Shown: piece by piece, positions 1 to 27,791 of the stretch
How positions within the stretch are numbered: the first letter of the stretch is position 1
How the letters are laid out: every line of letters begins with the position of its first letter
Virus record (IMG/VR): IMGVR_UViG_3300043425_000245
Length of the DNA: 27,791 nt
DNA from: a virus
Taxonomy: Duplodnaviria; Heunggongvirae; Uroviricota; Caudoviricetes
Reading direction: 5' to 3' (one strand)
Notes under the pieces: generated by a model
What the model was told of the DNA's origin: nothing
The model's input: the letters and a program-made list of their open reading frames with translations, nothing else
Databases searched by the model: none
Program-made: the position numbers and the translations under genes

Positions 1-2
1 CT

Positions 3-47
3 GGTGAAGTAACATCTGATGTTGCTACTCTAACATTCGGCGACTAA
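3..47 (+). CDS. 3' end of an upstream gene (...GEVTSDVATLTFGD*), possibly a beta-rich structural protein
   Basis: Open frame from the window edge to TAA 45-47, with phage-typical codons; only 14 residues are visible. Confidence 0.4.
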   Translation, partial: GEVTSDVATLTFGD

Positions 48-48
48 G

Positions 49-55
49 CTAAATA
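49..55 (+). promoter_or_regulatory. Putative T4-type late promoter (CTAAATA)
   Basis: Intergenic TAAATA core resembling T4 TATAAATA; the same heptamer recurs at 9084 and 14366. Confidence 0.45.
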
Positions 56-65
56 ATCATGAGTT

Positions 66-90
66 GGGGGAGTTTCGACTCCCCCGTTTT
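66..90 (+). terminator. GC-rich hairpin with UUCG loop; terminator or 5' stabilising hairpin
   Basis: GGGGGAGT-TTCG-ACTCCCCC (8 bp) followed by GTTTT. Confidence 0.55.
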
Positions 91-102
91 ATGTGAGAAA
101 GT

Positions 103-501
103 ATGGTTGAAAAATTGAACGAGAATAACTTTTTACTCTTTGCTATGAATCACTACGATAACCCGCAGTGTCATAGTTTAGAAGAGTTTGATGAAGATCT
201 TAAGAAGTTTCTATATCTTAAAAAGTTATTAACTCGTTACAAAAAAGACGGTGATTTAAAAGATCGGTTGATCCTTAATCATATCATCGTGCTATATAAT
301 GTTTTCGGACAAAATGCCACCCGTATGTTATTCTATAAGGTGGACAAAGATTCGTGGGATGTTCTTGTAACGTTCTTACTTTATCTTGGACATATGCCCG
401 AAACGTTACCAGAATACAATATCATACTTTCTGACATAAAACTAGACGAAAAAGTTATTGCCGTCCTAAGGAAATTTACCAATGAATCAGCTTCTCGATA
501 G
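103..501 (+). CDS. Conserved T4-like phage hypothetical protein
   Basis: 132-aa ORF; LNENNFLLFAMNHYDNPQC and RLILNHIIVLYNVFG motifs recalled from environmental T4-like phages. Confidence 0.85.
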   Translation: MVEKLNENNFLLFAMNHYDNPQCHSLEEFDEDLKKFLYLKKLLTRYKKDGDLKDRLILNHIIVLYNVFGQNATRMLFYKVDKDSWDVLVTFLLYLGHMPETLPEYNIILSDIKLDEKVIAVLRKFTNESASR

Positions 502-1024
502 ACAATATGCTCTTAAGATTCTTAAAATGCTTTCAACAGATTTTAAGAACATGGACGCATACAAGCAAGGTATCATTGATAAAGACGGTAACGTACTGAA
601 GAAGTCATACCAACTAAAAACCCAAGCAGAAAAGAAAGCATACACTTATCTTGACCGTTTGGTTGTTATCTTAAAGAAGGTTATGAAGCAGCACGAAAAG
701 CGTGGTGACTTCAACCTTACTAAAGCTCTTTCCCCTGCACTTTGGTTAGTTCGCGAGCAGTTAGATTCTGGTTCAAAGGCTACAATGAATATTGAGGGCA
801 AGTATGAGAAACTTCTAAACCTTAATGTTACATTAGCTGAAGAAGAAATTATAGTTGCCAAGTTTCTAGAGGAAGAGGGCGAAGGTGCTGTTGGTGGACC
901 ACCTACTAATAACACTGGTGGACCAGTTTCTGTAAACGAACCAAAGATCGAGAAGAAAGATCTTAAGAAGTACAAAGGTACTGTGGTTCGTCGCCCACTA
1001 CAAATTACTGCAGGTGCTCGATAA
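482..1024 (+). CDS. Conserved T4-like phage hypothetical protein
   Basis: 180-aa ORF overlapping both neighbours; DAYKQGIIDKDGN motif; acidic/Gly-rich tail. Confidence 0.8.
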   Translation: MNQLLDRQYALKILKMLSTDFKNMDAYKQGIIDKDGNVLKKSYQLKTQAEKKAYTYLDRLVVILKKVMKQHEKRGDFNLTKALSPALWLVREQLDSGSKATMNIEGKYEKLLNLNVTLAEEEIIVAKFLEEEGEGAVGGPPTNNTGGPVSVNEPKIEKKDLKKYKGTVVRRPLQITAGAR

Positions 1025-1617
1025 TGTGGATTCTTGACTTTTTACCTTCATGGATTTTCAGCTTGGTTTCTCTGGCTGGTGTTGTTGCATTCTTAGCAAC
1101 AGAGTTCTTAGGTAAGATACCTTTTGTGTCAACATACCTTAAAGCTATTCGTGTAGGATCTATCGTAGCTTTGGTCTTTGGTTTGTACATGATGGGTGGA
1201 GCATCCAACCAAGAACGTTGGGAAGCTAGAGTCGCCGAAGTAAAGTTAGAAATGGCTAAGAAAGAAGCAGCCTCTGCTGAAGCCAGCACCAAGGTTGTTA
1301 CAAAGTACATTACAAAAGTTGAAGTTGTTAAAGAAAAAGGTGATCTAATTGCAAAACAAATTCCAAATCTTATTCCAGCGACTGCTGATGGTCAGTGCGT
1401 TATCCCTAATGGTTTCGTCTTGCTCCACGACAGTGCCAGTCGCAATGAAGTTCCCGACACCTCCAGAGGCGCTAATGAAGGAGCCTCCGAAGTTAAACTC
1501 TCTGGAGTTGCCACAACCATCACAGAAAACTACACAACCTACCACAAAGTAGCAGAACAACTGAGATCGCTACAAGAGTGGGTTAACGAACAAAAGAGAA
1601 TCTACAATGGCAATTGA
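1024..1617 (+). CDS. Inner-membrane spanin (Rz-like, i-spanin)
   Basis: N-terminal hydrophobic segments, then coiled coil and a CVIPNGFVLLHDSA motif; hosts an embedded lipoprotein ORF. Confidence 0.75.
   Translation: MWILDFLPSWIFSLVSLAGVVAFLATEFLGKIPFVSTYLKAIRVGSIVALVFGLYMMGGASNQERWEARVAEVKLEMAKKEAASAEASTKVVTKYITKVEVVKEKGDLIAKQIPNLIPATADGQCVIPNGFVLLHDSASRNEVPDTSRGANEGASEVKLSGVATTITENYTTYHKVAEQLRSLQEWVNEQKRIYNGN
1349..1552 (+). CDS. Outer-membrane spanin lipoprotein (Rz1-like), embedded in the +1 frame of the i-spanin
   Basis: SD AAGGTGAT (1337-1344) before TTG 1349; signal peptide ending in lipobox VSSC; Pro-rich mature part (STTVPVAMKFPTPPEALMKEPPK). Confidence 0.7.
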   Translation: MQNKFQILFQRLLMVSALSLMVSSCSTTVPVAMKFPTPPEALMKEPPKLNSLELPQPSQKTTQPTTK

Positions 1618-2080
1618 AACAGAAGTTGAAGTTTTGAAGAGCGTGGTTTCAAAACTTGATACATCAATCGAAAAGATTGCACAGGTTAGCGGTGATATCG
1701 GTAAGATTCTCGCAGTACACGAACAACGTTTAGACAATATTGAAAAAGTGTCAGAGTATAGAAACGAAGAAATAAAAGAGATACATTCTCGCATCACTAC
1801 ACAGACGAGGGAAGTTGTGGAAAAGATTGATCAGTTACAATCTAGACTAGAACATAAGATGAATGCATCTGCTGCTATGGCGAAAGAGCAGCATGACTCT
1901 ATTCAAAAGGCTGTTCAAGAAGATATTCAAAAAGTTGCTGCAACTATGGATTATGATATCAAAGAAATCACAAAGCGTGTAGACGTTCTTGAAAACTGGC
2001 GTTGGATGATTGTCGGTGGTGCAATTGTATTAGGGTTTATTATTGGAAACTCAGGTCTATTCACTAAGATCTTCGGTTAA
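1607..2080 (+). CDS. Coiled-coil protein with a C-terminal transmembrane helix
   Basis: 157 aa, heptad-rich, ends WRWMIVGGAIVLGFIIG. Confidence 0.8.
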   Translation: MAIETEVEVLKSVVSKLDTSIEKIAQVSGDIGKILAVHEQRLDNIEKVSEYRNEEIKEIHSRITTQTREVVEKIDQLQSRLEHKMNASAAMAKEQHDSIQKAVQEDIQKVAATMDYDIKEITKRVDVLENWRWMIVGGAIVLGFIIGNSGLFTKIFG

Positions 2081-2087
2081 ATAAAAC

Positions 2088-2116
2088 TTGCTTTTTATCA
2101 TGATATAGGGTATAAT
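2088..2116 (+). promoter_or_regulatory. Sigma70-type promoter for primase
   Basis: TTGCTT-17 nt-TATAAT. Confidence 0.75.
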
Positions 2117-2144
2117 TAACCCTATATGTTAGTTGAGAGTTATC

Positions 2145-3173
2145 ATGTTATACATTGACGTCAAATATGCCTCCATTCTTGGAGCGCAGCTAAGAAACTT
2201 CAGACAGGTTAAACCGTACACTTGGAACTTCTCGTGTCCAGTGTGTGGTGACAGCTCAACCAAGAAAACAAAGGCACGTGGTTACATCCTAAACTTCAAG
2301 GGTGGTCTGACTTATAAGTGTCACAACTGTGGTTTGTCTTGCAACTTTGGTAACTTACTGAAGCGTGTTAATGCAAGCCTGTATGATGAGTATGTGTTGG
2401 AACGTTACAAAGAAAACGCATCCAAGTATACTGATCACAAGGACGTTGGTAAATTCATCCCCGAAACTAAAGCACCTGCTGTGCTTGAATGGGAAGATGA
2501 TGTTCTTTCGTCTGTTCATAGACTCGATCGTTTAGATCGCAGTCACCCAGCGGTAAAGTACGCACTGAACCGTAAAATCCCAGAAGATAAGTTGAACCTT
2601 CTTTACTTCGCTCCGAAGTTCAAGAAGTTTGTAAACTCATTTCAACCTAAATTTGAAGAGCCTATTCAGGGTGACCATCCTCGTATGATCATCCCGTATT
2701 TTAACAAACATGGTAAATGTTTTGCCATCGGTGCGCGAGCATACGGCGACGAGACGCCTAAGTATTACACCATCAAAGTTGGTGAAGAAGTGGAGAAAAT
2801 ATATGGACTTGACAGAGTTGACTACTCAAAACGAATTTACGTGGTGGAAGGACCAATCGACAGTTTGTTTCTTCCGAATGCAATCGCTGTTTCAGGAGCA
2901 AGTTTTGATACCCCTATCATTCGTCAGCTTCTCACTAATGCAACGCTTGTAATGGATAACGAACCAAGAAATAAAGACATTGTCCGCCAGCTTGGTAAAT
3001 ATATTGACCTTGGTTATAACGTTGTTATGTATCCAGATACAGTGGAAGAAAAAGACATTAATGACATGATCAAGGCTGGAAGAACCCCAAGTGAGGTTTT
3101 GAACCTCATAAATACAAATACCTTCGCAGGTATGGAAGCTAAATTGAAATTCGCAGATTGGAAAAAAGTATGA
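2145..3173 (+). CDS. 61: T4 gp61-like DNA primase
   Basis: Zn ribbon CPVCGDS...CHNC; TOPRIM motifs VVEGPIDSLF, DNEPRN and KDIND; ATG 2145 preferred over TTG 2133. Confidence 0.95.
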   Translation: MLYIDVKYASILGAQLRNFRQVKPYTWNFSCPVCGDSSTKKTKARGYILNFKGGLTYKCHNCGLSCNFGNLLKRVNASLYDEYVLERYKENASKYTDHKDVGKFIPETKAPAVLEWEDDVLSSVHRLDRLDRSHPAVKYALNRKIPEDKLNLLYFAPKFKKFVNSFQPKFEEPIQGDHPRMIIPYFNKHGKCFAIGARAYGDETPKYYTIKVGEEVEKIYGLDRVDYSKRIYVVEGPIDSLFLPNAIAVSGASFDTPIIRQLLTNATLVMDNEPRNKDIVRQLGKYIDLGYNVVMYPDTVEEKDINDMIKAGRTPSEVLNLINTNTFAGMEAKLKFADWKKV

Positions 3174-3838
3174 AAGTTAAATTAATTAGTTACTCTAAAC
3201 CCGCACGTGGTATGTATGATGAAGGGTTGACCGATGCACAGGAGCTTATTGCATTCTGCGCTAGAGTTAGCAACCCATCTAACCAATTTAATATGGACAC
3301 AGCTGATAAGTTAATCAAGTATCTTATCAAACACCAACACTGGTCTCCACTTGAAATGGTCTCAGCATGCCTAGAGATCGAAACTACTCGTGATATCGCT
3401 CGACAGATTCTTCGTCACCGTTCATTCTCATTCCAAGAGTTCAGCCAACGTTATGCTGATCCAACTAAGGACTTAGACTTTGTCCTAAGAGAAGCTAGAC
3501 TACAAGACCAGAAGAACCGTCAAAACTCCATCCACACTAATGACGTTGCCCTAAAAGCGTGGTGGGATGCTAAGCAAAAGTTTCTAATTGATTATGTCAA
3601 GGCGACTTATGCTGAAGCTATTGAAAAGGGTATTGCTAAAGAACAAGCACGTGCTATCTTACCAGAAGGTAATACAGTAAGTCGCTTATACATGAATGGT
3701 ACAATCCGCAGTTGGATTCACTACATTCAACTCCGTAAAGAAAACGGTACACAAGAAGAACATAGAGACGTCGCTCTAGAGTGTGCAAAAGCTATTGCTG
3801 AAGCCTTCCCTATGGTAGACGACATTATCAATAATTAA
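3170..3838 (+). CDS. thyX: Flavin-dependent thymidylate synthase ThyX
   Basis: QILRHRSFSFQEFSQRY signature; ATGA overlap with the primase stop. Confidence 0.95.
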   Translation: MKVKLISYSKPARGMYDEGLTDAQELIAFCARVSNPSNQFNMDTADKLIKYLIKHQHWSPLEMVSACLEIETTRDIARQILRHRSFSFQEFSQRYADPTKDLDFVLREARLQDQKNRQNSIHTNDVALKAWWDAKQKFLIDYVKATYAEAIEKGIAKEQARAILPEGNTVSRLYMNGTIRSWIHYIQLRKENGTQEEHRDVALECAKAIAEAFPMVDDIINN

Positions 3839-3854
3839 AATAAAAAGGAAATCT

Positions 3855-5654
3855 ATGCAAGAAGTTGTGCATGGCATTAAGGTAGACTATTCTCGAGATA
3901 ATCTATTTGATGAACTTGGGAAGATTCGTCTAAAAGAAAGTTATATGAGAGAGGAAGAAGTCTCCCCTCAAGAAAGGTTCGCGTATGTATCAAGTATGTT
4001 CGGTAGCACACCAGAACACGCTCAAAGGTTGTATGAATATTCCAGCAAGCATTGGCTTTCATATTCTACACCTATCCTTTCTTTCGGTCGCAGCAAGCGT
4101 GGTCTTCCTATCAGCTGCTTCCTCAACTATATCGAAGACACAGCGGAGGGTCTAGTTGATAATCTTAGCGAAACTAATTGGCTTTCTATGCTTGGCGGTG
4201 GTGTTGGCATCGGTTTTGGTATCCGTTCGGCGGACGATAAATCGACTGGAGTTATGCCTCACCTCAAAATGTACGATGCGTCTAGTTTGGCTTATCGTCA
4301 GGGACGTACTCGTCGTGGCTCTTATGCTGCTTACCTCGATATTAGTCATCCAGATATCATTAACTTCTTAGAGATGCGCAAACCAACAGGTGACCAGAAT
4401 ATGCGTTGCCTGAATATGCACCACGGTATTAATATCCCTGATGCGTTCATGGAAATCATCGAGCGTTGTATGCTTGATCATAATGCTGATGACTCATGGA
4501 ATCTAATTGACCCAGCGTCAAGTGAAGTCCGTGAAACTGTATCAGCTAAAGAACTATGGCAGCGTATCTTAGAAATGCGTATGCAAACTGGTGAGCCATA
4601 CCTTCACTTCATTGATGAGTCTAACCGTAGACTACCACAGTGGTTGTATGAAAAAGGTCTACGTGTTCATCAATCAAACTTGTGTTCAGAAATTATTTTA
4701 CCAACCAACGAAGAACGTACAGCTGTTTGTTGTTTGTCTTCATTGAACCTTGAATACTATGATGAGTGGAAAAACGATCCTACTTTCCTTCGTGATGTTG
4801 CAGAAATGCTTGACAATGTGCTTCAGCATTTTATTGATCATGCACCTACCTCAATCGAACGTGCAAAGTTCTCCGCCATGCGTGAACGAAGCATCGGTAT
4901 CGGTGCGTTGGGTTTCCATGCCTTCTTGCAAAAGAACAGCATCCCATGGGAATCCAGCCTAGCCGTTGGTAAGAATAAACAAATCTTTGCTTATGTAAGA
5001 GGTAAATTAGATGTTGCAAATAAAGAATTGGGATCTGAGCGTGGCGAAGCTCCTGATGCAGTTGGTACTGGGAATCGCTTTAGTCATCTTATGGCTATTG
5101 CTCCCAATGCTTCTTCTTCCATTCTCATGGGGAATACTTCTCCTTCTATTGAACCTTATCGTGCCAACGCTTATCGCCAAGACACTCTATCGGGTTCTCA
5201 CCTGAACAAGAACCGTTATCTTGATGTGATTATCCGCGAAGAAGCTGCTAAACACAAAGAGGGTTGGTATGAAGAAACATGGAGTTCTATTATTGCGAAT
5301 GATGGTTCGGTTCAGCACTTGGATTGGATGGACGACTGGAACAAAGATGTTTTCAAGACGTCTATGGAAATTGACCAGCGCTGGGTCATTCAACACGCCG
5401 CAGACAGGCAAGTATATATAGACCAAGCGCAGTCTCTAAATGTCTTCTTTAGACCAGACTCGCATATTAAATATATCCACGCTGTACACTTTATGGCATG
5501 GAAAGAAAAACTGAAGACTATGTATTATTGTCGTTCTGATAAGATCGCCAAGGCAGATAAAGTTGCTAAGAAGATTGAACGTGAAGTGATTAAAGAAATC
5601 GACTTAACTGCTATGACTGGTGATGAATCAGTCTGCCTAGCCTGCGAAGGATGA
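3855..5654 (+). CDS. nrdA: Ribonucleotide reductase class Ia alpha subunit, short form without ATP cone
   Basis: SNLCSEI active-site loop, IAPNASSS motif, TMYY tyrosine pair, C-terminal CLACEG. Confidence 0.96.
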   Translation: MQEVVHGIKVDYSRDNLFDELGKIRLKESYMREEEVSPQERFAYVSSMFGSTPEHAQRLYEYSSKHWLSYSTPILSFGRSKRGLPISCFLNYIEDTAEGLVDNLSETNWLSMLGGGVGIGFGIRSADDKSTGVMPHLKMYDASSLAYRQGRTRRGSYAAYLDISHPDIINFLEMRKPTGDQNMRCLNMHHGINIPDAFMEIIERCMLDHNADDSWNLIDPASSEVRETVSAKELWQRILEMRMQTGEPYLHFIDESNRRLPQWLYEKGLRVHQSNLCSEIILPTNEERTAVCCLSSLNLEYYDEWKNDPTFLRDVAEMLDNVLQHFIDHAPTSIERAKFSAMRERSIGIGALGFHAFLQKNSIPWESSLAVGKNKQIFAYVRGKLDVANKELGSERGEAPDAVGTGNRFSHLMAIAPNASSSILMGNTSPSIEPYRANAYRQDTLSGSHLNKNRYLDVIIREEAAKHKEGWYEETWSSIIANDGSVQHLDWMDDWNKDVFKTSMEIDQRWVIQHAADRQVYIDQAQSLNVFFRPDSHIKYIHAVHFMAWKEKLKTMYYCRSDKIAKADKVAKKIEREVIKEIDLTAMTGDESVCLACEG

Positions 5655-5658
5655 CCCC

Positions 5659-5847
5659 ATGGACGCTTACGACATCTCTGATAAAATCAAAAAATACTGG
5701 TGTGCTCTCTACCCAAAGAATAGCGGTGAGATTCACAAAACTCTTAAAAAGGTTAAAGTGGTTGTATTAACACCAGAAGGTTATCGTGAAGTCGTTGGTG
5801 TCCATATCACGGACGAAATGATAGAATTAGAATTGGATAAAGAATAA
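5659..5847 (+). CDS. Small hypothetical protein between nrdA and nrdB
   Basis: 62-aa ORF filling the gap; TAATG overlap with nrdB. Confidence 0.7.
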   Translation: MDAYDISDKIKKYWCALYPKNSGEIHKTLKKVKVVVLTPEGYREVVGVHITDEMIELELDKE

Positions 5848-6827
5848 TGGTTAAAAAGAATTACAAACTTACCGATAGCAGAACGAACTTTAAACCGTTC
5901 AACTATCCGTGGGCATATGAGGCTTGGTTGAAACACGAACAAGCTCACTGGCTCCACACTGAAGTGCCTATGGCTGAAGACGTTAAACAGTGGAAGAAGT
6001 CTTTGACTGCTGAGGAAAAGACTTTTCTAACTAACATCTTCCGTTTCTTTACACAGGGTGACATTGACGTTGCTGGTGGTTATGTAAACAACTACTTGCC
6101 TCATTTCCCTCAACCTGAGATCCGCATGATGTTGATGGGCTTTGCTGCACGTGAAGCATTACACATTGCTGCATATTCTCACTTGATTGAAACACTAGGT
6201 TTACCAGAGACTACTTACAATCAGTTCTTGGAATACCAAGAGATGAAAGACAAGCACGACTATGTGTTAGATATCTCTAGCAAGAACGGTACAGCTGCCA
6301 GCGTTGCTGAACACATTGCCGTGTTCTCTGCCTTTACTGAAGGTATGCAGTTGTTCTCATCATTCATTATGCTATTGAACTTCCCTCGTCACGGTATGAT
6401 GAAGGGTATGGGTCAAATCGTCACTTGGTCTATCGTTGATGAAACGATGCATGCTGAGAACATGATGCGCTTGTTCAAGGAATACGTCAAAGAGAATCCA
6501 GAGATCTGGAACGACGAACTCAAAGGCAAAATCTATTCAATCGCTGAAAAGATGGTTGAACTAGAAGACAAGTTTATCGACTTGTGCTACCAAAGCGGTG
6601 ATATGAGAGACCTGTCTGCTGAAGACGTTAAGAAGTATATCCGTTACATTGCTGATCGTCGTCTTATCTCTTTGGGTATGAAGGGTATCTTTAAAGTTAA
6701 GAAGAACCCACTACCATGGGTTGAAGAAATGATTAACGCACCTGTGCACGGTAACTTCTTCGAGAACCGTGTTACTGACTACGCTAAAGGTGCACTGACT
6801 GGATCATGGAGTGATGTATGGGCTTAA
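5847..6827 (+). CDS. nrdB: Ribonucleotide reductase class I beta subunit
   Basis: FFTQGD, REALHIAAYS (ExxH plus radical Tyr), EGMQLFSSF, DETMH, NFFE. Confidence 0.96.
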   Translation: MVKKNYKLTDSRTNFKPFNYPWAYEAWLKHEQAHWLHTEVPMAEDVKQWKKSLTAEEKTFLTNIFRFFTQGDIDVAGGYVNNYLPHFPQPEIRMMLMGFAAREALHIAAYSHLIETLGLPETTYNQFLEYQEMKDKHDYVLDISSKNGTAASVAEHIAVFSAFTEGMQLFSSFIMLLNFPRHGMMKGMGQIVTWSIVDETMHAENMMRLFKEYVKENPEIWNDELKGKIYSIAEKMVELEDKFIDLCYQSGDMRDLSAEDVKKYIRYIADRRLISLGMKGIFKVKKNPLPWVEEMINAPVHGNFFENRVTDYAKGALTGSWSDVWA

Positions 6828-7273
6828 TGGAGCAACTAAACGAACGAATCGCTGGTAAGATTCCGACGGTAGTTTCAAAAGCTATCCAACCAACTTTCCT
6901 TTGGGAAACTGCAATTGGTTATCTGGCTCACTGTGCTGATAACCAAGTTGGAGAACCAATTGGTATCATGTACTATAAACTTCCAGTTGCTGATCAAATC
7001 GACAGCATTGCTCCCGTTAAAGAATATCTTAGTGAAAACCTTGCTGCGGAAATCAAAGGTGTTGATATGTATGTTACCCTTACAACAAAGGGTGACTATA
7101 AATACACCAGCGAGAATGATGTTCTTATTTGGAACACTATTGGTCATAGCGAACTGAGTGTGAATGATCAAGAAAGAATGTTAGAGCCAGGCGATTTAGT
7201 TTATATTCCAGCTGGTGTTGATTATGTGTGTAAACCAAAAACAGCTAGAGCGTACATTGTGTTTGCTCTGTAG
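6818..7273 (+). CDS. Cupin-like hypothetical protein
   Basis: C-terminal LEPGDLVYIPAG double-stranded beta-helix motif; start could be ATG 6827. Confidence 0.65.
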   Translation: MGLMEQLNERIAGKIPTVVSKAIQPTFLWETAIGYLAHCADNQVGEPIGIMYYKLPVADQIDSIAPVKEYLSENLAAEIKGVDMYVTLTTKGDYKYTSENDVLIWNTIGHSELSVNDQERMLEPGDLVYIPAGVDYVCKPKTARAYIVFAL

Positions 7274-7281
7274 GGGGAAAT

Positions 7282-7428
7282 ATGGCAACTAAGCATTTTG
7301 AATGCCAAGAATGCGGGGCATACGGTAAAATTATCATCAAGTCTGAAGAAAGACTAGAAGATATCGTTTACTGCCCTGTTTGTTCAGCGGACATTTACGA
7401 AGAAGACGATGAAGACCACGAAGAATAA
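7282..7428 (+). CDS. Small zinc-ribbon protein (48 aa), not in the ORF track
   Basis: MATKHFECQECG...YCPVCSAD with acidic tail; GGGGG SD-like run upstream. Confidence 0.75.
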   Translation: MATKHFECQECGAYGKIIIKSEERLEDIVYCPVCSADIYEEDDEDHEE

Positions 7429-7431
7429 ATA
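7424..7431 (+). promoter_or_regulatory. Putative late promoter (AATAAATA)
   Basis: One mismatch to TATAAATA, about 25 nt upstream of the GIY-YIG gene. Confidence 0.4.
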
Positions 7432-7456
7432 GTTTCTTTACGAACTATTTTATTCA

Positions 7457-7882
7457 ATGTGGCTTTATAATAACGAACAAATTACTGAATTACCAGACGA
7501 CTGCGTGGGGTTTGTATACTTAATCACAAACCTCACCAGCGATCGCAAATATATTGGTAAGAAACTTGCTAAGTTTAGCAAGACTTCTTATAAGACCGTC
7601 ACTTTAAAGAACGGCACTAAGAAGAAAAAGAAGGTCAAGTCAAAAATAGACTCTGATTGGCTAGACTACTATGGCTCTAGCATAGAACTAAATAAAGATG
7701 TAGAGCTCCTTGGGAAGGATAACTTCCGCAGGGAGATTTTGTTTTTCTGTAAATCAAAAGCTGAATGTTCTTACGTTGAGGCTCGCGAACAATTTACAAG
7801 GAGAGTGTTGGAAACCACGGATTATTACAACGGGCAGATTAGCGTTCGTGTTCATGGTTCTCATATCTTAAATAAACTATGA
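7457..7882 (+). CDS. GIY-YIG family endonuclease, catalytic domain only
   Basis: GFVYLITN...KYIGKK, YYGSS, conserved E (YVEAREQ) and YYN. Confidence 0.85.
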   Translation: MWLYNNEQITELPDDCVGFVYLITNLTSDRKYIGKKLAKFSKTSYKTVTLKNGTKKKKKVKSKIDSDWLDYYGSSIELNKDVELLGKDNFRREILFFCKSKAECSYVEAREQFTRRVLETTDYYNGQISVRVHGSHILNKL

Positions 7883-9018
7883 TGGCATATTTACTATTCG
7901 GAACAGCACTGGGTTTATCCGCAGTGGCAGCTTACTACTCAATCATGGGTCTAGTGGCGATCTTTGCTGCAGCCGCAATTCCAATTTTCATCATGGGTTC
8001 TCTACTTGAAGTGTCCAAATTAGTTGTGGCATCTTGGCTATATCGTAGCTGGAAAGAGATTCCAAAACTAATGATGGGCTATTTCACCGTTGCGTTGGTA
8101 GTCTTAATGATGCTAACGTCAATGGGTATCTTTGGTTATCTGTCTAAAGCTCACCTAGACCAAGCAGTCCCAACTGGCGACGTTGCAGCTAAGTTATCTC
8201 TGATAGATGAAAAAATTAAAACTGAAAAGGAAAATATAGATGCAGCTCGTAAGCAAATTTCTCAACTGGATCAACAAGTTGATCAAACCATCTCAAGAAC
8301 CACAGACGCCAACGGTGCAGACCGAGCCGTTGCCATCCGCAGAGCCCAGCAGAAAGAAAGAACAAGGCTCCTCTCAGAGATCGGCACAGCGCAAACCCAA
8401 GTCGCAAAATACAACGAAGAACGTGCCCCAATCGCAGCCGAAGTCCGTAAAGTCGAAGCCGAAGTCGGACCAATCAAATACATCGCAGCGCTCATCTACG
8501 AAGAAAGCGCCAGCGAAGAGATACTCGAAAAAGCCGTCCGAATTGTAATCATGATGATCGTGCTAGTGTTTGATCCACTAGCCGTTCTATTGCTGATTGC
8601 CGCTAACTGGCAGATGAAGAAAGAAAAGGGTGAAGAAAAACCACACCCTCTTCAAGAGTTCTTTGATAAGAACAAAGAGTTAAATCTAACGGAGCCTCGC
8701 CCAATAAGCGATTTCCCTGAATTACAGGAAGCCGTCAAAAAAGGTATAGAAGAAGGCACGTTAGAGATTAAAGGTGAAGAAAGCCCTAAAGTTTTAGAAA
8801 CTGAGGACGATCTATTATTTGATGATCATGTTGAGGTTGAGGTCAAGAAAGACTGGGAACCAGAACTTTACAGCAGAGTTGGTGTTAAATCTACCGAAAA
8901 AGAAATGGGTAGATACGAATCAGAACTGTTGGAACAAGAAAAGAAACGTAAAGTACAATCCTTCTTAAACAAGGTTGGTACTATCGAAGACGATATTGAA
9001 AAGTTGAATAAAAAATGA
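7879..9018 (+). CDS. Multi-pass membrane protein with a central coiled coil
   Basis: Three N-terminal hydrophobic helices, heptad region, a further TM segment (IVIMMIVLVFDPLAVLLLIAA), acidic tail. Confidence 0.85.
   Translation: MMAYLLFGTALGLSAVAAYYSIMGLVAIFAAAAIPIFIMGSLLEVSKLVVASWLYRSWKEIPKLMMGYFTVALVVLMMLTSMGIFGYLSKAHLDQAVPTGDVAAKLSLIDEKIKTEKENIDAARKQISQLDQQVDQTISRTTDANGADRAVAIRRAQQKERTRLLSEIGTAQTQVAKYNEERAPIAAEVRKVEAEVGPIKYIAALIYEESASEEILEKAVRIVIMMIVLVFDPLAVLLLIAANWQMKKEKGEEKPHPLQEFFDKNKELNLTEPRPISDFPELQEAVKKGIEEGTLEIKGEESPKVLETEDDLLFDDHVEVEVKKDWEPELYSRVGVKSTEKEMGRYESELLEQEKKRKVQSFLNKVGTIEDDIEKLNKK
8240..8548 (+). CDS. Putative overprinted gene (+1 frame): basic S/P/Q/K-rich protein
   Basis: SD AAGGA 8 nt before ATG 8240; only 25 T in 240 nt (8281-8520); amphipathic N-terminus MQLVSKFLNWINKLIK. 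Confidence 0.5.
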   Translation: MQLVSKFLNWINKLIKPSQEPQTPTVQTEPLPSAEPSRKKEQGSSQRSAQRKPKSQNTTKNVPQSQPKSVKSKPKSDQSNTSQRSSTKKAPAKRYSKKPSEL

Positions 9019-9104
9019 AGTATGAATGTAAATTTTGTGGAGCATTAAACCTATTCAAGGACGTTTGCAAAGACTGCGGATACCTAAATAGTGTTATCAC
9101 CTAA
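9015..9104 (+). CDS. 29-aa zinc-finger microprotein (MKYECKFCGALNLFKDVCKDCGYLNSVIT)
   Basis: ATGA overlap with the upstream stop; CxxC-x9-CxxCG. Confidence 0.55.
   Translation: MKYECKFCGALNLFKDVCKDCGYLNSVIT
9084..9090 (+). promoter_or_regulatory. Putative late promoter (CTAAATA) for the Cys-repeat cassette
   Basis: TAAATA core about 75 nt upstream of ATG 9167. Confidence 0.45.
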
Positions 9105-9166
9105 TATAATAACAACAGACGGGTTGTGTCTGGCTCCAAGGGTGAGGAGTTAGGAGGGCAAAAGCC

Positions 9167-9655
9167 ATGTACAAAAAGCTATGTGTGATGTCGCTTTTTG
9201 TTATGACTACATTAAACGCTTGGGCAGTTGACCCAATCGTAACTGATTCGACAAGTAGATCTTATTCCGAGACTACAAGCAACAGTACTACAACAGTAAA
9301 ATCGCCACCGCCAACAGCTGTGGCTCCAGCAATCACAACAATTAATAATGACGTATGTGCCACTGCCGCAAGTGGTGCAGTTCAGACGCAGATTCTTGGT
9401 ATCTCTATGGGTGGTACAACTAGGGATATGAATTGCGAAAGAATCAAACTTTCGAAGAATCTATATGATATGGGTATGAAGGTTGCAGCGGTAGCAACAT
9501 TATGCCAAGACGATCGTGTTTTCCAAGCTATGCTAGACGCAGGTACACCATGCCCAGTGCAAGGTAAGATCGGCGAGAACGCTAAAGAGATTTGGAAGGC
9601 AAAAGGTCGTATCAAAGAAGACGACACAATCGTCCCAACTCCTGAGAAGAAGTAA
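9167..9655 (+). CDS. Exported Cys-containing hypothetical protein
   Basis: Signal-peptide-like N-terminus; CERIKLSKNLYDMGMKVAAVATLCQD...GTPCP motif; SD GGAGG. Confidence 0.85.
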   Translation: MYKKLCVMSLFVMTTLNAWAVDPIVTDSTSRSYSETTSNSTTTVKSPPPTAVAPAITTINNDVCATAASGAVQTQILGISMGGTTRDMNCERIKLSKNLYDMGMKVAAVATLCQDDRVFQAMLDAGTPCPVQGKIGENAKEIWKAKGRIKEDDTIVPTPEKK

Positions 9656-11259
9656 TGAAGAAGCTGTTAGCCATTTTGTGGTTGACAGTTTCTTTCGCTC
9701 ACGCTCAGGATCAGTCAACACCAAATCTAATTACATCTGGGACTACTCATACGTGGTCAGGTGTAATCACAGGCGCAAAACCAAATGATTGTTGCACGGG
9801 TGGTCCAGGGGCTCTTTACGATCCAGCCACTAATACAATCCACTTCAGTTATATGCAGTCGACTGTCGCTCAGACATTCGCAATCAATCAAGCACTATCA
9901 AACGTTGGCTCAGGTATACAAGTTAGAGGGTATTCATACTCGTGGGATATTAACAACCTGAACGGTGATAACCGTCAAGGTGGAGTTGATACACTGTACG
10001 CAAACGTTTACACTCTAAACTATAACAACACATCAATAAGAAGAACTGACAGCTGGGTCTATAACACTAAGTTCGACTGGACTACTTTTAGTGGTACTGT
10101 CAACTACGAGAACCCAGGAGTTCCTTCTGACTTTGGTAACTTAACTGTTCAGTTCAGCGGCAGAGATGGTGGTTTCTGGGGTGGTTACTACGGACCAAAG
10201 GTTCGCAACGTTAGTTTAAAAATGAACTATGGTGTTGATACATGTGCAGCCGATCCGCTATCATCTACTACATGCTCAGGTTACGCTTCAGCTTATTTAA
10301 ACCTACAATGTTCTGCAAGTGCCCTTTATAGCCCACAATGTCCAGGATATGCTGCTGCTTACTTTACACAGCAATGCACAGTTAATGCTTTACACGATCC
10401 AAGCTGCCCAGGATATGCTAATGCGTACCTAAATTATCAGTGTTCTGTTAACCCTCTTTACTCAACTACTTGTCCAGGATATGAAACAGCGTACTTCAAT
10501 CAGCAATGCTCAACGAATGCACTCTACAATTCTGCTTGTCCAGGATATGAACAAGCGTATTTTACACAACAGTGCAATCTTAATGGATTGTATTCAACAA
10601 CTTGCCCTAATTATGCTACAGCTTACGCCAAGAAAATGCTGTTCGAAAAGCAAGGAACAGCATCAACAATAGCAACAGCTGGTACAGTCGCAGCAATGGC
10701 TCCAACGACTACAACAGAAACTACTGCAGTTGCCGTGGTGTCTGATCCAGTAGTTAATGAAGTTGTTACCACATCTGCCACTTCAGCATCACCAGCTCAA
10801 GCAGCAACAGCCACTGTCCCTTTAGTACAGGCACCTGCGCCAGCACCAGCGGCAGTGGAAAAGCCAGCAGTTGCCGATAAACCAGCTGCACCAGCACCTC
10901 AGCAAGCTCAAGGTGGCGAGAAGCCTCAACCTTCTGCTCGTCAACAGTTAGCTGAACGTAGAGCAGAAGCTGCTAAGAAAGATGCGGTTGAAAAGGGTAA
11001 GAACTTAGCCAATGAAATGGGTAAGGCTGCGGACATGGAATCGCAGAAGCAAGTACAGAACGTGGTAATCCAAGCTATGGGTTTCACGCCAGGATTTGAT
11101 GCGTATGGTAAATCAGTAGTGCCAGACGTTGTTGGTTATAAACCTTTCACTGTCTACAATAATCAAAAGAACGTAGACAATAGAAGATTAGGCATGGGGT
11201 TGTATGGACCATCCGATCGTCTACATAACGAGCTAGTTGGCTCACAATACGGAGAGTAA
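9655..11259 (+). CDS. Exported protein with six 22-aa Cys-rich repeats
   Basis: Signal peptide ending AHA, beta-rich N-domain, repeats, A/P/T-rich linker, charged C-domain. Confidence 0.88.
   Translation: MKKLLAILWLTVSFAHAQDQSTPNLITSGTTHTWSGVITGAKPNDCCTGGPGALYDPATNTIHFSYMQSTVAQTFAINQALSNVGSGIQVRGYSYSWDINNLNGDNRQGGVDTLYANVYTLNYNNTSIRRTDSWVYNTKFDWTTFSGTVNYENPGVPSDFGNLTVQFSGRDGGFWGGYYGPKVRNVSLKMNYGVDTCAADPLSSTTCSGYASAYLNLQCSASALYSPQCPGYAAAYFTQQCTVNALHDPSCPGYANAYLNYQCSVNPLYSTTCPGYETAYFNQQCSTNALYNSACPGYEQAYFTQQCNLNGLYSTTCPNYATAYAKKMLFEKQGTASTIATAGTVAAMAPTTTTETTAVAVVSDPVVNEVVTTSATSASPAQAATATVPLVQAPAPAPAAVEKPAVADKPAAPAPQQAQGGEKPQPSARQQLAERRAEAAKKDAVEKGKNLANEMGKAADMESQKQVQNVVIQAMGFTPGFDAYGKSVVPDVVGYKPFTVYNNQKNVDNRRLGMGLYGPSDRLHNELVGSQYGE
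10243..10638 (+). repeat. Six tandem 66-nt (22-aa) coding repeats
   Basis: C-x9-C-[PS]-[GN]-Y-x2-A-Y-x4, e.g. CSVNPLYSTTCPGYETAYFNQQ. Confidence 0.92.
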
Positions 11260-11260
11260 T

Positions 11261-11758
11261 ATGTCTGAAGAAATTAAAGATGTCAATGCCAAGATTGACG
11301 CTGCTGAAGATGCAGTAAAGAAGTATGCTAGTGCAAACACTGTTATTAGCATTGGTGGGTATGAATTTACTCCAGCCAAGTTAATGGTAGCGTTCACTCT
11401 AGTTTCTTCTATCCTTGGTGGTTTGTACGGTGCGTTTGAAACGTACAAAGATTATCAATCAATGAAGAAGCGTATCGCTGAATATGTTGCACCTGACCTA
11501 TCAGAGCTACAAGCTAAGATGGATATTGTTGTGGAGAAATCAGAGAAGTCTGTTCAATACACGCAAGATATTAAGAACGACTTAAAGAGCGACATTCGTC
11601 GTTTGGAAGGTATTGTTGATTCAGTAGAACGTGGCGCAAAGCAAAGCCAACGTGAAACAACTCAGGACGTAAACGAAGTTCGTAAAGAACTTAAAGCGTT
11701 AGACAACAGCGTGGATCGTAAGATTCAAAGAGCGCTGGACAATCCATTGGCTAAGTAA
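11261..11758 (+). CDS. Single-TM coiled-coil protein
   Basis: SD GGAG before ATG 11261; TM segment LMVAFTLVSSILGGLYGAF; heptad tail. Confidence 0.82.
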   Translation: MSEEIKDVNAKIDAAEDAVKKYASANTVISIGGYEFTPAKLMVAFTLVSSILGGLYGAFETYKDYQSMKKRIAEYVAPDLSELQAKMDIVVEKSEKSVQYTQDIKNDLKSDIRRLEGIVDSVERGAKQSQRETTQDVNEVRKELKALDNSVDRKIQRALDNPLAK

Positions 11759-11928
11759 TGACACCTTATACTTTACACCATATGTATCAAGCGTGGTGTC
11801 AGGAGCAAGAGGATCCTGAAAGGGATTGGTCACATTTCGTCGAGTGGGCAGCTAAATGGAATAACACAACTGGCGATCACGTGATGAGAGTATTACAAAC
11901 AACATATTGGTTTAAAATGCGCAAATAA
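11758..11928 (+). CDS. Small Trp-rich hypothetical protein (56 aa)
   Basis: TAATG overlap with the upstream stop; ends just before the terminator. Confidence 0.6.
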   Translation: MTPYTLHHMYQAWCQEQEDPERDWSHFVEWAAKWNNTTGDHVMRVLQTTYWFKMRK

Positions 11929-11959
11929 AAAAAGGGAGCTTAACTCTCCCTTTTCTTTT
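11927..11959. terminator. Bidirectional intrinsic terminator
   Basis: AAAAGGGAG-CTTAACT-CTCCCTTTT with A-tract before and T-tract after, between convergent operons. Confidence 0.85.
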
Positions 11960-12134
11960 ACTTCTTAGGCACTTCGGTGCCTTCAAGTTTTTTGTGCTTC
12001 TTAATCACCTTACATTCTTCTTTCATCTTACCAGTCTTTGCATCTTTTACTTCGATACAAACACGTTCAGTTTCAGCAGCCATAACGCCAAAAGACATTA
12101 CGCTTGCCAATAGAATTGCTAGAAACTTATTCAT
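11958..12134 (-). CDS. Small secreted Lys-rich peptide (58 aa, two Cys)
   Basis: MNKFLAILLASVMSFGVMA signal peptide followed by ETERVCIEVKDAKTGKMKEECK...; start overlaps the upstream stop. Confidence 0.7.
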   Translation of the reverse strand: MNKFLAILLASVMSFGVMAAETERVCIEVKDAKTGKMKEECKVIKKHKKLEGTEVPKK

Positions 12135-12357
12135 TTGATTTTTCCTTCTTTGCGAATTTTTCGGAAGCAGTGAAACCTAATCCAGCAATCACCAAGTAGA
12201 TGATTGAATCGAATAAGGTTTCATTTGCTTTATAGATTGTGAACTGATCAGCCAAATATGATACACCAACGATAACAAAAGCCAAAAGCGTGATCACTCT
12301 CTTACTGCTCCATGAGCCGTTGTGACCGTCTTGTAACATACTCTTTAGAAATTCCAT
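12127..12357 (-). CDS. Putative holin (2 TM)
   Basis: 76 aa, two hydrophobic helices, charged C-tail, in the endolysin operon. Confidence 0.6.
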   Translation of the reverse strand: MEFLKSMLQDGHNGSWSSKRVITLLAFVIVGVSYLADQFTIYKANETLFDSIIYLVIAGLGFTASEKFAKKEKSNE

Positions 12358-12837
12358 TTAGATCTCTTGGTGATCAGGTTGTGCAGGCATTGGTTTACCA
12401 GTTGAGCTCATTAACACTTGTGGTGTAAAGTTAGCTGGTGGAGCCTGATACATTGGTTGTTGAATCACAACTGGCGCTGGTGGCGGAGTTGGGTTCAAAA
12501 TAGCAGCTTGAGCGATAGTGTTCTTAGCAGCAGCTTCAGCGTTTGATTGCGCTTGCTTCTGAGCTTCTAACATCATCTTCTGGTCTTCTGGTTTAGTACC
12601 TGCAAGCATGATACCTGATAGAGTACCAGTCAAGAATGTAGCGATAGGTACAATCAACTCAAAGAACTTTTGGTCGATTGGGCTGATAGCGTTCAACGGT
12701 TGAGTAACAAAAATCAAAGAATACAATACAACGAACACGATACCGAATAGTGTAAGCGATAAGCAGATACCGATGAAGAACTTCAGGCGAGCCATCAGTT
12801 GTTCTTCAGTATATACAAATGTGTCTTTATTTTCCAC
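12358..12837 (-). CDS. Two-TM membrane protein with Q/P-rich tail
   Basis: GTG at 12837 with SD AAGGAG; TMs FFIGICLSLTLFGIVFVVLYSLIF and LIVPIATFLTGTLSGIML. Confidence 0.8.
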   Translation of the reverse strand: MENKDTFVYTEEQLMARLKFFIGICLSLTLFGIVFVVLYSLIFVTQPLNAISPIDQKFFELIVPIATFLTGTLSGIMLAGTKPEDQKMMLEAQKQAQSNAEAAAKNTIAQAAILNPTPPPAPVVIQQPMYQAPPANFTPQVLMSSTGKPMPAQPDHQEI

Positions 12838-13108
12838 AGTTTGCTCCTTGAGATGCTGGAGTAATCGGTTGTACAGCAGTTTTAGTAGTTTCATCTTTTG
12901 GTGGTCCTAATCGCGGGTCGCGTTGACCTTTAAAGATGTGTTCTGGACAAGTTCTATTCACATCACATAAAGGCATTTTACAAAATTCTTTATCCCAGTT
13001 AGCTGGGTCTTGGCATGGATAGCGAAATTGCTCTTTACTGCACATGGCTAAACCAAGTGGCAATAGCAAAAGCAATAACAACCATCTGACTAACTTACGG
13101 TCGTTCAT
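12827..13108 (-). CDS. Cys-rich lipoprotein-like protein
   Basis: Poly-Leu signal then LAMC (non-canonical lipobox); FRYPCQDP..C..P.C....TCPE. Confidence 0.7.
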   Translation of the reverse strand: MNDRKLVRWLLLLLLLPLGLAMCSKEQFRYPCQDPANWDKEFCKMPLCDVNRTCPEHIFKGQRDPRLGPPKDETTKTAVQPITPASQGANCGK

Positions 13109-13109
13109 T

Positions 13110-13733
13110 TTAGGCTCCCATTACATGTAGAGCATGCTCATAGTGTTTGATACGATCTTCTAGACCGATAGTACCACCGTTGATCTTCTTAGTCAATGTA
13201 AGAATGTCACCCTTATCAGCCCATTGGTTTAGGTTATTTGTTTCCCAGAACCAGCAAGCGGATTGAGCAGCACCCTCAAAAGTCTGTAGATATTCAGCAG
13301 CCTCTTCGACTGGAATACCAAGGGAAGCAGCGAACCATGAATAGTTTGACTTTCCTGTTAGTTGGATCAATCCACGACCACAGTAACGATAACCGTCACC
13401 AGTCTCTGGACCACCATTACCCATGCGGTTTGCATAAACTAGGTTAGCAATTGCTTCTTGTTTATTTGGCTTTGCAGCATATTCTGCAGCCATAGCGTCC
13501 GTTGGGAAATACTTTGGGAAAATCTTGCGAAGTGTTGCAGCCTTGTAATTAAGGTTTTCCTTCAGAACCATAAATCCACCCGATTCATGAGCGCACTGAG
13601 CCACAAAAGCTGCAATTCGCTGCGGAGTGTTGATCTCATATTCTGGCAAAAGTTGCGATAAAGCGTGGTGCCAGTGATCAACGTAAGGGTTCTTTGGAAG
13701 CAACTGTTTTAATTGTTGTAGTGTTAATTCCAT
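13110..13733 (-). CDS. Glycoside hydrolase family 19 endolysin
   Basis: AQCAHESGGF, ENLNY, GDGYRYCGRGLIQLTGKSNY, WFW, INGG. Confidence 0.93.
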   Translation of the reverse strand: MELTLQQLKQLLPKNPYVDHWHHALSQLLPEYEINTPQRIAAFVAQCAHESGGFMVLKENLNYKAATLRKIFPKYFPTDAMAAEYAAKPNKQEAIANLVYANRMGNGGPETGDGYRYCGRGLIQLTGKSNYSWFAASLGIPVEEAAEYLQTFEGAAQSACWFWETNNLNQWADKGDILTLTKKINGGTIGLEDRIKHYEHALHVMGA

Positions 13734-13771
13734 CTCACCTTCCTATAAAAATGCACAAAAGTATGCAATTG

Positions 13772-13779
13772 TATTTATT
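13772..13779 (-). promoter_or_regulatory. Putative late promoter (AATAAATA, minus strand) for the lysis cassette
   Basis: About 40 nt upstream of the endolysin ATG. Confidence 0.55.
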
Positions 13780-13790
13780 GTAAGATAAAC

Positions 13791-13819
13791 TTTACTTTTG
13801 GTTCTTGTAGACGTATAAT
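13791..13819 (+). promoter_or_regulatory. Sigma70-type promoter
   Basis: TTTACT-17-TATAAT. Confidence 0.65.
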
Positions 13820-13867
13820 ACCCGTGTCGGGTTTGATAAGAAGTGTAAAGTATTAGTCAAATATCCC

Positions 13868-13896
13868 TTTACTTTAATTCCTATCTATGGTATAAT
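13868..13896 (+). promoter_or_regulatory. Sigma70-type promoter of the phage family
   Basis: TTTACT-TTAATT...GG-TATAAT, 17-nt spacer. Confidence 0.8.
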
Positions 13897-13919
13897 TAAA
13901 CTATGGAAAGGGGAAGTGT

Positions 13920-14369
13920 ATGATGAAAAAAGGTGAAATGCTTGATAAAGCCCTGTTGCTGGCCACTAACTCTCACCACGGTCAGTTCGATAAGGGAGGT
14001 GCTCCCTATATCCTTCACCCACTGAAGGTTATGCACTACCTGAAGACTGACGATGAAGAGTTACAATGTATGGCTCTTTTACATGATGTTGTAGAAGATT
14101 GCGATGTAACCTTTGTAGATCTAAAAGCTATCGGTATGAGTGAGCGTGTTATTGCCGCTGTACGATGCCTAACTAAGCAACGTGGTCAAACCCTCGCTGA
14201 ATACAAAGAAGTCATCTTCTCTAACACTGATGCAATGAAGGTTAAAATGGCTGACTTGCGTCACAACTCTGATATCCGTCGATTGAAGGGTGTTACTGAA
14301 AAGGATCTAGTTCGGATGGAAAAGTACCATCGGTTCTACCTTGAAATTCTGGCCAAATTAAATGGCTAA
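13920..14369 (+). CDS. HD-domain hydrolase, SpoT-HD/small alarmone hydrolase-like
   Basis: HHGQFDKGGAPYILHP, ALLHDVVED, VKMADLRHN. Confidence 0.85.
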   Translation: MMKKGEMLDKALLLATNSHHGQFDKGGAPYILHPLKVMHYLKTDDEELQCMALLHDVVEDCDVTFVDLKAIGMSERVIAAVRCLTKQRGQTLAEYKEVIFSNTDAMKVKMADLRHNSDIRRLKGVTEKDLVRMEKYHRFYLEILAKLNG

Positions 14370-14419
14370 ATAGAAATGAGCAGGTAGTCTGCTTGTATGT
14401 ATTCTTAGGAGATAAGAAA

Positions 14420-15397
14420 ATGAAAACTGGTATTTTTATTGGGCGATTCCAGCCCGTTCACGAAGGTCACATCCACGCTCTTGGAGTGGCTGCATCCCAA
14501 GTACAGAAACTGTACATTCTAGTTGGTTCGGCTAATCAATGCCGTTCTATCCGTAACCCTTGGACGTTTGCTGAACGCAAACAAATGCTCCAAGTTAAGT
14601 TGCATGCTCAACGCATCACCAACTACGAAATCATCCCACTCAACGATTATCGCTATTCAAACACCCAATGGATGTCCGATGTACGTGCTACTATCGAACA
14701 TTTTGAAATGGGTACACCGATCCTGTTCGGTCACATGAAAGATGGTAACGACTATCTCAAGTGGTTCCCTGAACTCAAATTTAAATCTATCGAGGCTCAG
14801 TACTCGGTAAACGCAACAGAGATTCGCACTCGTATGTTTGCAGAAAATGATCCGCTCATGCCTGAGACTGTACGTGGCGACCGTGCATTTTATGACAAAG
14901 AAAAAGACTTATTCGCTGGGTATCCATTCCCAGAAACCCTTAACTTCAACTGCTCCGATGCTATCCTTGAATGCCAAGGTCACATCTTGCTTATCCAACG
15001 CAAGTTCTCCCCAGGAAAAGGTGCGTGGGCACTTCCAGGAGGTTTTCGCAATCAGCGTGAAACATTTCTCGATTGTGCAATCCGAGAGTTGATTGAAGAA
15101 ACAAACGTGCGAGTCCCAGAGAAAGTTCTCCGTGGCTCTATCGTAAAGACCGAATTGTTTGACGACCCAAGTCGTTCGTTCGGTATTCCCCGCAACACCA
15201 TGGCTGTGTATATGCGTATCAGTCCAAACCCTGACTGGTCTCTGCCACGTGCCAATGGTGCTGACGATGCTGCTCTGTGTAAGTGGGTGCCACTAACCGA
15301 CGCACTGAACAACATCGAGATGTACGACGACCACAAGGACATCGTATCGAAAGTCACTGGAGTTATGCCGATTCCAGCCTTCGCAAAAAACGCTTGA
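14420..15397 (+). CDS. nadM: Bifunctional NMN adenylyltransferase / ADP-ribose pyrophosphatase (NadM-Nudix)
   Basis: GRFQPVHEGH (HxGH); Nudix box GGFRNQRETFLDCAIRELIEETNV; SD AGGAG. Confidence 0.92.
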   Translation: MKTGIFIGRFQPVHEGHIHALGVAASQVQKLYILVGSANQCRSIRNPWTFAERKQMLQVKLHAQRITNYEIIPLNDYRYSNTQWMSDVRATIEHFEMGTPILFGHMKDGNDYLKWFPELKFKSIEAQYSVNATEIRTRMFAENDPLMPETVRGDRAFYDKEKDLFAGYPFPETLNFNCSDAILECQGHILLIQRKFSPGKGAWALPGGFRNQRETFLDCAIRELIEETNVRVPEKVLRGSIVKTELFDDPSRSFGIPRNTMAVYMRISPNPDWSLPRANGADDAALCKWVPLTDALNNIEMYDDHKDIVSKVTGVMPIPAFAKNA

Positions 15398-15422
15398 CTT
15401 TAATTCAAAGATCAGGTATAAT
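15394..15422 (+). promoter_or_regulatory. Sigma70-type promoter for NAMPT
   Basis: TTGACT-TTAATT...GG-TATAAT, 17-nt spacer. Confidence 0.85.
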
Positions 15423-15451
15423 TAAGTATAGAAACAAGTAAGGAGCTTACT

Positions 15452-16852
15452 ATGAAACTCGCTAAAAACATCATCCTCAACACTGACAGCTACAAAGTCA
15501 GCATGATGAAACAATATCCCGCTGGTACAACTGGCATCTACTCTTACATCGAATCACGTGGTGGTCGCTACGATCAAACCCTGTTCTTCGGTCTCCAAGC
15601 CTTCATTAAGGAGTACTTACTTGAGCCAATTACCCAAGCCGACATTGATGTTGCAGATGAAATTCTTACAGCCCACGGTGAACCATTTAATCGTGAAGCG
15701 TGGCAATACATCCTTGATCAGCACCAAGGTTTCTTACCTTTGGTCATTCGTGCTGTACCTGAAGGCACTGTGGTGCCTGTCAAAAATGTACTGGCGACTA
15801 TCGAGAACACAGACCCAGAATGTTTCTGGTTGACAACTTGGCTTGAGACTGCCTTGCTTCGCGCAGTTTGGTATCCTACCACTGTGGCCACTCAGTCCAA
15901 AACTATCAAAAACATTATCAAAGAATATTTGGAGAAGACTGGTGACCCTGCTGGTATTGATTTTAAGTTGCATGATTTCGGTGCCCGTGGTGTTTCAAGT
16001 ATGGAATCTGCGGGGATTGGTGGCGCAGCGCACTTGGTTAATTTTATGGGTAGTGACACTATCACTGGTGTCCTTTATGCTCGTGAGTATTACAGCGCTG
16101 GTGTTGCAGGTTTCTCAATTCCAGCCGCAGAACACAGCACCATTACCAGCTGGGGTCGTGCAGGTGAAGTAGAAGCATACCGTAACATGCTGAAGCAATT
16201 CGGTCGTGAAGGTTCTATCTTGGCAGTTGTGAGTGACTCATATGACATCTTTAATGCAGCAAGCAAACTCTGGGGTGAAGAACTCAAGGAAGAGGTTATC
16301 GCCTCTGGTGCGACAGTGGTTATCCGACCCGACTCTGGTGATCCTGTTGAAGTTAATATGAAGTTGATTGAGATTTTAGGAGCAAAGTTTGGATACACTA
16401 CAAACGCAAAAGGATTCAAAGTCCTCAATAACGTTCGCCTCATCCAAGGGGACGGTGTCAATGAGTTATCCATCCGCTCTATCCTTGGGGCACTCACTGC
16501 AATGGGATGGTCAGCAGACAATATTGCATTCGGTATGGGCGGTGCCTTGCTCCAACAAATTGATCGAGACACACAACGATTCGCAATGAAGTGTTCGGCT
16601 GCATTGATCAATGGTACTTGGGTTGACGTTCAGAAAGATCCTATCACTGACGCTGGTAAGAAGTCTAAAGCTGGTCGTGTTACCCTTTGGACTAACTCTG
16701 GTGGTGAGTTCGCTTCTGGCGTAACTGCTCCAACTGGTTGGTCTGACAAAGGTATCGGTGGTTGGTCTAATGCTTTGGTGCCAGTCTACTGGAATGGTAA
16801 CTTGAGCAAGGATTACACCTTCGAGGAAGTCCGAGCCAACTCTAACAAGTAA
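15452..16852 (+). CDS. nadV: Nicotinamide phosphoribosyltransferase (NAMPT)
   Basis: TDSYK, LHDFGARG, SIPAAEHST, VVSDSYD, IRPDSGDP, IQGDG, FGMGG, KDPITD. Confidence 0.95.
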   Translation: MKLAKNIILNTDSYKVSMMKQYPAGTTGIYSYIESRGGRYDQTLFFGLQAFIKEYLLEPITQADIDVADEILTAHGEPFNREAWQYILDQHQGFLPLVIRAVPEGTVVPVKNVLATIENTDPECFWLTTWLETALLRAVWYPTTVATQSKTIKNIIKEYLEKTGDPAGIDFKLHDFGARGVSSMESAGIGGAAHLVNFMGSDTITGVLYAREYYSAGVAGFSIPAAEHSTITSWGRAGEVEAYRNMLKQFGREGSILAVVSDSYDIFNAASKLWGEELKEEVIASGATVVIRPDSGDPVEVNMKLIEILGAKFGYTTNAKGFKVLNNVRLIQGDGVNELSIRSILGALTAMGWSADNIAFGMGGALLQQIDRDTQRFAMKCSAALINGTWVDVQKDPITDAGKKSKAGRVTLWTNSGGEFASGVTAPTGWSDKGIGGWSNALVPVYWNGNLSKDYTFEEVRANSNK

Positions 16853-16876
16853 ACTTTAGTATTACAAAAATACCCC

Positions 16877-16905
16877 TTGACTTTAATTAAGTCTTGGGGT
16901 ATAAT
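16877..16905 (+). promoter_or_regulatory. Sigma70-type promoter with predicted leaderless start
   Basis: TTGACT-17-TATAAT; ATG at the predicted +1 (16912). Confidence 0.85.
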
Positions 16906-16911
16906 CATTAT

Positions 16912-17076
16912 ATGAAGACGATAAAAGAAATCAACTTAGAACTGCAAGAAGCTACCGAAGCTGAACGTCAGGCTCAACTTGACGACGAGTATCAGGAATT
17001 CGTAGAGTGGTTGTATTATTGTTGGACGTGTGATCAAATGGAACAAGAATTGGAATTGTATAATGAACTCGGTTGA
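16912..17076 (+). CDS. Small acidic hypothetical protein, leaderless
   Basis: MKTIKEINLELQEA...; the track's TTG 16894 lies inside the promoter. Confidence 0.7.
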   Translation: MKTIKEINLELQEATEAERQAQLDDEYQEFVEWLYYCWTCDQMEQELELYNELG

Positions 17077-17332
17077 AGTAGAGATTATGGATATTGCGCA
17101 AGAAGAATGCGCAGAAGTGGTTGTGGCAATCAGTAAGATTCACCGTTTCGGTATCGACAACTACAAGCCAGGAAAGCCAAAGACTAATCGTGAGCACCTT
17201 GAAGAAGAAATCGGTGACTTGGTTTGTATGTTTGACCTGATGCGCGAAAAGGGTTTGATTTGTTGGGATAATGTGATTGATGCCTCAGAAAAGAAACGTG
17301 AAAAACTCGCTCAATGGAGTAACATTGTATGA
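17063..17332 (+). CDS. MazG-like NTP pyrophosphohydrolase
   Basis: QEECAEV...HLEEEIGDL acidic motifs. Confidence 0.75.
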   Translation: MNSVEVEIMDIAQEECAEVVVAISKIHRFGIDNYKPGKPKTNREHLEEEIGDLVCMFDLMREKGLICWDNVIDASEKKREKLAQWSNIV

Positions 17333-17505
17333 GCCTCCGTGAATTGATGACTGAGTATATCCTGTTTGCTTTCACCCCTGAGCAACTGATGGAAAAGTTT
17401 ATGATTGCAGAACACGAACTGAAAGAAATTTCAGACGAAGACCTGCTAGAAGTATATGATAAAACCCTCTTGACGGAGATTGAAAGTGACTATTCGTTGG
17501 ATTGA
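17329..17505 (+). CDS. Small acidic hypothetical protein (58 aa)
   Basis: ATGA overlap with the upstream stop; MSLRELMTEYILFAFTPEQ... Confidence 0.65.
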   Translation: MSLRELMTEYILFAFTPEQLMEKFMIAEHELKEISDEDLLEVYDKTLLTEIESDYSLD

Positions 17506-17986
17506 AAATGTGAGCCGTGATTCGGTGAGAAATGGTTTCCACTACGATTGTGGTGAGAACTCCATGCTCATCCAGATCTCGGATCCGCCAGGAGATCACC
17601 CAAAGCCTAAGTATGCATTCAAAGAAGTCCACCAGTTTGACTTCCTTGATGCTGAAGACGCTGACGGGTTTGATGACGACTTCAAAATCAGCCAAGAACA
17701 AGCTGATGAGATTGTGCGTTTACTTCAACATGCTTTGGCTAACTCTATGAACGTTGTTGTTCACTGCCACGCTGGTATCTGCCGCTCAGGTGCTGTGGTT
17801 GAAGTTGCCACCATGATGGGGTTTACTGCGACTGATCGTTTCCGTCAACCTAATCTACGTGTGAAGCACCGTATGATGAAAGCCCTTGGTTTGACTTATG
17901 ATAGTGATGAGCCAAAGACTTCCGTTGGTGGTTGGTTATCTGACGGTGGTGTTTGGCTTCCTGACAATTTTGAAGGTGATGTATGA
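17480..17986 (+). CDS. Protein tyrosine/dual-specificity phosphatase-like (CX5R)
   Basis: VVVHCHAGICRS P-loop; start may be GTG 17486. Confidence 0.85.
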   Translation: MKVTIRWIENVSRDSVRNGFHYDCGENSMLIQISDPPGDHPKPKYAFKEVHQFDFLDAEDADGFDDDFKISQEQADEIVRLLQHALANSMNVVVHCHAGICRSGAVVEVATMMGFTATDRFRQPNLRVKHRMMKALGLTYDSDEPKTSVGGWLSDGGVWLPDNFEGDV

Positions 17987-18174
17987 ATGAACCCACCCAT
18001 GCCGAACTGATGGCACTCTGGAACGTTTGTAAAGAATTTGTTCACAGATTAGAGATCTCTTGCCCTGAAGCTATCTACCAATCCGATGAGTGTTGGGAAA
18101 AAGCACCCCAGTTGGTGGAGAGCGTTTGCGAAGTTGTTGGTTATCACCAGTACGAGGATGAAGATGAAAGTTGA
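17983..18174 (+). CDS. Hypothetical protein
   Basis: 63 aa, ATGA coupling to the upstream gene. Confidence 0.7.
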   Translation: MNEPTHAELMALWNVCKEFVHRLEISCPEAIYQSDECWEKAPQLVESVCEVVGYHQYEDEDES

Positions 18175-18472
18175 AGATCTAAAAATCGCAATGCAGTATG
18201 CGAAAGATGATTCTGAAGTTATGATCGCGATTGAACTTCCATACATTACTGTTGGTGCAATACCAATGGTTGCAGTCAAGAGTGCAACAAGTGGCTTTGA
18301 CTGGGAGAATGGTAAATTCATTATCCGTCCAGTTGAAGACCTAGCACCTGCCAATCGTGACTTTGGTTTAATGATGAAAACTATGCAGGATAAACTTGGT
18401 TGGGCTGAATACGAAAACCGCAACCTCAAAGCTGAAGTTAAACTTCTAAAGGCTAAACTGAATGCAAGTTGA
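18164..18472 (+). CDS. Hypothetical protein
   Basis: ATG 18164 with GAGG SD; C-terminal coiled coil. Confidence 0.7.
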   Translation: MKVEDLKIAMQYAKDDSEVMIAIELPYITVGAIPMVAVKSATSGFDWENGKFIIRPVEDLAPANRDFGLMMKTMQDKLGWAEYENRNLKAEVKLLKAKLNAS

Positions 18473-18635
18473 TTTTGTTATTGAAGATCGTGAAATGATT
18501 ATCCAAGCCGTCTTTGACGGCATTCTTGGAGCCGAGCATATCACCACCCAAGAACTCGATGAAATAGAGGAATACCTCTTTGAAGAAATCTGCGATCGAC
18601 AAACTCCCTTCGCGTGTTGGGAAACTCTTCAATAG
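18462..18635 (+). CDS. Small acidic hypothetical protein (57 aa)
   Basis: MQVDFVIEDREMIIQAVFDG...; fills the gap up to the next promoter. Confidence 0.6.
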   Translation: MQVDFVIEDREMIIQAVFDGILGAEHITTQELDEIEEYLFEEICDRQTPFACWETLQ

Positions 18636-18664
18636 TTGACTTACAAGAACTTATCAGGTATAAT
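18636..18664 (+). promoter_or_regulatory. Sigma70-type promoter with predicted leaderless start
   Basis: TTGACT-17-TATAAT; ATG at the predicted +1 (18671). Confidence 0.82.
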
Positions 18665-18670
18665 TATATC

Positions 18671-19006
18671 ATGCAAGTTATTCATACATCATTCAAAAAG
18701 CGCAAAGCCAAGAAACCTACTGCCAAGCAACGCGAGTTGGATGCCTCTTGGGCGAAGCTACTAAAGAAGTACGAAACCAAACCTGTCACCAAAACAGTAA
18801 AGCCTATTGCACAACCAAAACCATTCATCCGCGAGACTCCAAAGTTTCCATCGTTGAATACTGGCTATCACGATTGTACAAAGAAAGCTACACCTGTTTA
18901 CACTGGAGACAAAATTAAAGGTATTGGTACAATGCACAAGTCCAATGCTGTTCCAATCTTCTCTGATGAACAAGCTATTGAAATTGCCACAATGCGTAGA
19001 AACTAA
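18671..19006 (+). CDS. Basic conserved T4-like hypothetical protein, leaderless
   Basis: Lys-rich; YTG...GIGTMHKSNAVP motif recalled from T4-like phages. Confidence 0.8.
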   Translation: MQVIHTSFKKRKAKKPTAKQRELDASWAKLLKKYETKPVTKTVKPIAQPKPFIRETPKFPSLNTGYHDCTKKATPVYTGDKIKGIGTMHKSNAVPIFSDEQAIEIATMRRN

Positions 19007-20529
19007 TGAACCACTGTCTGCTTTTTAATATAGTGACGATTGATAGGCTTGCATCAAACAGAACAAATGGTGTGTATCGCGTTGCTCATATTCTTAGACA
19101 GAACAACTGGGATGTTGAAGTTATTGATTTTGCGTTAGACTGGTCGCTTGATGAATTAAAAGCTATTGCAAACAGCCGTGTTACAAGCAACACAAAGTTC
19201 TTTGGAACAAGTCATATTTTTGGATGGTGGGAACCTTCCATGGATGTATTCTTCCAATGGGCAAAAGATAAATGGGGTATCAAAGTTATCAGTGGAAGCT
19301 CGACGAATCCTTTGTACAACTCGTCAACCATTGATTATTATATACAAGGCTTTGGTGAGAATGCTATTCTGGCTGTTTTGAAGTGGTTATTTAGTAATGG
19401 TGAACGTCCTAGATTTTGGTACAATACTGGAAAGCGTATTCTAAACGCAAACGTTGAATATCCAGCGCTGCCAATGAAAGACTTGACGGTGTTGTATGAA
19501 GCAAGAGATTTTATACAACCAGAAGAATGGTTATCTGTTGAGTTTGCTAGAGGTTGCCTGTTCAAGTGCGATTTTTGTAATTTTCCATTACTTGGTGTAA
19601 AAGAAGACACAAGCCGTGACGCAGATAATTTTGACTTGGAAATGAGAATCAATTATGATAAGTGGGGTGTAGAGAACTATACTGTATCGGATGAAACGTT
19701 CAATGACAGGCCAAGTAAAATATCCAAGTTTGCTGACGTTGTAGAAAAGTTACCATTTGAACCTTTCTTCTCTGGCTTTGTTAGAGCCGACCTGTTAGTG
19801 AACCGATCAAAGGATCGAATTGATCTTGCTCGTATGAACTTTCGTGGTCACCACTATGGCGTTGAATCTTTCAACCATGCATCTGCTTCTTCAGTTGGTA
19901 AGAAGTTTGATAGTGAAAAATTGAAAGCTGGTTTAATTGAAGTGCGAAAGTATTTCAAAGAAACTGGTAATGGATTGTTTCGTGGTACTTTGAGTTTGAT
20001 TGTAGGTCTTCCGCATGAAACCTTTGATACCTTACTTGATACAAGGCAATGGTTGATTAACAACTGGAATGGTGAGTCGCTGGTGATTTATCCCTTGTTA
20101 ATTCCTAATCATGAATTAGAAGAGCCTTCAGCAATGAGCGATTATACAAAGTGGGGTTATCGTTTGATGGATGCTCAAGAGTATTCCAAAAGACTATCCA
20201 CTATTGATAACGAGTTTCATTGGAAACATTTTGGCCATGAAGGTTTGCAGTATAAAGAAACACCGTGGGCTCATGATAACATGAACATTCTTGATGCTAG
20301 AGAGTTTATCTTTGAACACTTTTATAATGAAAAGTTTTTTAAAGAAATGAATTATCTGACTGCTAATTATGACATGGGTTCGTTTGGATATGGTAAGAAG
20401 AATGTACAACAAAGGTTAAACTCAGTTGCTACAAGAGCCATGTACTATAACCCAAGCGATGCTTTTATGTTTGACACAACTAAAAGGCTTTTTGTAGAGA
20501 ATTATAAACAAAGGAAATTATCATTATGA
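19006..20529 (+). CDS. Cobalamin-binding-domain radical SAM enzyme (class B-like)
   Basis: N-terminal GVYRVAHILRQ..WDVEVID...GS...GFGE; CLFKCDFC (CxxxCxxC); DETF, GVES, IVGLPHET. Confidence 0.88.
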   Translation: MNHCLLFNIVTIDRLASNRTNGVYRVAHILRQNNWDVEVIDFALDWSLDELKAIANSRVTSNTKFFGTSHIFGWWEPSMDVFFQWAKDKWGIKVISGSSTNPLYNSSTIDYYIQGFGENAILAVLKWLFSNGERPRFWYNTGKRILNANVEYPALPMKDLTVLYEARDFIQPEEWLSVEFARGCLFKCDFCNFPLLGVKEDTSRDADNFDLEMRINYDKWGVENYTVSDETFNDRPSKISKFADVVEKLPFEPFFSGFVRADLLVNRSKDRIDLARMNFRGHHYGVESFNHASASSVGKKFDSEKLKAGLIEVRKYFKETGNGLFRGTLSLIVGLPHETFDTLLDTRQWLINNWNGESLVIYPLLIPNHELEEPSAMSDYTKWGYRLMDAQEYSKRLSTIDNEFHWKHFGHEGLQYKETPWAHDNMNILDAREFIFEHFYNEKFFKEMNYLTANYDMGSFGYGKKNVQQRLNSVATRAMYYNPSDAFMFDTTKRLFVENYKQRKLSL

Positions 20530-20714
20530 GTTACCCACACAAAATTACTGTTCAAGAAATCCCTGTACCAGCTGGGACAATCCAAACGCTGATTACAACA
20601 GATTATGGAACTTATGAAACTAACCATAAGTTCTTTGCAACCCCAGAAGAATTCCTTTCTTTCTGGAAACCGTTAGTTGATCATTATGAAAGAGTGAAAA
20701 ATGACAGAAGTTAA
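20526..20714 (+). CDS. Hypothetical protein
   Basis: 62 aa, overlaps both neighbours. Confidence 0.65.
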   Translation: MSYPHKITVQEIPVPAGTIQTLITTDYGTYETNHKFFATPEEFLSFWKPLVDHYERVKNDRS

Positions 20715-21018
20715 ACAACCGTTGGGTACTGACCCTGAATTTCAAACTTGGCTAAGAGGATTACTACACGATGAGCTCACAACAGATTTGTGCGTTACTT
20801 TCACCAAAAAAGATGGCAGCGAACGAGAGATGTACTGTACCCTCTCAGAATCCCGCATACCCGCAGACAAGCAACCAAAGTCAGGGGTGGAGGAAGCGAC
20901 AAATAGCACGACTGGTGGATCCGCTCTACGTGTCTTCGACACCGTCACAAACGAATGGAGATCCTTCCGTTGGGACTCTATCAAAAACGTAACATTTTCT
21001 ATTGGAGAAACAAAATGA
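20701..21018 (+). CDS. WYL_2 / Sm-like SH3-barrel phage protein
   Basis: VTFTKKDGSEREMYCTL...VFD....WRSFRWDS pattern. Confidence 0.7.
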   Translation: MTEVKQPLGTDPEFQTWLRGLLHDELTTDLCVTFTKKDGSEREMYCTLSESRIPADKQPKSGVEEATNSTTGGSALRVFDTVTNEWRSFRWDSIKNVTFSIGETK

Positions 21019-21206
21019 ATAAAGGTATGATTGTAATCGGCGTGGTTGTCCTCGCTGCTTTGATGATTATTTGCGGACCACTTGCCGCAATTTGGGCACT
21101 GAACACACTATTCCCAGCGCTGGCCATTCCATACACTTTGGAAACTTGGCTTGCCGCTTTTATTATCCCAGCTGTATTTAAAACAGAAGTGAGTTTCAAG
21201 AAATGA
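21015..21206 (+). CDS. Small membrane protein
   Basis: ATG 21015 with SD GGAG; two hydrophobic segments. Confidence 0.72.
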   Translation: MNKGMIVIGVVVLAALMIICGPLAAIWALNTLFPALAIPYTLETWLAAFIIPAVFKTEVSFKK

Positions 21207-21469
21207 GTATGTTTTCCACTGAACAAGATCGTAAGAAATTTATGGGAGCAATTCAAGAGTTGAGTAACTCTATGCTCCGTATCGAAGCTGAACGTGATTT
21301 GATTCGCGAAATCGTTAAGGAAAAGTCAGACGAATTCAAGATTAGTAAGAAAATCATTAATAAGATCGCAAAAACATACCATAAACAGAACCGTACTCAG
21401 GTGGAAGCCGAGCATGAAGAGTTTATGGAGATCTACGACGAAGCTACTACAACGCAAAAAACCGCTTGA
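21203..21469 (+). CDS. dsbA: T4 DsbA-like dsDNA-binding protein
   Basis: YHKQNRTQVEAEHEEFMEIYD resembles the T4 DsbA C-terminus; near rnh as in T4. Confidence 0.78.
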   Translation: MSMFSTEQDRKKFMGAIQELSNSMLRIEAERDLIREIVKEKSDEFKISKKIINKIAKTYHKQNRTQVEAEHEEFMEIYDEATTTQKTA

Positions 21470-21494
21470 CTTTAATTAGGAAATAGGGTATAAT
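21466..21494 (+). promoter_or_regulatory. Sigma70-type promoter
   Basis: TTGACT-TTAATTAGGAAATAGGG-TATAAT. Confidence 0.85.
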
Positions 21495-21521
21495 TATTCT
21501 ATAACTTGGAGGATTTATCCT

Positions 21522-22643
21522 ATGGCTACTGCCGCAAAACGACAAAAACTAATTGAAAAAGCCGAGCGCATGAGCAAGGGTGTCGAAGTTACTTTGACCG
21601 AAGACAATTATAAGTCTGACTTGCTCCGTGCGTTGAATTACTACAACACGAATCACGACGACAAAGATAAGAAGAAGTGGTTCATCAGCCATTATGCCAA
21701 AGTCGATAAGAAGACTGCAGTTGAAATGTTAAAGGTTGATGAATACCACTTCCGATATGCTGGTATCTTGGCACGTCTTCAAGAAGGTGGTTCTGCTCTT
21801 CAAGAGAAAGAACTTAACTTCTTCAATGAGCGTGTTGCATTCTTGAAAGAACAGATCGGCTCTCGTCAAAAGTCTCAAGACAAAGCCGATAAGAAAGCTG
21901 CTGCAACTGCTGCTTTGGTTGCTGCCCAACCTTCTATCCAACAACGCATGGATGACAAGGCTCACGAACTAGCAGGTGAAATTGAGGGAGCAATTGATGA
22001 CTTCATCATCAATAAGAAATCAGACTTCTCGACGAAGGGTTATCTGGCATCGAATAACGTGTCCGCCCCAATCGCAAAACGCATTGGAGAGTTCTTTGTC
22101 TCAACCGCAGCAGAACTGCGCGAAGCCCTTGCTGGAGACGACAAACAACTCGTCGAAGGATACAGTCATCTCACCAAACGAGAACTGAAGAAGTTCGCTG
22201 AGTTTGTTGAACAGATTATCAGTGACTGTAACCAAGCAGTTCAAACTGCCAAGGCTACTCGTGCACCTCGTGCTCGTAAAGCTGTACCACTGTCTAAGCA
22301 AGTTGCTAAGGTCAAGTACATGAAAGAATTCGCTGAACTGAAACTGAAGTCAGTGAAGCCTGAAGATATGATTGGTGCCAAAGAAGTTTGGATATACAAT
22401 ACCAAGTATCGTAAGGTTCAAGTGTACAAGGCTGATTCTGGTCTTGCTGTTAAGGGTACAACCCTGATCGGCTTCGACGTTGTAGAATCTAAGTCTATGA
22501 CCCTGCGCAAACCTGAAGACTTCTTCAAAGGGTTGGCAATGACTAAGCGTCCTCTGAATGCAGCATTCAAGACTTTGAAAACTAAACCTGCGGCACCGAA
22601 TGGTCGCATCAATGAGGAATGTATTATCCTCGGAGCATTTTAA
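21522..22643 (+). CDS. Conserved T4-like hypothetical protein (373 aa)
   Basis: SD GGAGG; ends TLRKP...NGRINEECIIL; coupled to rnh. Confidence 0.85.
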   Translation: MATAAKRQKLIEKAERMSKGVEVTLTEDNYKSDLLRALNYYNTNHDDKDKKKWFISHYAKVDKKTAVEMLKVDEYHFRYAGILARLQEGGSALQEKELNFFNERVAFLKEQIGSRQKSQDKADKKAAATAALVAAQPSIQQRMDDKAHELAGEIEGAIDDFIINKKSDFSTKGYLASNNVSAPIAKRIGEFFVSTAAELREALAGDDKQLVEGYSHLTKRELKKFAEFVEQIISDCNQAVQTAKATRAPRARKAVPLSKQVAKVKYMKEFAELKLKSVKPEDMIGAKEVWIYNTKYRKVQVYKADSGLAVKGTTLIGFDVVESKSMTLRKPEDFFKGLAMTKRPLNAAFKTLKTKPAAPNGRINEECIILGAF

Positions 22644-23548
22644 TGATTCTCGTAGATTATTCACAAGTTGCTTTGGCAACTATCCTAACATTCCAACGAG
22701 AGTTGAAAGGTACTGAAGCAGAAGTCAAGAACCTTATTCGTCACGTTGTTCTGTCCACCATCAAGTCTTACAAGAAGAAGTATGGTAAAGAATACGGTCA
22801 GATTGTAATCGCAACTGACGGTCGTAAGTACTGGCGCAAAGAAGTGTTTGAACATTACAAAGCCAGTCGCAAGAAAGCACGTGATGCTTCTGACCTAGAT
22901 TGGAAATTAATCTTTGACACCATGTCTGAGATTCGCGATGACCTCGCTGTGTATTTCCCATACAAGGTTATCAAGTACGACCGTGCTGAAGCCGACGACA
23001 TCATTGCTGTGTTGACTGAGTACGTTCAGACCCACGAGTTGATCCAAGAAGGTTTGATGGAAGAAGCTCAGAAGGTTTTGATCTTGTCGTCTGATAAAGA
23101 TTTCAAACAACTCCAGCTGGCACCTTACTCGTCTGGTAACGTGAAGCAATGGTCACCGATGGTTAAGAAGTTTATCACTGCAACGAAGCAAGAGATTCTA
23201 GACTTTACCATTGAGCATATCGTCAAGGGTGACGCTGGTGACGGTGTACCAAACATTCTTTCTAAGGATGATGTGTTTGTAGTTGGCGAGCGTCAGAAAC
23301 CTGTAAGTGCTAAGAGGCTCGCTGAGTTTTATGAGAAGGGCATTGATGCCTGCCGCAATGATGAAGAACGTAGAAATTGGCAACGCAACGCTACTCTGGT
23401 TGCTTTTGATAACATTCCGAAAGATGTCAAAGACGCGATCATCGAGGCTTACCTAAATAGCAAACCCACGAACGATAAAATGAAGATTATGAACTATCTG
23501 ATTGAACATCGTTGCCGTTTGTTACTAGATGAACTTGAGGACTTTTAA
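22643..23548 (+). CDS. rnh: T4 RNase H (5'-3' exonuclease, FEN-like)
   Basis: MILVDYSQ, YWRK..F..YKASR, EADDII, SSDKDFKQL, KGDAGDGVPN. Confidence 0.95.
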   Translation: MILVDYSQVALATILTFQRELKGTEAEVKNLIRHVVLSTIKSYKKKYGKEYGQIVIATDGRKYWRKEVFEHYKASRKKARDASDLDWKLIFDTMSEIRDDLAVYFPYKVIKYDRAEADDIIAVLTEYVQTHELIQEGLMEEAQKVLILSSDKDFKQLQLAPYSSGNVKQWSPMVKKFITATKQEILDFTIEHIVKGDAGDGVPNILSKDDVFVVGERQKPVSAKRLAEFYEKGIDACRNDEERRNWQRNATLVAFDNIPKDVKDAIIEAYLNSKPTNDKMKIMNYLIEHRCRLLLDELEDF

Positions 23549-23973
23549 TGAGAAAATATGTTACAGAGATGTTGAAGGATATCAATGAGGATCCTTCTAA
23601 GATTGAGTTGTATAAAGAAGATGCAGCACTAAGAATTATCCTTATGCACGCATTTGTGCCACAGAAGAAGTTTATTCTTCCAGAAGGTGAACCACCATAC
23701 AAGCCATCTGCTGAACCAATGGGTATGACGCCGACTAACCTGTTCACTGAACTGCGTCGTATGTACGTCTTTTTACGTGAAGATTTGACCCCTCTCAAAC
23801 GAGAGAGTCTTTTTATCTCTCTTCTAGAAGGTGTCCATCCCGAAGAAGCGAAGATGTTGATCGCCGTAAAAGACCAAGAATTGCACAAATTATACCCGAA
23901 AATCAACAGAAAGCTGCTAGAGAAGGCAGGGCTGTTGACTCCGAAGGCTAAAAAAGATCAAGAAAACGCTTGA
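23548..23973 (+). CDS. Conserved T4-like hypothetical protein
   Basis: LPEGEPPY, KRESLFISLLEGVHPEEAKMLIAVKD motif. Confidence 0.82.
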   Translation: MRKYVTEMLKDINEDPSKIELYKEDAALRIILMHAFVPQKKFILPEGEPPYKPSAEPMGMTPTNLFTELRRMYVFLREDLTPLKRESLFISLLEGVHPEEAKMLIAVKDQELHKLYPKINRKLLEKAGLLTPKAKKDQENA

Positions 23974-23998
23974 CTTTAATTCCAACTTATGGTATAAT
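23970..23998 (+). promoter_or_regulatory. Sigma70-type promoter
   Basis: TTGACT-TTAATT...GG-TATAAT. Confidence 0.85.
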
Positions 23999-24027
23999 AT
24001 AAGTATGGAAAGTTAAAAAGGGTTGTT

Positions 24028-24324
24028 ATGAAACGAGCGATAGTGTTATCCCTGTTTGTTAGTACCAGTGCCATGGCTCTAGACTTTCAAACAGAATGGG
24101 CTAAGTTTGCTGATGATTTTGTTAAACTGAAACCAAAGGTGAATGTTACAGTAGATGTACCGAAAGTCGGTAGCGTCTCTGTTGAAGATGGCGAAGTTAA
24201 GAAGGTTGACCCCAAGTCGCCTGATCGACTAGGTTATTCTCTTCAGGATCCCAAACTACGTGAGCGTGTAACCTCGCTCTACCAAAAACCTGACACTGTC
24301 GTTTACTCTACCACAATTCGTTAA
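24028..24324 (+). CDS. Small exported protein
   Basis: Signal peptide MKRAIVLSLFVSTSAMA. Confidence 0.78.
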   Translation: MKRAIVLSLFVSTSAMALDFQTEWAKFADDFVKLKPKVNVTVDVPKVGSVSVEDGEVKKVDPKSPDRLGYSLQDPKLRERVTSLYQKPDTVVYSTTIR

Positions 24325-24339
24325 TCGGAGATTTATATT

Positions 24340-24885
24340 ATGAAAAAAGTGATTCTTGTTGCCGCAATGGCTGTTGTTCTTTCAGCTTGCTCTACCACTA
24401 AGTCTATTGACCTTGACACAGTATCCAAGGATGCAGTCAAGTACACCCAAGAGTTTGGTAAGGTTGAAGTCACATTCAACGATAAGGGTGAGTGGGAATC
24501 TCTGAAGTCCACTGGCACTTCGGCTATTCCTATGAGCGATAACGCTGCTCTTGAGCAAGCAATGAACGTTGCTACAATGCGTGCCAAGCGCAACATTGTA
24601 GAGTTTATCCAAACTGATCTGCAGTCGAGCAAGTCGCATGAAGCGATTACAACTGCTCTGGCAAAAGATGTAGCATCTGATGACGCCAAGTCGCGTGAAC
24701 GTGCTGGTAACATCGCTACAAAGATTCAGGAAAAGATTACAACCCAAGCCGATGGTTTGCTGAAGGGTGTTTATACCACCGATCGTAAAATCTCTGGTGA
24801 TAAGACCATGGCTGTTGTAACTGTTCAAGTGGATAAGCGTTCAATGCGTGCAGCCCAACAAGTTCGCACTGCCTTCGGTCAATGA
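24340..24885 (+). CDS. Lipoprotein, LPP20-like
   Basis: MKKVILVAAMAVVLSAC lipobox; A..A...AKRNIVEFI pattern. Confidence 0.8.
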   Translation: MKKVILVAAMAVVLSACSTTKSIDLDTVSKDAVKYTQEFGKVEVTFNDKGEWESLKSTGTSAIPMSDNAALEQAMNVATMRAKRNIVEFIQTDLQSSKSHEAITTALAKDVASDDAKSRERAGNIATKIQEKITTQADGLLKGVYTTDRKISGDKTMAVVTVQVDKRSMRAAQQVRTAFGQ

Positions 24886-25691
24886 GATACCTGTTGCTTC
24901 TTGCTGCCTTTGTAGCATTCAATGCTCAGGCAGAAGTTAAAACTGTTCAAGCCTCTGGCACTGGTGATACCTGTAATCAAGCATTGACTGCTGCAAAGCG
25001 TTCAGCCTTGGAAAAGGCAAACGGCTCTTTCCTCCACTCTGTGGAGAAGTCTAAGGATGGTTCGTACCATTCCAAGATTGAAGAGTATAGTGGTGGTGTA
25101 ATCAAATCGTTCAAGTATCTTCGTGATGATTGTACGTTTGTGATCATTGAAGCTCAAGTTGATGTGCGCTCGAACATCGTTCAGATCAACGGTACTGACT
25201 TGAATAAAGATCAGATCGTTCACATCAAAGGTATTAGAGAAGAACGCGATCGTAAACAATCCGCTGTTAACCTTTTGGATAATCGTCGTGACGCTGTCTA
25301 TTTTAGAACAGACAAAATCGAAGCAAACATCCAAGACAACTCTGAATGGGTTGACGTTGCTATCAACGGTGAGTTTGCTTTCAAGGATAAGTGGAAAGCT
25401 GACTGGAAAGATGTCCGTCAGATGTTTGGTTACTTTAACCTGCCATCGTTCGCTAATGATGCAGAAGTTCTCGTGACTGGATATGATGAAGATGGTAAGA
25501 AGGTGTTTGATCGTAAGATTCAACGCACTTTTACTGCTGGTGGGGAATGGAAGATGTGGTACATTACCAACTATGGTGTAAACCGTACAGTTGAAGTTCG
25601 TGTCCATCAAACTGATCCACTGAAGGTTAAGTTTCGTGTGCCTCTTGATCAGTTAGAAAAGGTCAAGACATTTAAGGTTGAAGTTGTATGA
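24882..25691 (+). CDS. Exported protein (FlgT-N/LPP20-like N-terminus)
   Basis: Signal peptide ending AQA; G.G...AL..AK..ALEKANG pattern. Confidence 0.75.
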   Translation: MRYLLLLAAFVAFNAQAEVKTVQASGTGDTCNQALTAAKRSALEKANGSFLHSVEKSKDGSYHSKIEEYSGGVIKSFKYLRDDCTFVIIEAQVDVRSNIVQINGTDLNKDQIVHIKGIREERDRKQSAVNLLDNRRDAVYFRTDKIEANIQDNSEWVDVAINGEFAFKDKWKADWKDVRQMFGYFNLPSFANDAEVLVTGYDEDGKKVFDRKIQRTFTAGGEWKMWYITNYGVNRTVEVRVHQTDPLKVKFRVPLDQLEKVKTFKVEVV

Positions 25692-26131
25692 AGAAAAAGT
25701 GGGTTGATGCGTTCATGGATACAGCCGAGCGATTTGCTCAGTTGTCCAGTGCAGTCCGTCTAAAGGTCGGCGCAGTTGTTGTGAAAGACAACCGCATCAT
25801 CTCTATCGGCTACAATGGTATGCCAGCTGGTTGGACTAATGAATGCGAATACGAAGTTGGGTTGAACCCACTCGGCACCGCTGTTGGTGAAAAAGTACTG
25901 AAAACGAAAGACGAGGTAATCCATGCAGAAGCTAATGCTATCGCCAAACTGGCTCGTGATGGCGAGTCCGGACTTGGTACTGATGTGTTCTGTACTCATG
26001 CTCCATGTATTCAGTGTGCTAAGATAATGTATGGTGCAGGTGTCAAGAAGGTTTATTATCGAAATACATATAGAGACACCAAAGGGTTGGACTTTCTAGA
26101 GAAGTGTAATATTGAAATCGAAAGGGTTTAA
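25688..26131 (+). CDS. cd: dCMP deaminase
   Basis: VGAVVV, IGYNG, HAEANA, PCIQC zinc motifs. Confidence 0.92.
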   Translation: MKKKWVDAFMDTAERFAQLSSAVRLKVGAVVVKDNRIISIGYNGMPAGWTNECEYEVGLNPLGTAVGEKVLKTKDEVIHAEANAIAKLARDGESGLGTDVFCTHAPCIQCAKIMYGAGVKKVYYRNTYRDTKGLDFLEKCNIEIERV

Positions 26132-26132
26132 A

Positions 26133-26582
26133 ATGTCAGTTACAATTAAAAATCTTGAGTCAGCCTTGGCTGGTGAGTCTATGGCTCATATCAAGTATCG
26201 CTATTTTGCAAAGATCGCACGTGAAGAAGGCTTTGAAGAAGTTGCTAAACACTTTGAGCATACCGCTGAACAAGAAGTTAAGCATGCTTGGGGTCACCTA
26301 GAACTTTTGATTGGTCGCCCAAATACACGCGAGTGTTTGGAGAAAGCTATTGAAGGTGAGACATATGAGTTTACAACCATGTATCCAACCTTTGAAGCAA
26401 TCGCTGCTCAGGAAAATCATGCAGTCGCTCGTGGTGAATTCCTAGAGCAGATTGATGAATCTAAAGAACATGCTGCACAATTCGCAGCTGTATTGAAGAA
26501 AGCCGAAGCACGTTTCAAGGCACTCAAGGGTGTTGAAGAACGTCATGCTAATGCGTACAAAGAAGTCTTGAAAGGATTGTAA
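26133..26582 (+). CDS. Rubrerythrin-family di-iron protein without fused rubredoxin domain
   Basis: NL..A.AGES.A..KY..FA..A..EG, EVKHA, GETYE, ESKEH. Confidence 0.9.
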   Translation: MSVTIKNLESALAGESMAHIKYRYFAKIAREEGFEEVAKHFEHTAEQEVKHAWGHLELLIGRPNTRECLEKAIEGETYEFTTMYPTFEAIAAQENHAVARGEFLEQIDESKEHAAQFAAVLKKAEARFKALKGVEERHANAYKEVLKGL

Positions 26583-26583
26583 A

Positions 26584-26727
26584 ATGTCAGATCAAAAAGA
26601 AGTTATCTACGTTTGTGTTGTCTGTGGTCACACATTGAGCGAAGCCGATTGGTTGAGCCTTCCTGACACTGTAAACTGCCCAGAGTGTGGTGTACACAAA
26701 GACGACTACGTCCGTACAGAGTTGTAA
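26584..26727 (+). CDS. Rubredoxin (47 aa), not in the ORF track
   Basis: YVCVVCGH...W..LPD...CPECGV.K..Y. Confidence 0.85.
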   Translation: MSDQKEVIYVCVVCGHTLSEADWLSLPDTVNCPECGVHKDDYVRTEL

Positions 26728-26756
26728 AAATATTTGATCAAAAAGTCAAAAAAGAC

Positions 26757-26785
26757 TTGACTTTTAATCAAACCTGTGGTATAAT
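26757..26785 (+). promoter_or_regulatory. Sigma70-type promoter
   Basis: TTGACT-17-TATAAT with TGTGG immediately before the -10. Confidence 0.8.
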
Positions 26786-26788
26786 TCT

Positions 26789-26796
26789 TATAAATA
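26789..26796 (+). promoter_or_regulatory. T4 late promoter consensus TATAAATA
   Basis: Exact match, intergenic. Confidence 0.6.
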
Positions 26797-26797
26797 G

Positions 26798-26827
26798 TTC
26801 TACTGGAGTTGAAAGACTCTGGTAGAA
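26798..26827 (+). other. 12-bp RNA hairpin without U-tract
   Basis: TTCTACTGGAGT-TGAAAG-ACTCTGGTAGAA (two G-U pairs). Confidence 0.65.
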
Positions 26828-26842
26828 AATTCTAAAAATCGC

Positions 26843-26871
26843 TTTACTTTAATTAGGAAATAGGGTATAAT
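26843..26871 (+). promoter_or_regulatory. Sigma70-type promoter with predicted leaderless start at the leader ORF
   Basis: TTTACT-TTAATTAGGAAATAGGG-TATAAT; ATG at the predicted +1 (26878). Confidence 0.85.
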
Positions 26872-26877
26872 TCTTCT

Positions 26878-27018
26878 ATGAACTCGAAATTGTTAAATTC
26901 CAGAATGCATAAACAGCTTCCGCAAGTAGCTGCATGGAATTGCACACGCCCAGAGTTTACAGAAGGCTCAGGATATGCGATTGAAAGCGATACTGGGGGT
27001 TTTGGTAAGTTGATGTAA
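26878..27018 (+). CDS. Putative attenuator leader peptide (46 aa)
   Basis: MNSKLLNSRMHKQLPQVAAWNCTRPEFTEGSGYAIESDTGGFGKLM*; all 20 amino acids, 37 distinct codons. Confidence 0.72.
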   Translation: MNSKLLNSRMHKQLPQVAAWNCTRPEFTEGSGYAIESDTGGFGKLM

Positions 27019-27050
27019 CGATACGTCTAACTTCTATTTACCAAAACCCC
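26996..27050 (+). promoter_or_regulatory. Antiterminator hairpin
   Basis: GGGGTTTTGGTAA (26996-27008) is the exact reverse complement of TTACCAAAACCCC (27038-27050), which includes the terminator 5' arm. Confidence 0.78.
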
Positions 27051-27081
27051 GAAGATGAAAATCTCGGGGTTTTTTGTTTTT
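27043..27081 (+). terminator. Intrinsic terminator (attenuator)
   Basis: AAAACCCCGA(A)GAT-GAAA-ATCTCGGGGTTTTTTGTTTTT. Confidence 0.9.
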
Positions 27082-27097
27082 AGCGATCAAAAATCGC

Positions 27098-27126
27098 TTG
27101 ACTTAAATTAGGAACTGCGTTATAAT
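27098..27126 (+). promoter_or_regulatory. Sigma70-type promoter for the tRNA array
   Basis: TTGACT-17-TATAAT. Confidence 0.82.
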
Positions 27127-27137
27127 ACGTGTTCTGA

Positions 27138-27149
27138 TGTTCTTTAAAA
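27138..27149 (+). promoter_or_regulatory. boxA-like antitermination element
   Basis: TGTTCTTTAAAA resembles rrn boxA TGCTCTTTAACA; just downstream of the TSS, before the tRNAs. Confidence 0.6.
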
Positions 27150-27168
27150 ATTTGGGACTTTGTTTTAA

Positions 27169-27249
27169 AACGGCTTGGGTTTGAAAGTCGGGGTAAGTGA
27201 CTCGGTGTAAACTGATATCGACCTCCCTGTTAGTATTGCCTAAGTCGTT
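27169..27249 (+). ncRNA. Candidate structured RNA
   Basis: 11-bp closing stem (27169-27179/27239-27249); internal GTCG/CGAC; TCGGT-GTAA-ACTGA GNRA hairpin. Confidence 0.4.
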
Positions 27250-27253
27250 CTGT

Positions 27254-27327
27254 TCCTCCATGGTGTAACGGTAGCACAACGGGCTTTGAACTCGTTAGAA
27301 TTGGTTCGATTCCAATTGGGGGTGCCA
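27254..27327 (+). tRNA. tRNA-Gln (UUG)
   Basis: Cloverleaf; anticodon arm ACGGG-CTTTGAA-CTCGT; TTCGA T-loop; encoded CCA; U1:U72 mismatch. Confidence 0.9.
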
Positions 27328-27334
27328 AACAAAA

Positions 27335-27420
27335 GCACACTGCAGCTGAGGCTAGGCTGTTATGTGGAGCATAGCTGGATCAATAGTATCTGGTCATCGG
27401 TTCAATTCCGATAAGTGTGC
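27335..27420 (+). ncRNA. tRNA-like RNA (class II, Ser-GGA-like), atypical, no CCA
   Basis: GCACACT/AGTGTGC acceptor; D-like arm; GGA in the loop; long variable arm; ATCGG-TTCAATT-CCGAT T-arm. Confidence 0.55.
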
Positions 27421-27451
27421 TTTTGTTTGGTTCAATTAACAGGAGAAAGTA

Positions 27452-27598
27452 ATGAAACGAAAACAAATGGCTGCTCCTCGTGAACGTAATCAGTTCGTGG
27501 CTGCAGCCCTATTCCGAAAAGCGGGTGCCCACTGTAAATCCAACAAGGCAGTCCGTCGTAAACAAAAAATGGATGTCTTAAAAGGGTTTGTAGTTTAA
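27452..27598 (+). CDS. Small basic protein (48 aa) whose stop codon lies inside tRNA-Lys
   Basis: SD AGGAG 6 nt before ATG; MKRKQMAAPRERNQFVAAALFRKAGAHCKSNKAVRRKQKMDVLKGFVV*. Confidence 0.72.
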   Translation: MKRKQMAAPRERNQFVAAALFRKAGAHCKSNKAVRRKQKMDVLKGFVV

Positions 27599-27660
27599 CG
27601 GCAAAAACATCTGGCTTTTAACCAGTAAGACTCTCGGTTCGAATCCGAGCAGACCCACCA
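27584..27660 (+). tRNA. tRNA-Lys (UUU)
   Basis: GGGTTTG/CAGACCC acceptor; CTGG-CTTTTAA-CCAG; CTCGG-TTCGAAT-CCGAG; ACCA. Confidence 0.92.
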
Positions 27661-27672
27661 AGAATTCTTAGG

Positions 27673-27746
27673 GGTGGGCATAGTGTAGTGGTAGCACCCA
27701 ACTCTGTGAAAGTTGTAGTATGGGATCGTAACCCATTGTTCACCCC
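27673..27746 (+). tRNA. tRNA-His (GUG) with G-1:C73, atypical T-loop, no encoded CCA
   Basis: CAACT-CTGTGAA-AGTTG anticodon arm; T-loop ATCGTAA; 3' end reads CCT. Confidence 0.78.
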
Positions 27747-27759
27747 TAAGAATTTTTAT

Positions 27760-27791
27760 GCCGATGTAGCTCAGTTGGTAGAGCAGCGGAT
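27760..27791 (+). tRNA. 5' half of a tRNA truncated by the window end; isotype unknown
   Basis: GCCGATG-TA-GCTC-AGTTGGTA-GAGC D-arm. Confidence 0.75.

What the first reader, a model, noticed from the sequence alone, without database searches (positions are those of the whole stretch)
26843..27081. 'Codon-sampler' leader peptide attenuator upstream of the phage tRNA array
Seen in sequence: a strong promoter puts +1 on the ATG of a 46-codon ORF. The ORF uses all 20 amino acids by codon 38 and 37 different codons in 46 (36 in the first 41). By hand calculation, uniform random draws would give about 32.5 distinct codons, and a biased genome fewer. It contains all four Gly codons, four Ser codons, and both codons each for Gln, Glu, Lys and Asn. 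Its last codons (GGGGTTTTGGTAA) pair perfectly over 13 bp with the 5' arm of a downstream intrinsic terminator, so the two structures exclude each other. Established: this geometry matches trp/his-type ribosome-mediated attenuators, whose leaders repeat one amino acid. Inference: this leader instead samples almost every tRNA species. Full translation masks the antiterminator and transcription stops. Stalling from loss of any charged tRNA (starvation, anticodon nucleases such as PrrC or PARIS AriB, or general translation arrest) allows read-through into the phage tRNAs. I do not know of this being described, but cannot search the literature. Caveat: a second promoter (27098) lies downstream of the terminator, so attenuation would add to basal expression rather than gate it.
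Basis: partly seen in the sequence, partly recalled or inferred. Interest (0 to 1): 0.93.

Follow-up and report, generated by a model that had tools for sequence, protein, structure and literature searches.

The report
All-amino-acid leader switch before phage tRNAs
A tiny translated gene that spells out all 20 amino acids sits inside a switchable transcription stop signal just before this phage's tRNA genes, so the phage probably makes extra tRNA when ribosomes read that test gene too slowly.

Summary
A promoter lies 6 nt before the ATG of a 46-codon ORF (26878-27018). The ORF uses 37 distinct codons and all 20 amino acids. Real-gene 46-codon windows here average 27.6 distinct codons (maximum 36; P about 5e-4). 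Nucleotides 26996-27008 pair over 13 bp with 27038-27050, which overlaps the 5' arm of a strong terminator.

Comparative data support the reading. 21 distinct relatives keep the ORF. Its four indel sites are all 3 nt, and omega is 0.25 in frame against 0.86 and 2.19 out of frame. The antiterminator hairpin covaries. Every relative with enough downstream sequence sits just before a tRNA array that starts with tRNA-Gln.

A second peptide family (EYRTP type, 37 ORFs of 32-44 codons) has no detectable homology but occupies the same position with the same switch. 23 of its 37 members hold all 20 amino acids and 12 hold 19.

Best reading: a three-segment, ribosome-mediated attenuator that senses general decoding speed.

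Caveats:
- There is no experimental evidence.
- Diversity is mainly in amino acids rather than codons.
- The only Asp codon lies too close to the switch to be sensed.
- Promoter P3 follows the terminator.

I found no publication describing this. This scan has noted the same kind of element on other phage DNA. The closest known system is the mycobacterial whiB7 uORF attenuator.

The parts
26757..26785 (+). Promoter P1 (TTGACT-17-TATAAT, TG-extended), upstream tandem promoter
   Evidence: Conserved in relatives.
26798..26827 (+). Short hairpin just downstream of P1. It would be a 5' stem-loop on P1 transcripts that run into the leader ORF.
   Evidence: Read. Compensatory changes in L083, L085 and L094 seen by eye.
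26843..26871 (+). Promoter P2 (TTTACT-17-TATAAT). It places +1 on or next to the A of the ATG.
   Evidence: The hexamers, the 6-7 nt spacing to the ATG and a mostly pyrimidine spacer are conserved in all close relatives.
26878..27018 (+). Leader ORF: 46 codons plus stop, leaderless, 37 distinct codons, all 20 amino acids
   Evidence: Coding is supported by omega 0.25 in frame against 0.86 and 2.19 out of frame and by four indel sites that are all 3 nt.
26878..26982 (+). Inferred sensing range, codons 1-35. A ribosome stalled here leaves segment A free. It holds 19 amino-acid kinds; Asp is missing.
   Evidence: Geometry calculation. This is an inference.
26996..27008 (+). Segment A: 5' arm of the antiterminator, inside codons 40-45 (GGFGK)
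27009..27031 (+). Apical helices of the antiterminator hairpin. They contain the stop codon (27016-27018).
   Evidence: five pairs have compensatory changes. Indels are confined to the loop.
27038..27050 (+). Segment B: 3' arm of the antiterminator. Its last 8 nt (27043-27050) are also the 5' arm of the terminator.
27043..27080 (+). Intrinsic terminator: stem 27043-27052 with 27064-27073, then UUUUUUGUUUU
   Evidence: -17.4 kcal/mol, z = -3.8; 98.5% of cells paired, one compensatory pair.
27098..27126 (+). Promoter P3 (TTGACT-17-TATAAT), the basal promoter of the tRNA array
   Evidence: Conserved in relatives.
27254..27791 (+). Start of the tRNA array (Gln-UUG, Lys-UUU, His-GUG, ...). At least 22 tRNAs on the identical contig.
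   Evidence: (L081).

Best explanation
This is a ribosome-mediated (leader-peptide) transcription attenuator at the head of a large phage tRNA array.

**Proposed mechanism (inferred).**
1. Promoter P2 makes a leaderless mRNA that starts at the AUG of a 46-codon ORF.
2. The 3' end of the ORF (segment A, 26996-27008) can pair with segment B (27038-27050) to form a -27 kcal/mol hairpin.
3. That hairpin sequesters 8 nt of the 5' arm of the intrinsic terminator (B:C, -17 kcal/mol).
4. If a ribosome has reached the last roughly 10 codons or the stop codon when RNA polymerase transcribes B and C, segment A is masked. The terminator then forms and the transcript ends near 27075-27080.
5. If the ribosome is absent or late, A:B forms first. 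Polymerase then reads through across P3 into the tRNA genes.

**Why the composition matters.** The ORF carries nearly every amino acid, most only once or twice. A delay in decoding almost any codon class before about codon 35 would therefore raise read-through. Possible causes are loss of a charged tRNA, tRNA cleavage by a host nuclease, or general translation arrest. Read-through adds to the basal transcription from P3.

**Shown here.** The ORF is real and its reading frame is under selection. The two structures exist, exclude each other and covary. The link to tRNA arrays and the near-complete amino-acid set are conserved across two unrelated peptide families.

**Inferred.** The position of +1, the kinetic coupling between ribosome and polymerase, the direction of the response, and its biological trigger.
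For: **Translation**
- Omega is 0.25 in frame against 0.86 and 2.19 in the other two frames.
- All four indel sites inside the ORF are 3 nt, whereas indels after the stop are 1-4 nt.
- The ORF is intact in 21 distinct close variants.
- In the distant family the same ORF is started either leaderless (TATAAT + 6 nt + ATG) or by GGAG + GTG/TTG. The Pro codon of EYRTP shows all four third bases.

**Switch**
- The antiterminator hairpin is 96.7% paired, with 5 compensatory pairs; 0 of 500 shuffles reach it.
- The terminator is 98.5% paired.
- Energies are -26.8 (antiterminator) and -17.4 kcal/mol (terminator). The two overall conformers lie within about 3 kcal/mol of each other.
- In all 39 family members, 5-9 nt of the terminator 5' arm pair with the ORF's 3' end. 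The distance from the stop codon to that arm is 23-31 nt.
- Cognate A:B duplexes average -20.3 kcal/mol against -15.4 for non-cognate pairs; permutation gave 0 of 10,000.

**Context**
- Every relative with enough downstream sequence has a tRNA array beginning Gln-Lys-His-Phe-Ile directly downstream. This includes one with an ORF inserted in between.
- EYRTP-type members have tRNA-Gln, or in one case (L157) tRNA-Ser, 135-370 nt downstream wherever enough sequence is held.
- This phage carries at least 22 tRNAs.

**Composition**
- The ORF has 37 of 46 distinct codons, P about 5e-4.
- All 21 close variants keep all 20 amino acids.
- Among EYRTP-type ORFs of 32-44 codons, 23 of 37 hold 20 kinds and 12 hold 19. 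The expectation is 15.4 +/- 1.6, with P(20) about 0.001.
- Permuting alignment columns lowers completeness from 0.61 to 0.23 (0 of 5000 permutations reach the observed value). For example, His appears near the N-terminus mostly when the WAH His is lost.
- The two peptide families are not detectably homologous (hhalign probability 0.3%).

**Other**
- The peptide has no predicted fold (pLDDT 55) and matches no Pfam or PHROG family.
- Precedent: in the whiB7 uORF attenuator a single Trp codon suffices to sense Trp deprivation, and loss of the start codon raises read-through (PMC10274678).
Against: - There is no transcript, ribosome or reporter data.
- A consensus promoter (P3) lies 20 nt after the terminator, so read-through can only add to basal expression. 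It might even interfere with P3.
- By geometry, the sole Asp codon (38) cannot give read-through. In the EYRTP family, on average about 17 amino-acid kinds lie in the strict sensing range; Trp, His, Val or Ala often lie outside it. Whole-ORF completeness is therefore not fully explained by the simple stall model.
- 14 of 37 distant members lack 1-3 amino acids. L030 lacks Cys although its array has tRNA-Cys.
- In many members Met occurs only as the initiator.
- The peptide is conserved within subfamilies, which also fits a trans-acting peptide.
- Codons 5-13 are invariant at every position for an unknown reason.
- Family members are related, so the shuffle and permutation P values overstate independence.
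Confidence: 0.6

Rival explanations
1. This is a plain early 'moron-like' cassette: a promoter, a small-protein gene and a terminator. The 44-47 aa peptide acts in trans, for example on a host target. The A:B pairing has no regulatory role, and the position before the tRNA array is only inherited gene order.
For: - The amino-acid sequence is under purifying selection (omega 0.25), with conserved motifs (WNC[TS]RPEF, YAIESD, GGFGK).
- The cassette has its own promoter and terminator.
- A leader peptide can have a trans function (peTrpL, PMC7298713; abstract seen).
Against: - It does not explain why the ORF's 3' end pairs with the terminator 5' arm in all 39 members with covariation.
- It does not explain why two non-homologous peptides at the same site both carry about all 20 amino acids.
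- There is no predicted fold (pLDDT 55) and no family match.
- Upstream neighbours vary while the tRNA array downstream is constant.
Confidence: 0.2
2. The functional product is the roughly 200-nt terminated RNA, acting as a small RNA or a dual-function RNA. This would be analogous to attenuator-derived sRNAs or to T4's stable RNAs near its tRNA genes. The ORF would be secondary.
For: - Nucleotide conservation is far above that of the flanks, and higher than in the neighbouring tRNA-Gln.
- Codons 5-13 are invariant at all three positions.
- The whole transcript folds better than shuffles (z = -3.6).
- T4 has rnaC and rnaD next to its tRNAs.
- rnTrpL is a precedent for an attenuator-derived sRNA (PMC6614838; abstract seen).
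Against: - There are frame-specific selection and in-frame indels.
- The start-signal type switches while the ORF is kept.
- The 5' helices predicted by folding show no covariation, and several are broken in relatives (my reading).
- No Rfam family matches.
Confidence: 0.12
3. This is coincidence. The ORF and the 13-bp pairing arise by chance because the terminator 3' arm (GGGGTTTT) resembles any G-run/T-run, and the codon diversity is a cherry-picked outlier.
For:
- Under uniform codon draws, 37 of 46 distinct codons is only about 2 sd above the mean (my estimate).
Against: - No real or spurious ORF in the window reaches 37 codons or 20 amino acids.
- All features are conserved and covary in dozens of diverged relatives.
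Confidence: 0.03

Closest known systems
whiB7 (wblC) uORF transcription attenuator of mycobacteria and other Actinobacteria (PMC10274678)
   Same: - A translated upstream ORF of mixed composition. [quoted passage not shown]
- Stalling favours an antiterminator over a terminator.
- Depletion of many different amino acids, tRNAs or synthetases induces read-through.
- One codon of an amino acid is enough to sense it.
- Loss of the start codon raises read-through, as a three-segment design predicts.
   Different: - It regulates a stress transcription factor in a cell, not tRNA genes in a phage.
- The whiB7 uORF is Ala-enriched and variable in length.
- There is no sequence or family relationship.
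- In the phage element, near-complete amino-acid sets in 32-47 codons appear to be the selected property.
Classical leader-peptide attenuators of amino-acid operons (trpL, hisL, pheL, leuL, thrL, ilvL); own knowledge
   Same: - A short translated leader ORF.
- An intrinsic terminator before the regulated genes.
- A mutually exclusive antiterminator.
- Ribosome position decides which structure forms.
   Different: - The classical leaders have runs of one or a few cognate codons and a four-segment fold with a 1:2 pause or anti-antiterminator hairpin. With that fold, no translation gives termination.
- The phage element has no codon runs and three segments, so no translation should give read-through.
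- Its target is a tRNA array.
Leaderless polycysteine short ORF attenuators of mycobacteria (bioRxiv 10.1101/834739; abstract seen)
   Same: A leaderless mRNA whose first ORF is a short regulatory ORF that controls downstream operon genes in response to amino-acid supply.
   Different: They are specific for Cys and belong to cellular operons. I read only the abstract and did not check the mechanism in detail.
T-box riboswitches (own knowledge)
   Same: The functional analogy is that transcription read-through responds to tRNA charging status.
   Different: T-boxes bind one uncharged tRNA directly, without translation, and control synthetase or amino-acid genes. No T-box or any other Rfam family matched here.
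Leader-ORF/terminator units before phage tRNA arrays noted earlier in this scan (for example e1-5378334, e1-5388380, e1-5373171, e1-3450868)
   Same: They share the same logic and position. Several are also described as all-amino-acid leaders. One shares sequence words with the EYRTP-type element that I retrieved.
   Different: They are unpublished AI notes on other genomes. Many describe leaders matched to smaller tRNA blocks rather than complete sets.

Membership tests
Ribosome-mediated leader-peptide transcription attenuators (trp/his class) | Short ORF in the leader that is actually translated | tested here: met
   Comparative evidence only. Omega is 0.25 in frame against 0.86 and 2.19 out of frame. 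The indels are in frame. Leaderless and SD starts are interchanged while the ORF is kept.
Ribosome-mediated leader-peptide transcription attenuators (trp/his class) | Intrinsic terminator between the leader ORF and the regulated genes | tested here: met
   The stem plus U-run is at 27043-27080, -17.4 kcal/mol. It is conserved.
Ribosome-mediated leader-peptide transcription attenuators (trp/his class) | Antiterminator structure mutually exclusive with the terminator | tested here: met
   The 26996-27050 hairpin shares 27043-27050 with the terminator. Covariation is shown, and the arrangement is present in 39 of 39 members.
Ribosome-mediated leader-peptide transcription attenuators (trp/his class) | Ribosome position on the ORF selects the fold in vivo | not testable with these tools
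   The geometry is compatible. The stop codon lies inside the hairpin, and the distance from stop to segment B is 23-31 nt. No expression data are available.
Ribosome-mediated leader-peptide transcription attenuators (trp/his class) | Runs or strong enrichment of codons for the regulating amino acid | tested here: not met
   All 20 amino acids are present and there are no runs.
Ribosome-mediated leader-peptide transcription attenuators (trp/his class) | Four-segment fold with a 1:2 pause / anti-antiterminator hairpin | tested here: inconclusive
   A 7-bp invariant hairpin (26896-26902 with 26935-26941) exists, but it does not compete with segment A. Its inner helices are broken in relatives (my reading).
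Ribosome-mediated leader-peptide transcription attenuators (trp/his class) | Downstream genes are amino-acid biosynthesis or synthetase genes | tested here: not met
   Downstream lie a promoter and at least 22 tRNA genes.
whiB7-type broad-sensing uORF attenuator | uORF of mixed composition, so that many amino acids or tRNAs can be sensed | tested here: met
   20 of 20 amino acids are present, 19 of them within codons 1-35. The comparison is with PMC10274678. Only composition was tested, not function.
whiB7-type broad-sensing uORF attenuator | Homology, Ala enrichment, control of whiB7 | tested here: not met
   The ORF has 3 Ala in 46 residues. It is a phage element upstream of tRNAs with no family match.
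Any curated RNA family (Rfam 15, including T-box and known leaders) | Covariance-model score at or above the gathering threshold | tested here: not met
   Only tRNAs pass. The best other hit over the element is the rimP leader at 22.6 bits against a threshold of 47, E = 0.86.
Small phage protein gene (moron-type cassette) | Own promoter and terminator around one ORF | tested here: met
Small phage protein gene (moron-type cassette) | Product is a folded or family-assignable protein | tested here: inconclusive
   AF2 gives pLDDT 55, pTM 0.14 and no secondary structure. There is no Pfam or PHROG hit. A short peptide with a shallow alignment can fail to be predicted for technical reasons.

The most novel reading that the evidence does not exclude
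Large uncultured phages, apparently T4-like (that label rests on an earlier scan note plus my partial check), run a feedback loop on tRNA supply. A minimal 'pangram' leader peptide is kept by selection to contain about every amino acid. It reports the decoding speed of all codon classes to a terminator/antiterminator switch. Loss of any charged tRNA, for instance through host anticodon nucleases or decay of host tRNA during infection, then boosts transcription of the phage's own tRNA array. This would be a new regulatory target (tRNA genes) and a new sensing logic for leader-peptide attenuation. It would also be a built-in counter-defence sensor.
Probability: 0.45. Interest if true: 0.9.

Novelty: new variant of a known kind. 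Interest (0 to 1): 0.82.

Why it matters
How phages regulate their tRNA genes is largely unknown. Phage tRNAs are currently discussed as a remedy for codon mismatch, for decay of host tRNA and for tRNA-cleaving defence systems.

A translation-speed sensor wired to the tRNA array would show that phages measure decoding capacity and respond to it. It would extend leader-peptide attenuation from amino-acid and stress genes to tRNA genes.

It would also supply a compact, portable sensor of general translation capacity for synthetic biology.

The amino-acid completeness of a 32-47 codon ORF is an unusual, easily searchable signature. It could be used to find more such switches.

Tried and rejected
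- **Cultured-phage relatives.** A DNA search of cultured phages with the region found no match. tblastn of both peptide types found only chance hits at E >= 0.1. One hit next to tRNA-Phe in T5-like phages lies on the wrong strand of a tRNA gene and was rejected.\n- **Rfam.** Nothing but tRNAs passed.\n- **Pfam and PHROGs.** No family matched the peptide.\n- **Whole genome and sequencing runs.** Neither was available.\n- **5' helices.** The helices of the MFE fold (GAACUC/GAGUUU and the inner AUGCA/UGCAU) are not supported. Relatives break them without compensation (my reading).\n- **Completeness test in the close subfamily.** The column-permutation test is uninformative there because the permuted sets also keep all 20 amino acids.\n- **Strict mirror.** The idea that leader composition equals array repertoire fails for L030, which has no Cys codon although its array has tRNA-Cys. 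It cannot be tested further on truncated contigs.\n- **T4.** T4 has no such cassette annotated before its tRNA-Gln.\n- **More leader cassettes inside this phage's array.** None was obvious.\n- **Codon sampling in the strict sense.** Synonymous diversification is not general in the distant family.

Full report
**1. What is in the window**

The window is the early, nucleotide-metabolism region of a large phage. It encodes primase, thymidylate synthase, NrdA/NrdB, NMNAT-Nudix, NAMPT, an exonuclease, dCMP deaminase and rubrerythrin.

After a small rubredoxin-like ORF come three tandem sigma-70-type promoters:
- P1 at 26757-26785
- P2 at 26843-26871
- P3 at 27098-26126 is a mis-typing to avoid: P3 is at 27098-27126

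A tRNA array then starts with Gln, Lys and His. On a contig identical to the window over this region it continues to at least 22 tRNAs (L081).

P2's -10 element ends 6 nt before ATG 26878. Those six bases are all pyrimidines and there is no Shine-Dalgarno sequence. The mRNA is therefore most simply leaderless. This is an inference, since +1 has not been mapped.

The ORF (26878-27018) encodes MNSKLLNSRMHKQLPQVAAWNCTRPEFTEGSGYAIESDTGGFGKLM.

**2. The observation checked**

| Null | Mean distinct codons | Result |
|---|---|---|
| 5901 real-gene 46-codon windows of this window | 27.6 (sd 2.6, maximum 36) | none reaches 37 |
| Multinomial draws from the phage's codon usage | 29.0 | P(>=37) = 5e-4 |
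| 45 spurious ORFs of at least 46 codons | 27.9 | none reaches 37 codons or 20 amino acids |
| Codons drawn given the amino-acid sequence | 32.0 | P = 0.008 |

Nucleotides 26996-27008 are perfectly complementary to 27038-27050. The last 8 nt of that second segment form the 5' arm of the terminator.
- The large hairpin alone folds at -26.8 kcal/mol (z = -5.8).
- The terminator alone folds at -17.4 kcal/mol.
- Over the whole stretch, the best terminator-containing fold (-30.4) and the antiterminator fold lie within about 3 kcal/mol of each other.

The element is thus bistable. The antiterminator arms are transcribed first.

**3. Close relatives**

Searches of viral and metagenome contigs and of the protein collection gave 21 distinct close variants.

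*Conservation.* The ORF-to-terminator stretch is far better conserved than its flanks. It is even better conserved than the adjacent tRNA-Gln.

*Coding signals.*
- The ORF is intact in all but one aberrant contig (L102).
- All four indel sites inside it are 3 nt, whereas indels after the stop are 1-4 nt.
- A codon model gives omega 0.25 in frame, against 0.86 and 2.19 in the shifted frames.
- The promoter hexamers and the 6-7 nt spacing to the ATG are conserved.

*Structure.*
- The antiterminator hairpin is 96.7% paired.
- Five pairs in its apical helix carry compensatory changes; 0 of 500 shuffles reach this.
- An A-to-G change in three sequences keeps both alternative helices through G-U pairs.

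*Context.* Every relative with enough downstream sequence has an array beginning Gln-Lys-His-Phe-Ile directly downstream. In one relative an extra ORF is inserted in between. The upstream neighbours differ between relatives.

*Composition.* All 21 variants keep all 20 amino acids and have 33-38 distinct codons.

**4. A second, distant family at the same place**

Upstream of tRNA-Gln in other phage contigs I noticed a different small ORF with the core EYRTPFIGSDNQSWAH. A pattern search then yielded 37 distinct ORFs, 33 distinct peptides, of 32-44 codons.

Each has the same layout: promoter, ORF, pairing of the ORF's 3' end with the terminator 5' arm, terminator, next promoter, then tRNA-Gln (in one member, L157, tRNA-Ser) 135-370 nt downstream wherever enough sequence is held.

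*Translation signals.* The start is leaderless in some members (TATAAT + 6 nt + ATG). In others it is GGAG followed by GTG or TTG. The Pro codon of EYRTP shows all four third bases. Both features argue for translation.

*Conserved switch.*
- In all 39 members tested, 5-9 nt of the terminator 5' arm pair with the ORF end.
- The stop codon lies 23-31 nt before that arm.
- The A and B segments differ between lineages but stay complementary. Examples are GGGTCTTGT/ACAAGACCC against GGGTCTTAT/ATAAGACCC.
- Cognate A:B duplexes average -20.3 kcal/mol against -15.4 for non-cognate pairs (0 of 10,000 permutations).

*Homology.* The peptide profile is not detectably homologous to the window's family (hhalign probability 0.3%). 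The P3 region downstream is alike in the two groups (my reading).

**5. The amino-acid set**

Of the 37 distant ORFs, 23 contain all 20 amino acids, 12 contain 19, one contains 18 and one contains 17.

For 35 residues of this phage's proteins the expectation is 15.4 +/- 1.6 kinds. P(20) is about 0.0006-0.0014 and P(>=19) about 0.013-0.018.

Permuting residues within alignment columns lowers the mean number of kinds from 19.52 to 18.78 +/- 0.12. It lowers the all-20 fraction from 0.61 to 0.23, and 0 of 5000 permutations reach the observed values. Variable positions therefore complement each other.
- His sits near the N-terminus mostly in sequences that have lost the WAH His.
- Cys occupies different positions in different subgroups.

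Relatedness inflates these P values, but the direction is clear.

The excess is mostly in amino acids. Given the peptide sequence, codon diversification has median P = 0.09 in the distant family, against 0.008 in the window ORF.

**6. Mechanism and its limits**

The fold has three segments. A ribosome on the last roughly 10 codons or at the stop codon masks A, so B pairs with C and transcription ends. A late or absent ribosome lets A:B form, and polymerase reads through.

Taking the ribosome's leading edge as about 11 nt beyond the A-site codon, stalls at codons 1-35 leave A free. Those codons hold 19 kinds of amino acid. The only Asp (codon 38) is out of range.

In the distant family the strict range holds about 17 kinds. 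Trp, His, Val or Ala often lie outside it. The simple stall model therefore does not account for whole-ORF completeness. This is the main open point.

Two further limits apply. P3 directly after the terminator means read-through adds to basal transcription rather than gating it. No expression data could be obtained.

**7. Rival explanations**

*A trans-acting small protein.* This fits the peptide conservation. It does not explain the covarying switch or the shared completeness of two unrelated peptides. AlphaFold gives no fold (pLDDT 55).

*A functional terminated sRNA or dual-function RNA.* This cannot be excluded. Codons 5-13 are invariant at all three positions and remain unexplained.

*Chance.* The comparative data exclude it.

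**8. What is known**

I found no publication describing leader-peptide control of phage tRNA arrays. T4 has no such cassette annotated before its tRNA-Gln.

The nearest described system is the whiB7 uORF attenuator (PMC10274678).
- One Trp codon suffices to sense Trp deprivation.
- Loss of the start codon raises read-through.

Earlier notes of this scan report the same kind of element on other phage DNA, including all-amino-acid leaders. They are unpublished AI notes. I used them as leads, and one of them pointed me to the whiB7 paper.

**9. Verdict**

The element is a new variant of a known kind, ribosome-mediated attenuation. It has a new target (tRNA genes) and a pan-amino-acid leader.

Noticed in passing
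window 26757-26830: Promoter P1 is followed at once by a 30-nt hairpin (26798-27827 would be wrong; the hairpin is 26798-26827). Its stem changes by compensatory substitutions in relatives (L083, L085, L094), while the flanks TAGTTCTAC...GTAGAAAA stay fixed. No U-run follows. It may be a protective 5' stem-loop on P1 transcripts that run into the leader ORF. It is absent from the EYRTP-type family.
   Followed up: partly
window 27082-27103; L094 3195-3220; L048 6996-7025: A short inverted repeat lies just upstream of, or overlapping, the -35 hexamer of P3 in each lineage. The forms are AGCGAT...ATCGCT in the window, GTCAAG...CTTGAC in close relatives, and TGTTGTAA...TTACAACA in the EYRTP type. 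It could be an operator, a processing site or a hairpin in read-through RNA.
   Followed up: no
window 26890-26918 (codons 5-13): GTGTTAAATTCCAGAATGCATAAACAGCT is invariant at all three codon positions in nearly all 21 close variants. Its partner TGGAATT (26935-26941) is invariant too. This nucleotide-level constraint is unexplained; it might be a pause hairpin or a binding site.
   Followed up: partly
window 27452-27598: A 48-aa basic ORF with a strong Shine-Dalgarno sequence has its last codons and stop inside tRNA-Lys. It is conserved in relatives (a 48-aa gene is called in L113 and L117; the same sequence is in L094). It has no Pfam hit and only a weak PHROG hit (phrog_25811, E = 0.0075).
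   Followed up: partly
window 27325-27430: A tRNA-like stretch with a T-arm-like GGTTCAATTCC lies between tRNA-Gln and the basic ORF. ARAGORN and Rfam do not call it.
   Followed up: no
L093 about 2900-3400 (same contig as L087): In one relative an ORF (MDIKEKNKEYY..., with a CxxC and a DFHHIDP motif, possibly an HNH-type endonuclease by eye) is inserted between the terminator and tRNA-Gln. It replaces P3.
   Followed up: no
L102 about 2630-2800: In one metagenome contig the sequence after GGFGK diverges completely into a Gly-rich reading frame with no terminator. This may be a recombinant or a chimeric assembly.
   Followed up: no
L081 5911-6579, 6804-7286, 8814-9572: Protein genes interrupt the tRNA array of this phage: a 222-aa ORF, a 160-aa ORF and a 252-aa ORF. 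Extra promoters lie at L081 7540-7568 and 7757-7785. I saw no further leader-type cassette.
   Followed up: partly

What the first reader, a model, noticed from the sequence alone, without database searches (positions are those of the whole stretch)
27441..27660. Small basic ORF made nonstop by tRNA-Lys processing: possible ArfA-like ribosome rescue factor
Seen: the 48-aa Lys/Arg-rich ORF has a strong SD. Its last four codons (GFVV) and stop lie inside tRNA-Lys. The tRNA +1 (27584) falls exactly on the codon boundary after K44. Established: RNase P cuts at tRNA +1; nonstop mRNAs are tagged by tmRNA; E. coli ArfA is made from a truncated nonstop mRNA and accumulates only when trans-translation is limiting. 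Inference: this peptide would be regulated the same way. RNQFVAAALFRK loosely recalls ArfA DNAIEALLHDPLFRQ, but the resemblance is weak and the ArfA KGKGS motif is absent. With the upstream attenuator, this suggests a phage module that responds to translation stress.
Basis: partly seen in the sequence, partly recalled or inferred. Interest (0 to 1): 0.8.

Follow-up and report, generated by a model that had tools for sequence, protein, structure and literature searches.

The report
Stop-less phage peptide gene abutting tRNA-Lys
A real, strongly conserved gene for a tiny basic phage protein has no stop codon before the lysine tRNA it runs into, so cutting out the tRNA should leave a message without a stop; two bacterial back-up ribosome-rescue genes are laid out the same way, but this family is unrelated to them and its function is untested.

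Summary
ORF 27452-27598 (48 aa, net charge about +12, AGGAG six bases upstream) ends inside tRNA-Lys(UUU) 27584-27660, and tRNA +1 is the first base of codon 45.

The ORF is a real gene. It has 601 relatives at the 50%-identity cluster level, an invariant core (RNxxVxxxLFRKAGxHxKxNKAxR) and clear synonymous-site variation.

Among 147 distinct related loci:
- 69 run into tRNA-Lys(UUU), in all three phases (23/23/23), with stops 10-188 nt inside the tRNA.
- 47 run into a hairpin. It is long and well supported in one AT-rich phage clade, and starts at the same distance from the core as the tRNA does.
- 31 have their own stop. Twelve of these are chromosomal copies in Burkholderiales.

Other genes in the same tRNA arrays overlap tRNAs less often, and mostly through the tRNA's own TAG at positions 8-10.

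The family is not ArfA, BrfA or ArfT by any sequence test. The ArfA-like regulatory logic is supported as a layout. Rescue activity is only an inference, helped slightly by RtcB neighbours in three loci.

This scan flagged the same family earlier on other DNA. I found no publication on it.

The parts
27098..27126 (+). Sigma-70-like promoter (TTGACT-17-TATAAT) that probably starts the tRNA operon. A terminator-like hairpin with a T-run lies upstream at about 27044-27075.
   Evidence: (11 of 12 consensus matches) and the sequence. This is a consensus match only; function was not tested.
27254..27327 (+). tRNA-Gln(UUG), the first tRNA of the array.
   Evidence: ARAGORN; Rfam 56.7 bits.
27325..27430 (+). 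Long stem, 17 bp perfect and extendable, closing a tRNA-like insert. It would form the 5' boundary of the small mRNA and is a candidate double-strand RNase site.
   Evidence: The fold (z = -4.8). In relatives L004, L007 and L008 the stem is kept while the interior is replaced. Not called as a tRNA by ARAGORN or Rfam.
27441..27445 (+). Shine-Dalgarno sequence AGGAG, six bases before the start codon.
   Evidence: Sequence. Conserved in relatives L003-L008.
27452..27598 (+). The small basic ORF as read from unprocessed RNA: 48 aa plus a TAA stop.
   Evidence: homologs; coding signature.
27479..27559 (+). Conserved core of the family, residues 10-36 (RERNQFVAAALFRKAGAHCKSNKAVRR).
   Evidence: Alignment A1 gives invariant R12 N13 F15 V16 A19 L20 F21 R22 K23 A24 G25 H27. 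Synonymous codon use is shown.
27560..27583 (+). Variable tail, residues 37-44, ending at the predicted RNase P cut. An mRNA ending here has no stop codon.
   Evidence: Tails are hypervariable in sequence and length. The cleavage site is inferred from tRNA +1 and the established action of RNase P.
27584..27660 (+). tRNA-Lys(UUU) with an encoded CCA. Its first 15 bases supply codons 45-48 and the stop.
   Evidence: ARAGORN; Rfam 65.5 bits.
27674..27746 (+). tRNA-His(GUG), the next member of the array. A further tRNA starts at 27760 and is cut by the window end.

Best explanation
This is a member of a large, unnamed family of 40-60-residue basic proteins. The family occurs in phage tRNA arrays, with a chromosomal branch in Burkholderiales.

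In most phage copies the gene has no stop codon of its own. The conserved core is followed after about 7 variable codons by tRNA-Lys(UUU) or, in one clade, by a long RNA hairpin.

The proposed mechanism has these steps.
1. The operon transcript is cut by RNase P at tRNA +1 (27584).
2. That cut leaves a short mRNA that carries its ribosome-binding site but ends without a stop.
3. Ribosomes run to the 3' end and stall.
4. Trans-translation then tags the product for degradation.
5. The untagged, roughly 44-residue peptide can therefore accumulate only when tmRNA is saturated or disabled, as in infected cells with heavy mRNA or tRNA damage.

By analogy with ArfA and BrfA, which evolved the same wiring independently, the peptide most likely acts on the translation machinery, with release of stalled ribosomes as the leading guess.

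Status of each step:
- Shown here: the gene is real, and it has this layout across homologs.
- Follows from established biochemistry: cleavage by RNase P, and the nonstop fate of the resulting mRNA.
- Inferred: that the layout is selected as a regulatory device, and what the peptide does.
For: The gene is real.
- 66 close homologs and 601 cluster representatives.
- An invariant core.
- Third-position entropy 1.38 against 0.62 and 0.40, with synonymous codons at conserved residues.

Layout across 147 distinct loci:
- 69 loci have their stop inside or beyond the 5' end of a tRNA. 68 of these are tRNA-Lys(UUU) and one is an unassigned ARAGORN call.
- Phases are 23/23/23 and overlaps run from 10 to 188 nt, including read-through of whole tRNAs.
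- tRNA +1 sits 39-65 nt (median 49) after the invariant His codon.
- Reading phase flips between near-identical cores, so the position of the stop is unconstrained.

The hairpin clade (SH-aLRT 98):
- It replaces or precedes the tRNA with a 15-27-bp stem starting 41-56 nt after the His codon. The stop lies in the loop, in the 3' arm or beyond, and never before the hairpin.
- Most arm differences I inspected are G-U pairs on the + strand RNA, and there are compensatory changes between hairpin types (by eye, not tabulated).
- The arms occur nowhere else in the loci.
- L178, L210 and L211 have core, hairpin and tRNA-Lys in series, with the frame open through the hairpin and closing inside the tRNA-Lys.

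Comparisons:
- E. coli arfA folds into a 20-bp hairpin ahead of its stop.
- arfA and brfA are made from nonstop mRNAs and controlled by trans-translation (PMC8012679).
- Control: other ORFs of 80 aa or more next to same-strand tRNAs in the same loci stop inside the tRNA in about 10 of 32 cases, mostly at the tRNA's TAG (positions 8-10). The family does so in 69 of 74.
- RtcB RNA ligase lies within 3 kb in three loci (L165, L194, L207).
- tRNA-Lys(UUU) is a known target of anticodon nucleases (PMC10264068).
Against: - No RNA 3' ends, protein levels or activities are available.
- Overlap of a stop codon with a tRNA 5' end also occurs for ordinary genes in these arrays, so tight packing alone produces part of the pattern.
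- The tail before the tRNA averages 7.2 codons and is stop-free in 74-78% of off-frame readings, against 96% in frame. Lack of a stop there is only moderately enriched.
- Loci are phylogenetically non-independent, so the p-values overstate the case.
- 31 of 147 loci carry their own stop. These include twelve high-GC loci without tRNAs, of the kind found in Burkholderiales genomes, whose relatives have fixed lengths of mostly 53-60 aa. The peptide can therefore work when made conventionally.
- In many hairpin loci the 3' arm ends 0-4 nt before the next tRNA. After RNase P cleavage the hairpin could simply be a protective 3' end, with the stop 13-18 nt from the terminus. Nonstop status in that clade depends on an unproven cut within the stem.
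- There is no sequence or fold similarity to any known rescue factor.
Confidence: 0.42

Rival explanations
1. Pure compaction. The peptide is an ordinary small phage protein of unknown function. It is translated mainly from the unprocessed precursor and terminates at whatever stop the tRNA or hairpin supplies. The nonstop fragments are a tolerated by-product without regulatory meaning.
For: - Other array genes, such as HNH and GIY-YIG endonucleases, also end inside tRNAs or 1-20 nt before them.
- Spacers on the 5' side are also minimal, at 16-27 nt after the preceding tRNA.
- Short tails are open by chance in about 76% of off-frame readings.
- 31 of 147 loci have ordinary stops.
Against: - Ordinary genes mostly overlap tRNAs only through the tRNA's TAG at positions 8-10, whereas the family overlaps in all three phases equally and reads 80-188 nt into tRNAs.
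- The upstream neighbour varies freely while the junction with tRNA-Lys is kept.
- A second kind of structure, the hairpin, sits at the same distance from the core and is specific to this gene.
- Every mature tRNA-Lys made from the transcript leaves a stop-less mRNA, and the cell must deal with it.
Confidence: 0.28
2. A tRNA-Lys-directed counter-defence factor. The peptide binds or protects tRNA-Lys, or blocks an anticodon nuclease of the PrrC type. It travels with a replacement tRNA-Lys as one unit, and the overlap simply welds the two together.
For: - In all 69 loci where the ORF runs into a tRNA, that tRNA is Lys(UUU) (68 assigned, one unassigned ARAGORN call), and a small further group of loci is followed at a distance by tRNA-Lys(CUU).
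- tRNA-Lys(UUU) is the PrrC target, and phage tRNAs are proposed to counter tRNA-cleaving defences (PMC10264068).
- RtcB, which repairs cleaved tRNA, is nearby in three loci.
Against: - The hairpin clade has mostly lost tRNA-Lys adjacency and is followed by His, Thr, Met, Cys, Arg or Gly tRNAs.
- The chromosomal Burkholderiales copies examined lie beside no tRNA and no RtcB.
- No similarity to any known nuclease inhibitor was found.
Confidence: 0.15
3. A cis-acting leader. Translation of the Lys-containing ORF into the tRNA or hairpin controls folding and maturation of the downstream tRNA. This would be ribosome-sensed control of tRNA-Lys supply, or a nascent-chain arrest peptide.
For: - The ORF physically overlaps the tRNA acceptor and D arms.
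- Lys codons are conserved at three core positions.
- The whole core would lie in the exit tunnel when the ribosome reaches the mRNA end.
Against: - There is no run of Lys codons as in classical leader peptides.
- Conservation is strongest at non-Lys residues.
- The distance from the core to the RNA end varies by 8-9 codons, which arrest peptides do not tolerate.
- Stand-alone chromosomal and operon copies exist without any tRNA.
- Translation would oppose tRNA folding in one class and open a leader hairpin in the other, which is not a coherent effect.
Confidence: 0.08

Closest known systems
ArfA (YhdL, Pfam PF03889), the RF2-dependent alternative ribosome-rescue factor of some beta- and gamma-proteobacteria
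   Same: - A small, very basic protein with a conserved N-terminal part of about 40-45 residues and a dispensable, variable C-terminus.
- The ORF meets an RNA structure before its stop: E. coli arfA has a 20-bp hairpin with the stop 18 nt behind it.
- The mRNA is truncated, so the product is held down by trans-translation (PMC8012679).
   Different: - No homology: Pfam gives no hit and hhalign gives 0.14%.
- The KGKGS motif is absent.
- The truncating device here is mostly a tRNA cut by RNase P, not an RNase III site or a terminator.
- The gene is phage-borne and sits in tRNA arrays.
- Activity is untested.
BrfA (YqkK) of Bacillus subtilis
   Same: An independently evolved small basic factor whose gene carries a 3'-end-forming structure (a terminator) before the stop, and which is regulated by trans-translation (PMC8012679). 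It shows that this wiring arises repeatedly.
   Different: The profile search of PDB sequences hit no rescue-factor chain; per the review, entry 6SZS holds BrfA. The family also has a different truncation device and different hosts.
ArfT of Francisella tularensis (KGG-type family)
   Same: A peptide of about 40 residues that recruits release factors to nonstop ribosomes. It has a similar size and charge (PMC6299226).
   Different: ArfT has a KKGGSTNKK motif and is not regulated through a nonstop mRNA. This family has no KGG motif, and Pfam and NCBIfam give no hit.
tRNA punctuation of mitochondrial transcripts
   Same: mRNA ends are made by excision of flanking tRNAs, and ORFs abut or overlap tRNA genes. 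This rests on my own knowledge of the model; PMC4394434, listed, reviews mitochondrial tRNA biology, but I did not read it.
   Different: Mitochondria complete partial stop codons by polyadenylation. No such completion is known in bacteria, so here the product of processing is a nonstop mRNA.

Membership tests
ArfA (PF03889) | Sequence match to the ArfA profile | tested here: not met
   hmmscan against Pfam gives no hit at E up to 10. A PF03889 search of the nearest phage record does not hit this gene. hhalign of A1 against ArfA alignment A2 gives probability 0.14% over 5 columns.
ArfA (PF03889) | KGKGS-type motif and KH motif in the C-terminal tail that enters the mRNA channel | tested here: not met
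   The core reads KAGxHxKxNKAxRR. There is an invariant His followed by basic residues, but no KGKGS and no conserved contiguous KH. The KH motif is described in PMC8012679.
ArfA (PF03889) | ORF interrupted by a 3'-end-forming RNA structure before its stop, giving a nonstop mRNA | tested here: met
   Met as a layout only. 69 of 147 loci stop inside a tRNA, and the hairpin clade stops inside or behind a 15-27-bp stem. Compare the arfA fold. The actual RNA ends were not measured.
ArfA (PF03889) | Recruits RF2 to nonstop ribosomes; synthetic lethality with ssrA | not testable with these tools
   This needs biochemistry and genetics. No usable computational result was obtained.
BrfA (YqkK) | Sequence similarity to BrfA | tested here: not met
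   The profile search of all PDB chain sequences hit only a chance topoisomerase I at E = 3.3. The review says entry 6SZS holds BrfA.
ArfT / KGG family | KKGGS/KGG motif helix | tested here: not met
   The motif is described in PMC6299226 and PMC6514570. It is absent from alignment A1. Pfam and NCBIfam give no hit.
DUF7230 (PF23876), a lead from the protein atlas | Match to the Pfam model | tested here: not met
   The atlas lead was weak: rank 43, and 10% of members. Ten GC-rich family members gave no hit, nor did the nearest phage record.

The most novel reading that the evidence does not exclude
Phages, and some Burkholderiales, encode a fourth, independently evolved release-factor-recruiting ribosome-rescue peptide. 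In phages its supply is gated by trans-translation through a device not described before: excision of the adjacent tRNA by RNase P removes the message's only stop codon. The factor, a spare tRNA-Lys and sometimes RtcB would together form a kit that keeps ribosomes working when host defences cut tRNA or mRNA.
Probability: 0.22. Interest if true: 0.88.

Novelty: new variant of a known kind. Interest (0 to 1): 0.72.

Why it matters
If the reading is right, phages carry their own sensor-controlled ribosome-rescue or translation-repair peptide, and tRNA excision doubles as a gene-regulatory cut.

That would matter in three ways.
- It would add a new kind of nonstop-mRNA switch beside those of arfA and brfA.
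- It would give part of the long-debated role of phage tRNA arrays a testable function.
- It would name a family of at least 601 sequence clusters that gene callers currently miss or extend with translated-tRNA junk.

The review of the field expects further small rescue factors that homology searches cannot find (PMC8012679). The layout used here, a small basic ORF running into a processing structure, is a practical way to look for them. The Burkholderiales copies offer a culturable system for genetics.

Tried and rejected
- **ArfA, BrfA or ArfT homology.** Rejected: Pfam, NCBIfam, PDB-sequence profile search and hhalign were all negative.
- **PHROGs.** Only a weak hit to an unknown-function family, phrog_25811, at E = 0.0075.
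- **DUF7230 lead from the protein atlas.** No support.
- **Structure.** AlphaFold2 gives two helices at pLDDT 76. Foldseek against the PDB found nothing, so this was uninformative.
- **Complex prediction.** The peptide (residues 1-44, with alignment) was run with E. coli RF2. The result was no verdict, which counts neither for nor against.
- **Hidden tRNA in the tails of the hairpin clade.** Rfam found none.
- **Hairpin as a repeated mobile or punctuation element.** Rejected for the loci held: each arm sequence occurs only at this gene's tail.
- **Named phages.** Only Synechococcus phage BUCT-ZZ01 (annotated as hypothetical, also running into tRNA-Lys) and Acidovorax phage ACP17 (unannotated, no tRNA nearby) carry it. 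A GC-rich query found none.
- **Scan of species genomes.** It found nothing real, but the search pattern was narrow.
- **Co-occurrence with ArfA in Burkholderiales genomes.** This could not be run because the genomes were not held.
- **Protein-tail regex classification of the 211 representatives.** Too crude to use.
- **Literature.** There was no hit for the core motif and no paper on a phage-encoded rescue peptide or on RNase P-made nonstop mRNAs.

Full report
**The observation.** The window ends in a tRNA operon.
- A consensus-like promoter (27098-27126) follows a terminator-like hairpin.
- After it come tRNA-Gln (27254-27327), a long stem closing a tRNA-like insert (27325-27430), the small ORF, tRNA-Lys(UUU) (27584-27660), tRNA-His (27674-27746) and the start of a further tRNA.
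- The ORF is 27452-27598 (48 aa, 8 Lys, 6 Arg), with AGGAG at 27441-27445.
- tRNA +1 is the first base of codon 45, and the TAA stop is tRNA positions 13-15.

**Is it a gene?** Yes.
- A word-indexed search found 66 homologs of 40-78 aa.
- An exhaustive profile search found 601 cluster representatives at E of 0.001 or better.
- Alignment A1 has an invariant core, RNxFVxxALFRKAGxH, followed by KxNKAxR. After about residue 38 the tails vary wildly in sequence and length.
- Across 81 distinct core DNA sequences, third-position entropy is 1.38 against 0.62 and 0.40. Invariant Arg and near-invariant Leu use all six codons, and the commonest Ser position uses both codon families.
- No Pfam or NCBIfam model matches. 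PHROGs gives one weak hit of unknown function.

**The homolog test.** I fetched loci from viral contigs twice and from metagenome contigs once, plus single look-ups. For each I located the ORF, the tRNAs and long helices by script. The 147 distinct loci fall into three groups.

*Stop inside a tRNA (69 loci).*
- 68 of the tRNAs are tRNA-Lys(UUU); one is an unassigned ARAGORN call.
- tRNA +1 lies 39-65 nt (median 49) after the invariant His codon.
- The junction occurs in all three phases equally (23/23/23).
- Overlaps range from 10 nt, using the tRNA's own TAG at positions 8-10, to 188 nt, reading through the whole tRNA.
- Long database 'proteins' of this family are core plus translated tRNA.
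- On a tree of the core, phases flip between near-identical sequences. Where the frame closes is therefore not under constraint.
- Synechococcus phage BUCT-ZZ01 shows the same arrangement.

*Stop inside or behind a hairpin (47 loci).*
- In one well-supported clade (SH-aLRT 98) the helix is a 15-27-bp near-perfect stem whose 5' arm begins 41-56 nt after the His codon. That is where the tRNA begins in the other class.
- The stop is in the loop, the 3' arm or beyond, and never before the hairpin.
- Most arm differences I inspected are G-U pairs on the + strand RNA, and different hairpin types differ by compensatory changes (by eye, not tabulated).
- The arm sequences occur nowhere else in the loci.
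- Three loci have core, hairpin and tRNA-Lys in series, with the frame open through the hairpin and closing inside the tRNA-Lys.
- Some helix calls in high-GC contigs are dubious.

*Own stop (31 loci).*
- A few stop 1-6 nt before a tRNA.
- A small group has a stop in a minor hairpin, followed at 68-140 nt by tRNA-Lys (CUU in most, UUU in one).
- Some sit in ordinary operons.
- Twelve are high-GC copies without tRNAs. Relatives of this branch are annotated as hypothetical proteins, mostly 53-60 aa, in Thiomonas, Polaromonas, Hydrogenophaga and other Burkholderiales.

**Controls.** Two controls keep the claim modest.
- Other ORFs of 80 aa or more that sit just upstream of a same-strand tRNA in the same loci also overlap it in roughly 10 of 32 cases. 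This is nearly always through the TAG at tRNA positions 8-10; otherwise they stop 1-20 nt before it. Tight packing is therefore a property of these arrays. The family still differs: 69 inside against 5 before, in all phases (Fisher p = 9e-11, inflated by relatedness).
- The tail between core and tRNA averages only 7.2 codons. It is stop-free in 96% of in-frame readings against 74-78% of off-frame readings. The striking point is therefore not an improbably long open tail. It is that the gene has no dedicated stop and that a processing structure starts right after the core in two structurally different ways.

**Mechanism.**
- RNase P cuts at tRNA +1. This is textbook biochemistry.
- Every tRNA-Lys matured from this transcript therefore leaves an upstream RNA that carries the ribosome-binding site and the ORF but no in-frame stop.
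- Ribosomes reaching such an end are substrates for trans-translation, which tags the product for degradation.
- E. coli arfA has a 20-bp hairpin ahead of its stop. It is cut by RNase III or terminated there, so ArfA accumulates only when tmRNA is limiting.
- B. subtilis brfA uses a terminator in the same way. The two factors and ArfT are held to have evolved independently (PMC8012679; PMC6299226).
- The phage family copies this wiring with a tRNA as the cutting signal.
- For the hairpin clade there are two readings. One is an arfA-like cut in the stem. The other rests on the 3' arm ending 0-4 nt before the next tRNA in many loci: the hairpin would be a protective 3' end left by RNase P, with the stop 13-18 nt from the terminus. 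I cannot decide between them.

**Function.**
- There is no detectable kinship with ArfA, BrfA, ArfB or ArfT.
- The predicted fold is two helices, with no structural match.
- Small size, high charge, an invariant His among basic residues and the wiring all fit a factor that enters the empty mRNA channel. That is analogy, not a test.
- Context adds a little. The gene travels with tRNA-Lys(UUU), the classical target of the PrrC anticodon nuclease (PMC10264068).
- RtcB RNA ligase lies within 3 kb in three loci: once 3 nt upstream (L165) and once together with HNH and Band_7 genes (L194).
- The Burkholderiales copies have no constant partner. Neighbours are LemA-GIDE-RlmL in Thiomonas, and EamA and BPSS1818 in Polaromonas.

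**Earlier notes of this scan.** Searching the scan's own notes after I had formed this reading showed that the same family was flagged on other genomes, with similar conclusions. One note claimed bacterial copies beside an RNA-repair gene. I confirmed an RtcB neighbour in three loci. Those loci are short or phage-like, and the clearly chromosomal copies I examined lack it.

**Verdict.**
- ArfA membership is rejected.
- Rescue activity is a reasonable but untested guess.
- No RNA data could be consulted, and I found no publication on this family or on RNase P-made nonstop messages.

Noticed in passing
window 27325-27430; L004, L007, L008 at about 1370-1500: The long stem just upstream of the ORF (CCAAACAAAAGCACAC... 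paired with ...GTGTGCTTTTGTTTGG, starting in the CCA of tRNA-Gln) is conserved in relatives. Its interior, tRNA-like in this window, is replaced by unrelated sequence of different length. The stem, not the insert, seems to be what is kept.
   Followed up: partly
L025, L034, L063, L070, L072, L075, L076, L087, L094 (coordinates): Ordinary protein genes inside phage tRNA arrays, including HNH and GIY-YIG endonuclease-like genes, end inside the next tRNA. Most use the tRNA's U8-A9-G10 as a TAG stop. RNase P should make these messages nonstop as well.
   Followed up: partly
L053 about 1630-1672, L055 about 1640-1680, and the 3' arms of all hairpin types: The 3' arm of the tail hairpins contains a TATAAT-like box. 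In L053 and L055 the loop adds TTGACA 17-18 nt upstream. This looks like a consensus promoter for the downstream tRNA buried in the hairpin.
   Followed up: no
L195, L197 and L212, starting about 47 nt after the His codon: The first 17 or so bases of tRNA-Lys, including the stop used by the ORF, survive as a relic. They are fused to a longer tRNA-like sequence with a good T arm that ARAGORN does not call. L146 has a tRNA-Lys truncated after the anticodon arm.
   Followed up: partly
The only Rfam match there (rimP leader) is far below threshold, at 22.6 against 47 bits.
   Followed up: partly
L001 (Acidovorax phage ACP17) 2501-2653: An unannotated family member lies between two annotated genes. 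There is no ATG, GTG or TTG in front of the conserved PRERN, no tRNA within 2.5 kb, and its stop overlaps the next gene's start (ATGA).
   Followed up: partly
window 26112-26727: A rubrerythrin-domain gene (156 aa) is followed directly by a 47-aa ORF with two CxxC pairs (rubredoxin-like), just upstream of the tRNA operon of a large phage. The same phage carries ribonucleotide reductase and an NAD salvage pair.
   Followed up: no
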